Origin: an uncultured Rhodospirillaceae bacterium
GTDB taxonomy: Bacteria > Pseudomonadota > Alphaproteobacteria > SP197
Assembly: GCA_964530335.1 (NCBI GenBank)
Contig: CAZGYG010000004.1
Location: 8,104-72,103, forward strand
Length of the DNA: 64,000 bases
Reading direction: 5' to 3'
In this document: piece by piece, positions 1 through 64,000 of the stretch
Position numbering within the stretch: position 1 is the first letter of the stretch
How the letters are laid out: every line of letters starts with the position of its first letter
Program-made: the position numbers and the translations under genes
Notes under the pieces: generated by a model
What the model was told of the DNA's origin: nothing
Database searches by the model: none
The model's input: the letters and a program-made list of their open reading frames with translations, nothing else

Positions 1-2
1 AA

Positions 3-131
3 ACGCTGGCCAAGCTGCCGCCGGCGGCGGCCTACGAGGCGGCCCTGTTCCCGTCGTTGGAACAGCAGGGCAAGGGGAAGGAGATCATCACCGGTCAGTG
101 GGACACCGTGGTCGGCGCCGAAGTGGAATAG
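3..131 (+). CDS. 3' end of an upstream CDS (C-terminal 42 aa ...GQWDTVVGAEVE*); possibly the solute-binding protein of the downstream ABC importer
   Basis: Only open frame reaching the window edge; stop TAG at 129-131; sits immediately upstream of two permeases and an ATPase in the same orientation. Confidence 0.3.
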   Translation, partial: TLAKLPPAAAYEAALFPSLEQQGKGKEIITGQWDTVVGAEVE

Positions 132-207
132 CTCGACCCAGGGCCGCGCCAGGAAGGCGCGGCCCGATTCCCGCCGCGCTCTCCTGACGTCCCGCAAGAC
201 TCCCGCG

Positions 208-1101
208 ATGGCCCGGCCCGCAGGCCTCAGGACGGCCGCCCTCGGCCTCGTCCCGGCATCCGTGCCCTGGGCCTGGCTGGGGGTCGCGCCCTTCTTCGTC
301 TTCGCCCTCCTGTTCCTGATCCTGCCCACCGGGTACCTGGTGATCGGCGCGTTCCAGGACGTCGAGGGCAACTTCACCCTCAGGAACCTCGTCAACCTGC
401 TGGAACCGTCGACCGTCGACGCCTACTGGGTCAGCATCAAGGTCAGCGTGATCTCGGCCCTAGGCGGCGGACTGATCGGTTTCTTCATCGCGTACGCCGT
501 CGTGATGGGCGGCCTGCCCGACTGGCTGCGCCCGACGGTGATGACGTTCTGCGGCGTGGCCTCGAACTTCGCCGGGCTGCCGCTCGCCTTCGCCTTCCTG
601 GCCACGCTGGGGCGCAACGGCCTGATCACCATTCTGCTGGTCCGCTTCTTCGACGTGAAGCTCTACGCGACGGGGTTCAACCTGTTGAGCTTCTGGGGCC
701 TCGCCCTGACGTACATGTATTTCCAGATCCCGCTCATGGTCCTCATCCTCGCGCCGGCCCTCGACGGCTTGCGCAAGGAGTGGCGCGAGGCGTCGGAGAA
801 CCTCGGGGCCACGGCCTGGCAGTACTGGCGCCACGTCGCGCTGCCCATCCTGTGGCCCAGCCTGCTCGGCACCACGGTGCTGCTGTTCGCCAACGCCTTC
901 GGCGCGGTGGCGACGGCCTACGGCCTGACCGGCGGATCGATCAACCTCGTCACCATCCTGCTCTATGCCCAGATTCGCGGCGACGTGCTGCACGACCAGA
1001 ACCTCGGCTACGCGCTCGCGCTGGGGATGATCGTGATCACCGGCCTCTCGAACGCCGCCTACGTCTACTTGCGGGCGCGCAGCGAACGGTGGCTGGGATG
1101 A
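208..1101 (+). CDS. ABC transporter permease (PotB/binding-protein-dependent inner membrane component family)
   Basis: ATG at 208. 297 aa hydrophobic protein with multiple TM segments and a permease EAA-like loop (ALDGLRKEWREASENLGATAWQYWRHVALP). Stop overlaps the next start (ATGA). Confidence 0.85.
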   Translation: MARPAGLRTAALGLVPASVPWAWLGVAPFFVFALLFLILPTGYLVIGAFQDVEGNFTLRNLVNLLEPSTVDAYWVSIKVSVISALGGGLIGFFIAYAVVMGGLPDWLRPTVMTFCGVASNFAGLPLAFAFLATLGRNGLITILLVRFFDVKLYATGFNLLSFWGLALTYMYFQIPLMVLILAPALDGLRKEWREASENLGATAWQYWRHVALPILWPSLLGTTVLLFANAFGAVATAYGLTGGSINLVTILLYAQIRGDVLHDQNLGYALALGMIVITGLSNAAYVYLRARSERWLG

Positions 1102-1889
1102 AGCGGAACCGCTTCGGGGCCTGGCTCGCGGTGTTCCTGGGCGCCGCGTACTTCCTGCTGCCCTTGATCGGCACCTTCGAGTTCTCGCTGCGCATCCGGC
1201 GCGAAGGCTACACCTTCGACGCTTACGAAATCGTCCTGGCCGACCCGCGCTTTCAGGCGACATTCCTGTATTCGACCGTGCTTTCGTTCGCGACGATCAT
1301 CGTCGGCTCCCTGATCGTCGTGCCCACCGCCTACTTCGTTCAGCTTCGCCTGCGCCGGCTGCGCCAGGTCGTCGAGTTCCTGACCCTCATGCCCCTGGTC
1401 ATCCCGGCCATCGTGCTGGTCTTCGGCTACCTGCGCATCTACAACAGCTCGTCGCTGCTGCCGTTCACGTCGAACCAGTTCACGACCGATCTCTTGCTGA
1501 TGTTCGGCTATGTCACGCTGGCACTGCCCTACATGTACCGTTCGGTCGACACCGGAATGCAGGCGATCGACGTGCGCACGCTGTCCGAGGCGGCGGAGAA
1601 CCTGGGCGCCGGGCCGCTGACGATCCTGTGGCGGGTGATCCTGCCGAACGTGCGCGCCGCCGTGCTGAGCGGCGCCTTCCTGACCTTCGCCATCGTGATC
1701 GGCGAGTTCGTCCTGGCGAGCCTGCTGGACCGCCCGGCGTTCGGCCCCTACCTGCAACTGGTCGGCGCCGCCCGCGCCTACGAACCCTCGGCGCTGGCCA
1801 TCATCGCCTTCATCGTGACCTGGGCCTGCATGGGCCTGATCCAGGTGGTCGGGCGCCAGTCGCGCGGCATCGTGACGGGTGGGCGCTGA
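1098..1889 (+). CDS. ABC transporter permease (PotC-like)
   Basis: Internal ATG at 1098 overlapping the upstream stop (ATGA). The track ORF 780-1889 carries a non-coding-looking Arg/Pro-rich N-terminal extension. Hydrophobic, with an EAA loop (DVRTLSEAAENLGAGPLTILWRVILP). Confidence 0.85.
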   Translation: MKRNRFGAWLAVFLGAAYFLLPLIGTFEFSLRIRREGYTFDAYEIVLADPRFQATFLYSTVLSFATIIVGSLIVVPTAYFVQLRLRRLRQVVEFLTLMPLVIPAIVLVFGYLRIYNSSSLLPFTSNQFTTDLLLMFGYVTLALPYMYRSVDTGMQAIDVRTLSEAAENLGAGPLTILWRVILPNVRAAVLSGAFLTFAIVIGEFVLASLLDRPAFGPYLQLVGAARAYEPSALAIIAFIVTWACMGLIQVVGRQSRGIVTGGR

Positions 1890-2971
1890 TGGCGGAGTCC
1901 GGGATGGCCTTCCTGCGCCTGACCCACCTGCAGAAGCACTTCGGCGGCAACCACGTGGTCCGCGACTTCGTGCTCGACGTGGCGCAGGGCGAATTCGTGT
2001 CGTTCCTCGGCCCCAGCGGCTGCGGCAAGACGACGACGCTGCGCATGATCGCCGGGTTCGAGGTTCCCGGCGAAGGGACGATCCACATCGACGGCCGGGA
2101 CGTCACCCGGCTGCGCCCCAACCAGCGCGATGTCGGCATGGTGTTCCAATCCTACGCGCTGTTCCCGAACATGACGGTGGCCGACAACGTCGCGTTCGGG
2201 CTCAAGGTCGCCAAGCGCCCGGCCCCCGAGATCCGCCAGCGGGTCGAGGAGATGCTGAGCCTGGTCAAGCTGCCCCAGCTCGCCAACCGCTTTCCCCACC
2301 AGCTTTCGGGCGGCCAGCAGCAGCGGGTCGCGCTCGCCCGGGCGCTGTCGATCAAGCCGCAGGTGCTGCTGCTCGACGAGCCGCTGTCGGCGCTGGACGC
2401 GAAGATCCGCGTGTCGCTGCGCGAGGAAATCCGGGCCCTGCAGCGCAAGCTGGGCATCACGACCATCTATGTGACCCACGACCAGGAAGAAGCCCTGTCG
2501 ATGTCGGACCGGATCGTGGTCATGAACGAAGGGCAGATCGAGCAGGTCGGCACGCCGTTCGAGATCTACAACTTCCCGCGCACCGGGTTCGTCGCCTCGT
2601 TCGTCGGCACGCTCAACATCTTGCACGGCAAGGTGATCGATCCCGCGGCGGGCCGGATCGCCATCGACGACCAGGAGATCGTCGCGGGGCACGCGATCGC
2701 GGACGCCAAGGCCGGCGATATGCGGTCGCTGGCGATCCGCCCCGAGGTCGTCGCCCTGGGGGCCGATCGTCGCAACCAGATGCGGGGAACCATCGAGCAC
2801 GTGAATTTCCTGGGATCGGTGGTGCGCATCCGCGTCCGCTTCAGGGACAACTCCCTGCTGCTCGACGCGTTCAACCACCCCAGCGTCGCGCCGCCCGAGC
2901 CGGGGCAGTCGGTCGTGGTCGGATTCGCGCCCGAGAACGTCCTGGTGCTCGAAGGCACCGAGGGCGGCTGA
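1889..2971 (+). CDS. ABC transporter ATP-binding protein (PotA/UgpC-like, with C-terminal TOBE-like domain)
   Basis: ATG at 1889 overlaps the stop of the permease (TGATG). Walker A GPSGCGKTT, Q-loop, signature LSGGQQQRVALARAL, Walker B LLLDEPLSALD and H-loop VTHD are all present. Confidence 0.9.
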   Translation: MAESGMAFLRLTHLQKHFGGNHVVRDFVLDVAQGEFVSFLGPSGCGKTTTLRMIAGFEVPGEGTIHIDGRDVTRLRPNQRDVGMVFQSYALFPNMTVADNVAFGLKVAKRPAPEIRQRVEEMLSLVKLPQLANRFPHQLSGGQQQRVALARALSIKPQVLLLDEPLSALDAKIRVSLREEIRALQRKLGITTIYVTHDQEEALSMSDRIVVMNEGQIEQVGTPFEIYNFPRTGFVASFVGTLNILHGKVIDPAAGRIAIDDQEIVAGHAIADAKAGDMRSLAIRPEVVALGADRRNQMRGTIEHVNFLGSVVRIRVRFRDNSLLLDAFNHPSVAPPEPGQSVVVGFAPENVLVLEGTEGG

Positions 2972-3041
2972 ATCGGCCAGCCGGCTGACCTGGCGCCACC
3001 GCTGGGTTAAGGTTCGTCCGTTCCAGACGGAGGCGAACGCC

Positions 3042-3935
3042 ATGGCGCGCAAGAGAGTCGTGCTGACCGGAGCGGCGGGCACCATCTCATCGCAGATCCT
3101 GCCCGAATTCCGCGCCCGCTACGACCTGGTGCTGCTCGACCGCACGCGCCAGGGCAAGACGGGGACCATGAACGACATCGTGCTGGCGGACCTCGCCGAT
3201 CCGGACCTCGACCGCATCCGCGCGCACTTCAAGGGCGCCGACGCGATCGTCCACAACGCCTGGGCCATCGACCCAGCGCACCCCTCCGACATGGGCGGCC
3301 AGTGGCTGCCGGCAAACCGCAACCCGGCGCTGCCCATGAGCCTGGACGGCTTCGCGGTCGAACGGACCAACATCGACATGGTGTACCACGTGCTGCGCCT
3401 GGCGGTGGAGGAGGCGATCCCGCGCGTCGTGATCGCCAGCTCGAACCACGCCGCCGACTGGTACGAGACCAAGTTGCACGCGAGCGGCATGCACGCGGTG
3501 GGCCCCGAGACCTATCCCTTGTCCGACAACTTCTACGGCTGGGCCAAGGCGGCCTACGAGCTGCTCGGCCACGTGTTCGCGTGCGGCACCTTCGGCCGGC
3601 CGGTCGAAACCGTGTTCATCCGCATCGGCGCGCCGCGCCAAATCCGCATCGAGCGCGACGACGCAGTCGGCTACCGGCGCGACCTCGGCGCCTACGTCAG
3701 TCCGCGCGACCTGGCGCAGCTCTACGTCAAGGCGATCGACGCACCGGACATCCGCAACGCCGACGGCGTGCCGTGGCTGGTGGTCTACGGCCGGTCGGGC
3801 AACGCGCGCGGGTTCTGGAGCCTCGAAACCGCCCGGAACGTGCTGGGCTACGTGCCCCAGGACGATTCCGAGGTCGCGTTCGCCGACGACGTGCGCCGGC
3901 TGGTGATCGATCCCGCGCGCCAAGCCGCGCCGTGA
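3042..3935 (+). CDS. NAD-dependent epimerase/dehydratase family protein (Rossmann-fold sugar nucleotide epimerase-like)
   Basis: N-terminal VVLTGAAGTISSQILPEF glycine-rich NAD-binding motif and YxxxK-type region; 297 aa. Not assigned as hpnA because it is 3 kb away from the hopanoid genes. Confidence 0.7.
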   Translation: MARKRVVLTGAAGTISSQILPEFRARYDLVLLDRTRQGKTGTMNDIVLADLADPDLDRIRAHFKGADAIVHNAWAIDPAHPSDMGGQWLPANRNPALPMSLDGFAVERTNIDMVYHVLRLAVEEAIPRVVIASSNHAADWYETKLHASGMHAVGPETYPLSDNFYGWAKAAYELLGHVFACGTFGRPVETVFIRIGAPRQIRIERDDAVGYRRDLGAYVSPRDLAQLYVKAIDAPDIRNADGVPWLVVYGRSGNARGFWSLETARNVLGYVPQDDSEVAFADDVRRLVIDPARQAAP

Positions 3936-3949
3936 ACCTGCCGCGCCTG

Positions 3950-6244
3950 ATGGGCTACGCCGATCGGATCAGCGTCCGGCCCGGCGAGACCATCCGATTC
4001 AAGGTCAGCGCCGACGGCATCGCGCGCTACCAGGCCGATATCGTGCGGCTCGTTTGCGCGGCTGATGCTCCCGGCGGCCCGGGATTCGACGAGCGGCCGG
4101 TCGAAAGTCCGGTCTCGGGCGAATACCCGGGGCGCGTCCAGCCGATCCATGCCGGGTCCTACGTGCGCGTGCCGGCGACCGAGCGCACCCAGCGCATGGC
4201 CAGCTTCACCGCCCAGGCGTTCGTCTGGCCGACGCTCCCGGGCCACGGCACCCAGGCCATCCTCGGCACCTGGAGCCAGGGGCTGGGCGCCGGCTTCGCC
4301 CTGGTCGTCGAGGAGGACGGCACGTTCGCGCTGCGCCTCGGCACCGCGGGCGGCGCGCTGCTGAACGTTTCGACCGGGCATAGGCTCGCCGCCCGGGCGT
4401 GGACCTTCGTCGCCGCGACCTACGACGCGGCGTCCCGCCAGGCCGTGCTGGTCCAGGACCCGCTCGACCCGGCGACCCGACCGGCGCGCCCCATCGTGGT
4501 CGGCGCCAAGCTCGACGGCGCGCGCGCCGACGGCGGGCGCGACCTGCTGATCGCGGCGTGGAACGCGAGCCAGCGGCCGGGCCAGGCGCCGACCGGCGCC
4601 CACTTCAACGGCCGCGTCGAGGCGCCGAGGCTGGCGGACCGCGCGCTCGAGCTCGACGCCATCGAGGCGCTCGGCAAGCCGATCCCGCCGCTCGGGCTCG
4701 GCCAGGCGCTGCTCGGCTGCTGGGACTTCGCCCGCGACATCGGCTCGACCCGCGTCGTCGACGTGGGTCCCGGCGGGTGGCACGGCGCCACCGTCAACCT
4801 GCCGACGCGCGCGGTGCGCGGGCATCGCTGGACCGGCGCCGAGATGAACTGGCGCTACGCCCCCGAGCAGTACGCGGCGATCCACTTCCACGACGACGAT
4901 CTCTACGACTGCGGCTGGGACGACGACATTGTCTTCACCGTGCCGGCGGACCTGCCGAGCGGCTGCTACGCGGCGCGGCTAGTCGCCGACGACGCCGAGG
5001 AGCGGATTCCGTTCATCGTCCGCCCGCCCGCCGGCCGGGCGAGCGCGCCCGTCCTGTTCGTCATGCCGACCGCGACCCACATGGCCTACGCCAACGGCAC
5101 CAAGGCGCTCGACGACGAGGCCACCGAGGTCGCCAAGGGCGGCTTTACGGTCGTCGAAGCGCGCGAGGCGGCGCTCGCCGTGCCCGCGCTCGGCGGCTCG
5201 CTTTACGACCACCACCGCGACGGCAGCGGCGTGCACCACGCCTCACGGATGCGGCCCATGCTCGATGCCCGGCCCAGGACCGGGTTGTGGACCTTCGACG
5301 CCGACACCTTGATCCCGGCCTGGCTCGCCGCCATCGGCCAGCCGGCGGACATGGCGACCGACGAGGACCTGGACGCCGAGGGCGCGGCCCTGCTCGCGCC
5401 CTACCGGGTCGTGCTGACCGGCCGGCAACCCGAGTACGTCTCGACCCGCATGAGGCAGGGCTATGACGACTACCTCGGCCGCGGCGGGCGCCTGATGTAC
5501 CTGGGCGGCAACGGCTTCTACTGGCGCATCGCCTTCCACCCGGAGCTGCCGGGGGTGATCGAGGTGCGCCGGCCCGAGGGCGGGGTGCGCGCCTGGTCGA
5601 GCGCCCCGGGCGAGGGCTACCACGCCTTCAGCGGCGAGCCCGGCGGGCTGTGGCGCCGGCTCGGGCGGCCCCCGAACACGCTGGTCGGCGTCGGGTTCAC
5701 CGCACAAGGCTTCGATGGCTCGCGCCCCTACCGGCGGCTTCCGGGCGCCGACGACCCGCGGGCCGCGTTCGCGTTCGCCGGCGTGGCGGGTCCCGAGATC
5801 GGCGCCCACGGCCTGCTCGGCAACGGCGCGGCCGGGGTCGAGATCGACCGCTTCGACCTGGCGCTGGGCTCGCCGCGGCACGCGCTCGTTCTGGCCCGGG
5901 CCGACGGCTTCTCAGCCAACTGGCGCCGGGTGACCGAGGAGTTCCTGACGCTCCACCCGATGATCGACGGCGCCTCGAACGACCTGGTGCGGGCCGACCT
6001 GGTGTTCTTCGAAACCCCGGCGGGGGGCGCCGTGTTCGCGGTCGGCTCGATCGCCTGGACGGCGGCGCTGGCCACCGACGGTTACGCCAACGACGTGGCG
6101 CGCGTCACGGCCAACGTGCTGCGACGATTCCTCGACGCGCAACCGTTCGCCATGCCCGACCCCGACGCGGTGCCGATCACCGACCCGGATAGCGCGACCG
6201 TCGGCGCCGCCGACGTGGCGGAGGGCCTGCGCCGGCGCCCCTGA
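3950..6244 (+). CDS. N,N-dimethylformamidase beta-subunit-like family protein (large, ~764 aa)
   Basis: ATG at 3950 (alternative GTG at 3932 overlaps the upstream stop). The track ORF start at 3302 lies inside the epimerase gene in another frame. The sequence MGYADRISVRPGETIRFKVS... resembles the DmfA2-like family as far as I can recall. Coding-like composition runs throughout. Confidence 0.55.
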   Translation: MGYADRISVRPGETIRFKVSADGIARYQADIVRLVCAADAPGGPGFDERPVESPVSGEYPGRVQPIHAGSYVRVPATERTQRMASFTAQAFVWPTLPGHGTQAILGTWSQGLGAGFALVVEEDGTFALRLGTAGGALLNVSTGHRLAARAWTFVAATYDAASRQAVLVQDPLDPATRPARPIVVGAKLDGARADGGRDLLIAAWNASQRPGQAPTGAHFNGRVEAPRLADRALELDAIEALGKPIPPLGLGQALLGCWDFARDIGSTRVVDVGPGGWHGATVNLPTRAVRGHRWTGAEMNWRYAPEQYAAIHFHDDDLYDCGWDDDIVFTVPADLPSGCYAARLVADDAEERIPFIVRPPAGRASAPVLFVMPTATHMAYANGTKALDDEATEVAKGGFTVVEAREAALAVPALGGSLYDHHRDGSGVHHASRMRPMLDARPRTGLWTFDADTLIPAWLAAIGQPADMATDEDLDAEGAALLAPYRVVLTGRQPEYVSTRMRQGYDDYLGRGGRLMYLGGNGFYWRIAFHPELPGVIEVRRPEGGVRAWSSAPGEGYHAFSGEPGGLWRRLGRPPNTLVGVGFTAQGFDGSRPYRRLPGADDPRAAFAFAGVAGPEIGAHGLLGNGAAGVEIDRFDLALGSPRHALVLARADGFSANWRRVTEEFLTLHPMIDGASNDLVRADLVFFETPAGGAVFAVGSIAWTAALATDGYANDVARVTANVLRRFLDAQPFAMPDPDAVPITDPDSATVGAADVAEGLRRRP

Positions 6245-6316
6245 ACGGGGCGCGAGCCGCTTGGCGCGCGGGGCGAAGGGCTGGTATCCAGGCTTCGGGG
6301 ATCGGGGGAGGAGTCC

Positions 6317-7084
6317 ATGGCCCGTGGCGACGACATCCGGCGGCGGCTGGCCGCCGGCGAACGCCTGACCGCGTGCTGGCTGACGCTCGGCAGCCCGATC
6401 GCCGCCGAGATCGTGGCGCTCGCCGGGTTCGACGCCCTGGTCATCGACCAGGAGCACGGGCCGGGCGACCCCTACAACGCGATCCTTCTGATGCAGGCGG
6501 CCGGGGCGGCGGGCGTGCCGTGCCTCATGCGCGTCGCCTCGGCCGATCCCAACCTGATCAAGCGCGCGCTCGACACCGGCATCGACGGGCTCATGGTGCC
6601 CATGGTCGAGACCGCCGAGCAGGCGCGCGCCGTCGTGGCCGCGTGCCGGTTCCCGCCCGAAGGGATACGGGGAATCGCGCCGGGCAGCGTGCGCGCGGCG
6701 CGCTACGGTTACGACCGGGCCGGGTTCGTCGCCGCCCGCGGGCGCGACGTGTTCGTCATCTGCCAGGTCGAGACCAAGGCGACGGTCGGGCGCATCGCCG
6801 CGATCGCCGGCGTCGACGGCGTCGACATGCTGTTCATCGGCCGCAACGACCTGGCCTCGAGCATCGGGCTCGTCGCCGATCCCGGCCAGGCCGAGGCCCG
6901 GGCCCTGCTCGCCGAAGCCGAGGCCGGCATCAAGGCCGCCGGCAAGCCGCTCGGCGGCGTCACCGCGCCGGGCGATGACGCGCGCGCGCTTCATGGGCGC
7001 GGCTACGGGCTGGCCATCGCGGGCAGCGACCACACGCTGCTGCGCGACGCGGCGGTGGCGACGCTCAAGGCCGCGCGGGGATGA
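6317..7084 (+). CDS. HpcH/HpaI family aldolase (2-keto-3-deoxy-sugar-acid / 2,4-dihydroxyhept-2-enedioate aldolase-like)
   Basis: 255 aa TIM-barrel aldolase signature (LTLGSPIAAEIVALAGFDALVIDQEHGP...QVETKAT...DMLFIGRNDL). Confidence 0.8.
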   Translation: MARGDDIRRRLAAGERLTACWLTLGSPIAAEIVALAGFDALVIDQEHGPGDPYNAILLMQAAGAAGVPCLMRVASADPNLIKRALDTGIDGLMVPMVETAEQARAVVAACRFPPEGIRGIAPGSVRAARYGYDRAGFVAARGRDVFVICQVETKATVGRIAAIAGVDGVDMLFIGRNDLASSIGLVADPGQAEARALLAEAEAGIKAAGKPLGGVTAPGDDARALHGRGYGLAIAGSDHTLLRDAAVATLKAARG

Positions 7085-7088
7085 CGGC

Positions 7089-8207
7089 GTGCTGGCCGGC
7101 TTGCTAGGCGCCGCCGGTTGCGCCGCCTGGCTCACCCTGCTGGGCTGGCGCGGCGGCTTCTGGCGCGAACGCCCGTTCGAGGCGCCGCCGCTCGGGGCCG
7201 CGCCGGAGGTCGTCGCCGTGGTGCCGGCGCGCGACGAGGCCGATGTCATCGGCCGGGTTGTGGCCGCGCTCGCGGCGCAGGACTATCCCGGCCGGTTCCA
7301 CGTGATCGTGGTCGACGACGGTTCGAGCGACGGCACCGCCACGGCCGCGGCCGGGCCCGGGCGGACCGTGGTTAGGGCTCGGACACGGCCCCGGGGCTGG
7401 GCCGGCAAACCCTGGGCCATGGCCGAGGGCCTCGCCGCGGCCCGTCATGCCGCGCCCGACGCCCGTTACGTATGGCTGACAGATGCCGACGTCGTGCACG
7501 GACCCGACGTGCTCGCCGGGCTCGTGGCGCGCGCCGAGGAGGGCTACGACCTGGTGTCCTTGATGGCCCGGCTTGGCGGAACCACGGTCGTCGAGCGCCT
7601 GTTGATGCCGGCCTACGTGTTCTTCTTCCAGATGCTCTATCCCTTCGCCTGGGTGCGCGATCCCGGCCGGGCCACGGCCGCCGCGGCCGGCGGCTGCATG
7701 CTGGTGCGCCGGACCGCGCTCGAACGGATCGGCGGCATGGCGGCGATCGCCGACGCGGTGATCGACGACTGCGCGCTGGCGCGGGCGATCAAGCCGGGCG
7801 GTCCGATCTGGCTCGGGCTCGCTGACGCTTCGACCAGCCTGCGCGGTTATCCGGGCGCCGCCGACGTGTGGCGGCTGATCGCGCGCAGCGCCTACAGCGA
7901 GCTCGGGTATTCCCCGGTCCGGCTCGCGCTCGCCGTCCTTGGCATGGCGGTCGTCTATCTCGCCCCGCCGGCGCTGGCGGTCGCGGCGGACGGTTGGGCG
8001 CGGGTCTTCGGCGCCGCCGCATGGGCGTCGATGGTCGTGGCCTATGCGCCGACGCTGGCACGGCTGGGCGTCGCGCTGTCGTTCGCGCTCGCGTTGCCTG
8101 TCGTTGCCCTGTTCTACGTGGCGGCGACGATCGACTCGGCCCGGCGGTTCGCCGTGGGCCGGGGCGGCGCGTGGAAGGGGCGCTACCAGGCGCACCCCGG
8201 GTCGTGA
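7089..8207 (+). CDS. Hopanoid-associated family-2 glycosyltransferase (HpnB-like)
   Basis: GT2 DXD region (VIVVDDGSSDGT), N-terminal TM helix, C-terminal TM domain. Directly upstream of and overlapping a squalene-synthase-family gene and shc (hpnB position by synteny). Start taken as in-frame GTG at 7089, since the track start 6975 lies inside the upstream aldolase. Confidence 0.65.
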   Translation: MLAGLLGAAGCAAWLTLLGWRGGFWRERPFEAPPLGAAPEVVAVVPARDEADVIGRVVAALAAQDYPGRFHVIVVDDGSSDGTATAAAGPGRTVVRARTRPRGWAGKPWAMAEGLAAARHAAPDARYVWLTDADVVHGPDVLAGLVARAEEGYDLVSLMARLGGTTVVERLLMPAYVFFFQMLYPFAWVRDPGRATAAAAGGCMLVRRTALERIGGMAAIADAVIDDCALARAIKPGGPIWLGLADASTSLRGYPGAADVWRLIARSAYSELGYSPVRLALAVLGMAVVYLAPPALAVAADGWARVFGAAAWASMVVAYAPTLARLGVALSFALALPVVALFYVAATIDSARRFAVGRGGAWKGRYQAHPGS

Positions 8208-9055
8208 CCACGCAGGACGACGCGGCGCGCGCGCTGGCCGGCCGGACCGGCAGCTCGTTCTACGCCGCCATGCGCCTGCTGCCGGCGTCCCGGCGCGACG
8301 CGATCTACGCCATCTACGACTTCTGCCGCGCCGTCGACGACATCGCCGACGGACCGCTGCCCGCCCAGGCCAAGCGCGAGGGCCTGGAACGCTGGCGCGC
8401 GGACATCGCGCGGCTGTTCGACGAGCGGGCCCGCGAAAGCCAGGGCGACCAGCCGATCGTTCGGGCGTTGGCCGCCGCGGTAAGGGGCTACGGGCTGGAG
8501 CGCGCCGATCTGCTGGCCGTGATCGACGGCGTGGCGATGGACGCGGAGGGGACTATGCGGGCGCCCTCGCGCGCGAGCCTCGATCGCTACATCGACGGCG
8601 TCGCCTGCGCCGTGGGCCGGCTCGCGGTCCGGGTGTTCGGCTGCCCGCGGGCCGAGGGCCTGGCGCTCGCCGCCGCGCTGGGGCGGGCGTTGCAGCTCAC
8701 CAACATCCTGCGCGACCTCGACCAGGACGCCAAGGAAGGCCGGCTCTACCTGCCGCGCGACCTGCTCGAGGCCCACGGCATCGGCCTCGATGACCCCGAA
8801 ACCGTACTGCGCCACCCAGCCCTGCCTGCCGCGTGCGCCGCGCTGGCCGCCGAGGCGCGGGACGCGTTCGCCGCGGCCGACGCGACGCTACACCGCTGCC
8901 CGCGGCGCCAGGTCCGCCCTGCCGCGCTCATGGCCGCCGTTTATCGCCATCTGCTCGCCCGCCTCGAGGCGCGCGGCTGGACCGAGCTGGACCGGCCCGT
9001 GCGGGTCCCGCGCGTGGTCAAGGCGTGGCTTGCCATCCGTCATGGAATATTCTAG
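8204..9055 (+). CDS. hpnD: Squalene/phytoene synthase family protein, HpnD-like (presqualene diphosphate synthase-like)
   Basis: GTG at 8204 overlaps the hpnB-like stop (GTGA). Asp-rich motifs (YDFCRAVDDIADG, ...LRDLDQDAKEGRLYLP) of trans-isoprenyl diphosphate synthase head-to-head enzymes. The SSFYAAMRLLP N-terminus is more CrtB/HpnD-like than HpnC-like. Confidence 0.65.
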   Translation: MTTQDDAARALAGRTGSSFYAAMRLLPASRRDAIYAIYDFCRAVDDIADGPLPAQAKREGLERWRADIARLFDERARESQGDQPIVRALAAAVRGYGLERADLLAVIDGVAMDAEGTMRAPSRASLDRYIDGVACAVGRLAVRVFGCPRAEGLALAAALGRALQLTNILRDLDQDAKEGRLYLPRDLLEAHGIGLDDPETVLRHPALPAACAALAAEARDAFAAADATLHRCPRRQVRPAALMAAVYRHLLARLEARGWTELDRPVRVPRVVKAWLAIRHGIF

Positions 9056-9151
9056 CTCTGTCTTGAGTCTGAAACGTGGCTGTCGCATCCTGCGGATTCG
9101 ACGGTATTCTGGCATCTTAACCGGCGGAACATCCAAAGACGCGCGACGACC

Positions 9152-11125
9152 ATGGGCGGATTCTTGAATCATGGCCGCACGGCGGAACGTGCGCCAGTAC
9201 TGGAAGCGGAGCCCTGGGCCGACGCCACGTCGCGCGCGGCCGAGGCCTTGCTCGGGCGCGTTCGACGTGACGGCCACTGGGCGTTCGAGCTCGAAGCCGA
9301 CGCGACGATCCCCGCCGAGTACATCCTGCTGCGCCATTACCTGGGCGAGACCGAGCCGGCGCTCGAAGCGCGCATTGGCCGCTACCTGCGTTCGATCCAG
9401 GCCGCCGGGGACGGCTGGCCGCTGTACCACGGCGGCGACTTCAACGTCAGCGCGAGCGTCAAGGCGTACTTCGCCCTCAAGGTGATCGGCGACGCGGTGG
9501 ACGCGCCGCACATGACGCGCGCGCGCCGGGCGATCCTCGATCACGGCGGCGCCGCCGGGTGCAACGTGTTCACGCGCATCCAGCTCGCGCTGTTCGGCCA
9601 GATCCCATGGCGCGCGGTGCCGGCCATGCCGGTCGAGATCATGCTGCTGCCGCGCTGGTTCCCGTTCCACCTCGACAAGGTGTCCTACTGGTCGCGGGTG
9701 GTGCTGGTGCCGTTGCTCGTGCTGCTCGCGCAGCGTCCCTCGGCGCGCAATCCGAAGGGCGTGAACATACAGGAGCTGTTCGTCCGCCCGCCGGAGCACG
9801 AGCGGCGCTGGGGCCCGCCGCGGGAGCGGACGCTGTTCGGCATCGGCTTCAAGGCGCTCGATCGGGCGCTGCACGCCGCCGAGCCGCTGTTTCCCCCGGG
9901 CGCGCGGGCGCGCGCGATCGACCGGGCCATCGACTTCGTGCTCGAGCGGCTCAACGGCGAGCATGGGCTGGGCGCCATTTACCCGGCCATGGCGTACACG
10001 GTGATGATGTTCGACGAGCTCGGCGAACGCATCGATCCCGAGGACCGGATGACCGCGCGGCGCGCGGTCGAACGGCTGGTCGCCCACCGTGCCGACGCCG
10101 CCTACTGTCAACCTTGCCTGTCGCCGGTATGGGACACGGCGCTCGCCGCCCACGCCCTGCTCGAGGCCGACGTGGCGCCCGATACGGTGCGCCAGGCGTG
10201 CGACTGGCTCGCCGAGCGGCAGATCACCGACGTGATCGGCGATTGGGCCAAGGAACGTGCCGGTTTGGCTCCGGGCGGCTGGGCGTTCCAGTACGCCAAC
10301 CCGCATTATCCGGACCTCGACGACACGGCGGTCGTCGTCATGGCGCTCGACCGTTGCGACCCCGAGCGCTACGCCGAGGTGATCGCGCGAGGCGCGGCGT
10401 GGATCGCCGGGATGCAGTGCCGCAACGGCGGCTGGGCCGCCTTCGACGCCGACAACACGTCCCACTATCTCAACCACATTCCCTTCTCGGACCACGGCGC
10501 CCTGCTCGACCCGCCCACGGCCGACGTGACCGCGCGTTGTCTCGGCATGTTGATGCAGCTCGGCTGGCCGCGTGATCACCCCAGGGTACGCGCCGCGCGC
10601 GACTACCTCGTCCGCGAGCAGGAACGGAACGGTTCGTGGTACGGCCGCTGGGGCACCAATTACATTTACGGCACGTGGTCGGTGCTGGCCGCCCTCAACG
10701 CGACCGGGGTCGAGCCCGAATTGCCCATGGTGCGGCGCGCGGTCGCCTGGCTGGTCGCGCGCCAGCACGCCGACGGCGGCTGGGGCGAGGACGGGCGCTC
10801 GTACTTCAACGGCCATGCCCACGGTAACGGCCATGCCCACGGCACGTTCGCCGAAAGCACCCCGTCGCAGACGGCGTGGGCGCTGATGGGCCTGATGGCG
10901 GCGGGCGAGGTCGAGCACCCGGCGGTCAAGCGCGGCATCGCGTACCTCGAAAGCACGCAGAAGCCGGACGGCGAATGGGACGAGGACGCATTCACCGCCG
11001 TCGGCTTCCCGCGCGTGTTCTACCTGCGCTATCACGGCTACCGCGCCTACTTCCCGCTATGGGCGCTCGCCCGCTACCGCGAGCTCAGCGAGAGCAACTC
11101 GGGCCACGTTCGTTACGGCATGTGA
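9152..11125 (+). CDS. shc: Squalene-hopene cyclase
   Basis: 657 aa, with QW repeats, DxDD catalytic motif (DLDDTAVVVMALD) and the typical C-terminus (GFPRVFYLRYHGYRAYFPLWAL). Confidence 0.95.
   Translation: MGGFLNHGRTAERAPVLEAEPWADATSRAAEALLGRVRRDGHWAFELEADATIPAEYILLRHYLGETEPALEARIGRYLRSIQAAGDGWPLYHGGDFNVSASVKAYFALKVIGDAVDAPHMTRARRAILDHGGAAGCNVFTRIQLALFGQIPWRAVPAMPVEIMLLPRWFPFHLDKVSYWSRVVLVPLLVLLAQRPSARNPKGVNIQELFVRPPEHERRWGPPRERTLFGIGFKALDRALHAAEPLFPPGARARAIDRAIDFVLERLNGEHGLGAIYPAMAYTVMMFDELGERIDPEDRMTARRAVERLVAHRADAAYCQPCLSPVWDTALAAHALLEADVAPDTVRQACDWLAERQITDVIGDWAKERAGLAPGGWAFQYANPHYPDLDDTAVVVMALDRCDPERYAEVIARGAAWIAGMQCRNGGWAAFDADNTSHYLNHIPFSDHGALLDPPTADVTARCLGMLMQLGWPRDHPRVRAARDYLVREQERNGSWYGRWGTNYIYGTWSVLAALNATGVEPELPMVRRAVAWLVARQHADGGWGEDGRSYFNGHAHGNGHAHGTFAESTPSQTAWALMGLMAAGEVEHPAVKRGIAYLESTQKPDGEWDEDAFTAVGFPRVFYLRYHGYRAYFPLWALARYRELSESNSGHVRYGM
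10808..10843 (+). repeat. Perfect 18-bp tandem duplication (x2) inside shc encoding NGHAHG-NGHAHG
   Basis: aacggccatgcccacggt / aacggccatgcccacggc, in frame; creates a His-rich insertion in a surface region of the cyclase. Confidence 0.8.
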
Positions 11126-11778
11126 TCCGCCTCGGCGTCGTCACGGGGCTGGCCGCCGAGGCGCGGCTGGCCACCGACGCCGGGCTCGCCGCGCTCGTCG
11201 CCGGCGGCGATCCGCGGCGCGCAGCGACCTGCGCCGAGCAACTCGTCGTCGACGGCGCCGCGGTCCTGGTGAGCTTCGGCCTGGCCGGCGGGCTCGACCC
11301 GGCGCTGGCGCCGGGGGCGCTCGTAATCGCCGACGAAATAATCGACGGCGCCCATCGTTGGGCGCCCGACGAGGCGAGGGTCACGCGGCTGCGCGGCGCG
11401 ATAGCGGGCGCCGTCGGCGGCGCGATCATCGGCGTCGACCGCCCGCTGGCGACAGCGCCGGCCAAGAGGGCGGCGCGGGCGGCGACCGGCGCGGTCGCGG
11501 TCGATACCGAAAGCCACGCGGTCGCGCGCATAGCCGTGGCGTCCGGCGTGTCGTTCGTCGCGCTCCGGGCGATCGCCGATCCCGCCGGCATGGACCTGCC
11601 ACCCCTGGCGCTGGTGGCGATCGGCGCCGACGGCGGGATCGTGTGGCGCCGGGTGGTCGGCTCGCTCTTGGCCCACCCAACTCAGACGGTCACCGTGCTG
11701 CGGCTCGGCCTGGCGAGTCGTCGCGCGTTCCGGGCGCTCGGGCGCGCTGCGGCGGCGCTTGCCGACCAGGCGGGCTGA
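11122..11778 (+). CDS. hpnG: Hopanoid-associated phosphorylase/nucleosidase (HpnG-like, PNP/MTAN family)
   Basis: GTG at 11122 overlaps the shc stop (GTGA). PNP_UDP_1 fold motifs (LVSFGLAGGLDPALAPGALVIADEII, AVDTESHAVA). Position immediately after shc matches hpnG. Confidence 0.7.
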   Translation: MIRLGVVTGLAAEARLATDAGLAALVAGGDPRRAATCAEQLVVDGAAVLVSFGLAGGLDPALAPGALVIADEIIDGAHRWAPDEARVTRLRGAIAGAVGGAIIGVDRPLATAPAKRAARAATGAVAVDTESHAVARIAVASGVSFVALRAIADPAGMDLPPLALVAIGADGGIVWRRVVGSLLAHPTQTVTVLRLGLASRRAFRALGRAAAALADQAG

Positions 11779-11784
11779 CGGCGC

Positions 11785-12150
11785 TCAGGCCGGCTGGAAC
11801 AGCTCGATCACGTTGCCCGACGGGTCCTCGACCAAGGTCTGGCGGCCGCCGGGCCCGGTCACGATCGGGTTGCGGAACACGGCGCCGGCCGCGCGCAACT
11901 CGGCGACCTTGGCCTCGATGTCGGCGACCTGGAGCACGAAACGGTTCCAGCCGCCGGGTTCGGGCACCCGCCCGTCGGGCATGGGCCGGGCCGCCGAGGC
12001 CAGGGGCCCCGCGAGCCACAGCGTCAGGTCGCCCAGGCTGAGGATCGCCATCGCCGGGCCGAACTGCTGCTCGAGCGCGAAGCCCAGCCGGTCGCGGTAG
12101 AACGCGACCGCGGCGTCCACGTCATTCACGAGATAACGCACGCTGGCCAT
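11785..12150 (-). CDS. VOC/glyoxalase-bleomycin resistance family protein
   Basis: 121 aa. N-terminus YLVNDVDAAVAFYRDRLGF is a typical glyoxalase-fold motif. Confidence 0.7.
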   Translation of the reverse strand: MASVRYLVNDVDAAVAFYRDRLGFALEQQFGPAMAILSLGDLTLWLAGPLASAARPMPDGRVPEPGGWNRFVLQVADIEAKVAELRAAGAVFRNPIVTGPGGRQTLVEDPSGNVIELFQPA

Positions 12151-12162
12151 GGCGTCGCCTCC

Positions 12163-14604
12163 TCACGCCTTGAGCCGTTCGCCCTTGGGATCGTGGAGCG
12201 GGCGCAGGCTGGCGCGGGCCGGAAACCGCCTGGTCGCCACCTCGATCTCGAACCGGCCCTCGGTCACGACCTCGGGCGTCACGACCCGGCCGTCGTCGCG
12301 CACGTAGCCCATGGCGATCGCGCGCCCGAGCGTGTGGCCGTAATTGGCCGAGGTGGTCAGGCCCACCAGCTTGCCGTCACGGAAAATCGGCTCGTTGTGG
12401 TAAAGCAGCGGCCCCGGGTCCTCGAGCGCGAACTGGACCAGGCGCTTGGTCACGCCGCGCTCGCGCTGGGCCAGCAGCGCCTCGCGCCCCGTGAACGCCG
12501 CGTTCTTGCCGAACGCGCAGGCGAAGCCGAGCCCGGCCTCGAGCGGGGTGTCCTCGGACGTGATGTCGTGGCCCCAGTGCCGGTACGCCTTCTCGATGCG
12601 CAAACAGTCCATGGCGTGCATGCCGACAGGGCGGACGCCCAGGTCGGCCCCGGCCTCGAGCACCCGGTCGAGCACGGCGCGGGCGAACTCGGTCGGGATG
12701 TAGAGCTCCCAGCCGAGCTCGCCGACGTAGGAGATGCGGATCGCCAGGACCGGCGCGGCGCCGATCTCGATCTCGCGCGCGGCGCCGAACGGGAACGCCC
12801 CGTTGGACAGGTCCGCGGCGGTGACGCGGCGCAGCAGCTCGCGGCTCCGCGGTCCCATGACGCCGAGGGTCGCGAAGCCGCTGGTCACGTCGGCTATGGC
12901 GACGCGCTCGCCGTCCACGGCGCGGCGCAGCCAGGCCATGTCGTGGGTCGCGCTGGCCGCCGCGGTGACGACCATGAACGCGGTCTCGGAAAGCCGGGTG
13001 ACGGTCAGGTCGGCCTCGATACCGCCACGCGCGTTGAGCCATTGGGTGTAGACCGCGCGGCCAACGGCGCCGCCCACGTCGTTGGCCGAGACGCGCTGCA
13101 GCAGCCGTTCCGCGTCCGGCCCCTCGACGCGGAACTTGGCGAACGATGTCTGGTCGAGCAGCCCAACGGCGGAACGAACCGCGCGGCACTCGGCGGCGGT
13201 GCGGTCGAACCAGTTCTGGCGGCCGAAGCTGTAGACGTACTCGGGCCTGGTGCCGGGCTCGCCGTACCAGTTGGGGCGTTCCCACCCGGCGACCTCGCCG
13301 AAGCAGGCGCCAAGGCTCGCCCAGCGCTCGTGGAACGGCGAGCGGCGCACGCCGCGCGCGGTGGCGAACTGGCGGTACGGCCAGTGCATGGCGTAGAGCA
13401 GCCCGAGCGCCTCGGACACCCGCTCGACCAGGAAGCTCTTGCGGCCCTGGTGCGGCATGACCCGGGCGATGTCCACGTCCCACAGGTCGAAGGGCGCCTG
13501 GCCGCCGGCGATCCATTCGGCCAGCGCCATGCCCGCCCCGCCGGCCGACTGGATGCCGATCGAGTTGAACCCGGCGGCGACGTAGAAGCCGCGCAACTCC
13601 GGCGCCTCGCCCAGCAGATAGCGCTGGTCCGGCGTGAAGCTCTCGGGCCCGTTGAAGAAGCGGCGGATGCCGGCGCGTTCGAGCGCGGGCACCCGGCGCA
13701 CCGCGGCCTCGAGGATGGGCGCGAAGTGCTCCATGTCCTCGGGCAGCTCGGTGAAGACGAAGTCCTCGGGAATCCCGGCCATGCCCCACGGTTTCGCCGT
13801 GGGCTCGAACGCGCCGAGCAGCAGCTTGCCCGCGTCCTCCTTGTAGTACGCGCACTCGTCCATGACGCGCAGCACCGGCAGGCCGGGGTGCGCGCCCTCG
13901 ATCGGCTCGGTCACGACGTAGAAATGCTCGCACGCGTGCAACGGCACGGTGACGCCCGCCCACGCCCCGACCTCGCTGGCCCACATGCCGGCGCAGTTGA
14001 CGACGACGTCCGCCGCGATCGTGCCCTGGTCGGTGGTCACGCCGGCGGCGCGGCCGTCGCGCACCACGATGCCGGTGGCCTTGACGTTCTCGAGGATGCG
14101 CGCGCCGCGCTGGCGCGCGCCCTTGGCCAACGCCTGCGTCGTATCGGCCGGGTTGGTCTGCCCGTCCTTGGGGAACCAGATCGCGCCGACCACGTCCTCG
14201 ACAAGGAGCAGGGGCCAGCGCCGCTTGACCTCGGCCGCGTCGATCGCCTCGGCCGGCACGTCGAAGGCGCGCGCCATGCTCGCCCCGCGCAGCAGCTCCT
14301 CCCAGCGCTCGGCGTTGAGCGCGACCGAAATCGAGCCGTTCTGCTTGAACCCGGTGGCCTGGCCGGTTTCCGCTTCGAGCCCCTGGTAGAGCTCGATCGA
14401 GTGGCGCGCGAGGCGCGTCAGGTTGGCCGAATAGAGCATGGCGCGCACCAGGCCGGCGGCGTGCCAGGTGGTGCCGCTGGTGAGCTGCTTGCGCTCGAGC
14501 AGGACGACGTCGTTCCAGCCGAGCTTGGTCAGGTGGTAGGCGACCGAGCAGCCGATGATGCCGCCGCCGACGATGACGACCTTGGCGCGGGCGGGCAGGT
14601 TCAT
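12163..14604 (-). CDS. Dimethylglycine/sarcosine dehydrogenase-like FAD oxidoreductase fused to a GcvT aminomethyltransferase (folate-binding) domain
   Basis: Start ATG (MNLPARAKVVIVGGGIIGCSVAYHL...), a GxGxxG FAD motif followed by DAO domain. The C-terminal half is GcvT-like. ~813 aa, typical for DMGDH. The track start (14667) adds 21 aa without the dinucleotide motif. Confidence 0.8.
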   Translation of the reverse strand: MNLPARAKVVIVGGGIIGCSVAYHLTKLGWNDVVLLERKQLTSGTTWHAAGLVRAMLYSANLTRLARHSIELYQGLEAETGQATGFKQNGSISVALNAERWEELLRGASMARAFDVPAEAIDAAEVKRRWPLLLVEDVVGAIWFPKDGQTNPADTTQALAKGARQRGARILENVKATGIVVRDGRAAGVTTDQGTIAADVVVNCAGMWASEVGAWAGVTVPLHACEHFYVVTEPIEGAHPGLPVLRVMDECAYYKEDAGKLLLGAFEPTAKPWGMAGIPEDFVFTELPEDMEHFAPILEAAVRRVPALERAGIRRFFNGPESFTPDQRYLLGEAPELRGFYVAAGFNSIGIQSAGGAGMALAEWIAGGQAPFDLWDVDIARVMPHQGRKSFLVERVSEALGLLYAMHWPYRQFATARGVRRSPFHERWASLGACFGEVAGWERPNWYGEPGTRPEYVYSFGRQNWFDRTAAECRAVRSAVGLLDQTSFAKFRVEGPDAERLLQRVSANDVGGAVGRAVYTQWLNARGGIEADLTVTRLSETAFMVVTAAASATHDMAWLRRAVDGERVAIADVTSGFATLGVMGPRSRELLRRVTAADLSNGAFPFGAAREIEIGAAPVLAIRISYVGELGWELYIPTEFARAVLDRVLEAGADLGVRPVGMHAMDCLRIEKAYRHWGHDITSEDTPLEAGLGFACAFGKNAAFTGREALLAQRERGVTKRLVQFALEDPGPLLYHNEPIFRDGKLVGLTTSANYGHTLGRAIAMGYVRDDGRVVTPEVVTEGRFEIEVATRRFPARASLRPLHDPKGERLKA

Positions 14605-14719
14605 GCGCGGACTCGAGTGCGATGCCGAACGGAGCGCAACCGTACACGATGCCGTGCCCGCCAGCATCGGCCGCGCGGTTCGGTGGCGCCGTCGAACCGG
14701 AGCATGCTAGCAGGGCCCC

Positions 14720-17407
14720 ATGACCGGAGAACCTAGGCCCGCGCCGTGGCACGCGCTTGGCGTCGCCGACGTGCTTGGTCGGCTCGACGTCGGGGCGAAC
14801 GGCCTCGATGACGACGAGGCGGAGCGCCGGCTCGCGCGCGTCGGACCCAACCGGCTACCCGAAGCGCCCAGGGAAGGCTGGGTCTCTAGGCTTCTCCGGC
14901 AGTTCGCCAACGTCCTGATCTACGTCCTGCTCGCGGCGGCCGGCGTCTCGCTGGCGCTCGGTCACGTGACCGATGCCCTGGTCATCCTGGCGGTGGTCGT
15001 CATCAACGCGATCATCGGCTTCGTCCAGGAGGGCCGGGCCGAACGCTCGCTCGACGCCATCCGAGGACTGCTGGCGCCGAGCGCCACGGTGGTGCGCGGC
15101 GGCCGGCGGCGGCGCATCGCGGCCGAAAGCCTGGTGCCCGGCGATCTGGTCGTGCTCGAGCCGGGCGACCGGATCGTGGCCGACGCGCGGCTCGCGCAGG
15201 CCCGCGACCTGGCGGTGGACGAGGCGGCGCTGACCGGCGAATCGCTGCCCGTCGCCAAGGCCGTGGACCCGGTCGCCCCCGAGGCCGGCTTGGCCGATCG
15301 CGCCGCCATGGTCTACGCCGGCACCCTGGTCGCCGCGGGCCACGGCCGGGGGTTCGTCGTGGCGACCGGACCGGCGACCGAGATCGGCCGCATCGGCACG
15401 CTGGTGGCGACGGTCGAACCCATGACGACGCCGCTGCTGCGCCGGCTCGCGCGGTTCGGCCAATGGCTTACCGCCGCGATCCTCGGCCTTTCCGCCGTGA
15501 CCTTCGCCGTCGGCGTGCTCGGCCACGGCGAGGACGCCGTCGCCATGTTCATGGCCGCGGTCGGCATAGCGGTCGCGGCGATACCCGAAGGGCTGCCGGC
15601 GATCCTGACCATCACGCTCGCGATCGGGGTCGAGCGCATGGCCCGGCGCAAGGCGATCGTGCGGCGGTTGCCCGCGGTCGAGGCGCTCGGCTCGGTCACC
15701 GTCGTGTGCACCGACAAGACCGGCACGCTGACGCTGAACGAGATGGCGGTCGAGGCCGTGGTCGTGGACGGCCGGCGGCTCGCCGTCGAAGGCGTCGGTT
15801 ACGCGCCCGCGGGCCGGGTGGAAACTGCTCCCGGATCGCACGCCCTGGTCGAATCCCTGGCCCGCGCGGCGCTGCTGTGCAACGACGCCGAGGTGCACGA
15901 GAAGGACGGGCATTGGGTGGCCGCCGGCGACCCGACCGAAGCCGCGCTGGTCGCGCTCGGCGGCAAGATCGGGCTGGATGCGAAGGCGGAACGCGAAGCG
16001 TGGCCGCGCGTCGATGCGCAGCCCTTCGCGGCGGAAACCCGCTTCATGGCGACGCTCAACCGTCGCGCCGACGGTGGCGGGCTGGTTTCGGTCAAGGGTG
16101 CACCGGAACGGGTGTTCGACCTCGTCGCCGGCGTGGCCACGGCCGACGGCCGCCGCCCGCTCGACCGGGACGCCTGGCATCGCTCGGCCGCCGCGCTCGC
16201 CGCCGAAGGGCATAGGGTGCTGGCCGTGGCCAGCGCCGAGGCGTTGCCCGGAATCGACCGGCTCGAGGCGCGCGCGCTGGCCGGCCTGACGTTGCTCGGC
16301 CTGGTCGGCATCAGCGATCCGCCGCGCGAGGAGGCGCGAGCGGCGATCGCGCGCTGCCGGGCCGCCGGCATCCGGGTCAAGATGGTGACCGGCGACCATC
16401 CGGAAACCGCCGGGGCCATCGCCCGCGCCCTCGGGCTCGACATGACCGGCGGAGTCATCGCCGGTGGCGAGCTCGCCGGCCTCGACGACGCCGCGTTCGC
16501 CGAGCGGGTCCAGGCGTCGGACGTGCTCGCCCGGACCAGCCCGGAGCAGAAGCTGCGGCTCGTCCGGTCACTCCAGGCGCGGGGCGAGCTCGTGGCGATG
16601 ACCGGCGACGGCGTCAACGACGCGCCGGCGCTCAAGCAGGCGGACGTAGGCGTCGCCATGGGCGTCAAGGGCACCGAGGCCGCCAAGGAAGCGGCGCAGA
16701 TCGTGCTCGCCGACGACAACTTCGTCGCGATCGCCGACGCGGTCGAACAGGGGCGCGCGATCTACGACAACGTCAAGAAGGCGATCCTCTACATCCTGCC
16801 GACCAGCTTCGCCGAGGCGCTGACCGTGGTGGTCGCCGTCGCGCTCGGCGTCGCGCTGCCGATCACGCCGGTGCAGATCCTGTGGGTCAACCTGGTCACT
16901 GAGGTCACGCTCAGCCTCGCGCTCGTCTTCGAGCGCGCCGAGTCCGACGTCATGGCGCGCCCGCCGCGCCCGCCCGGCGAACCGTTGATGTCCGGTACGC
17001 TCGCCTGGCGCACGATCCTGGTGACGGCGTTGTTCCTGGCCGGTGCGTTCGGGCTGTTCGTCTGGCAGCTCGGACGCGGCGGCGATCTGGCCACCGCCCG
17101 TACCGTCGCGGTCAACGCGGTCGTCGTGTTCGAGGTCTTCTACCTGTTCAGCGCGCGTTCCTTCGTGGCCTCGGCCATAACGCCCGCAGGCTGGACCGGG
17201 GCGCGTCCGGCGCTCGTGGCCTCGGCGATCGTGCTCACGTTGCAGCTCGCGCTCACCTACCTGCCGGCGGCGCACGCGGCGTTCGATACCCGGCCAATCG
17301 ACGGCGTGGCGTGGGCCGCGATCGTGGCCGCGGGCGCCGCCGTCTTTGCCGTCGTCGAATTCGAGAAGGCGATCCAGCGCGGGCGCGCTCAGATCAGGCG
17401 GGCGTGA
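14720..17407 (+). CDS. Cation-transporting P-type ATPase (P2-type, Ca2+/Mg2+-like)
   Basis: Cation_ATPase_N-like N-terminus, TGES, DKTGTLT phosphorylation motif, [21 protein letters not shown] hinge motif, 10 predicted TM helices. Confidence 0.9.
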
Positions 17408-18444
17408 TGAACGGCGGCGTGCACGCGCGCACCCGCGACGAGTCCCAGCGCGGCGCACGACCGCCGCGTCACCAAGGCGAGCAGCGTGAAACCGCCGCAG
17501 TCGAGCGGCAGGGCGACGTGGGGCGCCTCGCCCTCGGGCACGCGCGGCACCGTGGCCTCGGTCTCGAACAGCGCGCTGGTCGCGCCCTGGGGCGCGAGCG
17601 CGACGCTCACGTCGCGCGCGGCGACGTAGAGCCGGGGCCGGGCGCCCGGAGCCGGGCCGCCCGGCACCACCAGCCGCTGGCCTCCGGCGAGCGTCACCTG
17701 GATTCCCTCGGCCGACTCGGTCCACGCCGCGAGCTCGAGCGCGACCGCGAGCGAGCCGAGGCCGCCGAGTTCGGCCGCGTCGGCAAGGGCCTCGGTCACC
17801 CCGCCCTGGGCGCGAACCCGGCCGCCGTCGAGCACCAGAACCGTGTCGGCAAGCCGCACCGCGTCCTCGACGTCGTGGGTGACGAGCAGCACCGGGATGG
17901 CGAGCTCGCGATGCAGGCGTTCGAGGAACGGCAGGATCTCACCCTTGCGCCGGGCATCCACCGAGGCCAGCGGCTCGTCGAGCAGGAGCAGATCGGGTGC
18001 GGCCAGGAGCGCGCGGCCGATGGCGACGCGCTGAGCCTCGCCGCCCGACAGCGCCGAGGGGCGCCGGGGCAGCAGGTGGCCGAGGTCGAGCAGCGCGACC
18101 GCCTCGTCGAGCGCGAGCCGGCGGCGCTTCGCCGCCACCCGGCGAAAGCCGTAGAGCAGGTTGTCGCGCACCGACATGTGGCGGAACAGGCGCGCGTCCT
18201 GGAACACCAGCCCGACCGGGCGGCGGTGCGCCGGCACGAACGTGCGTGCGTCCTGCCACACCCGGCCATCGACCGTGAGCGTGCCGTCAGCCCGCTCGAG
18301 CCCGGCGATCAGGCGCAGCAGCGTGGTCTTGCCGGCGCCGGACGGGCCGAACAGCACGGTGATGCCCGCGGGCGGCAGGCTCGCCGCCGCGTCGAGCGTG
18401 AAATCCGCGCGCGCGTAGCGGAAGCGGAAATCGACCCCGGTCAT
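17389..18444 (-). CDS. modC: Molybdate ABC transporter ATP-binding protein
   Basis: ATG at 18444 overlaps the modB stop (ATGA). Walker A GPSGAGKTT, LSGGEAQRVAIGRAL, Walker B, and a C-terminal TOBE/Mop domain. The 3' end overlaps the convergent P-type ATPase by 19 bp. Confidence 0.85.
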   Translation of the reverse strand: MTGVDFRFRYARADFTLDAAASLPPAGITVLFGPSGAGKTTLLRLIAGLERADGTLTVDGRVWQDARTFVPAHRRPVGLVFQDARLFRHMSVRDNLLYGFRRVAAKRRRLALDEAVALLDLGHLLPRRPSALSGGEAQRVAIGRALLAAPDLLLLDEPLASVDARRKGEILPFLERLHRELAIPVLLVTHDVEDAVRLADTVLVLDGGRVRAQGGVTEALADAAELGGLGSLAVALELAAWTESAEGIQVTLAGGQRLVVPGGPAPGARPRLYVAARDVSVALAPQGATSALFETEATVPRVPEGEAPHVALPLDCGGFTLLALVTRRSCAALGLVAGARVHAAVHHARLI

Positions 18445-19127
18445 ATCCGGAGCCAGCGCCGGTTGACGGCGTAGACCAGGACGAGCACGCCGAACGAGAT
18501 CGCCAGCAGCAGCGCCGACATGCCGTGGGCGTAGCCGTACTCGAGCGATTCCACATGGTCGTAGATGGCGATGGACACCACCCGGGTGGTGCCCGGGATG
18601 TTGCCGCCGACCATGAGCACGACGCCGAACTCGCCCAGCGTGTGGGCGAAGCCCATGACCGCGGCGGTGACGAAGCCGCGCAGCGCGAGCGGCGCGGCCA
18701 CGGTGGCGAAGCGGTCCCAAGGTCCGGCGCTGAGCACGGCGGCGGCCTCGAGCGGCCCTTCGCCGACCGCCTCGAACGCGTTCTGCAGCGGCTGCACGAC
18801 GAAGGGCAGGGAATAGACCACCGAGGCGACGACAAGGCCGGCGAAGGTGAAGGTCAGCGGCTGGCCGGCGAGCCCGAGCCAGGCCGCGCCGAGCGGGCCG
18901 TTGGGCCCGAGCAGGATCAACAGGTAGAAGCCGATGACCGTGGGCGGCAGCACCAGGGGCAGGGCGACGACCGCCTCGAAGATCGCCTTGCCGCGCACGC
19001 GGGTGCGCGCGAGCCACCAGGCGAGCGGTGTGCCCACCGCCAGCAGGGCGACGACCGTGACCAGGGCGAGCTTGAGCGTCAGCCACAAGGGCTCGAGCTC
19101 GCCCGACAGCGCTGCCTCGACCGACAC
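18441..19127 (-). CDS. modB: Molybdate ABC transporter permease
   Basis: 228 aa, 5-6 TM helices, EAA-like loop (NAFEAVGEGPLEAAAVLSAGPW...). Confidence 0.9.
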   Translation of the reverse strand: MSVEAALSGELEPLWLTLKLALVTVVALLAVGTPLAWWLARTRVRGKAIFEAVVALPLVLPPTVIGFYLLILLGPNGPLGAAWLGLAGQPLTFTFAGLVVASVVYSLPFVVQPLQNAFEAVGEGPLEAAAVLSAGPWDRFATVAAPLALRGFVTAAVMGFAHTLGEFGVVLMVGGNIPGTTRVVSIAIYDHVESLEYGYAHGMSALLLAISFGVLVLVYAVNRRWLRI

Positions 19128-19172
19128 GTTGCCTCCGTCCCGTACGGCGGCCGATCTTAGCCCGGGCGTCGC

Positions 19173-19925
19173 CTACGGTGTCGTGCCGTAACCGAAGGCG
19201 CGGATCGTCGCCTGGGCCTCGGCGCCCTTCAGGAAGTCGAGAAAGGCCAGGGCCGCGGCGTTGTCCGCGCCGTGCGCCAGCAGCACGGCCTGCTGCTCGA
19301 TCGGCGCGTGGAGCTCGGGGTCCACATCCCAGCGGCAGCCCGGCCCGGCCGGGTCCGCGATGACCTGGGACAACGCGACGAACCCGGCCTCGGCGTTGGC
19401 GGTGGCGATGAAGGCGTAGGTCTGGCCCACGTCCTGGCCCTGGACGATGCGCGCCTCGACCTGGTCCCACAGGCCGAGTGCCTCCAGCGTCTCCCGCGCC
19501 GCCCGCCCGTAGGGCGCGATGGCCGGGTTCGCGATCGCGATTCGGCTGGCGGCGCGCAGGACATCCAGGCAGTCCTTGCCGGTCGCGGCCGGGCTGCGGC
19601 TCAGCAGCACGAGGCGGCCGTAGGCGTAGGCGAAACGGTTGGCGGCGATGGCGACGCCGTCCTCGACCAGGGCGGCGGGGCGCCCGGCGTCGGCGGCGAG
19701 GAACACGTCGAACGGCGCGCCCTGGCGGATCTGGGCGTAGAGCTGGCCGGTCGAGGCGGCGGCGATCGCGATGGCGTGGCCGGTCGCCGCCGTGAAAGCC
19801 GGCGCGAGCGCCTTGAGAGGCTGGGCGAAGTTGGTGGCGACCGCGACGATCGCGGTCTCGGCCCGCGCCGTGACCGCGGCGAGCGCGATGGCGAGCGCCG
19901 CGACCCAGCCGAACCGTGCGACCAT
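19173..19925 (-). CDS. modA: Molybdate ABC transporter substrate-binding protein
   Basis: ATG (MVARFGW...) followed by a signal peptide (AALAIALAAVTARA). ModA-fold motifs (ATNFAQPL, DVFLAADA). The track ORF extends spuriously upstream to 21158. Confidence 0.85.
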   Translation of the reverse strand: MVARFGWVAALAIALAAVTARAETAIVAVATNFAQPLKALAPAFTAATGHAIAIAAASTGQLYAQIRQGAPFDVFLAADAGRPAALVEDGVAIAANRFAYAYGRLVLLSRSPAATGKDCLDVLRAASRIAIANPAIAPYGRAARETLEALGLWDQVEARIVQGQDVGQTYAFIATANAEAGFVALSQVIADPAGPGCRWDVDPELHAPIEQQAVLLAHGADNAAALAFLDFLKGAEAQATIRAFGYGTTP

Positions 19926-19936
19926 CGCCGTCCGGA

Positions 19937-20527
19937 TCAGCCTCCCGCCTTGCGGGCGAGCGCGTCGATCTGCCGCTTCAGCGCCTCGATCTGGTCCTTG
20001 AGGTCGGTGAGTTCGCCGGTCCTCGCGGGGGGAGCGTCGCCGGCGGCGGCGGCGGGCGCGGCCTGGGCGAAGGGGTAGAACATGCCCAGCGCCTTCTGGA
20101 ACATGGCCGTGTTCTCCTTGGCCAGGCCCTCGAGCTGGCCGAATGGGTAGAAGCCGCCGAAGGCCTCCTGGACCACCGTACGGTACTGCTCCTGGTTGTG
20201 TTTGAACGCCGACATGCTGAGCTCGAGGTAGCGGGGCACGAAGCTCTGCAGGTTGTCGCCGTAATAGCCGATGAGCTGGCGCAGGAAACCGATCGGCAGC
20301 AGGCTCGGCCCCTTGGACTCCTCCTCCAGGATGATCTGGGTCAGGACCCCATGGGTGATGTCGTCGCCGGATTTGGCGTCGAACACGACGAAATCGGTGC
20401 CGTCCTTGACCATGCGGCAAAGATGGTCGAGCGTGACGTAGCTCGACGTCGCCGTGTTGTAGAGCCGACGATTGGCGTATTTCTTGATGACAATCCGTTC
20501 CTTGCCCGCTTCGGTCGGCTCGGCCAT
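19937..20527 (-). CDS. phaR: Polyhydroxyalkanoate synthesis repressor PhaR
   Basis: N-terminal IVIKKYANRRLYNTATSSYVTLDHL is the PHB accumulation-regulator DNA-binding domain, followed by a PHB_acc domain and a C-terminal coiled coil. Confidence 0.9.
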   Translation of the reverse strand: MAEPTEAGKERIVIKKYANRRLYNTATSSYVTLDHLCRMVKDGTDFVVFDAKSGDDITHGVLTQIILEEESKGPSLLPIGFLRQLIGYYGDNLQSFVPRYLELSMSAFKHNQEQYRTVVQEAFGGFYPFGQLEGLAKENTAMFQKALGMFYPFAQAAPAAAAGDAPPARTGELTDLKDQIEALKRQIDALARKAGG

Positions 20528-20583
20528 GGCCGTGGCTCCTTCGCGCTGCGCGCGCCGCCTGAATCTGGCCCCTGCCTACCTTC

Positions 20584-20622
20584 TTCGCAAGCGCACACAG
20601 AATTTTCGCAGCGCGGTATATT
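20584..20622. promoter_or_regulatory. Imperfect direct repeat TTCGCAAGCGC / TTCGCAGCGC plus TATATT -10-like hexamer in the phaR / small-ORF-phaC divergent intergenic region (candidate PhaR operator or promoter)
   Basis: Seen directly in the sequence, immediately 5' of the ATG at 20629. PhaR proteins are known to autoregulate and to bind repeats upstream of phasin/pha genes. Confidence 0.3.
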
Positions 20623-20628
20623 GCCGCC

Positions 20629-20985
20629 ATGAGCGAGGACAAGACGAAGACCAAGGACGGGGCCATGGCCGAGGGCAAGGACCACGCCGATCTGGCGCGC
20701 CGGTATCTGGACCTGTGGCAACGGCAGGTGGCCGCGATGGCCACCGACCCCGCCCTGGTCGAACTGGCCCGCCGCTTCTTCCAGCCGTTCGGGACCGGCG
20801 ATGGCGCTGACGCCGCAACGGCCAGGTCCGCGCCCGCTGCCGCTGCATCTGGCGACATCGTGGCTCGTCTCGACGAGCTCGCTCGCCGCCTTGCCGCTTG
20901 CGAGGAGCGGCTCGCTGCCCTGGAGCCCGGAGCTCGAGGCGGCGGGGCAGGCGCTCGCCCACGAGCTCGCCGCCGCCGATCCTGA
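20629..20985 (+). CDS. Small coiled-coil protein upstream of and overlapping phaC (118 aa); candidate small PHA-synthase partner subunit, or the displaced N-terminal segment of phaC
   Basis: ATG with the upstream repeat/-10 elements. Residues 1-100 look genuinely coding (DLARRYLDLWQRQVAAMATDPALVELARRFFQPF...IVARLDELARRLAACEERLAALE), while the final ~18 aa (PGARGGGAGARPRARRRRS) look like out-of-frame read-through. Overlaps phaC ORF 20801 in the +1 frame. Confidence 0.4.
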   Translation: MSEDKTKTKDGAMAEGKDHADLARRYLDLWQRQVAAMATDPALVELARRFFQPFGTGDGADAATARSAPAAAASGDIVARLDELARRLAACEERLAALEPGARGGGAGARPRARRRRS

Positions 20986-22015
20986 GGCCCTGGCCCGCGC
21001 GGTCGGGGACGAGGCGGAGCATCGCCTCGCCAGCCTGGTCGACGGGGTCGAGGCCTACCAGCGCCATCCTTACCGGCGCCAGCCGCCGGCCGTGCGCGTG
21101 GCCTGGCAGGCGGGCACGACGCGCCTGCTCGATTACGGCCCGCCGGGCGCGCCGCCATTGCTCGTGGTGCCGTCGCTCATCAACCGGGCCTACGTGCTCG
21201 ACCTGGCGCCCGAATGCAGCCTGCTCGGCGCGCTCAAGGCGCAAGGCCTGCGGCCGTACCTGGTCGACTGGGATGCTCCCGGCGCGGCCGAGCGCGCGTT
21301 CACGTTTACGGATTACATCGCCGGCCGGCTCGAGCGCGCGCTCGACGCCGTGCTGGCCGAATCGGGCCCGCCGGTCGTGATCGGCTACTGCATGGGCGGC
21401 AACCTGGCGCTGGCGCTGGCGCTTCGGCGCCGCCGCGACATCGCCGGGCTCGCCCTGCTGGCGACGCCGTGGGACTTCGGCCAGGACGCGCCGCCGTACG
21501 CGCGCCTGTTCGCCACGCCGGCGGCGCGCTGGGCGCTGCGCCGGATGGGCATGCTGCCCGTCGACCTGATCCAGGCTCTGCTGGCCACGCTCGACCCCAA
21601 CCAGGTGCCGAACAAGATGCGGTCGTTCGCCCGCCTCGATCCGTCGTCGGCGTCGTCGCGCGTGTTCGTCGCGCTCGAGGACTGGCTCAACGACGGCGTG
21701 GCGCTGGCCGGGCCGGTGGCCGAGGAATGCCTGGCCGGCTGGTACGGGCTCAACGAACCCGCGCGAGGGGCTTGGCGCGTGGCCGGCGAGCCGGTGTTGC
21801 CCGAGTCCTGGCCGGGGCCGACGCTCGTGGTCGTGCCGGCGCGCGACCGCATCGTGCCGCCGGCCTCCGCCGAGGCCCTGGCCCGCGCCTTGCCCGGGGC
21901 GCAAGTGCTGCGCCCGGCGGCCGGTCACATCGGCATGGTCGTCGGACGCAACGCCCTGACCGTGCTGTGGCGCCCGCTCGGCGACTGGCTGGCCGCGACG
22001 CTTTCCCGCGCGTGA
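20801..22015 (+). CDS. phaC: Poly(3-hydroxyalkanoate) synthase, two-component type (class III/IV-like PhaC, alpha/beta-hydrolase fold)
   Basis: Lipase-box GYCMGG with the catalytic Cys, followed by the conserved Asp/His region. Size (~350-400 aa) and motif arrangement match class III/IV PhaC as I recall. The true start is uncertain: the first ~40 aa from ATG 20801 look non-coding and overlap the small upstream ORF. Confidence 0.75.
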   Translation: MALTPQRPGPRPLPLHLATSWLVSTSSLAALPLARSGSLPWSPELEAAGQALAHELAAADPEALARAVGDEAEHRLASLVDGVEAYQRHPYRRQPPAVRVAWQAGTTRLLDYGPPGAPPLLVVPSLINRAYVLDLAPECSLLGALKAQGLRPYLVDWDAPGAAERAFTFTDYIAGRLERALDAVLAESGPPVVIGYCMGGNLALALALRRRRDIAGLALLATPWDFGQDAPPYARLFATPAARWALRRMGMLPVDLIQALLATLDPNQVPNKMRSFARLDPSSASSRVFVALEDWLNDGVALAGPVAEECLAGWYGLNEPARGAWRVAGEPVLPESWPGPTLVVVPARDRIVPPASAEALARALPGAQVLRPAAGHIGMVVGRNALTVLWRPLGDWLAATLSRA

Positions 22016-23266
<1,251 letters not shown>

Positions 23267-23286
23267 ACGAGCCGGGAGAGCGAGTC

Positions 23287-24009
23287 ATGGCTCGGGTCGC
23301 GCTCGTGACCGGCGGCACGCGCGGCATCGGCGCGGCGATCAGCCGGGCGCTGAAGGACGCCGGCTACAAGGTCGCGGCCAACTACGGCGGCAACCGGGCC
23401 AGGGCCGACGCCTTCTCCCGGGACACCGGCATCCCGAGCTACCAGTGGGACGTCGGCGACTTCAAGGCGACGGCGACCGGCATCGCCAGCGTCACCGACG
23501 ATCTCGGCGCCATCGACGTGCTGGTCAACAACGCCGGCATCACCCGCGACGCGCCGCTGCACCGCATGACCGAGGAGCAGTGGGACGAGGTGATCCGCGT
23601 CGATCTGTCGAGCTGCTACAACACGTGCCGCGCGGTCGTCGACGGCATGCGCGAACGCGGCTTCGGGCGCATCGTCAACATCTCGTCGATCAACGGCCAG
23701 GCCGGCCAGTTCGGCCAGGCCAACTACTCGGCCGCCAAGGCCGGCATCATCGGCTTCACCAAGGCGCTCGCGCTGGAAGGCGCCCGGCGCGGCATCACGG
23801 TCAACGCCATTTGCCCGGGCTACATCGACACCGAGATGGTCCAGGCGGTGCCCGATAACGTGCTCCAGACCATCATCGCCAGGATTCCGGTGGGGCGGCT
23901 CGGCTCGGCCGAGGAAATCGCCCGCGCGGTCCTGTTCCTGGTCGCCGACGAGGCGGGGTTCGTCACCGGCGCGACGCTGACCATCAACGGCGGCCAGTAC
24001 CTGACCTAG
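23287..24009 (+). CDS. phaB: Acetoacetyl-CoA reductase (SDR)
   Basis: ATG at 23287 ([18 protein letters not shown]). NNAG, YSAAKAG catalytic Tyr-Lys, 241 aa. Follows phaA. Confidence 0.9.
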
Positions 24010-24170
24010 CTGGATCGCGCCTAGGGCTCAGGCCGACCAACTCGAATTCGGGCGCATTGCCGCCGCGATCGCGTGGGTGGATGAGACGATCCGAGCCTCG
24101 GCTCGCTGGCATCCGTTCAAGACCGTTCGCCGAACTTTTCATCCAAGGCACGACGCCCCAGGGCGATCGC

Positions 24171-24199
24171 TTGACCCATCTTTGGACCGTAATTACAAT
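24171..24199 (+). promoter_or_regulatory. Sigma70-type promoter TTGACC-N17-TACAAT upstream of the mazEF-like operon
   Basis: Near-consensus -35 and -10 hexamers with 17-bp spacing in a locally AT-rich 215-bp intergenic region. The ATG of the antitoxin lies 27 nt downstream of the -10. Confidence 0.55.
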
Positions 24200-24225
24200 G
24201 GGCGTCCAACCATTCGTGGGTCGAG

Positions 24226-24477
24226 ATGAAGGTCAACGTCGTCCGGATCGGAAATTCGCGAGGCATTAGGCTTCCGAAGGCGATCATCGATCAGTGTCGC
24301 TTTGGCGAGAGCGTGGAGCTCGCCGTTCGCGGGGAAACCCTCCACGTCCGGGCCGCCAAGGACGTCCGCGAGGGTTGGAGCGACGCCTTCGCCGCCATGG
24401 CGGACAACGAAGACGATGGCTTGATCGACGGCGAACAACGACCGACCGCCTGGGACCGGTCGGAATGGCGGTGGTGA
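24226..24477 (+). CDS. Type II antitoxin, AbrB/MazE (SpoVT-AbrB fold) family
   Basis: 83 aa. The N-terminus MKVNVVRIGNSRGIRLPKAIIDQ is a typical swapped-hairpin AbrB/MazE DNA-binding motif, followed by an acidic C-terminus. Overlaps the downstream toxin gene. Confidence 0.8.
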   Translation: MKVNVVRIGNSRGIRLPKAIIDQCRFGESVELAVRGETLHVRAAKDVREGWSDAFAAMADNEDDGLIDGEQRPTAWDRSEWRW

Positions 24478-24800
24478 CCGCGGTTCGACGGTTCGTGGTC
24501 TATCTGGTCGCGCTCGATCCCACCCAGGGCGCCGAACTGCGCAAGACTCGGCCGTGTGTCGTCGTCTCCCCCGACGAGATGAACCGAAACATCGCCACCG
24601 TGATCGTCGCGCCCATGACGTCGCGATTGCGCGGTTATCCGACGCGCATTCCGACCCGATTCGGCGGAAAAAAGGGCGAAGTGGTCCTCGATCAATTGCG
24701 GACCGTGGACAAGTCCCGCCTGATCCGGCGACTCGGATCACTGGATGCGGCCACGCAAAGGTCCGTGCTCAGGGTTCTGGCCGAAATGTTCGCGCCCTGA
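24465..24800 (+). CDS. Type II toxin, PemK/MazF family endoribonuclease
   Basis: ATG at 24465 overlapping the antitoxin by 13 nt. Sequence RFVVYLVALDPTQGAELRKTRPCVVVSPDEMN...VIVAPMTS is the PemK/MazF SH3-like barrel signature. 111 aa. Confidence 0.8.
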   Translation: MAVVTAVRRFVVYLVALDPTQGAELRKTRPCVVVSPDEMNRNIATVIVAPMTSRLRGYPTRIPTRFGGKKGEVVLDQLRTVDKSRLIRRLGSLDAATQRSVLRVLAEMFAP

Positions 24801-24852
24801 GAGCCGATCACGTGGTGCGAACGAGCGGGCCGGCGAACCGCGCCGTCCCCGG

Positions 24853-25470
24853 CTACACCGGGTCCTTCGGACCCGAGCCCGCCATTGACGGGCGCTTGGA
24901 GAAGGACTTGAACCAGCGGCCGAGCTTGGTCCGGCCCTTGCGCCACTTGAGGTCCGGGAACCGGAAATCGAGGTAGCCGAGCGCGCAGCCCATGGTGATC
25001 GTGCCCACCGTGGGCGCGCGCCCGATCTCCTTGGCCACGAGCATCGCCTCGAACGCGTCCAGCGCGGTCGTGATCTTCTTCATGTGCTTGTCGACGAACG
25101 GCTGGTGCTGCTTCTCGGCGGGGCGCTGCTTGCGCTCGCCCATGACCAGCACCGCCGCGTCGAGCACGCCGTCGCCGAGCGCCTGGAGCTTGAGCGCCTT
25201 GAACCGCTTCGGCCCGCGCGCCGGAATCAGCCGGCGCCCCTTGGCCTGGCTGTCGAGGTACTCGCAGATGACCGGGCTGTCGAACAGCACCTCGCCTTCG
25301 TCGGTCACGAGCGCCGGCACCTTGCCCAGCGGGTTGAGGCGATCGAGTCCCGAGGCCGGGTCCGCCGCGTTGGTGGGGACGAGATCGACGCGATCCGAGA
25401 GTCCCTTCTCGGCGGCGGTGACGACGACCTTGCGCACGTAGGGCGAGGTCGGAGAGAAGCGCAGCTTCAT
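24853..25470 (-). CDS. Glutathione S-transferase family protein
   Basis: ATG with GGAGACCGCG RBS. Thioredoxin-like N-terminus (SPTSPYVRKV...KVPALVTDEGEVLFDSPVICEYL) and C-terminal GST domain. 206 aa. The track ORF has a spurious N-terminal extension. Confidence 0.85.
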   Translation of the reverse strand: MKLRFSPTSPYVRKVVVTAAEKGLSDRVDLVPTNAADPASGLDRLNPLGKVPALVTDEGEVLFDSPVICEYLDSQAKGRRLIPARGPKRFKALKLQALGDGVLDAAVLVMGERKQRPAEKQHQPFVDKHMKKITTALDAFEAMLVAKEIGRAPTVGTITMGCALGYLDFRFPDLKWRKGRTKLGRWFKSFSKRPSMAGSGPKDPV

Positions 25471-25487
25471 CGCGGTCTCCTTAGTCC

Positions 25488-26264
25488 CTAGAAGTTGTCC
25501 TTCAGCCGCCGGACGGCGGCGAACACGGTGGCGGCATCGGCCGCCTCGAGGTTCAGCCGGCGGCGGATTTCCGGGCTTTCGGGCCTGAGGAACGGGTTGG
25601 TCTCCCGCTCCTCGGCCAGCGTCGATGGCACGGTCGGAAGGCCCGCGGCCCGCGCCGCGTCGATCGCGCGCGCCCGCCGGCCGAGCGCCGCGTTGCCCGG
25701 CTCGACGGTGAGCGCGAAGCGCGCGTTGGCCTGGGTGTATTCGTGGCCGCAGTAGACCTGGGTCGCCCCCGGCAGCCGACGCAGCCTGGCGAGGCTCGAC
25801 CACATCTGGGCCGGCGTGCCCTCGAACAGACGGCCGCAGCCCAGCGCGAACAGGGTGTCGCCCACGAACAGCGCCTCGGATTCGGCGAACCAGTAGGCGA
25901 TGTGGCCGCGGGTGTGGCCGGGTATGTCGAACACCTCGGCCGAGGCCTCGCCGAAGCGATAGACCTCGCCGTCGCCGACGGCCACATCGATTCCGGGGAT
26001 GCGCGCCCGATCGGCCAGCGGCCCGACGACCGTGCAGCCGGTCGCCTTCTTGAGCGCCAGGTTGCCGCCGACGTGGTCGCCGTGGTGGTGGGTGTTGAGG
26101 ATGTGGGTCAGTCGCCAGCCGCGCGCCCCGAGGGCGGCCAGCACGGGATCGGCCACCGACGGGTCGACGACACCGACCACACCCGCCGCCGCTTCGCGCA
26201 CGAGGTAGACGTAGTTGTCCGTGAGGACGGGAATCTGGACGATCTCGAGGCGGGCCATGGCCAC
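25488..26264 (-). CDS. gloB: Hydroxyacylglutathione hydrolase (glyoxalase II)
   Basis: Metallo-beta-lactamase HxHxDH motif (THHHGDHVGG), GHTRGH, C-terminal HAGH_C region. GTG/ATG start at 26264/26258. Confidence 0.85.
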   Translation of the reverse strand: MAMARLEIVQIPVLTDNYVYLVREAAAGVVGVVDPSVADPVLAALGARGWRLTHILNTHHHGDHVGGNLALKKATGCTVVGPLADRARIPGIDVAVGDGEVYRFGEASAEVFDIPGHTRGHIAYWFAESEALFVGDTLFALGCGRLFEGTPAQMWSSLARLRRLPGATQVYCGHEYTQANARFALTVEPGNAALGRRARAIDAARAAGLPTVPSTLAEERETNPFLRPESPEIRRRLNLEAADAATVFAAVRRLKDNF

Positions 26265-26302
26265 GGGCCGCCGGGCGGCCCCTATGTTAGAGTCGTGCGA
26301 CG

Positions 26303-27052
26303 ATGTACCAAGATGTCGTCGATCTCAACGTCTTCTATAACAGCTTTCGCGGCCAGGTCGCCCGTCGTCAGGTCCGCGCGCGCATTCGCGGCCATTGGGC
26401 CTCGGTCGCCGGCCTCGGCGTGCTTGGGCTCGGTTTCGCGACGCCCTATCTGCGCCTGTTCCGCGACGAGGCCAGGCGCACCGTCGCGGTCATGCCAGCC
26501 GCCCAGGGCATTTCGCCGTGGCCCGGCGACGGGCCGTCGCTGGTTTCGCTGGCCGACGAGACCGAACTGCCGTTTCCCGACGAATCCTTCGATCGCGTTC
26601 TCCTGGTCCACGCCATCGAAACGAGCGAGAGCGTGCGCGCCATGCTGCGCGAGGTGTGGCGCGTGCTCGCGGGCAGCGGCCGGCTGCTGGTCGTGGCGCC
26701 GAACCGGCGCGGCCTGTGGGCGCGCATCGAGAACAACCCGTTCGCCCACGGCCATCCGTTCAGCGAATCCCAGCTCACGCGGCTGCTGCGCGAGGCCCAG
26801 TTCTCGCCCGAGAGCGCGTCGACCGCGCTCTACGTACCGCCGAGCAACCTGCGGCTCGCGCTGCGCGCGGCCGGGGCCTGGGAGAGCATCGGGCATCGCT
26901 GGGGACTGCCCTTCGCCGGCGTGATCCTGGTCGAGGCGACCAAGCGCATCTACGCCGCGACGCCCGAGCGCGCGCGTGCCCGCCGGGCGCGGCTGCGCCC
27001 GGCGTTGGCGTTGCCGGGCGCCCCAGGCGGCGTCACGCCGGGGGGCGGCTGA
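26303..27052 (+). CDS. Class I SAM-dependent methyltransferase (Methyltransf_11-like)
   Basis: Divergent from gloB, a conserved pairing in alphaproteobacteria as far as I can recall. Motif region DESFDRVLLVHAIETSESVRAMLREVWRVLAGSGRLLV. Confidence 0.65.
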   Translation: MYQDVVDLNVFYNSFRGQVARRQVRARIRGHWASVAGLGVLGLGFATPYLRLFRDEARRTVAVMPAAQGISPWPGDGPSLVSLADETELPFPDESFDRVLLVHAIETSESVRAMLREVWRVLAGSGRLLVVAPNRRGLWARIENNPFAHGHPFSESQLTRLLREAQFSPESASTALYVPPSNLRLALRAAGAWESIGHRWGLPFAGVILVEATKRIYAATPERARARRARLRPALALPGAPGGVTPGGG

Positions 27053-27659
27053 GCAGGAACACGGCCTCGCGCGCGAGGAGGTTGGCGCAACGGCCGAGCG
27101 GCGCGACCGTGCCGTGCTCGCGCACGACCCAGCCGCGTTCGATGACGATGCCGGCACGCCGGCACAGCTCGACGAAGTCGGCGACGGAGCAGGGATGGAT
27201 GCTCGGCGTGCGGTACCAGGGCTGTTCGATCAGCGTGCCGCCCGGCACCCGGCCGCCGAACGCGAGTTCGAGGCGCGCGCTCCAATGCCCGAAGTTCGCG
27301 AACGAAACGATCGCGCGCCGGCCGATGCGCAACATCTGCTCGAGCACGCGGCGCGGCCGGCCGACCGCCTGCAGCGTCTGGCTCAGCACGACGACGTCGA
27401 ACGAGGCGTCAGGGTAGTCGGCCAGGTCGATGTCCGCGTTGCCCTGGATGACCGAAAGTCCGCGCGTGACGCAGGCGTTGACGCCGGCCATGGAAAGCTC
27501 GATGCCGCGGCCGTCGACCTCCTTCTCGCGCCACAGCGTCTCGAGCAGATGGCCGTCGCCGCAGCCGATGTCGAGCACGCGCGCGCCCTTGGGCACCAGG
27601 TCGGCAACCAGCCGCAAGTCGGGGCGCAGGAGCCGGCGCCCGTCCGCGGCTCCGGTCAT
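27033..27659 (-). CDS. metW: Methionine biosynthesis protein MetW
   Basis: ATG at 27659 overlaps the metX stop (ATGA). SAM-MT motif VLDIGCGDG. 209 aa. Canonical metXW pair. Confidence 0.85.
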
Positions 27660-28831
27660 GCCGGAGGCAGGCCACGGTGCTCCGCCGCGCCGGCGAGAAA
27701 CCCGGCGAGCGTGGCGTGCAGCTCCGGCTCGTCGAGCAGGAAGGCGTCGTGGCCCTTGTCGGACTCGATCTCGACGAAGCTCACGTTCGCGGCCGCGGCG
27801 TTGAGCGCGCGCACGACGTCGCGGCTCTCGCGCGTGGGGAACAGCCAGTCGCCGGTGAACGAGATGACGCAGAACCGCGTTCGCGTCCCCTCGAACGCCC
27901 GCGCGAGCTGGCCGTCGTGGCGCGCCGCCAGGTCGAAGTAGTCCATGGCTCGCGTGATGATGAGGTACGAGTTGGCGTCGAAGCGCTCGACGAAGCTCGC
28001 GCCCTGGTGGCGCAGGTAGCTTTCGACCTGGAATTCCGCGTCGAAGCCGTAGCTCAGGTGCTCGCGGTCCTGGAGCTGACGCCCGAACTTGCGGTGCATC
28101 GCGGCGTCGGACAGATACGTAATATGCGCCGCCATGCGCGCCACCGAGAGCCCGTGCACCGGGCGCCGGCCGTGTTCGGCGTAGGCGCCGCCGCACCAGT
28201 CGGGATCGGCTTTGATCGCCTGGCGGCCGACCTCGTGGAAGGCGATGTTCTGGGCCGAATGGCGCGCCGAACCGGCGATCGGGACCGCGCTGTAGACGCG
28301 CTCGGGAAAGCTCGCCGCCCACTCCAGCGCCTGCATCGCGCCGAGCGATCCGCCGGTGACGCAGAACAGGCTTTCGATTCCCAGGTGGTCGAGCAGCATG
28401 GCGTGGGCGCGCACCATATCGCGCACGGTGATGACCGGGAACGCGAGGCCATAGCGGCGGCCCGTGCGCGGGTCGATGTCGCTCGGGCCGACGGTGCCCA
28501 TGCAGCCGCCGAGCACGTTGGCGCAGATGACGAAGAAGCGCCGCGTGTCGAGCACCTTGCCGGGCCCGACCATGGCCTCCCACCAGCCTTCCTTGCCGGT
28601 GATCGGGTGCGGGCCGACCAGGTACTGGTCGCCGGTCAGCGCGTGGCACACCATGATCGCGTTCGATCGCTCGGCATTCAGTCGGCCGTACGTCTGGTAC
28701 GCCACGGGAAACGGCCCGAACTCGCCGCCGCCGTCGAGCCGGAGTGGCGTCTCCACGCCGAGCATGACCGAGGGCCCCGGAAGGGCGCGGCGAACGTCGG
28801 TCGGCGCTGGGCCAGGGGCTGGGCTGGACAT
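27656..28831 (-). CDS. metX: Homoserine O-acetyltransferase
   Basis: Alpha/beta-hydrolase with nucleophile elbow ([12 protein letters not shown]) and C-terminal HDAF. Start chosen at ATG 28831 (MSSPAPG...); longer alternatives at 28873 or 28897 are possible. Confidence 0.8.
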
Positions 28832-28968
28832 CCGGTTCAAGGCTCGCGGGCCCGAGCCGCGCGGCCATCGCATCACTAGGTCGCGCGTTCGATCCATGTC
28901 AATCTATTCTTTGCTTTGCACCATCCGGTCCGCTACCACTAGCCCCCGCCTTCGGAGCCCTGTTCCCC

Positions 28969-29838
28969 ATGGCCGCCCCCGACGCCGCGATCGACGATCT
29001 GCGCCGCGAAATCGACGCCATCGACGATGCCATGCACGACCTGGTGATCCGGCGGGCCGCGCGGGCTCGCGCGCTGGGCGCGCGTCCGGGGTCCGCGGCG
29101 GAGGCCGGGTTGCGGAGCGCGCTCGACGTGGCGCCGCTGCAACGCCTGCTGCGCCGGCATACGGGTGCGTTCCCGCGCCACGCGATCGTACGTGTGTGGC
29201 GCGAGCTGATCGTCGGGGCGGTGCAGGCAGAGCGCGCGTTTCCCGTCGCGATCCACGCCCCGGAGAAATCGGTCGGATTTTGGGACCTGGCGCGCGACCA
29301 CTTCGGCAGCGGCACGCCCATGACGTTGCACCGCTCGGCGCGGCGCGTGCTGCGCGACGTGGTCGAAGGCCGCGCCGCGGTGGGGCTGCTCGCCCTTCCC
29401 GTGGACGGCGAGGCGGAGCCGTGGTGGCCGCTGCTCATGGGCGACACGGGCGTACCGCGCGTCGTCGCCAAGCTGCCGTTCGTCGACAACGACGCTGGGC
29501 GGTTCGAGAATCTGGGCGCCTTCGCCGTGGCCCTCGTCGCGCCGGCGCCGAATGGCGAGGACACGACGCTGCTCGCGCTCGAAACCGACGCCGAGCTCAG
29601 CCGCTCGCGCTTGCGCGAGTTGCTGGCCAAGACCGGGCTCGTCGCCGTGGACCTTGCCGCGTGGGCCGACGCCGCCGCCGAGGCAACGCGCCTGCACCTG
29701 ATCGAGGTCGACGGCGCCGTGACCACGGGCGATGCCCGCTTCGCCGAGCTGGAAACGGCCGCGGGCAAGGCAATCCGCGTCGTCGGGCTCGGCGGCTACG
29801 CCCGGCCGCTCGGACGGCTTGGCCCTGTCGGGGACTGA
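28969..29838 (+). CDS. Chorismate mutase family protein (CM_2 N-terminal domain plus uncharacterised C-terminal domain)
   Basis: N-terminus DLRREIDAIDDAMHDLVIRRAARA is the AroQ chorismate mutase helix. Precedes hisC-tyrC. Confidence 0.7.
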   Translation: MAAPDAAIDDLRREIDAIDDAMHDLVIRRAARARALGARPGSAAEAGLRSALDVAPLQRLLRRHTGAFPRHAIVRVWRELIVGAVQAERAFPVAIHAPEKSVGFWDLARDHFGSGTPMTLHRSARRVLRDVVEGRAAVGLLALPVDGEAEPWWPLLMGDTGVPRVVAKLPFVDNDAGRFENLGAFAVALVAPAPNGEDTTLLALETDAELSRSRLRELLAKTGLVAVDLAAWADAAAEATRLHLIEVDGAVTTGDARFAELETAAGKAIRVVGLGGYARPLGRLGPVGD

Positions 29839-29839
29839 C

Positions 29840-30949
29840 GTGGCGGCGACGAACGTGCGAGCGCTGGCCCCGCGCGCGGGCGTGCTCGACATCGCGCCCT
29901 ATGTGCCCGGCCGGGCCGGCGGGCTCGAGGAAGCCCGGGAGACGATCCTGCTGGCGTCGAACGAGTCGCCCTTCGGGCCGAGCGCCAAGGCGGTGGCGGC
30001 GGCCCGCGCCGCGGCCCGGACGATGAACCGCTACGCCGACCCGAGCGCCGGGGTGCTGCGCGGCGCGCTGGCGGCGCGCCACGCCATCGCGGCCGAGCGC
30101 ATCGTGTGCGGCGCCGGTTCGGACGAGCTGATCGGATTGCTCGCGCGCGGCTACGCCGGGCCGGGCGACGAGGTGATCTTCAGCCAGCACGGCTTCGTCA
30201 TGTACCCGATCGCCGCGCGCGCGGCCGGCGCGCGCCCGGTCGCCGTGGCCGAGCGCGAACTTCGCTTCGATATCGAGGCGACGCTCGCGGCGGTCACGCC
30301 CCGCACCCGCATCGTCTTCGTCGCCAATCCCAACAACCCGACCGGAAGCTGGCTTGGCCGCGCCGAGCTCGCGCGCCTCAGGCGCGGATTGCCCGATCGC
30401 GTCCTGCTCGTCGTCGATGCCGCGTATGCCGAGTACGTCGACGATCCGGACTACGAAAGCGGGCTCGACCTCGCGCGCCGCCACGGCAACGTCGTCATGA
30501 CCAGGACGTTCTCGAAGATCCACGCGCTCGCGGGGCTAAGGGTCGGCTGGGCCTACGCGGCGCCCGCGGTCGTCGACGTGCTCAACCGGCTGCGCGGGCC
30601 GTTCAACGTCTCGAACGTCGGCATCGCGGCGGCGACGGCGGCGCTCGACGACCCGGGGCACGAGGCACGCGCCAAGGCCCACAACGCGCTGTGGCGGCCC
30701 CGGCTCGCGCGCGCGATCGCGGCGATCGGGCTCACGGTCTACCCGTCGCTCGGCAATTTCGTCCTGGTGCGCATGCCGAAGCCGCCGAAGGACGCGGCGG
30801 CGGCGCACCGGTTTCTCGCCCGGCGCAAGGTGCTGGTGCGGCCCGTCGGCGCCTACGGGCTGCCGGATTGCCTGCGCATCACGGTCGGGCGCGCCGGCGA
30901 AATTCGCGCCTTGCTCGCGGCGCTCGAAGCGTTCATGAGGGCGTCATGA
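29840..30949 (+). CDS. hisC: Histidinol-phosphate aminotransferase
   Basis: GTG at 29840 immediately after the upstream stop. Class-II aminotransferase motifs (NPNNPTGSW, TFSKIHALAGLRVGW with PLP Lys). 369 aa. Confidence 0.85.
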   Translation: MAATNVRALAPRAGVLDIAPYVPGRAGGLEEARETILLASNESPFGPSAKAVAAARAAARTMNRYADPSAGVLRGALAARHAIAAERIVCGAGSDELIGLLARGYAGPGDEVIFSQHGFVMYPIAARAAGARPVAVAERELRFDIEATLAAVTPRTRIVFVANPNNPTGSWLGRAELARLRRGLPDRVLLVVDAAYAEYVDDPDYESGLDLARRHGNVVMTRTFSKIHALAGLRVGWAYAAPAVVDVLNRLRGPFNVSNVGIAAATAALDDPGHEARAKAHNALWRPRLARAIAAIGLTVYPSLGNFVLVRMPKPPKDAAAAHRFLARRKVLVRPVGAYGLPDCLRITVGRAGEIRALLAALEAFMRAS

Positions 30950-31827
30950 CGGTTCTGTTCGAACGGGTCGCCGTGATCGGCGTCGGACTGATCGGCTCCT
31001 CGCTCGCCCGGGTGATGCGGCGCGACCGCCTGGCCGGGCGCATCGTCGGCGTGGCGCGCACGGCGGCGACGCGCGATGCGGCGCTGCGCCTGGGCTTCGT
31101 CGACGAGGTCACGGATGACGCCGCCGCCGCGGTCGCGGGCGCCGACCTCGTCGTGCTCGCGGTGCCGCTGGGGGCCTACCGGGCGATCGCCGAGGCGATC
31201 GGGCCGGCGCTCGCGCCCGGCGCCATCGTCACCGACGTGGGCTCGGTCAAGCGCTCGGCGCTGGCCGACGTGGCGCCGCACCTGCCGGCCCACGTCCAGT
31301 TCGTGCCCGGCCATCCGATCGCCGGCACCGAGCATTCGGGGCCCGAGGCCGGCTTCGATACCCTATTCGTGGGCCGCTGGTGCGTACTCACGCCGCCGCC
31401 CGGCACCGATCCGCGCGCGGTCGAGCGGGTGGCGGAGCTGTGGCGCCGCGCCGGTTCGAACATCGAGGTGATGGACGCCGAACACCACGACAAGGTGCTG
31501 GCCATCACCTCGCACCTGCCCCACTTCATCGCCTACACGATCGTCGGCACCGTCGTCGATCTCGAGCAGGCGACCCAGCGCGAAGTCATCAAGTTCGCGG
31601 CCTCGGGGTTTCGCGACTTCACGCGCATCGCCGCGTCCGACCCGGTCATGTGGCGCGACGTGTTCCTCTACAACCGCGACGCGGTGCTCGAGATGCTGCA
31701 GCGCTTCAACGAGGACCTGACGCGCCTGCAGCGGGCGATCCGCTGGGGCGAGGCCGAGGTGCTCGAGGACTGGTTCAAGCGGACGCGCGAGATCCGGCGC
31801 GGCATCATCGACGCCGGCCAGGCCTAG
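30946..31827 (+). CDS. tyrC: Prephenate/arogenate dehydrogenase
   Basis: ATG at 30946 overlaps the hisC stop (ATGA). N-terminal VAVIGVGLIGSSLA Rossmann motif, HPIAGTE, PDH domain. 293 aa. Confidence 0.8.
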   Translation: MTVLFERVAVIGVGLIGSSLARVMRRDRLAGRIVGVARTAATRDAALRLGFVDEVTDDAAAAVAGADLVVLAVPLGAYRAIAEAIGPALAPGAIVTDVGSVKRSALADVAPHLPAHVQFVPGHPIAGTEHSGPEAGFDTLFVGRWCVLTPPPGTDPRAVERVAELWRRAGSNIEVMDAEHHDKVLAITSHLPHFIAYTIVGTVVDLEQATQREVIKFAASGFRDFTRIAASDPVMWRDVFLYNRDAVLEMLQRFNEDLTRLQRAIRWGEAEVLEDWFKRTREIRRGIIDAGQA

Positions 31828-31829
31828 GG

Positions 31830-32846
31830 TCAATCGAGCGGCAGTGGCGCCAGCGGCGCCACCGGCACGAGACCGACGTTCAGGCGCCCGTCCTGCGCGG
31901 TCAGCGCGATCTCGGCGCGCCGGCCGCCCTGGCCGTCGTCGACGGCGACGGCGTCGAGCACGGCGCCGATGGCGAGGCCTTGAGTGGGGCTCAGGGCGCC
32001 GGTCCCGGTCAGCGTCGCGAGCATGTCGTCGTAGCCGGCGATCCTCATGGCGAAGGCGCCGAGCGGGCGAAATTCTTCGTCGAGCGTCACCGTGCCGGCG
32101 ATCTCGAGCTCGAGCGCGCCCCAGCGCAGGCGCGCGAGATCGAGTTCGAGCGCGCCGCCCGCGTCGCGCCAGCGCGCCAGCGCCGCGCGGCTGGCATCGG
32201 CGGGCGGTTGGCCCGGCAGGCGCGCGACCAGGATCGCCGCGTCGACGGTGGCGGGAAACCCGGCCGGCGGCGCCTCCGGCAGGGTCACGGCCGCGAGCTT
32301 GACGCCGAAGCTTCGTTGCACCTGGTCGTCGTCGTCCTCGCCCAGCTCGTAGCGCACCTGGACTTCGCCGGCCGTGATGACGTTCCCGCCCGGATCGGTG
32401 ATCACGAGGTCGCGCATGTCGACGCCGAGCTTGGCCAGATCGCCGCCGATGATGACGACCGCGATCTGGTTGACCCCCTGGGCGAGGCGAAACGTGCCGC
32501 CGGGCTGGCGCTCGAGCACGTGCTCCGGCGGCAGGGTGATGAGCCCGCGCGCGAAGTCCCACGGCTTGAACAGCCCGACCAGCCTGGGCGCCCGCCACGT
32601 CCACGCGCCATGGGCGTCCTGCCCGCCGAGCGTCACGTCGGCGACGGTGACGACAAGCTGGAACGGAAAGCCGGAGACCTCGACCGCGCCGTGCTCGGCG
32701 ATGTAGCCCTGCTGGCGCGTCGCCTCGAGCCATGTGTCGAGCCAATCCGGCACCCGGTCGGCGGTGACGTGCCAATAGACGATGTAGCCGAGCACGGCCA
32801 CCAGGACGATCGCGGGCAGGGCGAGCTTGCGCACGAGGGACGGCAT
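31830..32846 (-). CDS. DUF2125-like conserved alphaproteobacterial protein (N-terminal TM anchor)
   Basis: 338 aa. The N-terminal hydrophobic helix LALPAIVLVAVLGYIVYW is followed by a soluble domain. The DUF2125 assignment comes from recall of conserved neighbours of tyrC, not from a search. Confidence 0.5.
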   Translation of the reverse strand: MPSLVRKLALPAIVLVAVLGYIVYWHVTADRVPDWLDTWLEATRQQGYIAEHGAVEVSGFPFQLVVTVADVTLGGQDAHGAWTWRAPRLVGLFKPWDFARGLITLPPEHVLERQPGGTFRLAQGVNQIAVVIIGGDLAKLGVDMRDLVITDPGGNVITAGEVQVRYELGEDDDDQVQRSFGVKLAAVTLPEAPPAGFPATVDAAILVARLPGQPPADASRAALARWRDAGGALELDLARLRWGALELEIAGTVTLDEEFRPLGAFAMRIAGYDDMLATLTGTGALSPTQGLAIGAVLDAVAVDDGQGGRRAEIALTAQDGRLNVGLVPVAPLAPLPLD

Positions 32847-32922
32847 TGGTGACCTTGCGGCGGACGATCCAGGGCGTTATAGCCGCGCGGCCGGACGCGG
32901 GGAAGCGGGCGGAGTCTGGTCG

Positions 32923-33456
32923 GTGCGCGACATCTGGGTGTTTGCCTACGGCTCGCTCATGTGGCGGCCGGGCTTCGACCATCTCGAACGCCGGCCGGCG
33001 TTGTTGCGCGGCTATCATCGCTCGTTCTGCGTCTACAGCCACCATTACCGGGGCACGCCGGACCGGCCGGGGCTCGTGCTCGGGCTCGAACGCGGCGGCA
33101 GTTGCCGGGGCGTAGGCTTTCGGGTCGCGGCGGCCCACGCCGTAGAGGTGCTGGGCTACCTGGACGCGCGCGAGATCCCGCACGAGGTCTACCGCCGCCG
33201 TCTGGTGCCGGTCGAGCTGCAAGGCCGGGCGCGTGTGCCGGCCCACGCCTACGTGGTCCGGCGCGACCACGTGCAGTACGCGGGCCGGCTGCCGATCGCG
33301 CGGGCGGCCGAACTCATCCTCCAGGGCGTCGGGCGGAGCGGCCCGGCCCACGAGTACCTTGCCAACACGGTCGAGCACCTCGAAGCCATGGGCTTCCGCG
33401 ACCCCCGGCTGCACGAGCTCTACGTGCGCGTCCGCGCCCGGCTGGCTCGTGGCTGA
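32923..33456 (+). CDS. ChaC-like gamma-glutamylcyclotransferase
   Basis: Hallmark VFAYGSLMW motif plus catalytic Glu region. Start uncertain: GTG 32923 chosen, while TTG 32827 would overlap the divergent gene. Confidence 0.55.
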   Translation: MRDIWVFAYGSLMWRPGFDHLERRPALLRGYHRSFCVYSHHYRGTPDRPGLVLGLERGGSCRGVGFRVAAAHAVEVLGYLDAREIPHEVYRRRLVPVELQGRARVPAHAYVVRRDHVQYAGRLPIARAAELILQGVGRSGPAHEYLANTVEHLEAMGFRDPRLHELYVRVRARLARG

Positions 33457-33475
33457 GCTCGAACGGGGCGGCGGT

Positions 33476-36400
33476 TCACGCGCACTTGGAATAGCCGCAG
33501 CTCGTACACAGGTCGCAGCCTTCCTGGTGGATGACCGCGGCCTGGGCGCAGCGCGGGCACTGGCGCAGGCGCGGCGCCGTGTCGCCCACGGCACGAGCCA
33601 GCACCTCGGCGGAATACTTGCGCTCCTCCGGCGGCGCCATGAAACCGATGGCGACCATGTGGCGCTCGATCACCTCGCCGATCGCGGCGAGCAGCGAGGG
33701 CACGTAGCGCCCGTCCATCCACTGGCCGCCGCGCGGATCGAACACGGCCTTGAGCTCCTCGACCACGAACGAGACGTCGCCGCCGCGGCGGAACACGGCG
33801 CTGATCATGCGGGTCAGCGCCACGGTCCAGGCGAAGTGCTCCATGTTCTTCGAGTTGATGAACACCTCGAACGGGCGGCGGCGGCCGTCCTGCACCACGT
33901 CGTTGATGGTGATGTAGATGGCGTGTTCGCTGTCGGGCCAGCGCACCTTGTAGGTCGTGCCGGGCAGCACCTCGGGCCGGCTCAGCGGCTGGGTCATGTA
34001 GACCACGCCGCCGGCCTCGAAGGGGTCGGACGGGCGCACGGACTTGGGTGCCCCGAGCGGCAGCTCGGGCTCGCGCGGCTCGGCCGTTTCGAGCACGGCG
34101 CCCGTCACCTCGTTCGGCCGGTACGTCGTGCAGCCCTTGCAGCCGGTCTCGTAGGCCAGCCGGTAGATGTCCTTGAAATCCTCGAACGCGATGGATTCCG
34201 CGCAGTTGATCGTCTTCGAGATCGAGGCATCGACGTGGGCTTGTACCGCGGCCTGGACGCGCACGTGGTCGACGGGGGTCAGCGTCTGGGCGTCGACGAA
34301 GTAATCGGGCAGCGGCGCCTGTTCGCCGTACAGCCTGCGGTACAGGCGATAGGCGTAGTCGGTGACCGGCTCGGTGCGCCGCACCCCGTCGGGCATCAGC
34401 ACGTTGCGGTCGTAGGTGAAGGCGAACACCGGCTCGAGCCCCGAGGACACGTTGTCGGCGAGCAGCGAGATCGTGCCCGTCGGCGCGATCGAGGTCAGCA
34501 GGCCGTTGCGGATGCCGTAGGCGGCGATGGCGGCGCGCACGTCGGCGTCCAGCGCGGCTACGTTGGCGCCCGCGAGGAAGGGCTCGCGGTCGTACAGCGG
34601 GAACGGGCCGCGCTCGCGCGCGAGCTCGGTCGAGGCCAGGTACGCCGCGCGCCGCAGCGCCTTCATCCACTCCTGGATCAGGGCCAACGCGCGATCGGAG
34701 CTGTAGCGCGTGCGGCACATGATCAGCGCGTCGGCGAGCCCGGTGACGCCCAGCCCGATGCGCCGCTTGGCCAGGGCCTCGGCGCGCTGGGCCTCGAGCG
34801 GGAAGCGCGACACGTCGATGACGTTGTCCATCATGCGCACGGCGACGCCGACCAGCCGTTCGAGTTCCGCCTGGTCGAGGATCGCGTCGGCCTGGAAGGG
34901 CCGCTGCACGAGCCCGGCCAGGTTGATCGAGCCCAGGAGGCACGCGCCGTAGGGCGGCAATGGCTGTTCGCCACAGTTGTGGACGAGGATGCCGTTGGCA
35001 TCGAAGGCGTTGACGCCGGGGACGCGCGTGTCGAACACGTCGGCCTCGCCGTCCGGCTCGATCGCGGCGACCTCGGCGACGAATCGGGTGCGGTTGGGCG
35101 TTCGCCGATACGAGCCGATGAGCGCCGCGAGCCGGCGGCGCTTCGCGGTGTCGGCGAATCCGATCCGATCGGCGAACGTCACGAGCGCGTCGTTGGCGAT
35201 GATGAGCTCGTGCTGGGCCTTCGTGGCGTAGTCGCGCTGGCCACCCTTGCCGTCGGGCAGCACGGCCCGGCCGGCGGGGCGTCGGTCCCGATGAACGGTC
35301 GAGGCGATGCCGAGCCTCAACAGCATGCGCTGCACGGCCGCGAGCCGCGCGAGGTCGCTTTGCGCGAGCCTTACGCTGCCGCCCTTGACGTGATCGCCGA
35401 GAACCGTGCCGTCGGCGTCGAAGAAGCCGCGCAGGAAACCCCGGCAGAACGCCGCCGACGCCCGTTCGATGGCGGGCGTCACGACCTTGTTTCCCGGCGC
35501 CATGCCGAGCTCGATCGCGAGCCGGCGGAGCGCACCGAGCGCGAGCCGGTGCTCACCGCGCCCGGCGACCTCGGTCCAACCCGCGAAGTCGCCGCGGTGG
35601 GGCAGGGCGCGGGCCGCGGCGAGCGCCGCGGCCATGACGCCTTCGACTCCCGAGATCTCGGATTCGGCGTTGGCGGCGCGGCGCCGGCTCCAGACGCTGA
35701 GCACCGCCTTGTCGGCCTTGAGTGTACCGTCGCCCACGAGCAGGCCGATCAGGTAGCCCTCGCCGTCCGTTCCGGGCCCGGCCCAGTCGGGCATGGCGCG
35801 GTGGTCGTTGAGGACGATCCGATCGCCCGGGCGAAGGGCGCCGGCCTGGGTCCATTCGCCGTCGAGGCGAAAGCGCGTCATCGCCGCGACCCTTCGCACC
35901 GGATGGTCGGCCGTGAGCCGCAAGGCGTAGCCTTCGCGCGTGACCAGGCGCGTCACCGGCTTGCGCCCGGTGGGGAAGAAGCCGGCGGGATCCGAAGCGT
36001 GCGTCGTGCCGTCGACGACCGCGCCGAACGGGCGCCCGACCAGGTCGCGCACCTGACGCGGACCCTCGCTGGTATGGACCCAGGTCTCGGCCGTGACGCA
36101 CGGGTTCGTCGCGCTGATGGTCTCGCAGTAGGCGAGGTTGTTCGCCCGGTTGATACGGTCGATGAAGATGACGCCCGGCTCGGCGTAGGCGTAGGTCGCG
36201 CGCATGATGCGGTCCCACAGCTCGCGCGCGCGCACGCTGCGGTAGACCGTGCCGGCGAAGCCGAGCTCCCACGAGCGGTCTTCCTCGACCGCCGCCATGA
36301 AGGCGTCGGTCACCAGCACCGACAGGTTGAACATGCGCAGGCGCCCGGGCTCGCGCTTGGCGTCGATGAACGCCTCGATGTCCGGATGGTCGCAGCGCAG

Positions 36401-36901
36401 CGTCGCCATCATGGCGCCGCGCCGGTGCCCGGCGCTCATGATCGTGCGGCACATGGCGTCCCACACGTCCATGAAGCTCAGCGGACCCGAGGCGTCGGCG
36501 CCGACGCCCCTGACCGGGGCGCCCTTGGGCCGGAGCGTCGAGAAATCGTAGCCGATGCCGCCGCCCTGCTGCATCGTCAGCGCCGCTTCCTTCAAGTGGT
36601 CGAAAATTCCGGCCATGTCGTCCGGGATGCCGCCCATGACGAAGCAGTTGAACAGCGTCACCTTGCGCGTCGTCCCGGCGCCGGCGACGATCCGCCCCGC
36701 AGGCAGGAAGCGGAAGTCCCTGAGCGCTTCCTCGAACACGGGTATCCAACGCTCGGGCGCGGCTTCGGGCGCGGCCAGCGCCCGGGCGACGCGGCGCCAG
36801 GTGTCCTCGATGGTGCGGTCCATGGGCGTGCCGTCGGCGTCCTTCAGCCGGTACTTCATGTCCCAGATCTGCAGGGCGATCGGTGTCATGGATGTCGTCA
36901 T
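33476..36901 (-). CDS. nrdJ: Class II (adenosylcobalamin-dependent) ribonucleotide reductase NrdJ, interrupted by an in-frame intein
   Basis: ATG at 36901 with GAGGA RBS. The track ORF start (37654) extends into the upstream plsC gene. RNR class II motifs include the thiyl-radical motif TNP|CGEQ (split by the intein) and the C-terminal CxxC...CxxC tail (CPRCAQAAVIHQEGCDLCTSCGYSKCA). Total 1142 aa, of which 767 aa is extein. Confidence 0.9.
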   Translation of the reverse strand: MTTSMTPIALQIWDMKYRLKDADGTPMDRTIEDTWRRVARALAAPEAAPERWIPVFEEALRDFRFLPAGRIVAGAGTTRKVTLFNCFVMGGIPDDMAGIFDHLKEAALTMQQGGGIGYDFSTLRPKGAPVRGVGADASGPLSFMDVWDAMCRTIMSAGHRRGAMMATLRCDHPDIEAFIDAKREPGRLRMFNLSVLVTDAFMAAVEEDRSWELGFAGTVYRSVRARELWDRIMRATYAYAEPGVIFIDRINRANNLAYCETISATNPCVTAETWVHTSEGPRQVRDLVGRPFGAVVDGTTHASDPAGFFPTGRKPVTRLVTREGYALRLTADHPVRRVAAMTRFRLDGEWTQAGALRPGDRIVLNDHRAMPDWAGPGTDGEGYLIGLLVGDGTLKADKAVLSVWSRRRAANAESEISGVEGVMAAALAAARALPHRGDFAGWTEVAGRGEHRLALGALRRLAIELGMAPGNKVVTPAIERASAAFCRGFLRGFFDADGTVLGDHVKGGSVRLAQSDLARLAAVQRMLLRLGIASTVHRDRRPAGRAVLPDGKGGQRDYATKAQHELIIANDALVTFADRIGFADTAKRRRLAALIGSYRRTPNRTRFVAEVAAIEPDGEADVFDTRVPGVNAFDANGILVHNCGEQPLPPYGACLLGSINLAGLVQRPFQADAILDQAELERLVGVAVRMMDNVIDVSRFPLEAQRAEALAKRRIGLGVTGLADALIMCRTRYSSDRALALIQEWMKALRRAAYLASTELARERGPFPLYDREPFLAGANVAALDADVRAAIAAYGIRNGLLTSIAPTGTISLLADNVSSGLEPVFAFTYDRNVLMPDGVRRTEPVTDYAYRLYRRLYGEQAPLPDYFVDAQTLTPVDHVRVQAAVQAHVDASISKTINCAESIAFEDFKDIYRLAYETGCKGCTTYRPNEVTGAVLETAEPREPELPLGAPKSVRPSDPFEAGGVVYMTQPLSRPEVLPGTTYKVRWPDSEHAIYITINDVVQDGRRRPFEVFINSKNMEHFAWTVALTRMISAVFRRGGDVSFVVEELKAVFDPRGGQWMDGRYVPSLLAAIGEVIERHMVAIGFMAPPEERKYSAEVLARAVGDTAPRLRQCPRCAQAAVIHQEGCDLCTSCGYSKCA
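34976..36100 (-). mobile_element. Intein (375 aa) with LAGLIDADG homing endonuclease domain inserted at the active-site NPC|GEQ motif of nrdJ
   Basis: Begins with Cys (CVTAETWVHTSEG, block A) and has a TxxH block B (LTADHPV). It carries two LAGLIDADG motifs (YLIGLLVGDGTL and FLRGFFDADGTV). The C-terminal block G ends ...GILVHN and is followed by the +1 Cys, so excision regenerates TNPCGEQ. Confidence 0.85.
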
Positions 36902-36936
36902 GCAATGATCCTCGGGCCGCGCCGTGGCCCCGTAGC

Positions 36937-37698
36937 CTAGGGGCGGTGCGCGGACGGCGATTCGTCGTTCACGATATGTTTCACTATGTCCCCGCCGGCG
37001 TCCCGCGTCAACCGGTCCGCCGCGTCCTCGATGGCCTCGGTCAGACGGCGCACGAACTCGGCCCGGCCGAGGCCAGGGGGAATCGCCGGCAGGACCTCGA
37101 CGATCACGGCACCGGGCCGCTTGAGGAAGGTCTTGCGACCCCAATAGAGCCCGGAGTTGAGCGCCACGGGCACGACTGGCACGCCGAGCTGGGTGTAGAG
37201 CGCGGCGATCCCGGGGTGATAGCGCCGGCGCACGCCGGGCGGGGTGCGTGTGCCCTGGGGGAAGATGACGATGGTCTGGCCGCGCGCCAACGCCCGGCGG
37301 ACGCCGGCGATCATGCGGCGCAACGCGCCCGCGCCTCCGGTGCGGTCGACGGGGATCGCGCCGGCCCGCCAGGCATACCAGCCGGTGGGCAGGAACATGA
37401 GCTCGCTCTTCAGGACGAACGCCGGGTCGTTCAGGATGCGGTAGAACGCGATCGTTTCCCACGCCGACTGGTGGTTGGCGGCGATCACGGCCGGGCCATC
37501 GGGCAGCCGTTCGCGCCCGCGCAGCTCGAACCCGAGGCCGACCACGTGCCTGAGCAGCTCGACCAGGCCCCACGCCCACGCGCCGACCGCCCACGCCGCG
37601 CCCCGGCGCCCCGCCAGCAGCGGCGCGCAGGCGAGCGCGATGACCGCCGTCCACAGCACGGCGAGCAGGTTGAACGCGAGCGAACGCAGGGTTGTCAC
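36937..37698 (-). CDS. plsC: 1-acyl-sn-glycerol-3-phosphate acyltransferase (lysophospholipid acyltransferase family)
   Basis: GTG at 37698 overlaps the upstream stop (GTGA). HX4D-like motif region ANHQSAWE and PEGTR-like motif FPQGTRT. 254 aa. Confidence 0.75.
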   Translation of the reverse strand: MTTLRSLAFNLLAVLWTAVIALACAPLLAGRRGAAWAVGAWAWGLVELLRHVVGLGFELRGRERLPDGPAVIAANHQSAWETIAFYRILNDPAFVLKSELMFLPTGWYAWRAGAIPVDRTGGAGALRRMIAGVRRALARGQTIVIFPQGTRTPPGVRRRYHPGIAALYTQLGVPVVPVALNSGLYWGRKTFLKRPGAVIVEVLPAIPPGLGRAEFVRRLTEAIEDAADRLTRDAGGDIVKHIVNDESPSAHRP

Positions 37699-38321
37699 CC
37701 GCCGGGCCCCGCGATGTGGGCCACCAGGTACTTGAGGTACTCGCCGGCGAGCAGGGCGGCGGTTCCGGGCCGGTACCACCAGCCGTCCAGCCGCACGCTT
37801 TCGACGATGATGGGGTGCGGTTCGATCGTCACGCCGGGCATGGCGCGCTGGAATTCGAGCACGCTGCGCGGCATGTGGTAGTTGCCGGTCACCAGGCGGA
37901 TGGCACGGAAGCCATGGGCGGCGACCCACACCGCCGATTCGCGGGCGTTGCCGCGGGTGTCATCCGCCGCGTGGCCGAGCTCGACGCAGCACCGCACCGC
38001 CTCGGGAATCTCGCGGTCCAGCCGAAGCAGTTCGGCGACATCGACGCCACGGTAGACGCCGGAGACGAACAGCCGCGCCCCCGGGTTCGCGCGCAACAGG
38101 GCCAGCCCTGCCTCGAGCCGGCCGCTGCCACCGGTGAGCACGACGATGGCCTCGACCGGCGACGCGACGGCGGGCGCGCGTGGCACCTGGGCGATGAACC
38201 AGACCAGTCCGCCGAGCCAGGCCATTCCGGCGATCGCCGCGAACGCCGCTGCGAGTCGTGGCGCGGCCCCGGGCCCGAGGCGCGCGCCCCGCGCCCCGCG
38301 CCCGAAGCGGCCGCGCCGCCA
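37695..38321 (-). CDS. DUF218/YdcF(ElyC/SanA)-family protein
   Basis: ATG at 38321. The N-terminal TM helix (AAAFAAIAGMAWLGGLVWFIA) is followed by DUF218 motifs (IVVLTGGSGR...LFVSG...GNARES). 208 aa. The track start is a long out-of-frame extension overlapping ftsX. Confidence 0.6.
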   Translation of the reverse strand, partial: WRRGRFGRGARGARLGPGAAPRLAAAFAAIAGMAWLGGLVWFIAQVPRAPAVASPVEAIVVLTGGSGRLEAGLALLRANPGARLFVSGVYRGVDVAELLRLDREIPEAVRCCVELGHAADDTRGNARESAVWVAAHGFRAIRLVTGNYHMPRSVLEFQRAMPGVTIEPHPIIVESVRLDGWWYRPGTAALLAGEYLKYLVAHIAGPGG

Positions 38322-38347
38322 TGGGGCCATGTCCGGCCAGCGCGCCG

Positions 38348-39214
38348 TCAGGGCAGGCGGGCGAGCGCCCGCAGCACCGTCAACCGCGCGACACTCATCG
38401 CGAGCAGCGCGGCGGCCAGCGGCATCCCGGCCATGATCGTCCAGGCCAGGAGTTCGAGCTCGAGCCGGGGCAGCAGCGGCGCATCGAGGCTGCTCGCCAC
38501 CCGGCCGATCAGGCGGAACGCCGCGATCGCCAGGATCAGCCCGATCGCGCCGCCGACCAGGCCCGAGATCACGGCCTGGCGCTGGAACTGGCGCGCGATG
38601 AAGCCGTCCTCCGCGCCGATCAGGTGCAAGAGCTCGATGGCGTCGCGGTGCACCGCGAGCCCGGTGGTCGAGGTGAACACCACGGTCGCGATGCCCGCCA
38701 TCACGATCAGCGCGACGATCGCGTAGCCGATCATGCGCGTCGTATCCGCGGTGCGCGCGAGCGGCGCGAGCCACAGTTCGGCCGCGTCGATGCGGGCGTC
38801 CGGCGCAACCTCGGCCAGCGCCGCGCGAAGCGAGGAGCCGTCGCGCGCGGCCTCGGCGCCGAGCCGCACGTCGATCAGCTCGGGCAAGGGCAGGTCGCGT
38901 TCCGCCACGGCGCCAACCCAAGGCTCGATCAGCGCCGCGATCTCGGCCGCGGGCACCGGCTCGGCGCTGGTCACGTCGGGCAGCGCGCGCAGCGCCGCGA
39001 GGGTGGCGTCGAGCCGCGCCGGCGCGCCGTCGGCTGGCAACTCGACGGTCACGACGTCATCCAGGCTGGCGCGCCAGCGCGCGGCGGCGCCGCCCAGCGC
39101 CATGGCCGTGGCCAGCGCGAGCGCCGCCAGGAACACCATCAAGCCGATGATCCACGGCAGGAACCGGTCGGTAGGGTCGCCGCCGAGCGGCAACGACCAC
39201 GTGGCCCTGGTCAT
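38348..39214 (-). CDS. ftsX: Cell division ABC transporter permease FtsX
   Basis: 288 aa. N-terminal TM, periplasmic loop, and three C-terminal TM helices with FtsX-like motifs. Follows ftsE. Confidence 0.8.
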   Translation of the reverse strand: MTRATWSLPLGGDPTDRFLPWIIGLMVFLAALALATAMALGGAAARWRASLDDVVTVELPADGAPARLDATLAALRALPDVTSAEPVPAAEIAALIEPWVGAVAERDLPLPELIDVRLGAEAARDGSSLRAALAEVAPDARIDAAELWLAPLARTADTTRMIGYAIVALIVMAGIATVVFTSTTGLAVHRDAIELLHLIGAEDGFIARQFQRQAVISGLVGGAIGLILAIAAFRLIGRVASSLDAPLLPRLELELLAWTIMAGMPLAAALLAMSVARLTVLRALARLP

Positions 39215-39224
39215 GGCGCGTCCG

Positions 39225-39911
<687 letters not shown>

Positions 39912-40083
39912 TTCCCCGGGGCTTCGACCGCGCGCGCACCATGACACACGCCGCCGGGACGGGTCCAGCGCACAGGCTCGGCTTGCCAGCATCCGGGCCC
40001 GCTTCTATACAGGCCCGTGATCGCGTCCCATCGCGGCTCGGCCATCGCTTCGCGCGATCGCGGCCCGCGCCAACGGACCCGCC

Positions 40084-40836
40084 ATGATCCTGACCTGCCC
40101 GTCCTGCCATACCCGCTACACCATCGATCCGGCGACGCTCGGGCCACAAGGGCGCACGGTCCGTTGCGCCAAGTGTGCCCACACCTGGACCCAGATGCCG
40201 CCGGATTTGCCGGCCGAGGCGCCCGGGGCCGAAGTGCCCGCCGACAAGGCGCCGGAGGACGAATCGCCCGCGGACGCGATGCCGGCCGACGCGATAGCCG
40301 CGGACGAGACGCCCGCGCCGATCGCGGAGCCAGCTTCGCCGCCCGAGTCGCCGCCCTTGCGCACCCTTCCCGGGCGTGGCGGGCGGGCGAAGCGCTCGGG
40401 CGCCCGTGGCTGGCTCGTCGCCCTGATGGCGCTCGTCGTCGTCGCCGGGCTCGGTGCCGTCGTCGTGCTCGAGCGCGCGGCCGTCGTCGCCCGCTTCCCG
40501 CCGCTGGCTCCGCTGTTCGCCGCGCTCGGGCTGGCGTTGCCGGACCCGCTCGCGGGCCTGCGCATCGTCGACGCCCGGAACGAGTGGATCACCGAAGGTG
40601 AAACCGTCGTCGTCGTGGTGCGCGGCACCATCGTCAACGACGGCGACCGCGCCGTGGCGGTGCCCGCGGTGCGCGGCATCTTCCGCGACGCCGCCCACGG
40701 CGAGCTCGCCTCGTGGACGTTCGCCCCGGACGCCGACCGCCTGCTGCCCGGACAGTCGGTGTCGTTTCTCGATCGTTTCGCCGACCCGCCCGAAGGCGCC
40801 GTCGACCTGGCGGTCGTGCTCGTCCCCGGCTCGTGA
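40084..40836 (+). CDS. MJ0042-type zinc-ribbon protein with C-terminal DUF3426-like domain
   Basis: N-terminal CPSCHTRYTI...RCAKCAHTW zinc ribbon, then a Pro/Ala/Glu-rich linker, a TM helix and a C-terminal domain. Confidence 0.55.
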   Translation: MILTCPSCHTRYTIDPATLGPQGRTVRCAKCAHTWTQMPPDLPAEAPGAEVPADKAPEDESPADAMPADAIAADETPAPIAEPASPPESPPLRTLPGRGGRAKRSGARGWLVALMALVVVAGLGAVVVLERAAVVARFPPLAPLFAALGLALPDPLAGLRIVDARNEWITEGETVVVVVRGTIVNDGDRAVAVPAVRGIFRDAAHGELASWTFAPDADRLLPGQSVSFLDRFADPPEGAVDLAVVLVPGS

Positions 40837-40843
40837 GGCGGCG

Positions 40844-41218
40844 GTGGCCCGCGTCCTGGTCGCCGACGACGAGCCGACCGAGCGCGAGACGCTGGCGCGC
40901 GGCCTGGCGCGCCACGGTCACCACGTGGTCGCGGTCGGCGACGGCGCCGAGGCCCTGACGGCGCTCGCGACCGGCGCCTACGACGTGCTGATCGCCGACA
41001 TCGTGATGCCGGTGCTGGACGGCATCGCGCTCGCCCTCAAGGCGTCGAGCGCCCACCCCGACCTGGCGATCGTGCTGGTCACCGGCTACGCGGCCGAGCT
41101 CGGTCGCGCCCGCAACCTGGATGCCCTGGTCCAGCGGGTCGTGACCAAGCCCTACGCGATCGCCGACATGGTGGCCCTGGTCGCCGAGCTCAGCGCCCCC
41201 GGTCGGTCCAGGCGCTAG
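40844..41218 (+). CDS. Single-domain response regulator (CheY-like receiver; CpdR-like)
   Basis: GTG at 40844 just after the upstream stop. Receiver motifs (LVADDE, phosphoacceptor D in LIADIVMPVLDG, TGYAA, KP). 124 aa. Confidence 0.7.
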   Translation: MARVLVADDEPTERETLARGLARHGHHVVAVGDGAEALTALATGAYDVLIADIVMPVLDGIALALKASSAHPDLAIVLVTGYAAELGRARNLDALVQRVVTKPYAIADMVALVAELSAPGRSRR

Positions 41219-41254
41219 AGCACGTTTCCACGCGTCGTGATCCACGTTGCCGTC

Positions 41255-41335
41255 ATGGCCGGGCGTGTCCCGGCCATCCACGTCTTTGAAGCCATTACGT
41301 CTTAAGGCGTGGATGCCCGGCACAAGGCCGGGCAT
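41255..41335. terminator. Pair of GC-rich perfect hairpins between convergent genes (candidate bidirectional terminators / REP-like palindromes)
   Basis: The first hairpin is ATGGCCGGG-cgtgt-CCCGGCCAT at 41255-41277 and the second is ATGCCCGGC-acaag-GCCGGGCAT at 41313-41335. They are flanked by ATCCACGT/ACGTGGAT inverted copies. Confidence 0.4.
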
Positions 41336-41362
41336 GACGACTCCATATGAACGGAATTCGCC

Positions 41363-43741
41363 CTAAAAGCGCCGGAGCAGGCGCTCCAGATACTCCTGCT
41401 CGCGCGGCGGCCGGCGCCGGTCCGAGGCGCGCCGGTAGATCTCCTGCAGGATGTCGTGGATCTGCTGCATCGACGCCTTGTCGGGGATCGCCACGTCGCC
41501 CGCGTCCTCCAGGCCCTGGCCGAGCACGGGCCGGCCCATCGGATCGCGCGGCGCGGCGAAGAACCCGATGTTGTCGCGGCCCTGGCCCTGCGGCAGTTCC
41601 TGGGTGAACTGCTCGAGCAGGGTCTGGGCGCCCTGCTGAAGCTGGTCGAGCGCGTCGGTCTGCGGTCCCACCGCCTGGCCCGGCTGCGCCTCCGTGAGCG
41701 CGCGCAGCGCCCGCCCCATGGCTCGCTCGGCCCGGCCGAACGAGCGCGGCACGTCGAATCCGCTGGTGCCCAGGCGCTGCATGAACTGCTGCAGACCGCG
41801 CAGCAGGGATTGCTGGTTCGCGGCGCCGAGTTGCAGGCTCTCCTGGTCCAGATAGCCGCGCCCCTGGAGGTCGCGGTAGGTTTCGTCCAGAAGTTCGCGC
41901 TGGCCCTTCATGAGCTGGCGCAGGTTCTGCAGCATGGCCGAAGCCTCGGCGCTGAGCCCCTGGTTCAGGCCCGCGGTGCGCCCGGCCTTGAGGTTCTCGA
42001 GGATCTCCTGGAGCCGGGCGAGCATGGCGCGCGCCGCCTCGCGGCTGCCCGCGCGCATGAGCTCGCGCGCTTCCTCGATCATCTGGCTGAGCTCGCCGGA
42101 CTCGATCGCCTGGGTGATCGAGTCGTCCTCGTTGAGGCCGAACTCCTCGTCGGCCTCGGCCTGCTTCGCGAGCTCGCGCAGGAACTCGTCGAGCGCCTGG
42201 TCGAGCTGGTCGAGCAGCTTCTGGATCTCGGCGTCGCTCGCCCCTTCGGCGAGCGCCTCGAAGATGCGGTTCTGCAGGTCGCGGAGCGCCTGCTCGGCGA
42301 GGGCGAGGGGGCCGTCCTCGATGGCGAGCGCGGTGTACCACAGAAGCTCCTGGACCGCGGGGATGACCGCCTCGGAACGATCGAGCACGAGACGGGCGCT
42401 GGCCGCGGAAAGCGCGAGCGTGACCGCCGCGCGGTCGAGGTAGCGATCCGCGTGGGCGGTCAGCGCGCGCAGGATCTCCGCGATCTGGCGGCGCTTGTCG
42501 GGCTCGAACGTCAGCCGGCGACGCTGTTCGACCACGAGCCGGGCGACCGCGTGAGTGAACACCCGCTCGGGCAGCATGACCGTCTGGGTCTCGCTCAGCC
42601 CTTGCTGACCGATGCCGTCGGTGGCGACGAGATGGATCTCGACCTCGGTCCCGGCCCAAGGATGGGCGCTCAGGTCGTGGAAGCTGACGGCGCTGGCGTC
42701 GGCCAGCCCCGGCCTGGGCAGCGGCACGGTCAGGTCGAGCGTCGCGTCCGGTTCGCCCGAGCGGTTGACGACCGCCGTCACGCTGTCCAGCGCGTAGTCG
42801 TCGCGGGCCACGTATTCGAGCCGCAACGCGCCGCGCAGCGTGGCCTCCACGGGCCGCGCGAACACGGCCGAGGGCGGCTCGTCCGGCACCACGGCGAGCG
42901 GCCACGCGGCGATCTCGGCGCCGCGTCGGGTGATCGCCAGGCGGTCGCCGGCCTCGATCGTCGTCTCGACCTGGTACGTGGTCGCCCCGGTGGCGGCGAA
43001 CGGCACTTCCCTCGTGCCGATCACGGCCACGGGCGCGACCCGGCCGCCGTCGAACTGGCCGAGCAGCGTGCTGCCCTCGGGCACCACGATCGGCGACGGG
43101 GCGGCGGCTTCGAGCCAGACCGGAGGCTGGCCGGTGTAATCGGGCGGCGTGACCCATAGCGCGAGCTGCCATGGCTCGCTCGCGTTCAGCGGCTGGATGA
43201 CGGGCACCAGGGCGTGCACGATGCGCGATGTGGTCCGGTCGCCGGCGACCGCGACGCCGACGACCAGAAGCAGCACCACGACGACGCGCAACGCCAAGGG
43301 ATCGCGGCGCGCGACGCCGGGCGACGGCGCGCCGACGCGCAGCCGCCGCGCGGCTTCGGCCATGCGCGCCAGGTGGGCGCGCCACAGCGCCCGCGCCAGC
43401 GGGTCGCCGCCGCCGCTCGCCAACTCGTCCTCGAGCGCGGTCAGCGGCCGGTGCGGCACGCCGCTCGCGCGCTCGAGCCGCCGCCGGACCCGGGCGCGAT
43501 CGGGCAGGCGCAGGCGGCCGAGACCGCGCGCGAGCACGACCAGCGCGGCGGCGACGAAGGCGACCAGCGCCAGCGCGTGCAACCAGCCCGGGATCGCCTG
43601 CCACGTCCCAAGCAGGGCGAGGGCAAGGAACAGGCCCGCCACGGCGCACGGCTGCCACAGCGCGGGCCACAGGGCCTCCCACGCGAGCGCGAGCCAGGCC
43701 AGCGCGTGGTGGACGGGCGAGAGGCGCCGGCGCGGTGGCAT
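41363..43741 (-). CDS. Large conserved alphaproteobacterial protein (TIGR02302/DUF4175-like; N-terminal TM segments, long coiled-coil C-terminal region)
   Basis: ATG at 43741, 2 nt after the lysA stop. 792 aa. The family name is from memory of lysA-downstream synteny, not from a search. Three other long ORFs over this region are alternate-frame artefacts. Confidence 0.45.
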   Translation of the reverse strand: MPPRRRLSPVHHALAWLALAWEALWPALWQPCAVAGLFLALALLGTWQAIPGWLHALALVAFVAAALVVLARGLGRLRLPDRARVRRRLERASGVPHRPLTALEDELASGGGDPLARALWRAHLARMAEAARRLRVGAPSPGVARRDPLALRVVVVLLLVVGVAVAGDRTTSRIVHALVPVIQPLNASEPWQLALWVTPPDYTGQPPVWLEAAAPSPIVVPEGSTLLGQFDGGRVAPVAVIGTREVPFAATGATTYQVETTIEAGDRLAITRRGAEIAAWPLAVVPDEPPSAVFARPVEATLRGALRLEYVARDDYALDSVTAVVNRSGEPDATLDLTVPLPRPGLADASAVSFHDLSAHPWAGTEVEIHLVATDGIGQQGLSETQTVMLPERVFTHAVARLVVEQRRRLTFEPDKRRQIAEILRALTAHADRYLDRAAVTLALSAASARLVLDRSEAVIPAVQELLWYTALAIEDGPLALAEQALRDLQNRIFEALAEGASDAEIQKLLDQLDQALDEFLRELAKQAEADEEFGLNEDDSITQAIESGELSQMIEEARELMRAGSREAARAMLARLQEILENLKAGRTAGLNQGLSAEASAMLQNLRQLMKGQRELLDETYRDLQGRGYLDQESLQLGAANQQSLLRGLQQFMQRLGTSGFDVPRSFGRAERAMGRALRALTEAQPGQAVGPQTDALDQLQQGAQTLLEQFTQELPQGQGRDNIGFFAAPRDPMGRPVLGQGLEDAGDVAIPDKASMQQIHDILQEIYRRASDRRRPPREQEYLERLLRRF

Positions 43742-43743
43742 GG

Positions 43744-45036
43744 CTACGCGGCTCCCCGCGCGGCGGCGCGCGCGAGCCAGCCGGGAATCGTCTCGAGCGC
43801 GATCGATTCCTCGAACGACGGCCGGCGGCGAACGATGTCGGCGCGGTTCCCGTGCACCAGCACCTCCGGGATGAGCGGCCGCGCATTGTAGCAGGACGCC
43901 ATGACCCGTCCGTAGGCGCCCGCGTCCGCGATCACCAACACGTGACCGGGCCCGACCGGCGGCAGCGGCCGGGCGCGCGCGAAGGCATCGGCGCTTTCGC
44001 AGATCGGCCCGACGATCTCGACCGGCGCGCGGGGCGCGTCGGCGGCGGGCTCGCGGACCGGGCGGATGTCGTGAAAGGCGTCGTACATCGCCGGCCGCAG
44101 CAGGTCGTTCATCGCCGCGTCGACGACGACGAAGGTATGGCCGTGCGTCTCCTTGACGTACGTGACGCGGGTCACGAGCACCCCGGCCTCGGCGACCATC
44201 GAACGCCCGGGTTCGACGATCACGCCGACGCCGAGATCGTCGATCGCCTCGGCGATGACGGCGGCGTAGGCGGCGGGTGTCGGCGCCGCTTCGCCGCGAT
44301 AGCCGACGCCGAGCCCGCCGCCGAAATCGAGCGTCGTCACGGGATGCCCGGCCGCCTTGAGCCGGCGCGCCACGTCCGCCACCCGGCTGAACGCGGCGCG
44401 GAACGGATCGAGCACCAGGATCTGGGAACCGATGTGCACGGCCAGCCCGCGCGCGTCGAGCCGCTCGTCCGCCGCCATGCGGGCGTAGAGCGCCGGCGCG
44501 TCGTCGAGCGTGACGCCGAACTTGTCGCCCTTGCGCCCGGTCGCGATCTTGTCGTGGGTGCCGGCGTCGACGTTCGGGTTGACGCGGAGCGCGACCGGCG
44601 CGCGCTGGCCCGCGGCGCCCGCGACCTCGGCCACCAGGGCGAGCTCGGCCTCGGATTCGACGTTGATCTGGCGGATGCCCGTGGCGAGGGCGAAGCCGAT
44701 CTCGGGCTGCGTCTTGCCGACGCCCGAGAACACGATGCGCCCGGCCCCGACGCCCGCGCGCAAGGCACGCCGGATCTCGCCTTCGGAGACCACGTCCGCC
44801 CCGGCGCCCATGCGCGCGAGAGTCGCGATCACCGCCAGGTTGTCGTTGGCCTTGACGCCGTAGGCGATCAGGGCATCGAGGCCGGCCTGGGCGCAGCCCT
44901 CGGCGTAGGCGCGGTAGCGCTGCTCGATCGCCCGGCGCGAGTAACAATAGAACGGGGTGCCGACCCGCTCGGCGAGCCGGTCGAGCGCCACGTCTTCGGC
45001 GTGAAGTACGCCGGCGCGGTAGGCGAACGCGCTCAC
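43744..45036 (-). CDS. lysA: Diaminopimelate decarboxylase
   Basis: PLP fold-III decarboxylase motifs (YAVKAN, active Lys, EPGRSMVAEAG, GAYG). GTG at 45036 overlaps the upstream lipoprotein stop (GTGA). 431 aa. Confidence 0.9.
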   Translation of the reverse strand: MSAFAYRAGVLHAEDVALDRLAERVGTPFYCYSRRAIEQRYRAYAEGCAQAGLDALIAYGVKANDNLAVIATLARMGAGADVVSEGEIRRALRAGVGAGRIVFSGVGKTQPEIGFALATGIRQINVESEAELALVAEVAGAAGQRAPVALRVNPNVDAGTHDKIATGRKGDKFGVTLDDAPALYARMAADERLDARGLAVHIGSQILVLDPFRAAFSRVADVARRLKAAGHPVTTLDFGGGLGVGYRGEAAPTPAAYAAVIAEAIDDLGVGVIVEPGRSMVAEAGVLVTRVTYVKETHGHTFVVVDAAMNDLLRPAMYDAFHDIRPVREPAADAPRAPVEIVGPICESADAFARARPLPPVGPGHVLVIADAGAYGRVMASCYNARPLIPEVLVHGNRADIVRRRPSFEESIALETIPGWLARAAARGAA

Positions 45037-45152
45037 GGCTCGGCCTCGTCGTCCTCGTCGTCGGGTGGCGGCTCCAAGGGCCCCTTGCGCCCGCAGGCGG
45101 CGATCAGGGCGAGGAACGGCATCACGGCGAGCATGAGCAGGCGGCGGGTCAT
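45033..45152 (-). CDS. Small lipoprotein (39 aa) between argH and lysA
   Basis: Signal peptide plus lipobox LIAAC|G, followed by an acidic tail PPPDDEDDEAEP. Starts 5 nt after the argH stop. Confidence 0.5.
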   Translation of the reverse strand: MTRRLLMLAVMPFLALIAACGRKGPLEPPPDDEDDEAEP

Positions 45153-45157
45153 GGCGG

Positions 45158-46621
45158 CTAGCCGAGAAACCGTCGGCGCGCCTCGGCCGCGGCGCGCGCG
45201 ACGAGCACGGGCGCGGTGCCGCCGAAGCTCGTGCGCGCGGCGACGGAACGTTCGACGGCGGTCGCGGCCAGCGCCTCGGCGCTGATCGCGGGCTCGATCG
45301 CCCGGGCATCGGCGAGTGGCACGGCCGCGAGCGAAAGCCCGCGCCGCTCGGCCAGGCGCACCAGGCGGCCGACCGCGTGGTGGGCGCGGCGGAACGGCAG
45401 CCCGGCCTCGCGCACCAGCCAGTCGGCGAGATCGGTGGCGCCGAGATACCCCTGTTCGCACGCGGCGCGCATGGCCTCGGGCCGCGCCTCGAGCCCGGCG
45501 ACCGTCGCGGTCATGGCGGCGAGCGAAAGCCGGAGCGTGTCCGCCGCGTCGAACAGCGGTTCCTTGTCCTCCTGCATGTCGTTGGCGTAGGTCAGCGCCA
45601 GCCCCTTCAGCATGGCGAGCACCGCGACCAGGGCGCCGATGACCCGGCCGGTCTTGCCGCGCACCAGCTCGGCGGCGGCCGGGTTGCGCTTCTGCGGCAT
45701 GATCGAGGACCCGGCCGAGAGCTCGTCGGGCACGCGCACGAAGCCGAACTGCGGGCCCGACCAGATGACGATCTCCTCGGCCAGGCGCGACAGATGGATC
45801 GCCGCGATGGCCGCCGCGGCGAGGAACTCGACGACGAAATCGCGGTCGGCGACGGCGTCCATGGAATTGGCGGCCGGGCGGTCGAAGCCGAGCGTCCGCG
45901 CGGTCATGTCCCGGTCGATGGGAAACGACGTGCCGGCCAGCGCGGCGGCGCCGAGCGGGCATTCGTTGAGCCGCCGGCGGCAGTCGGCCAGCCGGCCCCG
46001 GTCGCGCCCCAACATCTCGACGTAGGCCAGCAGGTGGTGGCCGAAGGTCACGACCTGCGCCGGTTGCAGGTGGGTGAAGCCGGGCATGATCGTGGCCGCG
46101 TGCCGCTCCGCCTGATCGATCAGGGCCGCCTGGAGCGCCGTCAGCCCGGCGGCGGTGTCGTCGATCGTCGCGCGCAGCCACAGCCGGACGTCGGTCGCCG
46201 TCTGGTCGTTGCGCGAGCGCGCGGTGTGCAGCCGGCCCGCGGCTTCGCCGATCAATTCGGCGAGCCGGGCCTCGACGTTCATGTGGATGTCCTCGAGCTC
46301 GGCGCGGAACGTAAACCGGCCTTGGGCGATCTCGGCGGCGATGCGGTCGAGCCCATCGGCGATCGCCCGGCCGTCCTCGGCGCCGAGGATGCCCTGGGCC
46401 ACCAGCATCGCCGCGTGCGCCTTGGAGCCCCGGATGTCCTCGGCCCACAGCCGGCGGTCGAAGCCGATGGACGGGTTGATGCGCGCCATGACCTCGGACG
46501 GGCCGGCGTCGAACCGGCCGCCCCACAGGGGATTGGCCGTCGGAGTGTCGGCTGAAGGAGCATTGGCCGCCGGGGGGCTGGCCCTCGCCGTCGTCCGCTT
46601 GCCCTTTTTCGCCTGGCTCAC
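45158..46621 (-). CDS. argH: Argininosuccinate lyase
   Basis: Fumarate-lyase signature [11 protein letters not shown], and N-terminal LWGGRF after a ~30-aa Ala/Pro-rich extension. 487 aa. Confidence 0.9.
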
Positions 46622-46666
46622 CCTGGCCTCCGCGCTGGAAATGCCACCTTCCCAGCGTTCGAGGGC

Positions 46667-47044
46667 CTAATCAAGCCCGCGCGGCGGCAGCGCCAGATCG
46701 TCGAGCCGGGCGCCGAGCGCGCGGGCCAGCGCGCGGAGCGCCTTGACGCTGCCGGGTTTGTGACCGGTCTCGATCTGCGAGAGGTAGCCGGGATCGACGC
46801 CGGCCCGGGCCGCGAGCGCCCGCGCCGTGAGACCCCGATGGCGGCGCCAGACGCGCACGGCGCTGGCACCCGCGGCGATGCGGGCAAGCGCCTCGGGCGG
46901 CGGTCGGTCCACGCCGGCAGCCGCGGCGCGGAGCGCCTCGTAGTCGGCGCGCGGCAGCACGACGAGATCGCCCGCGTCCGGCCCGGCGAGGCCCAGGACC
47001 CTGAGCGTGCGCCCGGTCGGCAGGTGTACGGCAAGTGCGGTCAT
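46667..47044 (-). CDS. XRE-family helix-turn-helix transcriptional regulator (C-terminal HTH; N-terminal antitoxin-like segment)
   Basis: HTH LTARALAARAGVDPGYLSQIETGHKPGSVKALRALARAL. ATG start (MTALAVHL). Divergent from hemN. Three overlapping ORFs in the track; only this frame has a recognisable domain. Coordinates +/-1. Confidence 0.55.
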   Translation of the reverse strand: MTALAVHLPTGRTLRVLGLAGPDAGDLVVLPRADYEALRAAAAGVDRPPPEALARIAAGASAVRVWRRHRGLTARALAARAGVDPGYLSQIETGHKPGSVKALRALARALGARLDDLALPPRGLD

Positions 47045-47097
47045 GGTGTTTGCTAATAGCAATATGAAAATTGCTAATGGCCAATGTCCTTCAGTCG

Positions 47098-47111
47098 TTG
47101 ATCCTTGTCAA
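47098..47111 (+). promoter_or_regulatory. FNR/FixK-type box TTGA-TCCTTG-TCAA upstream of hemN
   Basis: Perfect TTGA-N6-TCAA dyad ~35-50 bp upstream of the hemN ATG. hemN is a classic anaerobically induced FNR/FixK target. Coordinates +/-1. Confidence 0.5.
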
Positions 47112-47145
47112 GGCCGGGCGGCGCACCGGCCACCAGGATCGCGCC

Positions 47146-48504
47146 ATGGCCGCCACCCTGGATCGCCTGATCGAGCGCTACGACCTCGGCGTACCGCGCT
47201 ACACGAGCTACCCGACGGCGCCGCATTTCGGGCCCGCCGTGACCGCCGGGGTCTACCGGCGCTGGCTCGCGGGCGTGGCCGGATCGCGCGCGCTGTCGCT
47301 CTACGTCCACGTGCCGTTCTGCGCCCGGCTGTGCTGGTTCTGCGGCTGCCACACGCGGGTGATCAATGCCTACGAGCCGGTCGCGCGCTACGTCGATCGC
47401 GTGCTCGACGAGGCGCGCGCCGTGGCCGAGGCGATCGGCCGTGCGCCGCCGGTGCGGCATATGCATTGGGGCGGTGGCACGCCGACCAACCTCAAGGCCC
47501 GGGACGTGCGCCGCCTGGCCGAAGGGCTGCGCCGCGCCTTCCCGTTCGCGGCGGACGCCGAGTTCGCCGTCGAGGTCGATCCCCGCACGCTGACCGAGGA
47601 CACGGCGACGGCGCTGGCCGAGGCCGGCGTCAACCGGGCGAGCCTCGGCGTGCAGGACTTCGACCCGGCGGTCCAGGCGGCGATCAACCGGCACCAGACC
47701 TACGCCATGACCGCGACGGCGGCCGAAGGATTGCGCCGGCGCGGCATAAGCCGCCTCAACATCGATCTCATGTACGGCCTGCCCGAGCAGAGCGTGGCGG
47801 GCATCGAACGCACGGTGGACCAGGCCCTGGCGCTGGCCCCCGACCGCCTGGCCCTGTTCGGCTACGCCCACGTGCCCTGGATGAAGAAGCACCAGCGCCT
47901 GATCGACGAATCGAAGCTGCCGAACGCCCGCGCGCGATTCGATCAGGCGAAGACGGCGGCGGAACGGCTGGTCGGGTACGGCTACGTCGCGATCGGCCTC
48001 GACCACTTCGCCCGACCCGACGACGCGCTGGCCGTGGCGGCCGCGAACGGCGGTCTGCGCCGCAACTTCCAGGGCTACACCACCGACGCGGCGGACGCGC
48101 TGATCGGGCTCGGCGCCTCGGCGATCGGCGCGCTCGCGGAAGGTTACGTCCAGAACGTCGTCGCCGTCGCCGATTACGACGCGGCCGTCGGCGCCGGCCG
48201 GTTCGCCACGGTGCGCGGCGTCGCGCTCGACGCCGACGACCGGCTGCGGCGCGACGTCATCGAGCGGCTGATGTGCGATCTTGTCGTCGACCTCGACGAC
48301 ATCGCGACGCGCCACAACGTCGGCGTCGACGACTTCGGCGACGACATGGCGGCGCTCGGGCCCATGGCCGCCGACGGTTTGGTATCGATCGAAGGATCGC
48401 GCGTCGCCGTGACCGAGGCCGGCCGGCCGTTCCTGCGCGTCGCGGCCGCCGCGTTCGACCGTCATTTGCGCGCCGGCGCCCAGCGCCACGCCCGCGCCGT
48501 TTAG
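47146..48504 (+). CDS. hemN: Oxygen-independent coproporphyrinogen III oxidase (radical SAM)
   Basis: PRYTSYPTAP N-terminal motif, radical-SAM CxxxCxxC (CARLCWFCGC), HemN_C domain. ATG start (MAATLDRLIERYDL) chosen; the track start (TTG 47071) would include the FNR box. Confidence 0.85.
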   Translation: MAATLDRLIERYDLGVPRYTSYPTAPHFGPAVTAGVYRRWLAGVAGSRALSLYVHVPFCARLCWFCGCHTRVINAYEPVARYVDRVLDEARAVAEAIGRAPPVRHMHWGGGTPTNLKARDVRRLAEGLRRAFPFAADAEFAVEVDPRTLTEDTATALAEAGVNRASLGVQDFDPAVQAAINRHQTYAMTATAAEGLRRRGISRLNIDLMYGLPEQSVAGIERTVDQALALAPDRLALFGYAHVPWMKKHQRLIDESKLPNARARFDQAKTAAERLVGYGYVAIGLDHFARPDDALAVAAANGGLRRNFQGYTTDAADALIGLGASAIGALAEGYVQNVVAVADYDAAVGAGRFATVRGVALDADDRLRRDVIERLMCDLVVDLDDIATRHNVGVDDFGDDMAALGPMAADGLVSIEGSRVAVTEAGRPFLRVAAAAFDRHLRAGAQRHARAV

Positions 48505-49442
48505 CGGGCCCTAACTTTTCGCCCGGCCGGCCTTGCCCTTGCCTTGGTCGTGCGGTGATCGTCGAGGAAGCGCTTGACCTCGGCCAGGTAACGCCTGGGT
48601 TCCTCGTGCATGGGCAGGTGGGACGAATTCTTGAACAGCACGACCCGGCTGTCGGGCAGGGCGAGGTGCATGCGCAGCGCGCACGCGGGGCCGAGTTCGT
48701 CGAAATAGCCGACCAGGATCAACGCCGGCTGGCGGATCCGCCCCATGTCGGGGATGCGGTTCCAGTCCTTGAGGTTGCCGATGTATAGGAATTCGTTGGG
48801 CCCTTGCATCGTCATGTAGGGCCCCATGTTCCCGATGTTCCAACCGTCGAGCGAGGCCTTGAGCGACGGCGGGATCACGTCGAGCCGGTGGACGTGTCGG
48901 TAGTTCAGCAGCGTGATCGCCGCGCGGTATTCCGGATGGTCGTAGGTCCCTTCCACCTCGTGGCGCTGCATCATCGCGACGGTCTCGGGCCCGAGCGCCG
49001 CGCGCAGCCGGTCGAGCTCGGAAACCAGATGGGGCATGTCGCCGCAGGTGTTCGACAGCACCAGCGTCTTGACCGACTTCGGGTAGGTCAGCGCGTATTC
49101 GATCGCGAGCCAGCCGCCCCACGATTGCCCGAGCAAATGCACCGCCGGCAGGTCCAGGGCGCGGAGCACGGTTTCGACCTCGCGCGCGTAGCGCCCGATC
49201 GTCCACAGGTTGGGGTCGGTCGGCCGGTCCGAGGCGCCGGCGCCGAGCTGATCGTAGGTGACGACGCGATAGCCCGCATCGGCGAGCGGAATCAACGGAT
49301 CGCGCAGGTAGTCGCAGGGCAGTCCCGGCCCACCGTTGAGCAGGAACAGGACCTCGTCGCCCCGACCGTAGCTGTAGGTGACGACCTCGTACCCATCCAC
49401 CGCGACACGCTTCACGGTGCCGGGCCTGCGCGGCTTCGCCAT
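48501..49442 (-). CDS. Proline iminopeptidase-family alpha/beta hydrolase (S33)
   Basis: LLNGGPG oxyanion motif, GQSWGG nucleophile elbow. 313 aa. The 3' end overlaps the hemN stop by 4 nt (convergent). Confidence 0.75.
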   Translation of the reverse strand: MAKPRRPGTVKRVAVDGYEVVTYSYGRGDEVLFLLNGGPGLPCDYLRDPLIPLADAGYRVVTYDQLGAGASDRPTDPNLWTIGRYAREVETVLRALDLPAVHLLGQSWGGWLAIEYALTYPKSVKTLVLSNTCGDMPHLVSELDRLRAALGPETVAMMQRHEVEGTYDHPEYRAAITLLNYRHVHRLDVIPPSLKASLDGWNIGNMGPYMTMQGPNEFLYIGNLKDWNRIPDMGRIRQPALILVGYFDELGPACALRMHLALPDSRVVLFKNSSHLPMHEEPRRYLAEVKRFLDDHRTTKARARPAGRKVRAR

Positions 49443-49531
49443 GGCGGTTCCCCCCTTTGTCGGCGGGAACTTTGGCCGGGGCCGCGGCGAGCGTCAACGT
49501 GCGCCGGGGCCGAACACGCGGGGAGGTGCCG

Positions 49532-50365
49532 CTACCACAGCGCGCCGGCGGCCAAGGTGATGTTCTCCATGGTGATGCCCATGGCCTCGTCGCGGCAGAG
49601 GAACGCGGCCAGGGCGCCGATCTCGGCGGGGTCTATGATGCGCTTCTGCGGGTAGCTCGCCTTGACCTCGGCGATGTACTGCTCGGGGGTGCGCTGGCGG
49701 CCCTCGCGCGCGACCATCGAGCCCAGCGCCTTGTGCATCATGCCGGTCTCGACGAAGCCCGGGCTGATGGCGTTGCAGGTGACGCCGTGGGCCGCGCCTT
49801 CGAGCGCGACGCAGCGCATGAGCCCGAGAATCCCCGCCTTGGAGGCGCAGTAGGCGGCGTTGTCCTTGGCGCCGACGGTCGCGGAGGTCGAGGCGACGCA
49901 CACGATGCGGCCCCAGCCGCGCTCGATCATGCCGGGCAGGCAACGCTTGATGGTGCGATAATAGCCGTTGAGGTTGACGTCGATGACCTGGTGCCAGAGC
50001 TCGTCCGGGTGCCCGACCATGGGCTGCTCGAGCGACATGCCGGCGACGTTGGCCAGGATGTCCACCTTGCCGAACGCGGCGACGGCCGCGTCGTAGAACG
50101 CCTGCACCGAGGCGTCGGAGCGTACGTCGAGCTCGCACGCGGTGGCACGCACGCCGTGGCCCGCGATCTCGCGCCGCACGGCTTCGAACTCGTCGGACGT
50201 TGGGAAGTAGCTGTCCACGCGCTCGTCCGGGGCGGGCGAGCGCGTCAGCGAGCCGATCGCCACGTCGGCCCCGGCGGCGGCGAGCGCGAGCGCCACGGCG
50301 CGGCCCTGGCCCGATCCGCCGCCGGTCACCAGGGCCGCGCGGCCCGCCAGGTATCGTTCGGTCAT
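49532..50365 (-). CDS. SDR family oxidoreductase
   Basis: TGGGSGQG cofactor motif, NVAG, YCASKAG catalytic Tyr-Lys. 277 aa. Confidence 0.8.
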   Translation of the reverse strand: MTERYLAGRAALVTGGGSGQGRAVALALAAAGADVAIGSLTRSPAPDERVDSYFPTSDEFEAVRREIAGHGVRATACELDVRSDASVQAFYDAAVAAFGKVDILANVAGMSLEQPMVGHPDELWHQVIDVNLNGYYRTIKRCLPGMIERGWGRIVCVASTSATVGAKDNAAYCASKAGILGLMRCVALEGAAHGVTCNAISPGFVETGMMHKALGSMVAREGRQRTPEQYIAEVKASYPQKRIIDPAEIGALAAFLCRDEAMGITMENITLAAGALW

Positions 50366-50493
50366 TGTGGTCCTTGGCGGTTCCCGACCCGATACAGCGT
50401 TCTTGCTGGCATCGCACCGCCGCCGCTATGCTTCGGCCCACTGTATACGCCGAATGGGGCGATCCAGCCCCACGGAGTCGAGGGAGGCAGACC

Positions 50494-51633
50494 ATGACAT
50501 CATTTCCTAGGGATCGCGCCATCGACGGGCCGTTCGCGGCCCCGACGCGGCGGCAGGTGACATTGGGCATGGGCGCGCTGGGGGCCGCCGGGGCGCTCGG
50601 GCTCGGCCCGCGCGCGGCCAGGGCGGAAACGTCGATCAAGTGGATGGGCTGGCAGGGCTACGACGAGTGCTTCAACGCCGGCACCTTCCTGGCCGACAGC
50701 GGCATCGCGATGGAGAAGACCTACATCAACGCCAACGAGGAGATCATCACCAAGCTCGCCGCCGGCGGTACCGGCTCGATCGACCTGATCACCATGTACT
50801 TCGGCTACCTGCAGCCGATGGCGAGGGCCGGCTTGCTGGAGCCGTTCGACGTGGCCAAGGCGCCGAACGCCGAGAAGGTCATTCCGGAGTTCATGGACAG
50901 CGAGGCGCTGCGCCACGATGGCCAGCTCTACGGGGTGCCGTGGACCTGGGGCTTCCTGCCGATGATGTACGACCCGGCGGCGATTCCCACCCCGACCTCG
51001 TGGAAGGATGTGCTGAAGGACGAATACAAGGGCAAGGTGGTGATGATTCACGACCCGCTCGGCAACCTCCAGGTCTGGGGCCGGGTCGTGACCGGCGCCG
51101 AGCACTCGACCATCCTCACCCACGACCAACTCAAGGAGACCATCGACTTCCTCATCAACGTCAAGAAGAACCACGCCCGCGCCTTCGCCTCGAGCTACGG
51201 CGAGGCGTCCGACATGTTCGCGCGCGGCGAGGTGGTGATCTCGGCGCTGGGTTGGGAGGCCATGGTCGGCTTCGCCGCGACCGCCGGCAAGGTCATCGAC
51301 TTCGTGATCCCCGAGGAAGGCACGGCGATGTACATGGACTGCCAGGCCATCCCGGCGGGATCGCCGAACCCTGACGCTGCGTACGCGGCGGCCAACCACT
51401 GCCTGTCGGTGGAAGGTCAGGCGAAGATCGTCGAGGTGCTGACCCAGGGCATCACGAACCTGGACGCGATCGCCCAGACCGCGCCGGAGCACCAGGCGAT
51501 CTATTCCTACGACAACATCGGCAAGGTCCTGGAGCGGGCGCGGATGGAGCCGATGCCGCCCTCCGAATCCGACGGCACGCACATCACCTACGATGACTTC
51601 CTCGAGGAGTACGACCGCCTCCTGAAGGCATGA
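50494..51633 (+). CDS. ABC transporter substrate-binding protein (PotD/PotF polyamine-binding family) with Tat/Sec signal
   Basis: ATG at 50494 with GGAGG RBS. RRQVTLGMGALGAAGALGL twin-arginine-like signal. PotD-fold length (379 aa). Confidence 0.8.
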   Translation: MTSFPRDRAIDGPFAAPTRRQVTLGMGALGAAGALGLGPRAARAETSIKWMGWQGYDECFNAGTFLADSGIAMEKTYINANEEIITKLAAGGTGSIDLITMYFGYLQPMARAGLLEPFDVAKAPNAEKVIPEFMDSEALRHDGQLYGVPWTWGFLPMMYDPAAIPTPTSWKDVLKDEYKGKVVMIHDPLGNLQVWGRVVTGAEHSTILTHDQLKETIDFLINVKKNHARAFASSYGEASDMFARGEVVISALGWEAMVGFAATAGKVIDFVIPEEGTAMYMDCQAIPAGSPNPDAAYAAANHCLSVEGQAKIVEVLTQGITNLDAIAQTAPEHQAIYSYDNIGKVLERARMEPMPPSESDGTHITYDDFLEEYDRLLKA

Positions 51634-52700
51634 CCGCTGCGAACGCGCCGCGGCCGGACGAGGGGCACCGACCCCTCGTCCGGCTGCGGGGCCTGACCAA
51701 GTCGTTCGGTCCGGTCGTCGCGGTTGCCCCGCTCGACCTCGACATCTACCCGGGTGATTTCTACGCGCTGCTCGGCCCGTCGGGCTGCGGCAAGACGACG
51801 CTGCTGCGCATGGTCGGCGGATTCACCGAACCGACGGCGGGGATCATCGAGATCGACGGCCAGGACGTGACGCGCCGTGGCCCCGAGCACCGCCCGACGA
51901 ACATGGTGTTCCAGGGCTACGGCCTGTTTCCCCACATGACGGTCAGCCAGAACATCGGCTACGGGCTGCGCCTCGCCAAAGTGCCCGAAGGGGAGCGGAC
52001 CGAGCGGGTCAAGGCGATCATGGCCCTGGTGCGCATCGAGGAGCTGGCGGGGCGGCGCCCCGATGCGCTGTCCGGCGGCCAGGCCCAGCGGGTGGCGCTG
52101 GCGCGCGCGCTGGTCATGCGCCCCCGCGTGCTGCTGCTCGACGAGCCGCTCGCCGCGCTCGACCTCAAGCTCAGGAAGCAGATGCAGGAGGAGTTGCGCC
52201 GCATCCACCAATCGATCGGCGGCACGTTCGTGTTCGTCACCCACGATCAGGGCGAGGCCATGGGGCTGGCCAACCGCATCGCGGTCATGGAGGCCGGCCG
52301 CTGCGTCCAGGAAGGCGGTCCCGAGGAGATCTACCTCAGGCCGCGCACCCGCTTCGTCTCGGCCTTCATCGGCGAGGCCAACATGCTGGCCGGAGCGCGG
52401 CGCGACGGCGTCGTCACCCTCAAGGCCGGCATCGCGCTGGCGGATCCCGGGCCCGACGGCCCGGTCGCGCTGGTCGTGCGGCCCGAGGCGGTCGCGCTGG
52501 GCGGCGGCGAGGTCAGCGTCGAGGGGCGGCTCGACGACGTGGTGTTCCTGGGTCCCTACACCCGCTACCGCGTCACCGCCACGAGCGGTGAGGAGATCGT
52601 CGCGCACGTCGCCGACGGCCGATCGCGGGCGGCGACGGTGGGCGACGCGGTGCGGATCGGCTGGTCCGCCGCGGCGCACCGGGTGGTGGCCGAGGCATGA
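51630..52700 (+). CDS. ABC transporter ATP-binding protein (PotA-like)
   Basis: ATGA overlap with the SBP gene. Walker A GPSGCGKTT, LSGGQAQRVALARAL, Walker B, TOBE C-terminus. Confidence 0.9.
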   Translation: MTAANAPRPDEGHRPLVRLRGLTKSFGPVVAVAPLDLDIYPGDFYALLGPSGCGKTTLLRMVGGFTEPTAGIIEIDGQDVTRRGPEHRPTNMVFQGYGLFPHMTVSQNIGYGLRLAKVPEGERTERVKAIMALVRIEELAGRRPDALSGGQAQRVALARALVMRPRVLLLDEPLAALDLKLRKQMQEELRRIHQSIGGTFVFVTHDQGEAMGLANRIAVMEAGRCVQEGGPEEIYLRPRTRFVSAFIGEANMLAGARRDGVVTLKAGIALADPGPDGPVALVVRPEAVALGGGEVSVEGRLDDVVFLGPYTRYRVTATSGEEIVAHVADGRSRAATVGDAVRIGWSAAAHRVVAEA

Positions 52701-53539
52701 TCCGCCCGGCGCGCAAGGACGCGGCGATGCTCGGCCCGTCGGGGGCCGTGTTCCTGGTGCTGTTCGTCGCGCCGTTCGCGTTCCTGTTCGTCGTCAGCTT
52801 CTGGCGCAAGAAGATGTTCACGGTCGAGCCGGACCTGACGTTCGCCAACTACGCCGACACCTTCGCCGACTACGGCTGGCCGCTGGCGTTCACGCTGATG
52901 GTGGCGTTCGCCATCGCCGTGCTGACGACGCTGCTGGCGTTCGCCTTCGCCTACGCCATACGGTTCCACGCCGGGCGGTTCGGCACCGCGCTTCTGTTCG
53001 TGACCCTGATCACGCTGTTCGGCGGCTATCTGGTCAAGATCTACGCGTGGAAGACGATCCTGGGCACCGAGGGGATTCTCAACTCGGCGCTGTTGACGCT
53101 GGGCATCGTGGACCGGCCGCTGACCATCTTCATCTACAACCCCGCGGCGGTGGTCGTGACGCTGACCCATTTCCTGTTGCCGCTCGCGGTGCTGCCGATC
53201 TTCGCCTCGCTCCGGGGCATCAAGGACATCGGCCTGGAGGCCGCGCGGGACCTGGGCGCGGGGCCGGGCCGCACGTTTCTCGACATCGTCCTGCCGCAGG
53301 CGTTGCCGGGGGTCATGGCGGCCTTCACGTTCAGCTTTCTCATCTCGGCCGGCGACTACGTGACGCCGCGCTACGTCGGCGGCCCGTACACCTCGATGAT
53401 CGGGGATTTCATCGAAGGGCAGTTCAGCCTGCGCTTCGATTGGCCGGCCGGCGCGGCGATGTCGTTCACGGTGCTCGCCGCCGCCGCCGTCGTGCTCGGT
53501 CTCGTGCGCGTGCTCGCCGGCGCGCTCAAGCCGCGATGA
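52697..53539 (+). CDS. ABC transporter permease (PotB-like)
   Basis: ATGA overlap. Six TM helices, EAA loop (EAARDLGAGPGRTFLDIVLP). Confidence 0.85.
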   Translation: MIRPARKDAAMLGPSGAVFLVLFVAPFAFLFVVSFWRKKMFTVEPDLTFANYADTFADYGWPLAFTLMVAFAIAVLTTLLAFAFAYAIRFHAGRFGTALLFVTLITLFGGYLVKIYAWKTILGTEGILNSALLTLGIVDRPLTIFIYNPAAVVVTLTHFLLPLAVLPIFASLRGIKDIGLEAARDLGAGPGRTFLDIVLPQALPGVMAAFTFSFLISAGDYVTPRYVGGPYTSMIGDFIEGQFSLRFDWPAGAAMSFTVLAAAAVVLGLVRVLAGALKPR

Positions 53540-54315
53540 CCAGGATGATGACCAGGATTCTGTGGGGCGCGTTCTCGGGTCTCGTGACCCTGTTCATGCT
53601 CACGCCGCTGGGCCTTGTCGTGCTGTTCTCGTTCACCGACAACGCGCTGACGAACTTCCCGATCAACGCGATCTCGCTGCACTGGTACCGCATCCTCGGC
53701 GCCAACCCGGAATTCTGGAAGGCGTTCGAGAACAGCATGATCATCTCGAGCACGGTCGCCGTGGTGTCCACGGTGATCGGGACCATGGCGGCGATGGTGC
53801 TTTCCCGCTGGCGCGAGCGCGTGGCCAACGCCGTGCTGCTCGCGCTCGCGGCGCCGGTGACGTTGCCCGCGCTGGTCATCGGCATCGCGCTGCTGGTGTT
53901 CTTCAACAAGGTCGGCGTGCCGCTCAGCCGCGCGACCGTGATCGCCAGCCACCTGGTCATCACCCAGCCGTTCGTGATCCTGATCGTGTACGCCCGCATG
54001 GTGAACTTCGACTACGCCGCCGTGGACAGCGCGCGCGACCTGGGCGCCTCGCCGTGGCGCGCGTTCTGGACCGTGACCTTTCCCATCGTGTCCTCGACCG
54101 TGATCGGCGCGGCGCTGATCGCGCTGGCCGTGTCGCTCGACGATTTCATCGTCACGTTCTTCACCATCGGCGGCGGCAACACCCTGCCGACGTTCATCTG
54201 GGGCAAGGTGCGGACGTACCTGGACCCCTCGATCAACGCCATCGGCACGATCCTGATCGGGCTGACCATCGCCTCGACGGCCGTGGCGCTTTGGCTCGGA
54301 CGCTATCGCGGCTGA
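53536..54315 (+). CDS. ABC transporter permease (PotC-like)
   Basis: ATG at 53536 overlaps the upstream stop (ATGA). EAA loop (DSARDLGASPWRAFWTVTFP). The track shows this only as the tail of a fused wrong-frame 750-aa ORF. Confidence 0.85.
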   Translation: MTRMMTRILWGAFSGLVTLFMLTPLGLVVLFSFTDNALTNFPINAISLHWYRILGANPEFWKAFENSMIISSTVAVVSTVIGTMAAMVLSRWRERVANAVLLALAAPVTLPALVIGIALLVFFNKVGVPLSRATVIASHLVITQPFVILIVYARMVNFDYAAVDSARDLGASPWRAFWTVTFPIVSSTVIGAALIALAVSLDDFIVTFFTIGGGNTLPTFIWGKVRTYLDPSINAIGTILIGLTIASTAVALWLGRYRG

Positions 54316-54317
54316 CG

Positions 54318-54914
54318 ATGATCTACGTCGAGTTCATACAGCGCGACCGCTTCGTGCCCGTCGAGCTGTTCCGCGCGCTGGGCGATCAGGCGTCGTGGAC
54401 CGATCCGGACGACGAGCTGGTGCTCAACGTCGGGCGCACCCTGCGGCTTGGCCCGCACCCGGCGTACATGGCGTTCTGGCGGTGCAAGGGCATGGCGCGG
54501 CTCGACGAATGGGAGGCGCACTTCCAGAGCGCGGCGGGCCTCGCCGACAGCTATGAGCAGGCGACCCACAAGGCGATCCATCTTTCGGATGCCGGGTGCT
54601 TCGACGAGATCGCCGCCGGCCCCCGCGCCGACGGCGGGCTCCAGTACATCGAGTTCCTCGACGTGCCCGGCGATACCGCCGACACGGCCATGGCCGAGCA
54701 CTTCGCCAGACGCGCCGAGCGTCACGTCCCGGCGGACCTCAATCACGTCGTGCGGCGCATCGGGCTCATGGGCGGGCCGCTGGGCGACATGGCGGTGTGG
54801 ACAACGCCGGATTACGCCGGGCTCGAGCCGCTGGCGCGCGAGGCGCACCCCGAAGGCCCGTTCAGGCCGCGCCGCGCCGGCGTCTACCGCCGGTTCGGCC
54901 AGGAGATTCTCTAG
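54318..54914 (+). CDS. Hypothetical protein with two tandem ~90-aa repeats resembling dimeric alpha/beta-barrel (ferredoxin-like) half-domains
   Basis: Internal duplication visible (YVEFIQRDRFVPVELF...AYMAFWRC vs YIEFLDVPGDTADTAMAEHF...GDMAVWTT). Starts 3 nt after the permease stop. Confidence 0.4.
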   Translation: MIYVEFIQRDRFVPVELFRALGDQASWTDPDDELVLNVGRTLRLGPHPAYMAFWRCKGMARLDEWEAHFQSAAGLADSYEQATHKAIHLSDAGCFDEIAAGPRADGGLQYIEFLDVPGDTADTAMAEHFARRAERHVPADLNHVVRRIGLMGGPLGDMAVWTTPDYAGLEPLAREAHPEGPFRPRRAGVYRRFGQEIL

Positions 54915-55798
54915 AAGCCGATGCCCGGCGCGAAGTCCGCGTATTCGGGCGCGCGCTCGATCCGGAGCGCGGCACAGCCGCACGCTTCGCCCGGGTCGAT
55001 GCGCGCCATGGTCAGCAGGCTGATGCGCACCGAGGCACGCGCGAGGTCGTGGTGGATCGGGTCGATCGCCTCGCCCGGCGCGTCGACGACGCCGTCCTCC
55101 CAGCACACGACGTAGCTCGAACTGGCGAAGCACGCGCCGATCTCGCGCATGGCCGAGGCCTCGGGGCCGATGCTCTGGTTGACCACGTCGCCGCCCAGCA
55201 TCTGGAAGGCGCGCGCCTCGGCTCGGCTGGTGAAGCGCGGGCCCCAGTTGTGCGTCGCGACGACCCGGTGGCCGTGACCGAGCACGCGCCCCGGCTGAGG
55301 CCACGCTTGCCGCGCGTTCGCTTCCAGCGTCGCGGCCAGGGCCGGGCAGAACAACTGGTTGGCGAGGCCCTGGTGCCTGAGCCGGCCGGGCATCGCCGAA
55401 TACTGGGTCTGGCTGAAGTCGAGCACGTCCTTGGGAATGACCAGGTCGCGCGGCTGGATCGCCTTGTTGAGCGAGCCGCAGGTCGAGTCCGCCAGCACCT
55501 TGCGCGCGCCGGCCTGGGCGAGCACCCACGCGACGCGGCGATGCGCGGCATGGTCGATCGCGTCGTTGGGCCAGCCGTGGGAGAACACGTTGAGCACCGT
55601 TCGCGCCCGCCCGTCCGGCGCGAGCGCGCCGTCGAGCTCGATCACCTGCCAGTTGCCGGCCGGCCCCCACGGCGTCTCGAACGTCAGCCAGCGATCGAGC
55701 ACGCGCACGCCGGGTTCCGCCAGGTCGTCGGGAAAGCGCAGGCCCCAGCCGGCGCTGCCCGAAAGGAGCGCGTAGGGCGTCTTGGGGATCGCGACCAT
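54911..55798 (-). CDS. Purine-nucleoside/5'-methylthioadenosine phosphorylase family protein (PNP/MTAP-like)
   Basis: N-terminus MVAIPKTPYALLSGSAGWGL... is a PNP/MTAP-type glycine-rich motif. ~295 aa. The assignment is tentative. Confidence 0.5.
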   Translation of the reverse strand: MVAIPKTPYALLSGSAGWGLRFPDDLAEPGVRVLDRWLTFETPWGPAGNWQVIELDGALAPDGRARTVLNVFSHGWPNDAIDHAAHRRVAWVLAQAGARKVLADSTCGSLNKAIQPRDLVIPKDVLDFSQTQYSAMPGRLRHQGLANQLFCPALAATLEANARQAWPQPGRVLGHGHRVVATHNWGPRFTSRAEARAFQMLGGDVVNQSIGPEASAMREIGACFASSSYVVCWEDGVVDAPGEAIDPIHHDLARASVRISLLTMARIDPGEACGCAALRIERAPEYADFAPGIGF

Positions 55799-55923
55799 GG
55801 CGGGTCTCCCGGGCGAAGCGGCGAGAATGACGGCGCTTCGTCGCGATGGCAAGGCGGTCGGCTATGTTGTATACGATGATGCGGTCAGGGCCCGTCCAAG
55901 CGGGACCCAAGGGAGGGACAACC

Positions 55924-56979
55924 ATGAACTTCAAGCTCATGTCGGCGGCCGTGGCGCTCGCCGGCGCGCTCGCCGGCACCTCGGCCGCGGCGCAAGAGGT
56001 GCACGTTCTCAACTGGGAAGGCTGGGGCACGAACCAGCCCTACGCCATCGAGGCGTACGAGGCGGCGACCGGGAACAAGGTGGTCCACGACTACTTCACC
56101 TCGTTCCCCGAGATGTTCACCAAGCTGCGCACGAACCCCGGCTACTACGACGTGGTCGTCATCAACTCGTCGTACATGGGGGCGGCGGCGGACGAAGGGC
56201 TGATCCAGCCGATCGACAGCGGCCGGCTCGGCAATTTCGCCGCGCTCTTCGCCGAACTGCGCGACGCGGCGGATTTCCAGAAGGATGGCAACCTTTACGG
56301 CGTCGCGTGGGTCTGGGGCGCGACCAGCGTCAGCTACAACACCGACAAAATCACGACGGCGCCCGATTCGATCCAGGTGTTCTGGGACCCGGCCCATGCC
56401 GGCCGCGTGTGCTGGCACGACAGCCCCGAGGACTCGGTGCGCATGGCCGCGATCGCCACCGGTCAGGATCCGGAGCATCCGACCGACATGGCGGCGGTCC
56501 GCGACAAGCTGCGCGCGCTCAAGCCCCAGATCCAGACCTTCTGGGCCTCGGAGGACGAGTGGCTGAAGCTGATCGCCGGAGACCAGTGCGACGTTTCGCT
56601 CATCTGGACCGACTCGACCGAGAAGGCGAAGGAAACCCACAGCCAGCCGATCACCTTCTTCATACCCGCGGAAGGCGCGCTCGGTTGGCGTGATGGCCTG
56701 GCGATCCCGGCCGGGGCGCCGAACATCGACGCGGCGTACGCCTTCGTCGACTACATGATCAGCACCGATTTCTACGCGGGCTGGGCGGCGGCGGGCGGCG
56801 CTCCCGTGGCGGCGAGCTCCGAGGCGGTCGGCGCGCTGTCGGCGGATTCACTCACCCGCCAGGTGCTCACGACCGAGGAGAGCCTGAGCCGGCTGAAGTT
56901 CCAGCAGCCCAAGACCGAGGAAGAACGTCAGGCCTGGCTCGAGCTGTGGGAGGAGACCAAGGCGTACTACGCGGAGTAG
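55924..56979 (+). CDS. Orphan ABC substrate-binding protein, PotD/PotF (spermidine/putrescine) family
   Basis: ATG at 55924 with GGGAGGG RBS. Signal peptide MNFKLMSAAVALAGALAGTSAAAQ. PotD-like length and motifs. No adjacent permease or ATPase. Confidence 0.8.
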   Translation: MNFKLMSAAVALAGALAGTSAAAQEVHVLNWEGWGTNQPYAIEAYEAATGNKVVHDYFTSFPEMFTKLRTNPGYYDVVVINSSYMGAAADEGLIQPIDSGRLGNFAALFAELRDAADFQKDGNLYGVAWVWGATSVSYNTDKITTAPDSIQVFWDPAHAGRVCWHDSPEDSVRMAAIATGQDPEHPTDMAAVRDKLRALKPQIQTFWASEDEWLKLIAGDQCDVSLIWTDSTEKAKETHSQPITFFIPAEGALGWRDGLAIPAGAPNIDAAYAFVDYMISTDFYAGWAAAGGAPVAASSEAVGALSADSLTRQVLTTEESLSRLKFQQPKTEEERQAWLELWEETKAYYAE

Positions 56980-57249
56980 CAATTTTGCAGGCTGCTGAAA
57001 AACCCCCGACGACGTCATTGCGAGGAGGCCGCAGGCCGACGTGGCAATCCAGGATTGCAGGGCTCGTGCGGTTGCCCCTGGATCGCCACGGACGCTACGC
57101 GTCCTCGCGATGACGGTATTGATGTCTTAATTCAGCGCCCTGTTAGCGGCGCTCAGGCATCGACGCGGGCGGCGGCGGGTACGCCCCCGATGCTGTGCTC
57201 CGACGATGGATCGCGTAGAGTCGCTTGGCAACCCGGCGCGGATATCGCC

Positions 57250-57447
57250 ATGAAGCACCACTACACGGTCGGGACGACGCAGGGGTCGCGGAGCGAGGCG
57301 GTCAGCGTGGACGCCGAGGACGCCTTGATCGCCGCGCTCATGGTCAAGCATCGCCATCCCGGGGTGATGATCACCTACGTGCGCAAACGCAACGCGCGCG
57401 GCGACCTGCGCCACCCGCCCCACGCCGTCGACGACCGCGAGCCGTAG
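57250..57447 (+). CDS. Small hypothetical protein (65 aa; MKHHYTVGTTQGSRSEAVSVDAEDALIAAL...)
   Basis: Open frame preceded by a 270-bp comparatively AT-rich leader with palindromes. No recognisable domain, and the start is ambiguous (ATG 57190 or 57250). Confidence 0.3.
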   Translation: MKHHYTVGTTQGSRSEAVSVDAEDALIAALMVKHRHPGVMITYVRKRNARGDLRHPPHAVDDREP

Positions 57448-57489
57448 ACGCGGTTCGTCAGCCCGGTATGGCGTGGCCCGACGCGCGCG

Positions 57490-58689
57490 TCACAGCATCG
57501 ACTTGACCGGTATGACGCCCTTGCGCGCGGCGTCCTCGGCGTAGACCGATTGGTCGCCCTGCCTGCGGTACGCCTCGGCGGCGGCGGCGAAGCGGTCCGG
57601 GTCGAGCTCGACCCCGAGCCCCGGCCCGTCCGGCACGCGCATGGTGCCGTGATCGGTCAGGCCGATGACCCCGGGCTTGACCACGTCGCCTGCCAGCTCG
57701 AGCGCGTGGGTGTCGGCGGCGTGGGGCAGCGCCGGCATCGACGCCGCCAGGTGCAGGTACGCCGCGGTCGCGATGCCGAGCTCGCCGGCGCTGTGGAAGT
57801 TGAGCCCGATCTGGAACGTCTCGCACACGCCCTGCAGCCGCTTGATCGCGGTGATGCCGCCCCATTCGAAGATGTCGCCGAGCACCACGTCGACGGCGCC
57901 CAGCCGGATCGCCTCGGCGGTCGAATCCAGGTCGATGGTCGCCATGTTGCTGGCGAAGGGAATGGCAAGCCGGGCGCGAACCCGCGCCATGGCTTCGTTA
58001 CCCCAGCACGGGTCCTCGTAGTACTCGAGGTCGAGCGGCTCGATCGCCTTGCCGATCCGGAGCGCGCTCGCCGCAGAATAGATCGCCTGCGGGTCGTAGC
58101 GGAGCTTCGCGTCGGGAAACGCCTCGCGCAGCGCGCGGAGCGTCGCGATCTCCTCCGCCGCGCCGACCACGCCGCCCTTGTACTTGATGGTCGTGAAGCC
58201 GTGCCGCGCCACGTAGTCGCGCGCCGTCGCGATCACGTCCGCCCGGGTCAGGATGGCGTTGCGCCCGGCGCGGTCCGGGTTGCGGTAATAGAGGTAGGCG
58301 GCGAACGGAACCTCGTCGCGCATCCGCCCGCCGAGCAGCCGGCACAGCGGCTGGCCGGTGGCCTTGCCCATCAGGTCCCAGCACGCGACCTCGAGCCCGG
58401 CGATGGCGCAATAGCCGAGCTTGCCGTTGTAGAGCGGCACGAACGTCGCCTTGCCCAGCATGCGCACCAGGTCGAATGGGTTCTCGCCCAGGAACATGGG
58501 TGCGATCTCGCTGTCGATCAGCGCCTTGGTCACGCCGCCGCCGAGCGTTTCGCCCAGGCCCTCGAGCCCGTCGTCGGTGCGCACCTGGACGATCAGCCGC
58601 GTCCAGTCGGCGTTCGCCCCGCCCGACCAGCGGATTGGCGCCACGAACGGCACGTTGACCGGCGTCACCTCGATGGCGGCGATACGCAT
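57490..58689 (-). CDS. Enolase-superfamily enzyme (mandelate racemase/muconate lactonizing family; acid-sugar dehydratase or cycloisomerase)
   Basis: N-terminal capping domain plus TIM-barrel with metal-ligand region (KYKGG..., DPQA, EDP). 399 aa. Confidence 0.75.
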   Translation of the reverse strand: MRIAAIEVTPVNVPFVAPIRWSGGANADWTRLIVQVRTDDGLEGLGETLGGGVTKALIDSEIAPMFLGENPFDLVRMLGKATFVPLYNGKLGYCAIAGLEVACWDLMGKATGQPLCRLLGGRMRDEVPFAAYLYYRNPDRAGRNAILTRADVIATARDYVARHGFTTIKYKGGVVGAAEEIATLRALREAFPDAKLRYDPQAIYSAASALRIGKAIEPLDLEYYEDPCWGNEAMARVRARLAIPFASNMATIDLDSTAEAIRLGAVDVVLGDIFEWGGITAIKRLQGVCETFQIGLNFHSAGELGIATAAYLHLAASMPALPHAADTHALELAGDVVKPGVIGLTDHGTMRVPDGPGLGVELDPDRFAAAAEAYRRQGDQSVYAEDAARKGVIPVKSML

Positions 58690-58695
58690 GGCGCG

Positions 58696-60240
58696 TCAGG
58701 TGCGCGAGCTCGGCCGGTAGAACGGCTCGACCGGCCGCTCGTCGAGCCAGCCCTCGTAGAACCGGCGTACGTACGGCATGACGTCGCGGCCGAGCGCGCG
58801 GTTGCGCTGCTCGACCTCGGTCGGCGGCCGCGCCATCGCGGCCGCGAGCTCGTCGAGCACGGCTTCCTTATCGAGGCGCGTGAAGCGGCCATCGCGGTAG
58901 ATCGCCTCGCCGGCGACGACGACCGTGCGCACGCCGCTGGTCCGCGCCCGGTGCAGCACGGCGTCGAGCACCGAGACCTCGCGGTCGAGCGTCAGGAACG
59001 GGTGGGCGATGGCCCGCCAGTCCATGAGCACCAGGTCGGCGGCCTTGCCCGGCGCGAGCACACCGATGTCGTCGGCGAAGGCGGTGGTGTGGGCGCCGTG
59101 CTCGGTGGCCATGCGGAACACCTGGGCCGAGGTCGGCACGTCGTCGTCCATGCCCGGCGTGCGGTGCAGCTTCAGGACCAGCCGCATCTCTTGCAGCATG
59201 TCGCGATCGTCGTTGATGCCGGCCTCGTCGATGCCGATGGCGACGCGCACGCCGTGGCGCTCGAAGGCGTTGAGCGGCGCCACGCCGCTGCGCAGCCTGA
59301 GGTTCGAGCTGGCGTTGTGGCAGATGCGCGTGCCGGTCGCGGCCACCCTCTCGATGTCCCGTTCGGTCATCCAGACGCCGTGGCCGAGCGTCATGCCCGG
59401 CCCAAGCAAGCCATGGCGCTCCAGGTGCTCGACCGCCGAACCGCCGGTGCGCCGCCGCGCGTATTCCTTCTGGTAAGGCGTCTCCAGCAGATGCATGTGC
59501 ATCGGCACGTGGTAGCGGTCCGCGTAGCCGCGCATGGCGTCGAGCGCGCGGTCCGAGCACCAGTGCAGATTGTTGGGCGCGAGCTGCACCCGCGCCCGTT
59601 CGCTGCCGTTGTGGCGCTGGAACAGGTGCTCGAAGATGCCGAACTGCTCGTCCATGGGTTGGCGGGTCGCGGCGAAGTGGGCCGCCATGCGCCGCCCGAG
59701 CTCGGGCGGCAGGCCGGCGACGAAATCGTCGTCGTCGCCGTAGACCAGCAGGCTCTGATCGCTGAGCCCGTAGGAAAATGAAACCCGCATGCCGACGTCG
59801 CGGTAGGCGTCGAATATGCGCTCGGCCGAATTCCGGATCTCGCTCGCCGTGCCGCGCATCCAGCCGTGCAGATGCTGCACGGTGGTGATGCCCGACTCGA
59901 TCATCTCGAACGCCGAATAGAGCGTGTCCAGATAGAGATCGACATCGCGGCTCTGCATGAGCGAGGCGAACCACAGCTCGAGCGGCAGGTCCTGGCAGCC
60001 GTGCTGCACCGGGGTGAGGCCGACGTGATGGTGGGCGTTGACGAAGCCTGGCGTCACCACGGTGTCCGCGCCGCCCAGCACCTCGTCGGGCGCGTGGTCG
60101 CGGGCGATCTCGGCGTAGGGGCCGACGGCCACGATGCGGCCGTCGCGCTGGAAAACGGCGCCGTCCTCGATGACCGCCGCGTCGTGGCGGCTCGCGGCGT
60201 GGGTGATGACGTAGCGGCCGCGGATCAGGGACGACGGCAT
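58696..60240 (-). CDS. Amidohydrolase family protein (TRZ/ATZ / MTA-SAH deaminase-like metal-dependent hydrolase)
   Basis: GFVNAHHH metal-binding motif and the HxH...H...D pattern of the amidohydrolase superfamily. 514 aa. Confidence 0.7.
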   Translation of the reverse strand: MPSSLIRGRYVITHAASRHDAAVIEDGAVFQRDGRIVAVGPYAEIARDHAPDEVLGGADTVVTPGFVNAHHHVGLTPVQHGCQDLPLELWFASLMQSRDVDLYLDTLYSAFEMIESGITTVQHLHGWMRGTASEIRNSAERIFDAYRDVGMRVSFSYGLSDQSLLVYGDDDDFVAGLPPELGRRMAAHFAATRQPMDEQFGIFEHLFQRHNGSERARVQLAPNNLHWCSDRALDAMRGYADRYHVPMHMHLLETPYQKEYARRRTGGSAVEHLERHGLLGPGMTLGHGVWMTERDIERVAATGTRICHNASSNLRLRSGVAPLNAFERHGVRVAIGIDEAGINDDRDMLQEMRLVLKLHRTPGMDDDVPTSAQVFRMATEHGAHTTAFADDIGVLAPGKAADLVLMDWRAIAHPFLTLDREVSVLDAVLHRARTSGVRTVVVAGEAIYRDGRFTRLDKEAVLDELAAAMARPPTEVEQRNRALGRDVMPYVRRFYEGWLDERPVEPFYRPSSRT

Positions 60241-60268
60241 GGCGTGTCCTCTACGCCGATCCGGCGCG

Positions 60269-60973
60269 TTACCGCGCGGCCGTGGGCAGCGGCCGCGCGC
60301 CCAGCGCCATGCCGTGGACCAGGGCGGACAGGTCGTCCCACGCGCCGATGAACGCGGCGCCTTCGCGCACGGCGAAGCGGCGCGACTTGTCCGAGGCGCC
60401 GGAAAGCGTGAACAGCTTTCCCGCCCCGCGCGCTGCCGCCGCCACCCGGCGCGCGTCGCGGAAATCGGCGGCGTCGAGCCTGAGCATGCCGCGCCCGCGC
60501 GTCAGCGACAGGTCGCTCGGGCCGAGGAACAGCCCATCGACCGTGGCGAGCCGGGCGATCGCCGGCGCGTCGGCCAGCGCCCCGGGCGTCTCGATCATGG
60601 GCAGGCAAAGCGTGGTCCGGTTGGCGCGCGCGACCAGGCCCTTGGCCCGGCGCCCATAACCGTCGATCCGGCTGAACCCCAGGCCGCGCGTGCCGAGCGG
60701 CGGGAACTTGGCGAACGCGGCGACCCGGCGTGCGTGATCCAGATCGCGAATCTGCGGAATGATGACGCCGTCGGCCCCGGCGTCGAGCGCCTTCTGGATC
60801 GGCACCCGGTCGGCGGCGGCGACCCGGACCTGGACCCCCAGGCCCAGGCCCTTGGCGAACGGGATCAGGGCGTCCGCCGCCCCGTCGTCGATCGACCCGT
60901 GCTCCATGTCGAAAATGACGAGGTCGAACCCGGCGAGGCTGGCGATCTCGAGCGCGTGCCGGCTGCCGGTCAT
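60269..60973 (-). CDS. HpcH/HpaI family aldolase (GarL/2-dehydro-3-deoxyglucarate aldolase-like)
   Basis: ATG start (MTGSRHALEIASLAGFDLVIFDMEHG...). 234 aa. The track ORF 60269-62590 extends spuriously upstream, antisense through the next gene. Confidence 0.75.
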   Translation of the reverse strand: MTGSRHALEIASLAGFDLVIFDMEHGSIDDGAADALIPFAKGLGLGVQVRVAAADRVPIQKALDAGADGVIIPQIRDLDHARRVAAFAKFPPLGTRGLGFSRIDGYGRRAKGLVARANRTTLCLPMIETPGALADAPAIARLATVDGLFLGPSDLSLTRGRGMLRLDAADFRDARRVAAAARGAGKLFTLSGASDKSRRFAVREGAAFIGAWDDLSALVHGMALGARPLPTAAR

Positions 60974-61126
60974 CAGCCAGAAACCCAGCTTCGTCCGCGC
61001 CGTCCTTGCCACGATCGCCCTCCGCCGCACCGCACCACGCTGGCACCCGACACTGGCACCCGCGCCGCGCCGGTGTCCAGCGGCGGCGGTTGGTATACGG
61101 TCGGGCCGCACCCGACGGGGACCGCC

Positions 61127-62308
61127 ATGAAGATCACGGACATCGAGACCTTCGCGCTCAGGTTCGCCATGCCATATCCGCTGACCTACGCGCGGGGCGA
61201 ATACGCCGAGCGCGAGGCGCTGCTCGTGCGCGTGCGCACCGACGACGCGGGCATCGCCGGCTGGGGCGAGGCCGCCATGTGGGGCGGACCGTTCGCGACC
61301 TCGGTCGCCGTGATCGAGCAGGAAATCGCGCCGCTCGTCGTCGGCGAGGACCCGCGCCGCCCCGAGTACCTTTGGGAAAAGGTGTTCCAGAGCACCTACT
61401 ACCACGGGCGCAAGGGCATCCTGCTGGCGTGCCTGTCGGGCGTCGACATCGCACTGTGGGACATCCTCGGCCAGTGCGCCGGTCAGCCGCTGTGGCGGCT
61501 TCTGGGCGGCTTCGGCCAGCCGGTCGCGGCCTACGCCTCGGCCGGCTACTACCGGCGCGACTACGGGCTCGACGCCTTCGCCGCCGACGTGGCCGCGGCG
61601 CGGGCGCGGGGGTTCCGGGGCTACAAGATGAAGATCGGCAACGTGCCCGGCGTGGTCCACGCGGGCGTGCTGGCCGACGTGCCCCTGCGCCGCTCGTTCG
61701 CCGAGGACGCGGCGCGCATCCGGGCCGCGCGCGAGGCCATCGGGCCGGACCGCTGGCTGATGTGCGACGCCAACGCCTCGCTCGACCTCGCCCTCGCGCT
61801 CCGTTACGCCGGGCTGCTCGAGGAGGTCGAAGCGCGCTGGTTCGAGGAGCCGACCCAACCGGAGGACGTGGCGGGCTGCGCCGAGCTGGCCCGACGGACC
61901 CGCGTGCCCATCGCCGGGTTCGAGACCGAGACCGGGCGCGACGCCTTCGCGCGGCTGATCGATGCCGGCGCGATCGGGGTGGTGCAGCCGGACGTGGTCC
62001 AGGTCGGCGGTCTGACCGAGGCGCGCAAGATCGCCGCCTACGCCCAGGTCCGTCACCTGCCGTTCACCGCGAAGAACTACTCGACGGCGGTCGGCGCGGC
62101 GGCGTGCCTGCACCTGCTGGCGGCGCTGCCCAACGCGGACTTCTTCGAGTGCGATCAGGACCCGATGCCGTGGCGGGAGTCCCTGCTGGGCCAGCCGGCG
62201 TGGACCTTGGACGACGGCCTGGCCATGCCCGCCGATCGCCCCGGTCTCGGCTTGATGCTCGACGAGGCGGCGCTCGAACCCTGGCGCGTCAGGCCGAAGC
62301 GGCCTTGA
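61127..62308 (+). CDS. Enolase-superfamily enzyme (mandelate racemase/muconate lactonizing family)
   Basis: ATG at 61127 (MKITDIETFALRF...). Typical MR/MLE capping and barrel domains (KMKIG, DANASL, EEP, metal ligands). 393 aa. Confidence 0.8.
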   Translation: MKITDIETFALRFAMPYPLTYARGEYAEREALLVRVRTDDAGIAGWGEAAMWGGPFATSVAVIEQEIAPLVVGEDPRRPEYLWEKVFQSTYYHGRKGILLACLSGVDIALWDILGQCAGQPLWRLLGGFGQPVAAYASAGYYRRDYGLDAFAADVAAARARGFRGYKMKIGNVPGVVHAGVLADVPLRRSFAEDAARIRAAREAIGPDRWLMCDANASLDLALALRYAGLLEEVEARWFEEPTQPEDVAGCAELARRTRVPIAGFETETGRDAFARLIDAGAIGVVQPDVVQVGGLTEARKIAAYAQVRHLPFTAKNYSTAVGAAACLHLLAALPNADFFECDQDPMPWRESLLGQPAWTLDDGLAMPADRPGLGLMLDEAALEPWRVRPKRP

Positions 62309-63413
62309 GCGAGTCCCGAGCCTTGCCTGCCACGGATTGCTCGCGCACGCGCCAGAAGCGCATGGTGCGCTGGGCCGCGTCGAGCGAAAGCTGGTCGTAG
62401 AGTTCGAGCAGCTCGACCGAATCGACGCCTTGCGATCCGCCTTGCTTCTTGGTGTGCGCCAGCAGGACGGCGAACGCCTTCGGCGACACGTTCTTCGCCT
62501 TGCACGCGATCGCCAGGGCCTCGCAGCCGGGGTCGTAGAAGATCCGTTGCGCGGTGCGCACGTCGACCTCGACGAAGTAGGCCAAGGCATAGACGAATTC
62601 GCGGTATTGTCGGGTCTTGAGCAGCTCGATCAGCAGGTTCTCGTCGAGCTGATCCAGCCGCTTCTTGTTGAGGATGAACCGCTCCGCTTCGGTCATGTTG
62701 GCCTGCTGGGCGGCCATTTGGTCGACGATGCTGTCCTGCGACTCGGCGATAAGGCGGTCGATCGTCGCGCCGTCGATCGCGGCGGTGCGCTCGACGATGT
62801 GCCGGCGCAGGTTCGACGAGACGAACCAGAACATCTCGTTCAGAAGCTCGGGCGGCATGTCGGTGCGCTCGACCAGAGGCGCGTGAAGCTTCTGGTTGTG
62901 CTCGGCGCGAGATACGATCTTTTCCATCGAGCCGCCGGAAATCGTGGCGCCGTCGTTGCGCACCAGGGTCTCGAGCACGGCGTCGTCGCCCTTCTGGACC
63001 AGCGCATCGACGATCAGGGCGCTGACTTCGCTGCGCCCCGAGATCGCGCGCATGTGTTCCTGGCCGTTGCGCCGGATGACCTCGAGCAGGTCGATGTCCT
63101 CGATGGCCGAACTGTTCCGCAACACGGGCATGGCCACCTCGATCTCGTCGTTGGCGAGCATGGTGATGACGCCGCGTGGGGCATCGTCGACGCTGGCGAG
63201 CCTGTGCGCCAGCTCGGCCCGCACCTTGGTTTCCATGGTGCGGGTGATGCTCATCATGATCGCGTTGAAATGGTCCCTCTCGCGCTCGTTGTAGGCGTCG
63301 GAAGCGTCGACGAACAGGTCCGTAACCTCGCGCAGCAACTCGCGCCGCCGATCGCTCGACGGCTCCTTGGCGAGATTCACCAGGGTTCTCAAGCGCGTCG
63401 GGTTGTCCGGCAT
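62289..63413 (-). CDS. DUF2336-like conserved alphaproteobacterial protein
   Basis: 374 aa all-helical protein (MPDNPTRLRTLVNLAKEPSSDRRRELLREVTDLF...). The DUF2336 assignment is from memory, not a search. Confidence 0.5.
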   Translation of the reverse strand: MPDNPTRLRTLVNLAKEPSSDRRRELLREVTDLFVDASDAYNERERDHFNAIMMSITRTMETKVRAELAHRLASVDDAPRGVITMLANDEIEVAMPVLRNSSAIEDIDLLEVIRRNGQEHMRAISGRSEVSALIVDALVQKGDDAVLETLVRNDGATISGGSMEKIVSRAEHNQKLHAPLVERTDMPPELLNEMFWFVSSNLRRHIVERTAAIDGATIDRLIAESQDSIVDQMAAQQANMTEAERFILNKKRLDQLDENLLIELLKTRQYREFVYALAYFVEVDVRTAQRIFYDPGCEALAIACKAKNVSPKAFAVLLAHTKKQGGSQGVDSVELLELYDQLSLDAAQRTMRFWRVREQSVAGKARDSLKAASA

Positions 63414-63478
63414 GACGGTCCTTCCTCGGCCCGACCGGGATGTTAACGACGGCTTGGTGAAGAAACCCTTGCCGAGGA

Positions 63479-64000
63479 TCAGGTGCCCGCGCCGAGCGCG
63501 GCCAGCGCGCGGCTATCGGGGCGGACCCCCAGCCCGGCCGTGTCGGGCACCGCGATGGTCGCGCCATTGGCCCGGGGCCCCGACGGAAAAAGCAACTCGC
63601 GCAAGGGGTTCGGCGCGCCCTGAACCTCGCACAGGGAAACCAGCGGCGCCGCCGCCATGAAGTGCAAGGACGCCGCGAGATTGAGGTCGAGCGTGTAGGT
63701 GTGATTGACGCACGGCACGCCGGCGGCGGCGGCGATGTCGGCGATGCGCATGGCCTGGGTCAGGCCGACGCGCGAGACGTCCACCTGGACGATGCCGATG
63801 CCGGCGTCTCGCACCAGGCGCACGAACTCGCCCTGGCTCGCGCACAGCTCGCCCGCGGCAATGGTCAGGCCGGCGTCCCGGGTGACCGCCCGGTACCCTT
63901 CGATGTCGTCCGGCGCCAGAGGTTCCTCCAGCCAGAACACGTCATAGCGCCGGAACCGGCGGCAGCGTTCGAGTGCCCCCGCCGCGTCCCAGGCGTTGCC
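63479..64000 (-). CDS. Enolase-superfamily protein, C-terminal part (gene continues beyond the window end)
   Basis: ...FWLEEPLAPDDIEGYRAV...ELCASQGEF...GIVQVDVSRVGLTQAMRIADIAAAAGVPCVNH is the MR/MLE C-terminal barrel. Truncated by the window edge. Confidence 0.5.
   Translation of the reverse strand, partial: GNAWDAAGALERCRRFRRYDVFWLEEPLAPDDIEGYRAVTRDAGLTIAAGELCASQGEFVRLVRDAGIGIVQVDVSRVGLTQAMRIADIAAAAGVPCVNHTYTLDLNLAASLHFMAAAPLVSLCEVQGAPNPLRELLFPSGPRANGATIAVPDTAGLGVRPDSRALAALGAGT

Follow-up and report, generated by a model that had tools for sequence, protein, structure and literature searches.

The window, a 64,000-nt stretch of contig CAZGYG010000004.1 from an uncultured Rhodospirillaceae bacterium, contains a PHA locus whose order, assigned with Pfam and NCBIfam models, is phaR (on the minus strand), a small ORF, phaC, phaA and phaB. 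This order holds as an earlier note on this DNA had proposed it (phaR/small ORF/phaC(GYCMGG)/phaA/phaB), and the coordinates agree with its observation that the small ORF and phaC overlap in different frames, with 185 nt shared. The features are:

19937–20527, minus strand: phaR, PHA synthesis repressor, divergent from the small ORF (PF07879, PF05233)
20617–20622, plus strand: −10-like hexamer TATATT, 6 nt 5' of ATG 20629
20629–20985, plus strand: small ORF, 118 aa and a TGA stop
20689–20751, plus strand: N-terminal helix of the small protein, D21–P41, DLARRYLDLWQRQVAAMATDP
20782–20853, plus strand: Ala/Pro/Gly-rich linker of the small protein, predicted to be disordered, which holds the phaC start
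20801–20985, plus strand: very probable dual-coding overlap, 185 nt, with phaC in frame +1 relative to the small ORF
20801–22015, plus strand: phaC, short PHA synthase of a distinct alphaproteobacterial clade, 404 aa
20819–20851, plus strand: PhaC N-terminal motif RPGPRPLPLHL, residues 7–17, column identities 0.90–1.00
20854–20925, plus strand: predicted coiled coil of the small protein, D76–E99, DIVARLDELARRLAACEERLAALE; the same DNA encodes PhaC residues about 18–42
20926–20985, plus strand: basic, Gly/Arg-rich tail of the small protein with its TGA stop, which arises from the rare CCT Pro codon in PhaC's 'DPE'
21383–21400, plus strand: lipase box GYCMGG with catalytic Cys197; G195-Y196-C197-M198-G199-G200 are invariant in 20 homologues
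22091–23266, plus strand: phaA, acetyl-CoA acetyltransferase (Thiolase_N, Thiolase_C, E=2.5e-105)
23281–24009, plus strand: phaB, acetoacetyl-CoA reductase (adh_short_C2, E=3e-61)

The phaR product scores 144.6 bits against TIGR01848 (cut-off 109). Among related loci, a divergent phaR is found at 71/80, phaA downstream at 66/80 and phaB at 58/80, and no second phaC of class I was found in the window or in the compared loci. A protein identical to the window PhaC is present in the database. PhaC matches Abhydrolase_1 and the end of PhaC_N in Pfam, its profile finds PHA synthases in the PDB at E=1e-27, and a Foldseek search with its AF2 model (pLDDT 84.7) returned PhaC structures for 15 of the 15 top matches, the best being 9knj, 5hz2, 5t6o and 5xav. 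The triad C197, D349 and H376 is invariant, and with its lipase-box Cys, Cys-Asp-His triad and alpha/beta-hydrolase fold the protein has the features that define the PHA synthase (PhaC) superfamily. The best-scoring family model is that of class III, TIGR01836, at 128.5 bits against a cut-off of 365.3, while class I TIGR01838 gives 81 bits against a cut-off of 622. Only about 100 residues precede the PhaC core, compared with the ~190-aa N-terminal domain of class I, and PhaC qualifies neither as class III (TIGR01836) nor as class I (TIGR01838).

The earlier note had taken the first ~40 aa of phaC to be non-coding and had placed a change of frame at 20930–20950. GC3 instead switches frame near 20800–20830: it is 0.87–0.93 in the small ORF over 20620–20800 and 0.83–0.97 in the phaC frame from 20800 on. 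The supposedly non-coding stretch also contains RxGPRPLPLHL, the most conserved N-terminal motif of the family, which is near-invariant in homologues of 57–76% identity. Entropy over RPGPRPLPLHL by PhaC codon position is 0.37/0.20/1.14, the classic signature of selection in a single frame, here that of PhaC; synonymous variation in the motif is near normal (0.89). The predicted phaC start is ATG 20801. An SD-like sequence precedes the phaC start at 38/57 loci; the start in the window has no SD to account for ribosome initiation inside the translated small ORF.

For the small ORF itself, ATG 20629 and ATG 20665 are both possible starts. The internal ATG 20665, preceded by an AAGGA SD, would give a 106-aa protein, and it matches the start of homologues. 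In this window a conserved TATAnT-N6-ATG geometry speaks for 20629. The hexamer TAnAnT, mostly TATACT or TATAGT and with a background frequency of 0.0005 per nt, lies 5–8 nt before an in-frame small-ORF ATG at 49/60 loci, the window included, and 44 of 57 small-ORF starts have no SD. A consensus promoter scan found no promoter, the −10 box being visible only through comparison among loci. Leaderless mRNAs are recognized by a −10 box ~6–8 nt before the start codon together with the lack of an SD, and both are found here. On this comparison the small ORF is likely a leaderless first cistron, with a transcript predicted to begin at its ATG.

As modeled, the small protein has an amphipathic helix (LARRYLDLWQ) at its N-terminus, followed by a disordered linker, then a coiled coil and finally a basic tail. 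AF2 predicts a helix at residues 9–38 (pLDDT 91–96), places linker residues 61–72 below pLDDT 50, and predicts a second helix at residues 74–98 (pLDDT about 89–95), bearing out the coiled coil that the earlier note had seen in this ORF. In the homologue alignment, L22, L29, W30, A36 and D40 of the N-terminal helix and R87, E92 and R94 of the coiled coil are invariant; sequence conservation in the tail is weak. At E<=1e-3 the family counts 1400 cluster representatives, of which 787 remain at E<=1e-10. Homologues are 100–204 aa long, and the 150 best of the about 1400 relatives span 100–258 aa.

Searches with Pfam and NCBIfam gave nothing above threshold for the window protein or for 29 of its relatives, and the sub-threshold matches of the relatives were to generic coiled-coil models only (DUF7310, SlyX, PspB). 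An HMM comparison with PhaE and Bacillus PhaR, suggested in the earlier note, revealed no detectable relation. The PhaE models (PF09712 and TIGR01834) do not match the window protein at E<=0.1, nor any of the 29 family members at E<=1, and among the Pfam and NCBIfam families of the Bacillus-type PhaR subunit, phasins and PHA granules the small protein is unmatched. A PDB profile search with the small protein returned only generic or designed coiled coils, and full-length PhaC 9knj was not matched. In a comparison with the N-terminus of class I PhaC, the best hhalign alignment sets LARRYL-DLWQ on the 'LQxxY(x4)LWQ' segment of class I PhaC with a probability of 0.36% (E 0.16), which is not significant; the likeness is a lead at most and was rejected as evidence of kinship.

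Orthologous loci, whose comparison the earlier note had recommended, bear on the nature of the overlap. The small ORF is present at 80/80 related species-level loci and overlaps phaC at every one of them, Azospirillum included (L038, L042, L050, L057 and L081), and this conservation supports what had been only one of several alternatives, a real overlapping two-gene arrangement. The minimal overlap ranges from 146 to 302 nt, with a median of 203. The linker is variable in length, with motif distances of 133–376 nt between loci, yet at 60/60 loci the small ORF is read in the −1 frame with respect to phaC; the small frame stays in register through many linker indels, and both frames are open at a fixed offset across the orthologous loci. 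A sequencing or assembly indel that splits a single gene, another of the earlier alternatives, has just the appearance of two overlapping frames in its favor. It is excluded, since positions 20528–21100 of the window are identical in two independent SRA-run assemblies and the two-frame arrangement is common to 80 species.

Synonymous variation across the whole of phaC shows one dip only, which coincides with the coiled-coil region. In the overlap the synonymous-difference ratio is down to 0.69 for the PhaC frame and 0.70 for the small one, compared with 1.0–1.1 in the flanks. We sought an RNA cause of this constraint; no Rfam family was found at the overlap, and its RNA folding was nothing unusual (z = 0.27). 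Where the DNA encodes the small protein's N-terminal helix, the ratio is a normal 1.10, and only one frame is therefore coding there. Across the linker the small-frame ratio is 0.06, and its sequence is therefore dictated by PhaC (RPGPRPLPLHL). In the coil region the phase-by-phase entropy has the pattern of the small frame, and over the tail PhaC-frame synonymous variation is normal (1.00).

Codon choice in each frame is explained by the other. Within the overlap, PhaC uses TTG in 46/47 and 37/38 cases (background 0.10), AGR in 23/25 (background 0.05), AGC in 18/18 and GCC in 44/45, and the CCT that is the source of the small ORF's TGA is found at 16/23 loci (background 0.049). Read in the small frame, these rare PhaC codons give the coiled coil, with heptad Leu, Ile, Val and Glu, and the TGA stop. 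In the other direction, PhaC forces CTT (30/37) and GCT (30/35 and 35/44) on the small frame, against backgrounds of 0.04–0.07. The binomial P-values assume independent loci. One lineage (L072) has lost the coil, and its PhaC has CTC in place of TTG. Synonymous variation is thus reduced, and codons are accounted for by the opposite frame, in both directions.

Part of this pattern would also arise if PhaC alone were selected, with the small protein functional up to its N-terminal helix and the coil and tail a by-product read until a chance stop. The alternative-frame sequence is partly set by PhaC residues, and wholly so in the Ala/Pro linker, and the normal PhaC-frame variation over the tail fits such a reading. 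However, coil entropy follows the small frame, it is the rare PhaC codons that yield the heptad residues, and the frame is kept despite the linker indels. A null model in which the overlap of 57 loci was resampled under PhaC-only constraint also disagrees with what is observed. Premature small-frame stops are expected in 20% and observed in 0/57; late or absent stops are expected in 41%, and none was observed. The small-ORF stop falls within +108..+240 at 57/57 loci, versus 39.5% in simulation, and the tail has 4.04 R+K per 15 codons versus 2.92 ± 0.20 expected. The last ~18 aa, which the earlier note had read as read-through, therefore exceed the PhaC-only null in both basicity and stop position. 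We consider selection on PhaC alone highly unlikely, and from the sequence comparisons the overlap is very probably a real dual-coding two-gene pair with both frames selected.

Long same-strand out-of-frame overlaps (overprinting) are familiar from viruses; bacterial cases are rare. The pair described here resembles overprinted genes in its fixed frame, in the lowered synonymous variation in both frames and in the complementary order and disorder of the two proteins in their AF2 models. What sets it apart is its place in a chromosomal biosynthetic operon and the conservation of the overlap throughout a bacterial clade of order rank.

The earlier note had favored a single-base change that would fuse the two ORFs into a ~460-aa protein, and a fixed frame relation would likewise be needed if a programmed +1 ribosomal frameshift, or a mutation, near 20926–20950 joined the helix and coil to PhaC. 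The window has a CCC-GGA at 20926–20931, where a rare Gly codon comes after a Pro codon; such a site could slip +1 onto CCG. But CCC occurs at this site in 4/60 loci only, most carrying GCC, which is unable to re-pair, and at 60/60 loci an ATG or GTG before RxGPRP gives PhaC a start of its own. Neither of the marks of programmed frameshifting, a conserved slippery site and a downstream frame lacking its own start, was found. The fusion would skip RPGPRPLPLHL, the best-conserved N-terminal motif and one selected in the PhaC frame, and it would make no use of a small-ORF stop codon that is under selection. Of about 1400 relatives, the best 150 are without exception stand-alone proteins ending at the tail, with no natural small-PhaC fusion among them. 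Such a fusion is very improbable, even more so than PhaC-only selection; the separate phaC start, the selected stop and the lack of a conserved slippery site all contradict it.

A different role for the small ORF would be that of a cis-acting translated leader that mainly tunes phaC translation, the peptide being unimportant. The phaC start does lie inside the small ORF and in the window lacks an SD, and a leaderless first cistron would render small-ORF translation condition-dependent. Yet the two helices are strongly conserved at the amino-acid level over about 1400 cluster representatives, and synonymous variation in the N-terminal helix is normal, both of which point to selection on the protein and not on the mere act of translation. 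A leader role in place of a protein function is unlikely, if less so than the other alternatives; a cis role may exist alongside the protein function.

Taken together, these data are best explained, with good though not full confidence, by two separate genes. The small protein would be a PhaC-associated factor, as inferred from its constant co-occurrence with short PhaC (80/80). The small gene (20629–20985) would be the first cistron of a phaC-phaA-phaB transcript, probably translated from a leaderless mRNA beginning at its ATG, and phaC would initiate independently at ATG 20801, within the linker of the small gene and in the +1 frame. Constraint is split between the frames: RPGPRPLPLHL of PhaC opposite the tolerant Ala/Pro-rich linker of the small protein, and the coiled coil of the small protein opposite a poorly ordered PhaC segment. 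Both products would be made and both selected, and the overlap would lock the small gene and phaC into joint inheritance and joint expression.

Class III PhaC/PhaE (Allochromatium, Synechocystis) and class IV PhaC/PhaR (Bacillus) systems likewise have a short (~40–45 kDa) PhaC without the long class I N-terminal domain and with a conserved Cys-Asp-His triad, and likewise encode a small or medium helical protein beside phaC in the same operon. The differences are as clear: the window PhaC reaches 128 bits where the class III TIGR01836 cut-off is 365, the small protein is much smaller (about 100–200 aa) and shows no detectable similarity with PhaE, with Bacillus PhaR or with other PHA-related families, and here the small gene overlaps phaC out of frame by 146–302 nt, with a putative subunit role. 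PhaM of Cupriavidus necator, a PhaC1 activator and nucleoid tether, is also a small helical/coiled-coil protein with a basic C-terminal tail; its gene is not known to overlap phaC. The likeness of PhaM to the small protein is a purely functional analogy, under which granules might be anchored to the nucleoid through the basic tail.

The small protein could thus act as a partner or activator subunit, or as a granule/nucleoid adaptor, and would then replace PhaE, class-IV PhaR or PhaM for the short PhaC clade. A partner or adaptor of PhaC is a credible reading of the sequence data to which we give slightly less than an even chance. The earlier proposal of a new partner subunit is plausible through the strict co-occurrence, whereas relation to PhaE, Bacillus PhaR or phasins is undetectable. 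More tentatively still, the short alphaproteobacterial PhaC could form a fifth PHA synthase type together with a ~100–200-aa coiled-coil protein, a subunit or activator that would represent a new family. If so, the subunit gene would be a leaderless first cistron overprinted on the phaC 5' end, making the two proteins genetically inseparable.

The same architecture, a divergent phaR followed by short phaC, phaA and phaB, is found at the locus of Azospirillum baldaniorum AbPhbC2 (PMC11338129, PMC4026134, PMC12983893). AbPhbC2 has 419 aa and is encoded in phaR-phbC-phbA-phbB; PhaC of this type has been treated as possibly requiring an unidentified partner, and the regulator PhaR has been proposed as the missing subunit (PMC11338129). 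The small ORF is unmentioned in these papers (PMC11338129, PMC4026134, PMC12983893). Rhodospirillum rubrum PhaC1 (phaC1-phaA-phaB operon) is probably of the same type. A literature search for a described overlap or small PhaC partner found nothing relevant. In the RefSeq gene table of A. brasilense Sp7 plasmid p3, which is possibly incomplete, the small ORF falls within a 500-nt unannotated gap.

For the small-protein family, which spans about 1400 cluster representatives, neither Pfam nor NCBIfam has an entry and existing names are uninformative; gene callers drop the small ORF or truncate phaC. In the gene table of A. brasilense Sp7, a model PHB producer, it lies in a stretch without a listed gene. 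The pair is a clean bacterial case of a long (146–302 nt) same-strand overlap selected in both frames, with one natural loss variant. For the short PhaC of the Rhodospirillales phaR-phaC-phaA-phaB locus, whose class is unassigned, the small protein is a concrete partner candidate, and it may explain the weak activity of such phaC genes when expressed alone.

The reading frames and gene order of the locus given in the earlier note, phaR / small ORF / phaC / phaA / phaB, were all present in an ORF listing with translation:

19937-20527, minus strand, phaR
20629-20985, plus strand, small ORF (118 aa)
20801-22015, plus strand, phaC (404-aa ORF with GYCMGG)
22091-23266, phaA, downstream of phaC
23281-24009, phaB, downstream of phaA

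The small ORF and phaC overlap by 185 nt, with the phaC frame at +1 relative to the small ORF. The observation is real, and the locus is a conserved dual-coding overlap of phaC with a largely unannotated small-protein gene. Window positions 20528-21100 are identical in two independent assemblies, which excludes a sequencing indel. Gene callers do not agree on the overlap: some report the small ORF and cut phaC to 374-390 aa (e.g. database proteins P0004 and P0006, loci L084 and L085), and others keep phaC full-length and drop the small ORF, for example in the window's own assemblies (loci L082 and L083). Just 3' of phaB lies a mazE/mazF-type toxin-antitoxin pair (24226-24800), whose mazE-type ORF (MazE_antitoxin, E=2e-4, under the gathering score) overlaps the mazF-type ORF (PemK_toxin, E=2.5e-29) by ~13 nt. 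It is followed at 24856-26264 on the minus strand by a glutathione S-transferase (GST_N_2, GST_C_2) adjoining GloB, a hydroxyacylglutathione hydrolase (Lactamase_B and HAGH_C). Upstream of phaR, an ABC transporter operon (~17389-19930, minus strand; ATPase, BPD_transp_1 permease, SBP_bac_11 binding protein) looks to be of the molybdate or sulfate type, in high-GC DNA with long spurious ORFs on both strands.

The window PhaC is truly homologous to PHA synthases. Its profile matches solved PHA synthases at E ~1e-27, the triad Cys197/Asp349/His376 is invariant in the homologue alignment, and the AlphaFold2 model (pLDDT 84.7) returned only PhaC structures among the top 15 Foldseek hits. Against the class III model TIGR01836 it scores 128 bits, with a cut-off of 365, and is thus not canonical class III. 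The first ~40 residues, which had looked non-coding, are real: homologues with 57-76% identity span 95-100% of the ORF and keep a near-invariant N-terminal RxGPRPLPLHL, then SSLAALPLxRSGSLPW. Nor does the frame switch sit at 20930-20950, as had been proposed. It sits at the phaC ATG, because high GC3 in the small-ORF frame ends at ~20800, and from there on the phaC frame has values of 0.83-0.97.

We asked which frame is selected in 80 related loci, each from a different species-level genome, given that the coiled coil of the small protein (the coil) and the PhaC N-terminal region are the same DNA in two frames. The small ORF runs into phaC in all 80, with a divergent phaR in 71, phaA in 66 and phaB in 58. 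Both motifs could be anchored in 60 loci, and in every one the small frame is the phaC frame minus one, despite a spacing between the motifs of 133-376 nt. The minimal overlap per locus spans 146-302 nt (median 203). A start codon of PhaC's own, ATG or GTG, precedes RxGPRP in all 60, and 59 also have an in-frame stop further upstream, so an in-frame fusion is impossible. Two loci, L018 and L026, carry a ~25-aa PhaC insertion directly after the coil-overlap segment and a small ORF lengthened to match (stops at +233 and +239, respectively); after the coil, then, the overlap can take up indels whose length is a multiple of three.

Scanned along the phaC codon alignment, synonymous variation drops at only one place in the gene, to 0.62-0.70 of the expected level, and that place coincides exactly with the coil. 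By PhaC codon phase, entropy over RxGPRPLPLHL is 0.37/0.20/1.14, classic PhaC-frame selection, while over the coil the small frame's second position is least variable (0.72) and its third most (1.06). PhaC Leu codons in the coil overlap are the rare TTG in 46/47 and 37/38 cases (background 0.10), Arg is the rare AGR in 23/25 (background 0.05), Ser is AGC in 18/18 and Ala is GCC in 44/45; forcing PhaC synonymous codons to these forms yields the coil's hydrophobic and Glu/Arg residues. Conversely, PhaC imposes rare codons on the small frame (CTT, 30/37 and 30/42; GCT, 30/35 and 35/44). Binomial figures treat loci as independent, which is tolerable, if not exact, because synonymous sites in the rest of the gene look saturated. 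An RNA cause of the constraint is not supported: there was no Rfam match, and the folding z-score was 0.27. Locus L072 (JAYZWD010000003.1, ~3850-4120) is a natural "coil knockout", the only one of 60 with the coil absent: its small ORF has the N-terminal helix, an acidic stretch, then RRTRRRR and a stop at +113, and its PhaC keeps the LP...G..PW pattern but with common CTC, not TTG.

The small-ORF stop is also under selection. When PhaC synonymous codons were resampled with the protein sequence kept (200 replicates), 20% of sequences had a premature small-frame stop, compared with 0/57 observed. A stop within +108..+240 was predicted for 39.5% and observed in 57/57 (maximum 32/57 in any replicate), and the tail has 4.04 basic residues versus 2.92 +/- 0.20 under resampling. 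The TGA itself is made by a rare CCT Pro codon in PhaC "DPE" (16/23 vs. 0.05). The earlier note favored a single ~460-aa protein, by fusion or frameshift; with PhaC's own start, a PhaC-frame motif upstream of the supposed junction and a selected small-ORF stop, we judge that reading wrong. A programmed +1 frameshift joining the two products is for the same reasons unsupported as a family feature. The coil end in the window does hold CCC-GGA (Pro, then a rare Gly codon; 20926-20931), where ribosomes in this organism might in principle slip +1 into the phaC frame at a low rate, but the sequence occurs in only 4/60 loci.

Homologues of the small protein are real, at 100-204 aa, and share a helix (LARRYLDLWQxQ..A...DP), a variable linker, the coil (LDELARRLAALEERLAxLE) and a basic tail. 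A full profile search returned 1400 cluster representatives at E<=1e-3, and each of the best 150 of these stands alone as a protein of 100-258 aa; in Pfam and NCBIfam scans, the window protein and 29 relatives matched no family above threshold. The amino acids of the N-terminal helix are conserved and its synonymous codons vary normally (ratio 1.10), so a purely cis-acting "leader" is an unlikely full explanation. hhalign did place the helix on the "Y....LWQ" helix at the N-terminus of class I PhaC, but at a probability of 0.36%, which is not significant. AlphaFold2 predicts confident helical regions at residues 9-51 and 74-98 (pLDDT ~90-96) and between them a disordered linker (residues 61-72, pLDDT <50). 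In PhaC, residues 1-5 and 25-41 have pLDDT <50. In these models the shared DNA sets the ordered part of one product opposite the tolerant part of the other.

A -10-like TAnAnT, mostly TATACT or TATAGT, lies 5-8 nt before the in-frame small-ORF ATG in 49/60 loci (background 0.0005 per nt), and small-ORF starts are without a Shine-Dalgarno (SD) sequence in 44/57, supporting the prediction of a leaderless first cistron. In the window, TATATT at 20617-20622, 6 nt ahead of the ATG at 20629, backs both that start, as given in the earlier note, and a leaderless first cistron. A second candidate start is the internal ATG at 20665, which has an AAGGA SD and lines up with the starts of most homologues; relative to those homologues, the window ORF has a 12-aa N-terminal extension (20629-20664, MSEDKTKTKDGA), and its -10 box has moved along with it. 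A recurrent CTGGC(A/C), ~30-40 nt before the ATG in the alignment of related loci and ~17-18 nt ahead of the -10 box, could be a -35 element or belong to a PhaR operator. Plausible phaC starts have an SD-like sequence in front of them in 38/57 loci; none was found before the window phaC start.

What might the small protein do? AbPhbC2, a 419-aa PhaC of the same type in phaR-phbC-phbA-phbB, may need a partner, guessed to be PhaR (PMC11338129), and a similar phaC1AB operon, with phaR beside it, is described for R. rubrum (PMC4026134, PMC12983893). On A. brasilense Sp7 plasmid p3 (L081, NZ_CP012917.1), the small ORF overlaps phaC by 230 nt. There, the PLSDB gene table, which may be incomplete, leaves a 500-nt gap (1959-2458) between phaR and an "alpha/beta fold hydrolase" (phaC), with no listed gene for the small ORF inside it (~175 aa from MAESSESD...). 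Since the small protein always accompanies the short PhaC in related loci, is probably encoded on the same transcript, and published work suggests that this PhaC type may need a partner, we propose from sequence that it is a candidate PhaC-associated partner, activator or adaptor. On that reading the locus would be a variant two-component PHA synthase locus.

What the first reader, a model, noticed from the sequence alone, without database searches (positions are those of the whole stretch)
34976..36100. Active-site intein with LAGLIDADG homing endonuclease splitting the B12-dependent ribonucleotide reductase nrdJ
A 1125-bp in-frame insertion interrupts the thiyl-radical motif TNP|CGEQ of class II RNR. 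It has all the intein hallmarks: N-terminal Cys, TxxH, two LAGLIDADG motifs, C-terminal HN and a +1 Cys. This is a selfish mobile element embedded in an essential gene that is itself the last gene of an ftsEX-containing operon. The host insertion site (catalytic Cys) is the classic 'cannot-lose' intein niche. Intein-bearing nrdJ is patchily distributed, so this marks horizontal acquisition and could be a useful strain marker or a source of a new homing endonuclease specificity.
Basis: seen in the sequence. Interest (0 to 1): 0.75.

Follow-up and report, generated by a model that had tools for sequence, protein, structure and literature searches.

The report
Ordinary intein in nrdJ active site

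Summary
Observation confirmed to the base. nrdJ lies on the minus strand (ATG 36901, stop 33476-33478; 1141 aa). Window 34976-36100 (-) encodes a 375-aa insertion, residues 268-642, between ...ISATNP and CGEQPLPPYG. Fifty-seven intein-less orthologues (69-76% extein identity) read TNPCGEQ without interruption and have a gap at exactly those residues. The insert has Cys1, TADH (block B), two LAGLIDADG motifs (LIGLLVGDG, LRGFFDADG), block F Asp, terminal HN and a +1 Cys that aligns with the Cys322 position of Thermotoga maritima NrdJ. An AlphaFold model (pLDDT 93) matches endonuclease-bearing inteins best (TliVMA, PI-SceI, PI-PfuI). All splicing and endonuclease residues are kept in 44-46 of 46 homologues. 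The family is large: 647 representative clusters at E<=1e-30. At least 118 of 123 complete ones sit at xNP|C...HN|C. Dassa et al. [quoted passage not shown] Distribution is patchy (23 of 80 related genomes). Intein identity exceeds extein identity only in distant hosts, which fits horizontal spread. Codon composition gives no sign of recent arrival here. The ftsEX "operon" is a conserved gene order only; co-transcription is unproven. Verdict: real, correctly read, new member of a known kind, low interest.

The parts
33476..36901 (-). nrdJ precursor ORF: class II, B12-dependent ribonucleotide reductase, 1141 aa plus stop, including the intein
   Evidence: ORF and start codon. TIGR02504 NrdJ_Z 557.7 bits against cut-off 399.95. 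Pfam Ribonuc_red_lgC 5.7e-117, Ribonuc_red_lgN and TSCPD. Best PDB sequence match is T. maritima B12-dependent RNR, 8.1e-80.
36101..36901 (-). N-extein, residues 1-267, ending ...YCETISATNP
   Evidence: Aligns with intein-less orthologues up to TNP.
34976..36100 (-). Intein, 375 aa, precursor residues 268-642
   Evidence: Exact gap in 57 intein-less orthologues. LAGLIDADG_3 75.9 bits; Intein_splicing 30.2 bits. AF2 pLDDT 93.1. Foldseek top hits are endonuclease-bearing inteins.
35786..36100 (-). Hint (splicing) domain, N-terminal lobe, intein residues 1-105. Includes Cys1 (36098-36100) and block B TADH (35903-35914).
   Evidence: All-beta region E7-E97 in the model. C1, T63 and H66 invariant in 46/46 homologues. 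Sequence matches to RecA, GyrA and DnaB mini-inteins.
35099..35785 (-). LAGLIDADG homing-endonuclease domain, intein residues 106-334. Motif 1 LIGLLVGDG is at 35726-35752 and motif 2 LRGFFDADG at 35408-35434.
   Evidence: Pfam PF14528. Both motifs lie at the C-terminal ends of helices H112-124 and H216-230. Foldseek matches to I-DmoI, I-Tsp061I, PI-SceI and PI-PfuI. D124 is acidic in 46/46 and D230 is kept in 44/46.
34976..35098 (-). Hint domain, C-terminal lobe, intein residues 335-375. Blocks F and G are VFDTRVPGVNAFDANGILVHN (34976-35038); terminal His374-Asn375 is at 34976-34981.
   Evidence: TIGR01443 intein_Cterm 16.6 bits against cut-off 15.6. DnaB mini-intein 4o1r aligns to residues 340-375. 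D357 kept in 45/46; H374 and N375 in 46/46.
34973..34975 (-). +1 Cys codon (TGT), precursor residue 643. It serves both as the splicing nucleophile and as the Cys of the NPCGE loop of the RNR.
   Evidence: Aligns with residue 322 of T. maritima NrdJ. That Cys322 is the thiyl-radical site comes from my own knowledge of the T. maritima structure papers, not from a paper read here.
33479..34975 (-). C-extein, residues 643-1141, starting CGEQPLPPYG. Includes the TSCPD domain and a C-terminal Cys-rich tail (CPRC...CDLCTSCGYSKCA).
36983..37011 (-). Sigma-70-like promoter match (TTGACG-17-CATAGT) inside the 3' end of the upstream acyltransferase gene, about 80 nt before the nrdJ ATG. Function is not shown.
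   Evidence: 1 site found against 0.3 expected in shuffles. A consensus match only.

Best explanation
Window 34976-36100 (-) encodes a canonical class-1 intein with an inserted double-motif LAGLIDADG homing endonuclease. It sits in nrdJ immediately N-terminal to the Cys of the NPCGE active-site loop.

How it most likely works (inferred from conserved residues and the established intein mechanism, not observed here). The 124.8-kDa precursor cannot be an active reductase, because 375 residues separate Asn/Pro from Cys/Glu of the active-site loop. The Hint domain then splices itself out in four steps:
1. N-S acyl shift at Pro267-Cys268, assisted by block B Thr63/His66.
2. Trans-thioesterification by the +1 Cys643.
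3. Cyclisation of Asn375, assisted by His374 and block F Asp357.
4. S-N shift that re-forms the Pro-Cys peptide bond.
This yields an 84.7-kDa NrdJ with an intact TNPCGEQ loop and a free 40.2-kDa intein.

The free intein, through catalytic Asp124 and Asp230, is expected to cut intein-less nrdJ alleles at the very conserved site ...ACC AAC CCN|TGC GGC GAG CAG CCG.... Repair of that break then copies the intein in (homing). This would explain its patchy presence in Alphaproteobacteria and its spread across phyla.

Shown here: insertion geometry, fold, residue conservation and distribution. Inferred: splicing, cleavage and homing.
For: - Exact in-frame insertion. Its flanks rejoin to the motif found uninterrupted in 57 orthologues.
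- Host is NrdJ, and the +1 Cys aligns with T. maritima residue 322. N320, E324, C134 and C333 are conserved.
- C1, T63, H66, H374 and N375 are invariant in 46/46 homologues. D357 is kept in 45/46, D124 is acidic in 46/46, and D230 is kept in 44/46.
- The AF2 model has pLDDT 93.1 and pTM 0.91. Foldseek top hits are TliVMA, PI-SceI, PI-PfuI and PhoVMA (E 1e-17 to 1e-13), followed by I-DmoI, I-Tsp061I and the DnaB and RecA mini-inteins.
- The endonuclease domain is as conserved as the splicing domain (57.7% against 58.3% mean identity to the window intein). No mini-intein derivative is seen: lengths are 355-382 aa.
- The target DNA in 57 intein-less alleles is invariant at all first and second codon positions from ACC AAC CC to CCG CC.
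- Distribution is patchy: 23 of 80 loci, at least 14 changes on the extein tree. L054 is intein-free and about 90% identical in extein to the intein-bearing L003 and L006.
- Intein identity exceeds extein identity in a gammaproteobacterium (55.2 against 45.6%) and in Desulfobacteraceae, Nitrospiraceae, Firmicutes and an archaeal MAG.
- At least 118 of 123 complete representative homologues sit at xNP|C...HN|C.
Against: - No experiment: splicing, cleavage and homing are all inferred.
- Two curated splicing-domain HMMs fall just below their cut-offs: Pfam Intein_splicing 30.2 against 35.8, and TIGR01445 23.2 against 24.5. TIGR01443 passes.
- Within the alphaproteobacterial set, no intein pair is more similar than its exteins (0 of 189 pairs). 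Recent transfer among close relatives is therefore not shown. Patchiness there could equally come from repeated precise loss.
- Intein composition matches the host (GC 72.5% against 69.6%; GC3 0.90 against 0.95; codon score within the range of neighbouring genes), so nothing marks a recent arrival.
- The NJ tree is from one protein and is poorly resolved, so the count of 14 changes is rough.
Confidence: 0.88

Rival explanations
1. Splicing-competent intein whose endonuclease is no longer active. This would be the late stage of the homing cycle, with the intein fixed in the lineage. It persists only because imprecise loss would destroy the essential active site.
For: Composition is fully adapted to the host, so residence has been long. 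No alphaproteobacterial intein pair is closer than its exteins, so no recent homing is visible. Activity cannot be read from sequence alone.
Against: Both catalytic Asp residues and both LAGLIDADG motifs are intact. The endonuclease domain is as conserved as the Hint domain across 46 homologues, with 58 of 229 columns at >=90%. No shortened or mini-intein variants occur among the relatives. A decaying endonuclease would be expected to show deletions and loss of the acidic residues.
Confidence: 0.25
2. The intein has been co-opted as a post-translational switch (conditional protein splicing). For example, a redox-sensitive Cys1/Cys+1 pair could delay NrdJ maturation under oxidising conditions.
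For: Only circumstantial. Cys1 and the +1 Cys flank the splice junction. Conditional splicing triggered by redox state, temperature or salt has been reported for other inteins (review PMC7765530). The intein is retained in many lineages.
Against: Nothing in the sequence is specific to regulation. Closest relatives do well without the intein (57 of 80 loci). The patchy distribution fits a selfish element better than a host function.
Confidence: 0.06
3. A lineage-specific, non-splicing insertion domain of NrdJ, or a pseudogene or assembly artefact.
For: Pfam Intein_splicing and TIGR01445 fall just below their curated cut-offs.
Against: The reading frame is open over 1141 codons. The insert splits the NPCGE active-site loop, which cannot work with 375 residues inside it. 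All splicing residues are invariant. The Hint plus LAGLIDADG fold is predicted with pLDDT 93 and matches solved inteins. Independent genomes carry allelic copies.
Confidence: 0.01

Closest known systems
Allelic family of contiguous RNR inteins inserted directly N-terminal to the thiyl-radical Cys of class I/II ribonucleotide reductases (InBase 'RIR1' inteins at this site)
   Same: Same insertion point (xNP|C...HN|C-x-E), found in at least 118 of 123 complete representative homologues. Same architecture: Hint plus double LAGLIDADG, about 370-380 aa. Dassa et al. [quoted passage not shown] NCBIfam NF006207, a model of intein-bearing B12 RNRs, aligns continuously through the intein end into the C-extein: profile positions 935-1557 against precursor residues 303-932.
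   Different: The sequence is new. The best match in 1.84 billion representatives is 66% identical, and the exact precursor is not on record. The host is an unnamed high-GC alphaproteobacterium whose NrdJ extein is at most about 76% identical to any genome representative.
PI-SceI (yeast VMA1 intein), the TliVMA and PhoVMA inteins, and PI-PfuI (Pyrococcus furiosus intein endonuclease): solved endonuclease-bearing inteins
   Same: Best structural matches: Foldseek E 1.7e-17 to 2e-13, TM about 0.55-0.62. All share the two-domain layout of a Hint domain split by a LAGLIDADG endonuclease.
   Different: Only 12-15% sequence identity, and no significant sequence-level hit to them. The window intein is smaller, 375 aa against 361-454 in most of these chains. 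The VMA inteins are in a different host protein.
Split NrdJ-1 and NrdA-2 inteins of 'fractured genes' (Dassa et al. 2009)
   Same: Same host enzyme family and the same active-site loop. The NrdA split inteins use the identical integration point.
   Different: Those are split inteins with a free-standing endonuclease gene between the halves. NrdJ-1 is inserted one residue further C-terminal. The window element is contiguous, with an embedded LAGLIDADG domain.
Mini-inteins (Ssp/Npu DnaB, Mtu RecA, Mxe GyrA)
   Same: Blocks A, B, F and G are similar at sequence level. Examples: 4o1r DnaB at 6.7e-6 over residues 340-375, and PI-MtuI over residues 26-99.
   Different: They lack an endonuclease domain and sit in other host proteins.

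Membership tests
Intein (class 1, Hint-domain protein-splicing element) | In-frame insertion in a conserved host protein, absent from orthologues, whose flanks rejoin to the conserved host sequence | tested here: met
   57 intein-less orthologues have a gap at exactly residues 268-642 and read TNPCGEQPLPP.
Intein (class 1, Hint-domain protein-splicing element) | Block A N-terminal nucleophile (Cys/Ser) and block B TxxH | tested here: met
   Cys1 and T63-A-D-H66; all three catalytic positions are invariant in 46/46 homologues.
Intein (class 1, Hint-domain protein-splicing element) | Block F Asp, block G penultimate His and terminal Asn, and a +1 Cys/Ser/Thr nucleophile | tested here: met
   D357 kept in 45/46; H374 and N375 in 46/46; +1 Cys643.
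Intein (class 1, Hint-domain protein-splicing element) | Hint fold | tested here: met
   AF2 pLDDT 93.1. Foldseek matches to solved inteins at probability 1.00, including the DnaB and RecA mini-inteins.
Intein (class 1, Hint-domain protein-splicing element) | Curated HMM thresholds for the splicing domain | tested here: inconclusive
   TIGR01443 intein_Cterm passes (16.6 against 15.6). TIGR01445 intein_Nterm (23.2 against 24.5) and Pfam Intein_splicing (30.2 against 35.8) narrowly miss. These are database cut-offs, not mechanistic criteria.
Intein (class 1, Hint-domain protein-splicing element) | Demonstrated protein splicing | not testable with these tools
   Needs expression followed by SDS-PAGE or mass spectrometry.
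LAGLIDADG homing endonuclease (double-motif, monomeric) | Two LAGLIDADG motifs, each ending in a catalytic acidic residue | tested here: met
   LIGLLVGDG (D124) and LRGFFDADG (D230). The position is acidic in 46/46 and 44/46 homologues respectively. PF14528 scores 75.9 bits against cut-off 22.5.
LAGLIDADG homing endonuclease (double-motif, monomeric) | Pseudo-dimeric alpha-beta-beta-alpha-beta-beta-alpha fold with the motif helices at the interface | tested here: met
   Model helices 112-124 and 216-230 carry the motifs, and each is followed by beta-hairpins. Foldseek hits to I-DmoI and I-Tsp061I at about 1e-6.
LAGLIDADG homing endonuclease (double-motif, monomeric) | Site-specific cleavage of the intein-less allele, and homing | not testable with these tools
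   Only indirect support: a conserved target DNA and patchy, cross-phylum distribution.
Class II (adenosylcobalamin-dependent) ribonucleotide reductase NrdJ | Equivalog HMM above cut-off and the RNR barrel | tested here: met
   TIGR02504 scores 557.7 against 399.95; PF02867 at 5.7e-117.
Class II (adenosylcobalamin-dependent) ribonucleotide reductase NrdJ | Active-site Cys/Asn/Glu loop and the redox Cys pair | tested here: met
   The spliced sequence aligns with T. maritima NrdJ (1xje) with N320, C322, E324, C134 and C333 all conserved.
Class II (adenosylcobalamin-dependent) ribonucleotide reductase NrdJ | B12 dependence of catalysis | not testable with these tools
   Inferred from family membership only.
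RNR thiyl-Cys allelic intein family | Same insertion point, immediately N-terminal to the Cys of NPC-x-E | tested here: met
   At least 118 of 123 complete representative homologues and 23 of 23 related genome loci share xNP|C...HN|C. Literature description of the site.
ftsEX operon member | Co-transcription with ftsE and ftsX | not testable with these tools
   Gene order ftsE-ftsX-DUF218-acyltransferase-nrdJ is conserved: the acyltransferase is adjacent in 47 of 69 loci. The gap is 35 nt in the window. A promoter-like site lies upstream of nrdJ, and no terminator was found between the genes.

The most novel reading that the evidence does not exclude
The intein is not purely selfish. It acts as a conditional-splicing switch on NrdJ. 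Because Cys1 and the +1 active-site Cys flank the junction, an oxidising environment or another stress could trap the precursor and hold back dNTP synthesis until conditions improve. The uniform retention of a full-length, well-conserved element across hundreds of lineages would then partly reflect host benefit.
Probability: 0.05. Interest if true: 0.5.

Novelty: new member of a known kind. Interest (0 to 1): 0.15.

Why it matters
It matters little beyond annotation. The gene should be annotated as an intein-containing nrdJ, with mature NrdJ of 766 aa. The intein should be removed before any RNR phylogeny. It adds one more sequence, at most 66% identical to any relative, to a very large allelic family at the best-known RNR intein site. 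Practical uses are modest. It offers a splicing domain adapted to a Pro(-1)/Cys(+1) junction and a LAGLIDADG enzyme expected to recognise the conserved ACC-AAC-CCN-TGC-GGC-GAG-CAG site. Presence or absence of the intein also separates otherwise close relatives with about 90% extein identity.

Tried and rejected
- Rfam scan of 32500-40500 at E<=1 gave no riboswitch or other RNA family near nrdJ.
- Search for NrdR boxes in the 300 nt upstream of nrdJ in the window and 69 related loci. Best scores are no better than shuffled sequence, so no NrdR regulation is inferred.
- Composition and codon-usage test for recent horizontal arrival. Intein GC is 72.5% against 69.6% for the exteins and GC3 is 0.90 against 0.95. 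The codon score of -0.83 lies within the neighbour-gene range of -0.70 to -0.90. There is no anomaly.
- Exact look-up of the precursor in public assemblies found nothing on record. No genome representative is more than about 76% identical in the extein. The organism is therefore only placed as a high-GC alphaproteobacterium near Rhodospirillales-type MAGs.
- tblastn of extein and intein against the whole window found no second RNR paralogue and no second intein in these 64 kb.
- Test for intein identity exceeding extein identity among alphaproteobacterial pairs gave 0 of 189. The horizontal-transfer signal comes only from patchiness and from distant hosts.
- Literature searches for a citable statement on T. 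maritima C322 and for 'class II ribonucleotide reductase' plus 'insertion site' found nothing in the held library. The role of C322 is therefore marked as my own knowledge.
- The antisense ORFs over the region (for example 33233..36940 +, 1235 aa) are dismissed as artefacts of 71% GC. The minus-strand frame carries all homology.
Full report
**Observation.** The region lies in one long minus-strand ORF (33476..37654). The biologically sensible start is ATG 36901, preceded by GAGGA. This gives a 1141-aa product ending ...CGYSKCA. Related genomes align from residues 1-8 onward, which supports that start.

Window 34976-36100, read on the minus strand, is 1125 nt = 375 codons in frame. It covers precursor residues 268-642 and is flanked by YCETISATNP | CVTAETWVHT...DANGILVHN | CGEQPLPPYG.
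- Cys1, 36098-36100
- TADH, 35903-35914
- LIGLLVGDG, 35726-35752
- LRGFFDADG, 35408-35434
- HN, 34976-34981
- +1 Cys, 34973-34975

The only slip is '1142 aa', which counts the stop codon.

**What the host gene is.** The precursor hits NCBIfam TIGR02504 (NrdJ_Z, adenosylcobalamin-dependent RNR) at 557.7 bits against a cut-off of 399.95. It also hits Pfam Ribonuc_red_lgC (5.7e-117, one envelope spanning 85-927 across the insert), Ribonuc_red_lgN and TSCPD.

With the insert removed, the 766-aa sequence aligns best to the Thermotoga maritima B12-dependent RNR (1xje, 8.1e-80). In that alignment ATNPCGEQPLPPYGAC pairs with STNPCGEIGLSDYEAC. The +1 Cys therefore corresponds to T. maritima residue 322. 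N320, E324, C333 and C134 are also conserved. That C322 is the thiyl-radical cysteine is my recollection of the structural literature; I could not find a citable paper in the held library. All RNRs use an active-site thiyl radical (PMC6370689).

**Is it an insertion?** A scan of one genome per species returned 80 related loci. Twenty-three carry an insert at the same place (TNP|C[V/I/L]...HN|CGE). Fifty-seven read TNPCGEQPLPPYG without interruption. In a joint alignment, those 57 (69-76% identical to the window extein) have no residue in the 375 intein columns, and the gap edges are exactly 268 and 642.

**Is it an intein with a homing endonuclease?**
- *Sequence.* LAGLIDADG_3 scores 75.9 bits (cut-off 22.5). 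TIGR01443 intein_Cterm scores 16.6 (cut-off 15.6). Pfam Intein_splicing (30.2 against 35.8) and TIGR01445 (23.2 against 24.5) narrowly miss. The C-terminal 36 residues align with a DnaB mini-intein (4o1r, 6.7e-6) and residues 26-99 with the RecA intein PI-MtuI. A profile of homologues also picks up GyrA, DnaX and RadA inteins.
- *Structure.* An AlphaFold2 model built on 34 homologues has mean pLDDT 93.1 and pTM 0.91. It shows a beta-rich N-lobe (residues 7-97), a helix/sheet middle domain whose helices 112-124 and 216-230 end in the two LAGLIDADG motifs, and a beta C-lobe (341-374). Foldseek against the PDB ranks endonuclease-bearing inteins first: TliVMA 1.7e-17, PI-SceI about 1e-14, PI-PfuI 4.3e-14, PhoVMA and PI-TkoII. 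Free LAGLIDADG enzymes follow (I-Tsp061I, I-DmoI, about 1e-6), then mini-inteins.
- *Residues.* Across 46 complete homologues, C1, T63, H66, H374 and N375 are invariant. Block F D357 is kept in 45/46. The two catalytic acidic positions are D/E in 46/46 (D124) and D in 44/46 (D230).
- *Endonuclease state.* The endonuclease domain is as conserved as the splicing domain (57.7% against 58.3% mean identity to the window intein). Lengths stay within 355-382 aa, so there is no sign of endonuclease decay or of mini-intein formation.

**How it most likely works.** The precursor cannot be an active reductase with 375 residues inside the NPCGE loop. The standard class-1 pathway is inferred:
1. N-S acyl shift at Pro267-Cys268.
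2. Trans-thioesterification to Cys643.
3. Asn375 cyclisation.
4. S-N shift.

This gives an 84.7-kDa NrdJ and a 40.2-kDa intein (masses). The same cysteine serves the intein as +1 nucleophile and the host as its active-site Cys. That explains why neither imprecise deletion nor mutation of the junction is tolerated.

The target DNA in the 57 empty alleles is invariant at every first and second codon position from ACC AAC CC through TGC GGC GAG CAG CCG CTG CCG CC. A homing endonuclease could rely on such a site. Splicing, cleavage and homing were not and cannot be observed here.

**Distribution and history.** On a neighbour-joining tree of 76 full-length exteins, the 19 intein-bearing sequences are scattered and need at least 14 presence/absence changes. 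For example, L054 lacks the intein but is about 90% identical in extein to L003 and L006, which both have it. Their inteins are 72% identical to each other.

Within the Alphaproteobacteria, no intein pair is more similar than its exteins (0 of 189 pairs). Repeated precise loss therefore cannot be separated from repeated gain.

Across larger distances the picture inverts. A gammaproteobacterial allele is 55.2% identical in the intein but 45.6% in the extein. Alleles from Desulfobacteraceae, Nitrospiraceae, Firmicutes, Anaerolineales and a Diapherotrites archaeon are 53-61% identical in the intein against 40-48% in the adjoining, highly conserved extein segments. That decoupling is what horizontal spread predicts.

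In the window itself the intein is compositionally at home: GC 72.5% against 69.6%, GC3 0.90 against 0.95, and a codon score within the range of neighbouring genes. There is no evidence of recent arrival.

**How common it is.** An exhaustive HMMER search of 1.84 billion representatives found 2803 hits at E<=1e-3 and 647 at E<=1e-30. The best is 66% identical. Of 123 complete hits with both flanks, at least 118 have xNP|C at the N-junction, and nearly all have HN|C-x-E at the C-junction, in several RNR subtypes (CGEQ, CGEI, CAEI, CSEI...).

NCBIfam NF006207, a model of intein-bearing B12 RNRs, aligns continuously from the intein into the C-extein. The model therefore contains an allelic intein.

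Dassa et al. [quoted passage not shown] RNRdb had already curated about 80 RNR inteins by 2009 (PMC2795772). The element is therefore a new sequence of a well-known kind.

**Surroundings.** Upstream on the same strand lie:
- ftsE (39228-39992, ABC_tran)
- ftsX (38351-39214)
- a DUF218 protein
- a PlsC-type acyltransferase (stop at 36937-36939, 35 nt before nrdJ)

Downstream is a convergent chaC-like gene (32827-33456 +). This order is conserved: ftsE, ftsX and DUF218 are found upstream in most related loci, and the acyltransferase is directly adjacent in 47 of 69, whether or not the intein is present.

The one sigma-70-like match in 7.5 kb (37011..36983, minus strand) lies just upstream of nrdJ. 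No terminator-like site separates the genes. No Rfam family and no NrdR box above chance were found. 'Operon' is thus plausible but unproven.

**Verdict.** It is a new member of a known kind and of low interest. The most novel reading not excluded, a conditional-splicing switch on NrdJ, has no specific support.

**Side observation.** A group of free-standing 374-aa proteins in Syntrophorhabdales MAGs is 40-42% identical to this intein over its whole length. They lack Cys1, the +1 Cys and any extein. They sit in a conserved non-RNR locus. This is more unusual than the finding itself, but it lies outside the window.

Noticed in passing
L081:6001-7125; L082 and L083:4001-5125; L084:194-1318 (Syntrophorhabdales MAG contigs, not the window): These are free-standing 374-aa Hint+LAGLIDADG proteins (P0098, P0107, P0112, P0117 and others). 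They are 40-42% identical to the window intein over 100% of its length. They have their own ATG, Ser/Gly in place of Cys1, a stop two codons after the HN, and no extein. TxxH and both LAGLIDADG acidic residues are kept. They always sit between a 628-aa ORF with no Pfam hit and a 180-aa ORF, followed by a TPM-domain gene, and are not in nrdJ. They look like a domesticated or free-living descendant of the RNR active-site intein, comparable to yeast HO.
   Followed up: partly
window 36983-37011 (-): This is the only sigma-70-like promoter match in 33000-40500 (TTGACG-17-CATAGT). It lies inside the 3' end of the acyltransferase gene, about 80 nt upstream of the nrdJ ATG. It suggests nrdJ may have its own promoter rather than depending on ftsEX transcription.
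   Followed up: partly
window 36937-39992 (-) and 32827-33456 (+): The gene order is conserved: ftsE, ftsX, DUF218 (YdcF-like), PlsC-type acyltransferase, nrdJ, then a convergent chaC-like gene and DUF2125. The same order is found in most of 69 related alphaproteobacterial loci, whether or not the intein is present.
   Followed up: yes
window 33233-36940 (+), also 33420-34943 (-) and 35553-36905 (-): Very long alternative-frame and antisense ORFs (up to 1235 aa) overlap nrdJ. They have no homology support and are the expected artefact of about 71% GC.
   Followed up: partly
proteins P0123, P0130, P0173, P0177 (representative library); P0178: Some RNR homologues of 1600-1900 aa match the intein in 4-5 separate stretches, so they are probably multi-intein RNRs. 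P0178 has the intein one residue further C-terminal (CNPC|C...SN|SEQM, +1 Ser). Dassa et al. 2009 described that point for the split NrdJ-1 intein.
   Followed up: no
proteins P0003, P0077, P0109: Several database gene calls for intein-bearing NrdJ on long contigs end in out-of-frame, Arg/Pro/Ser-rich tails or are cut inside the intein. This looks like frameshift errors in high-GC assemblies or split gene calls. Length-based surveys of this intein in metagenome proteins will undercount intact copies.
   Followed up: no
window 33479-33580 (-): The NrdJ C-terminus carries a Cys-rich tail (CPRCAQAAVIHQEGCDLCTSCGYSKCA) after a TSCPD domain. From memory, it resembles the zinc-finger-like tail described for many class II RNRs.
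   Followed up: no
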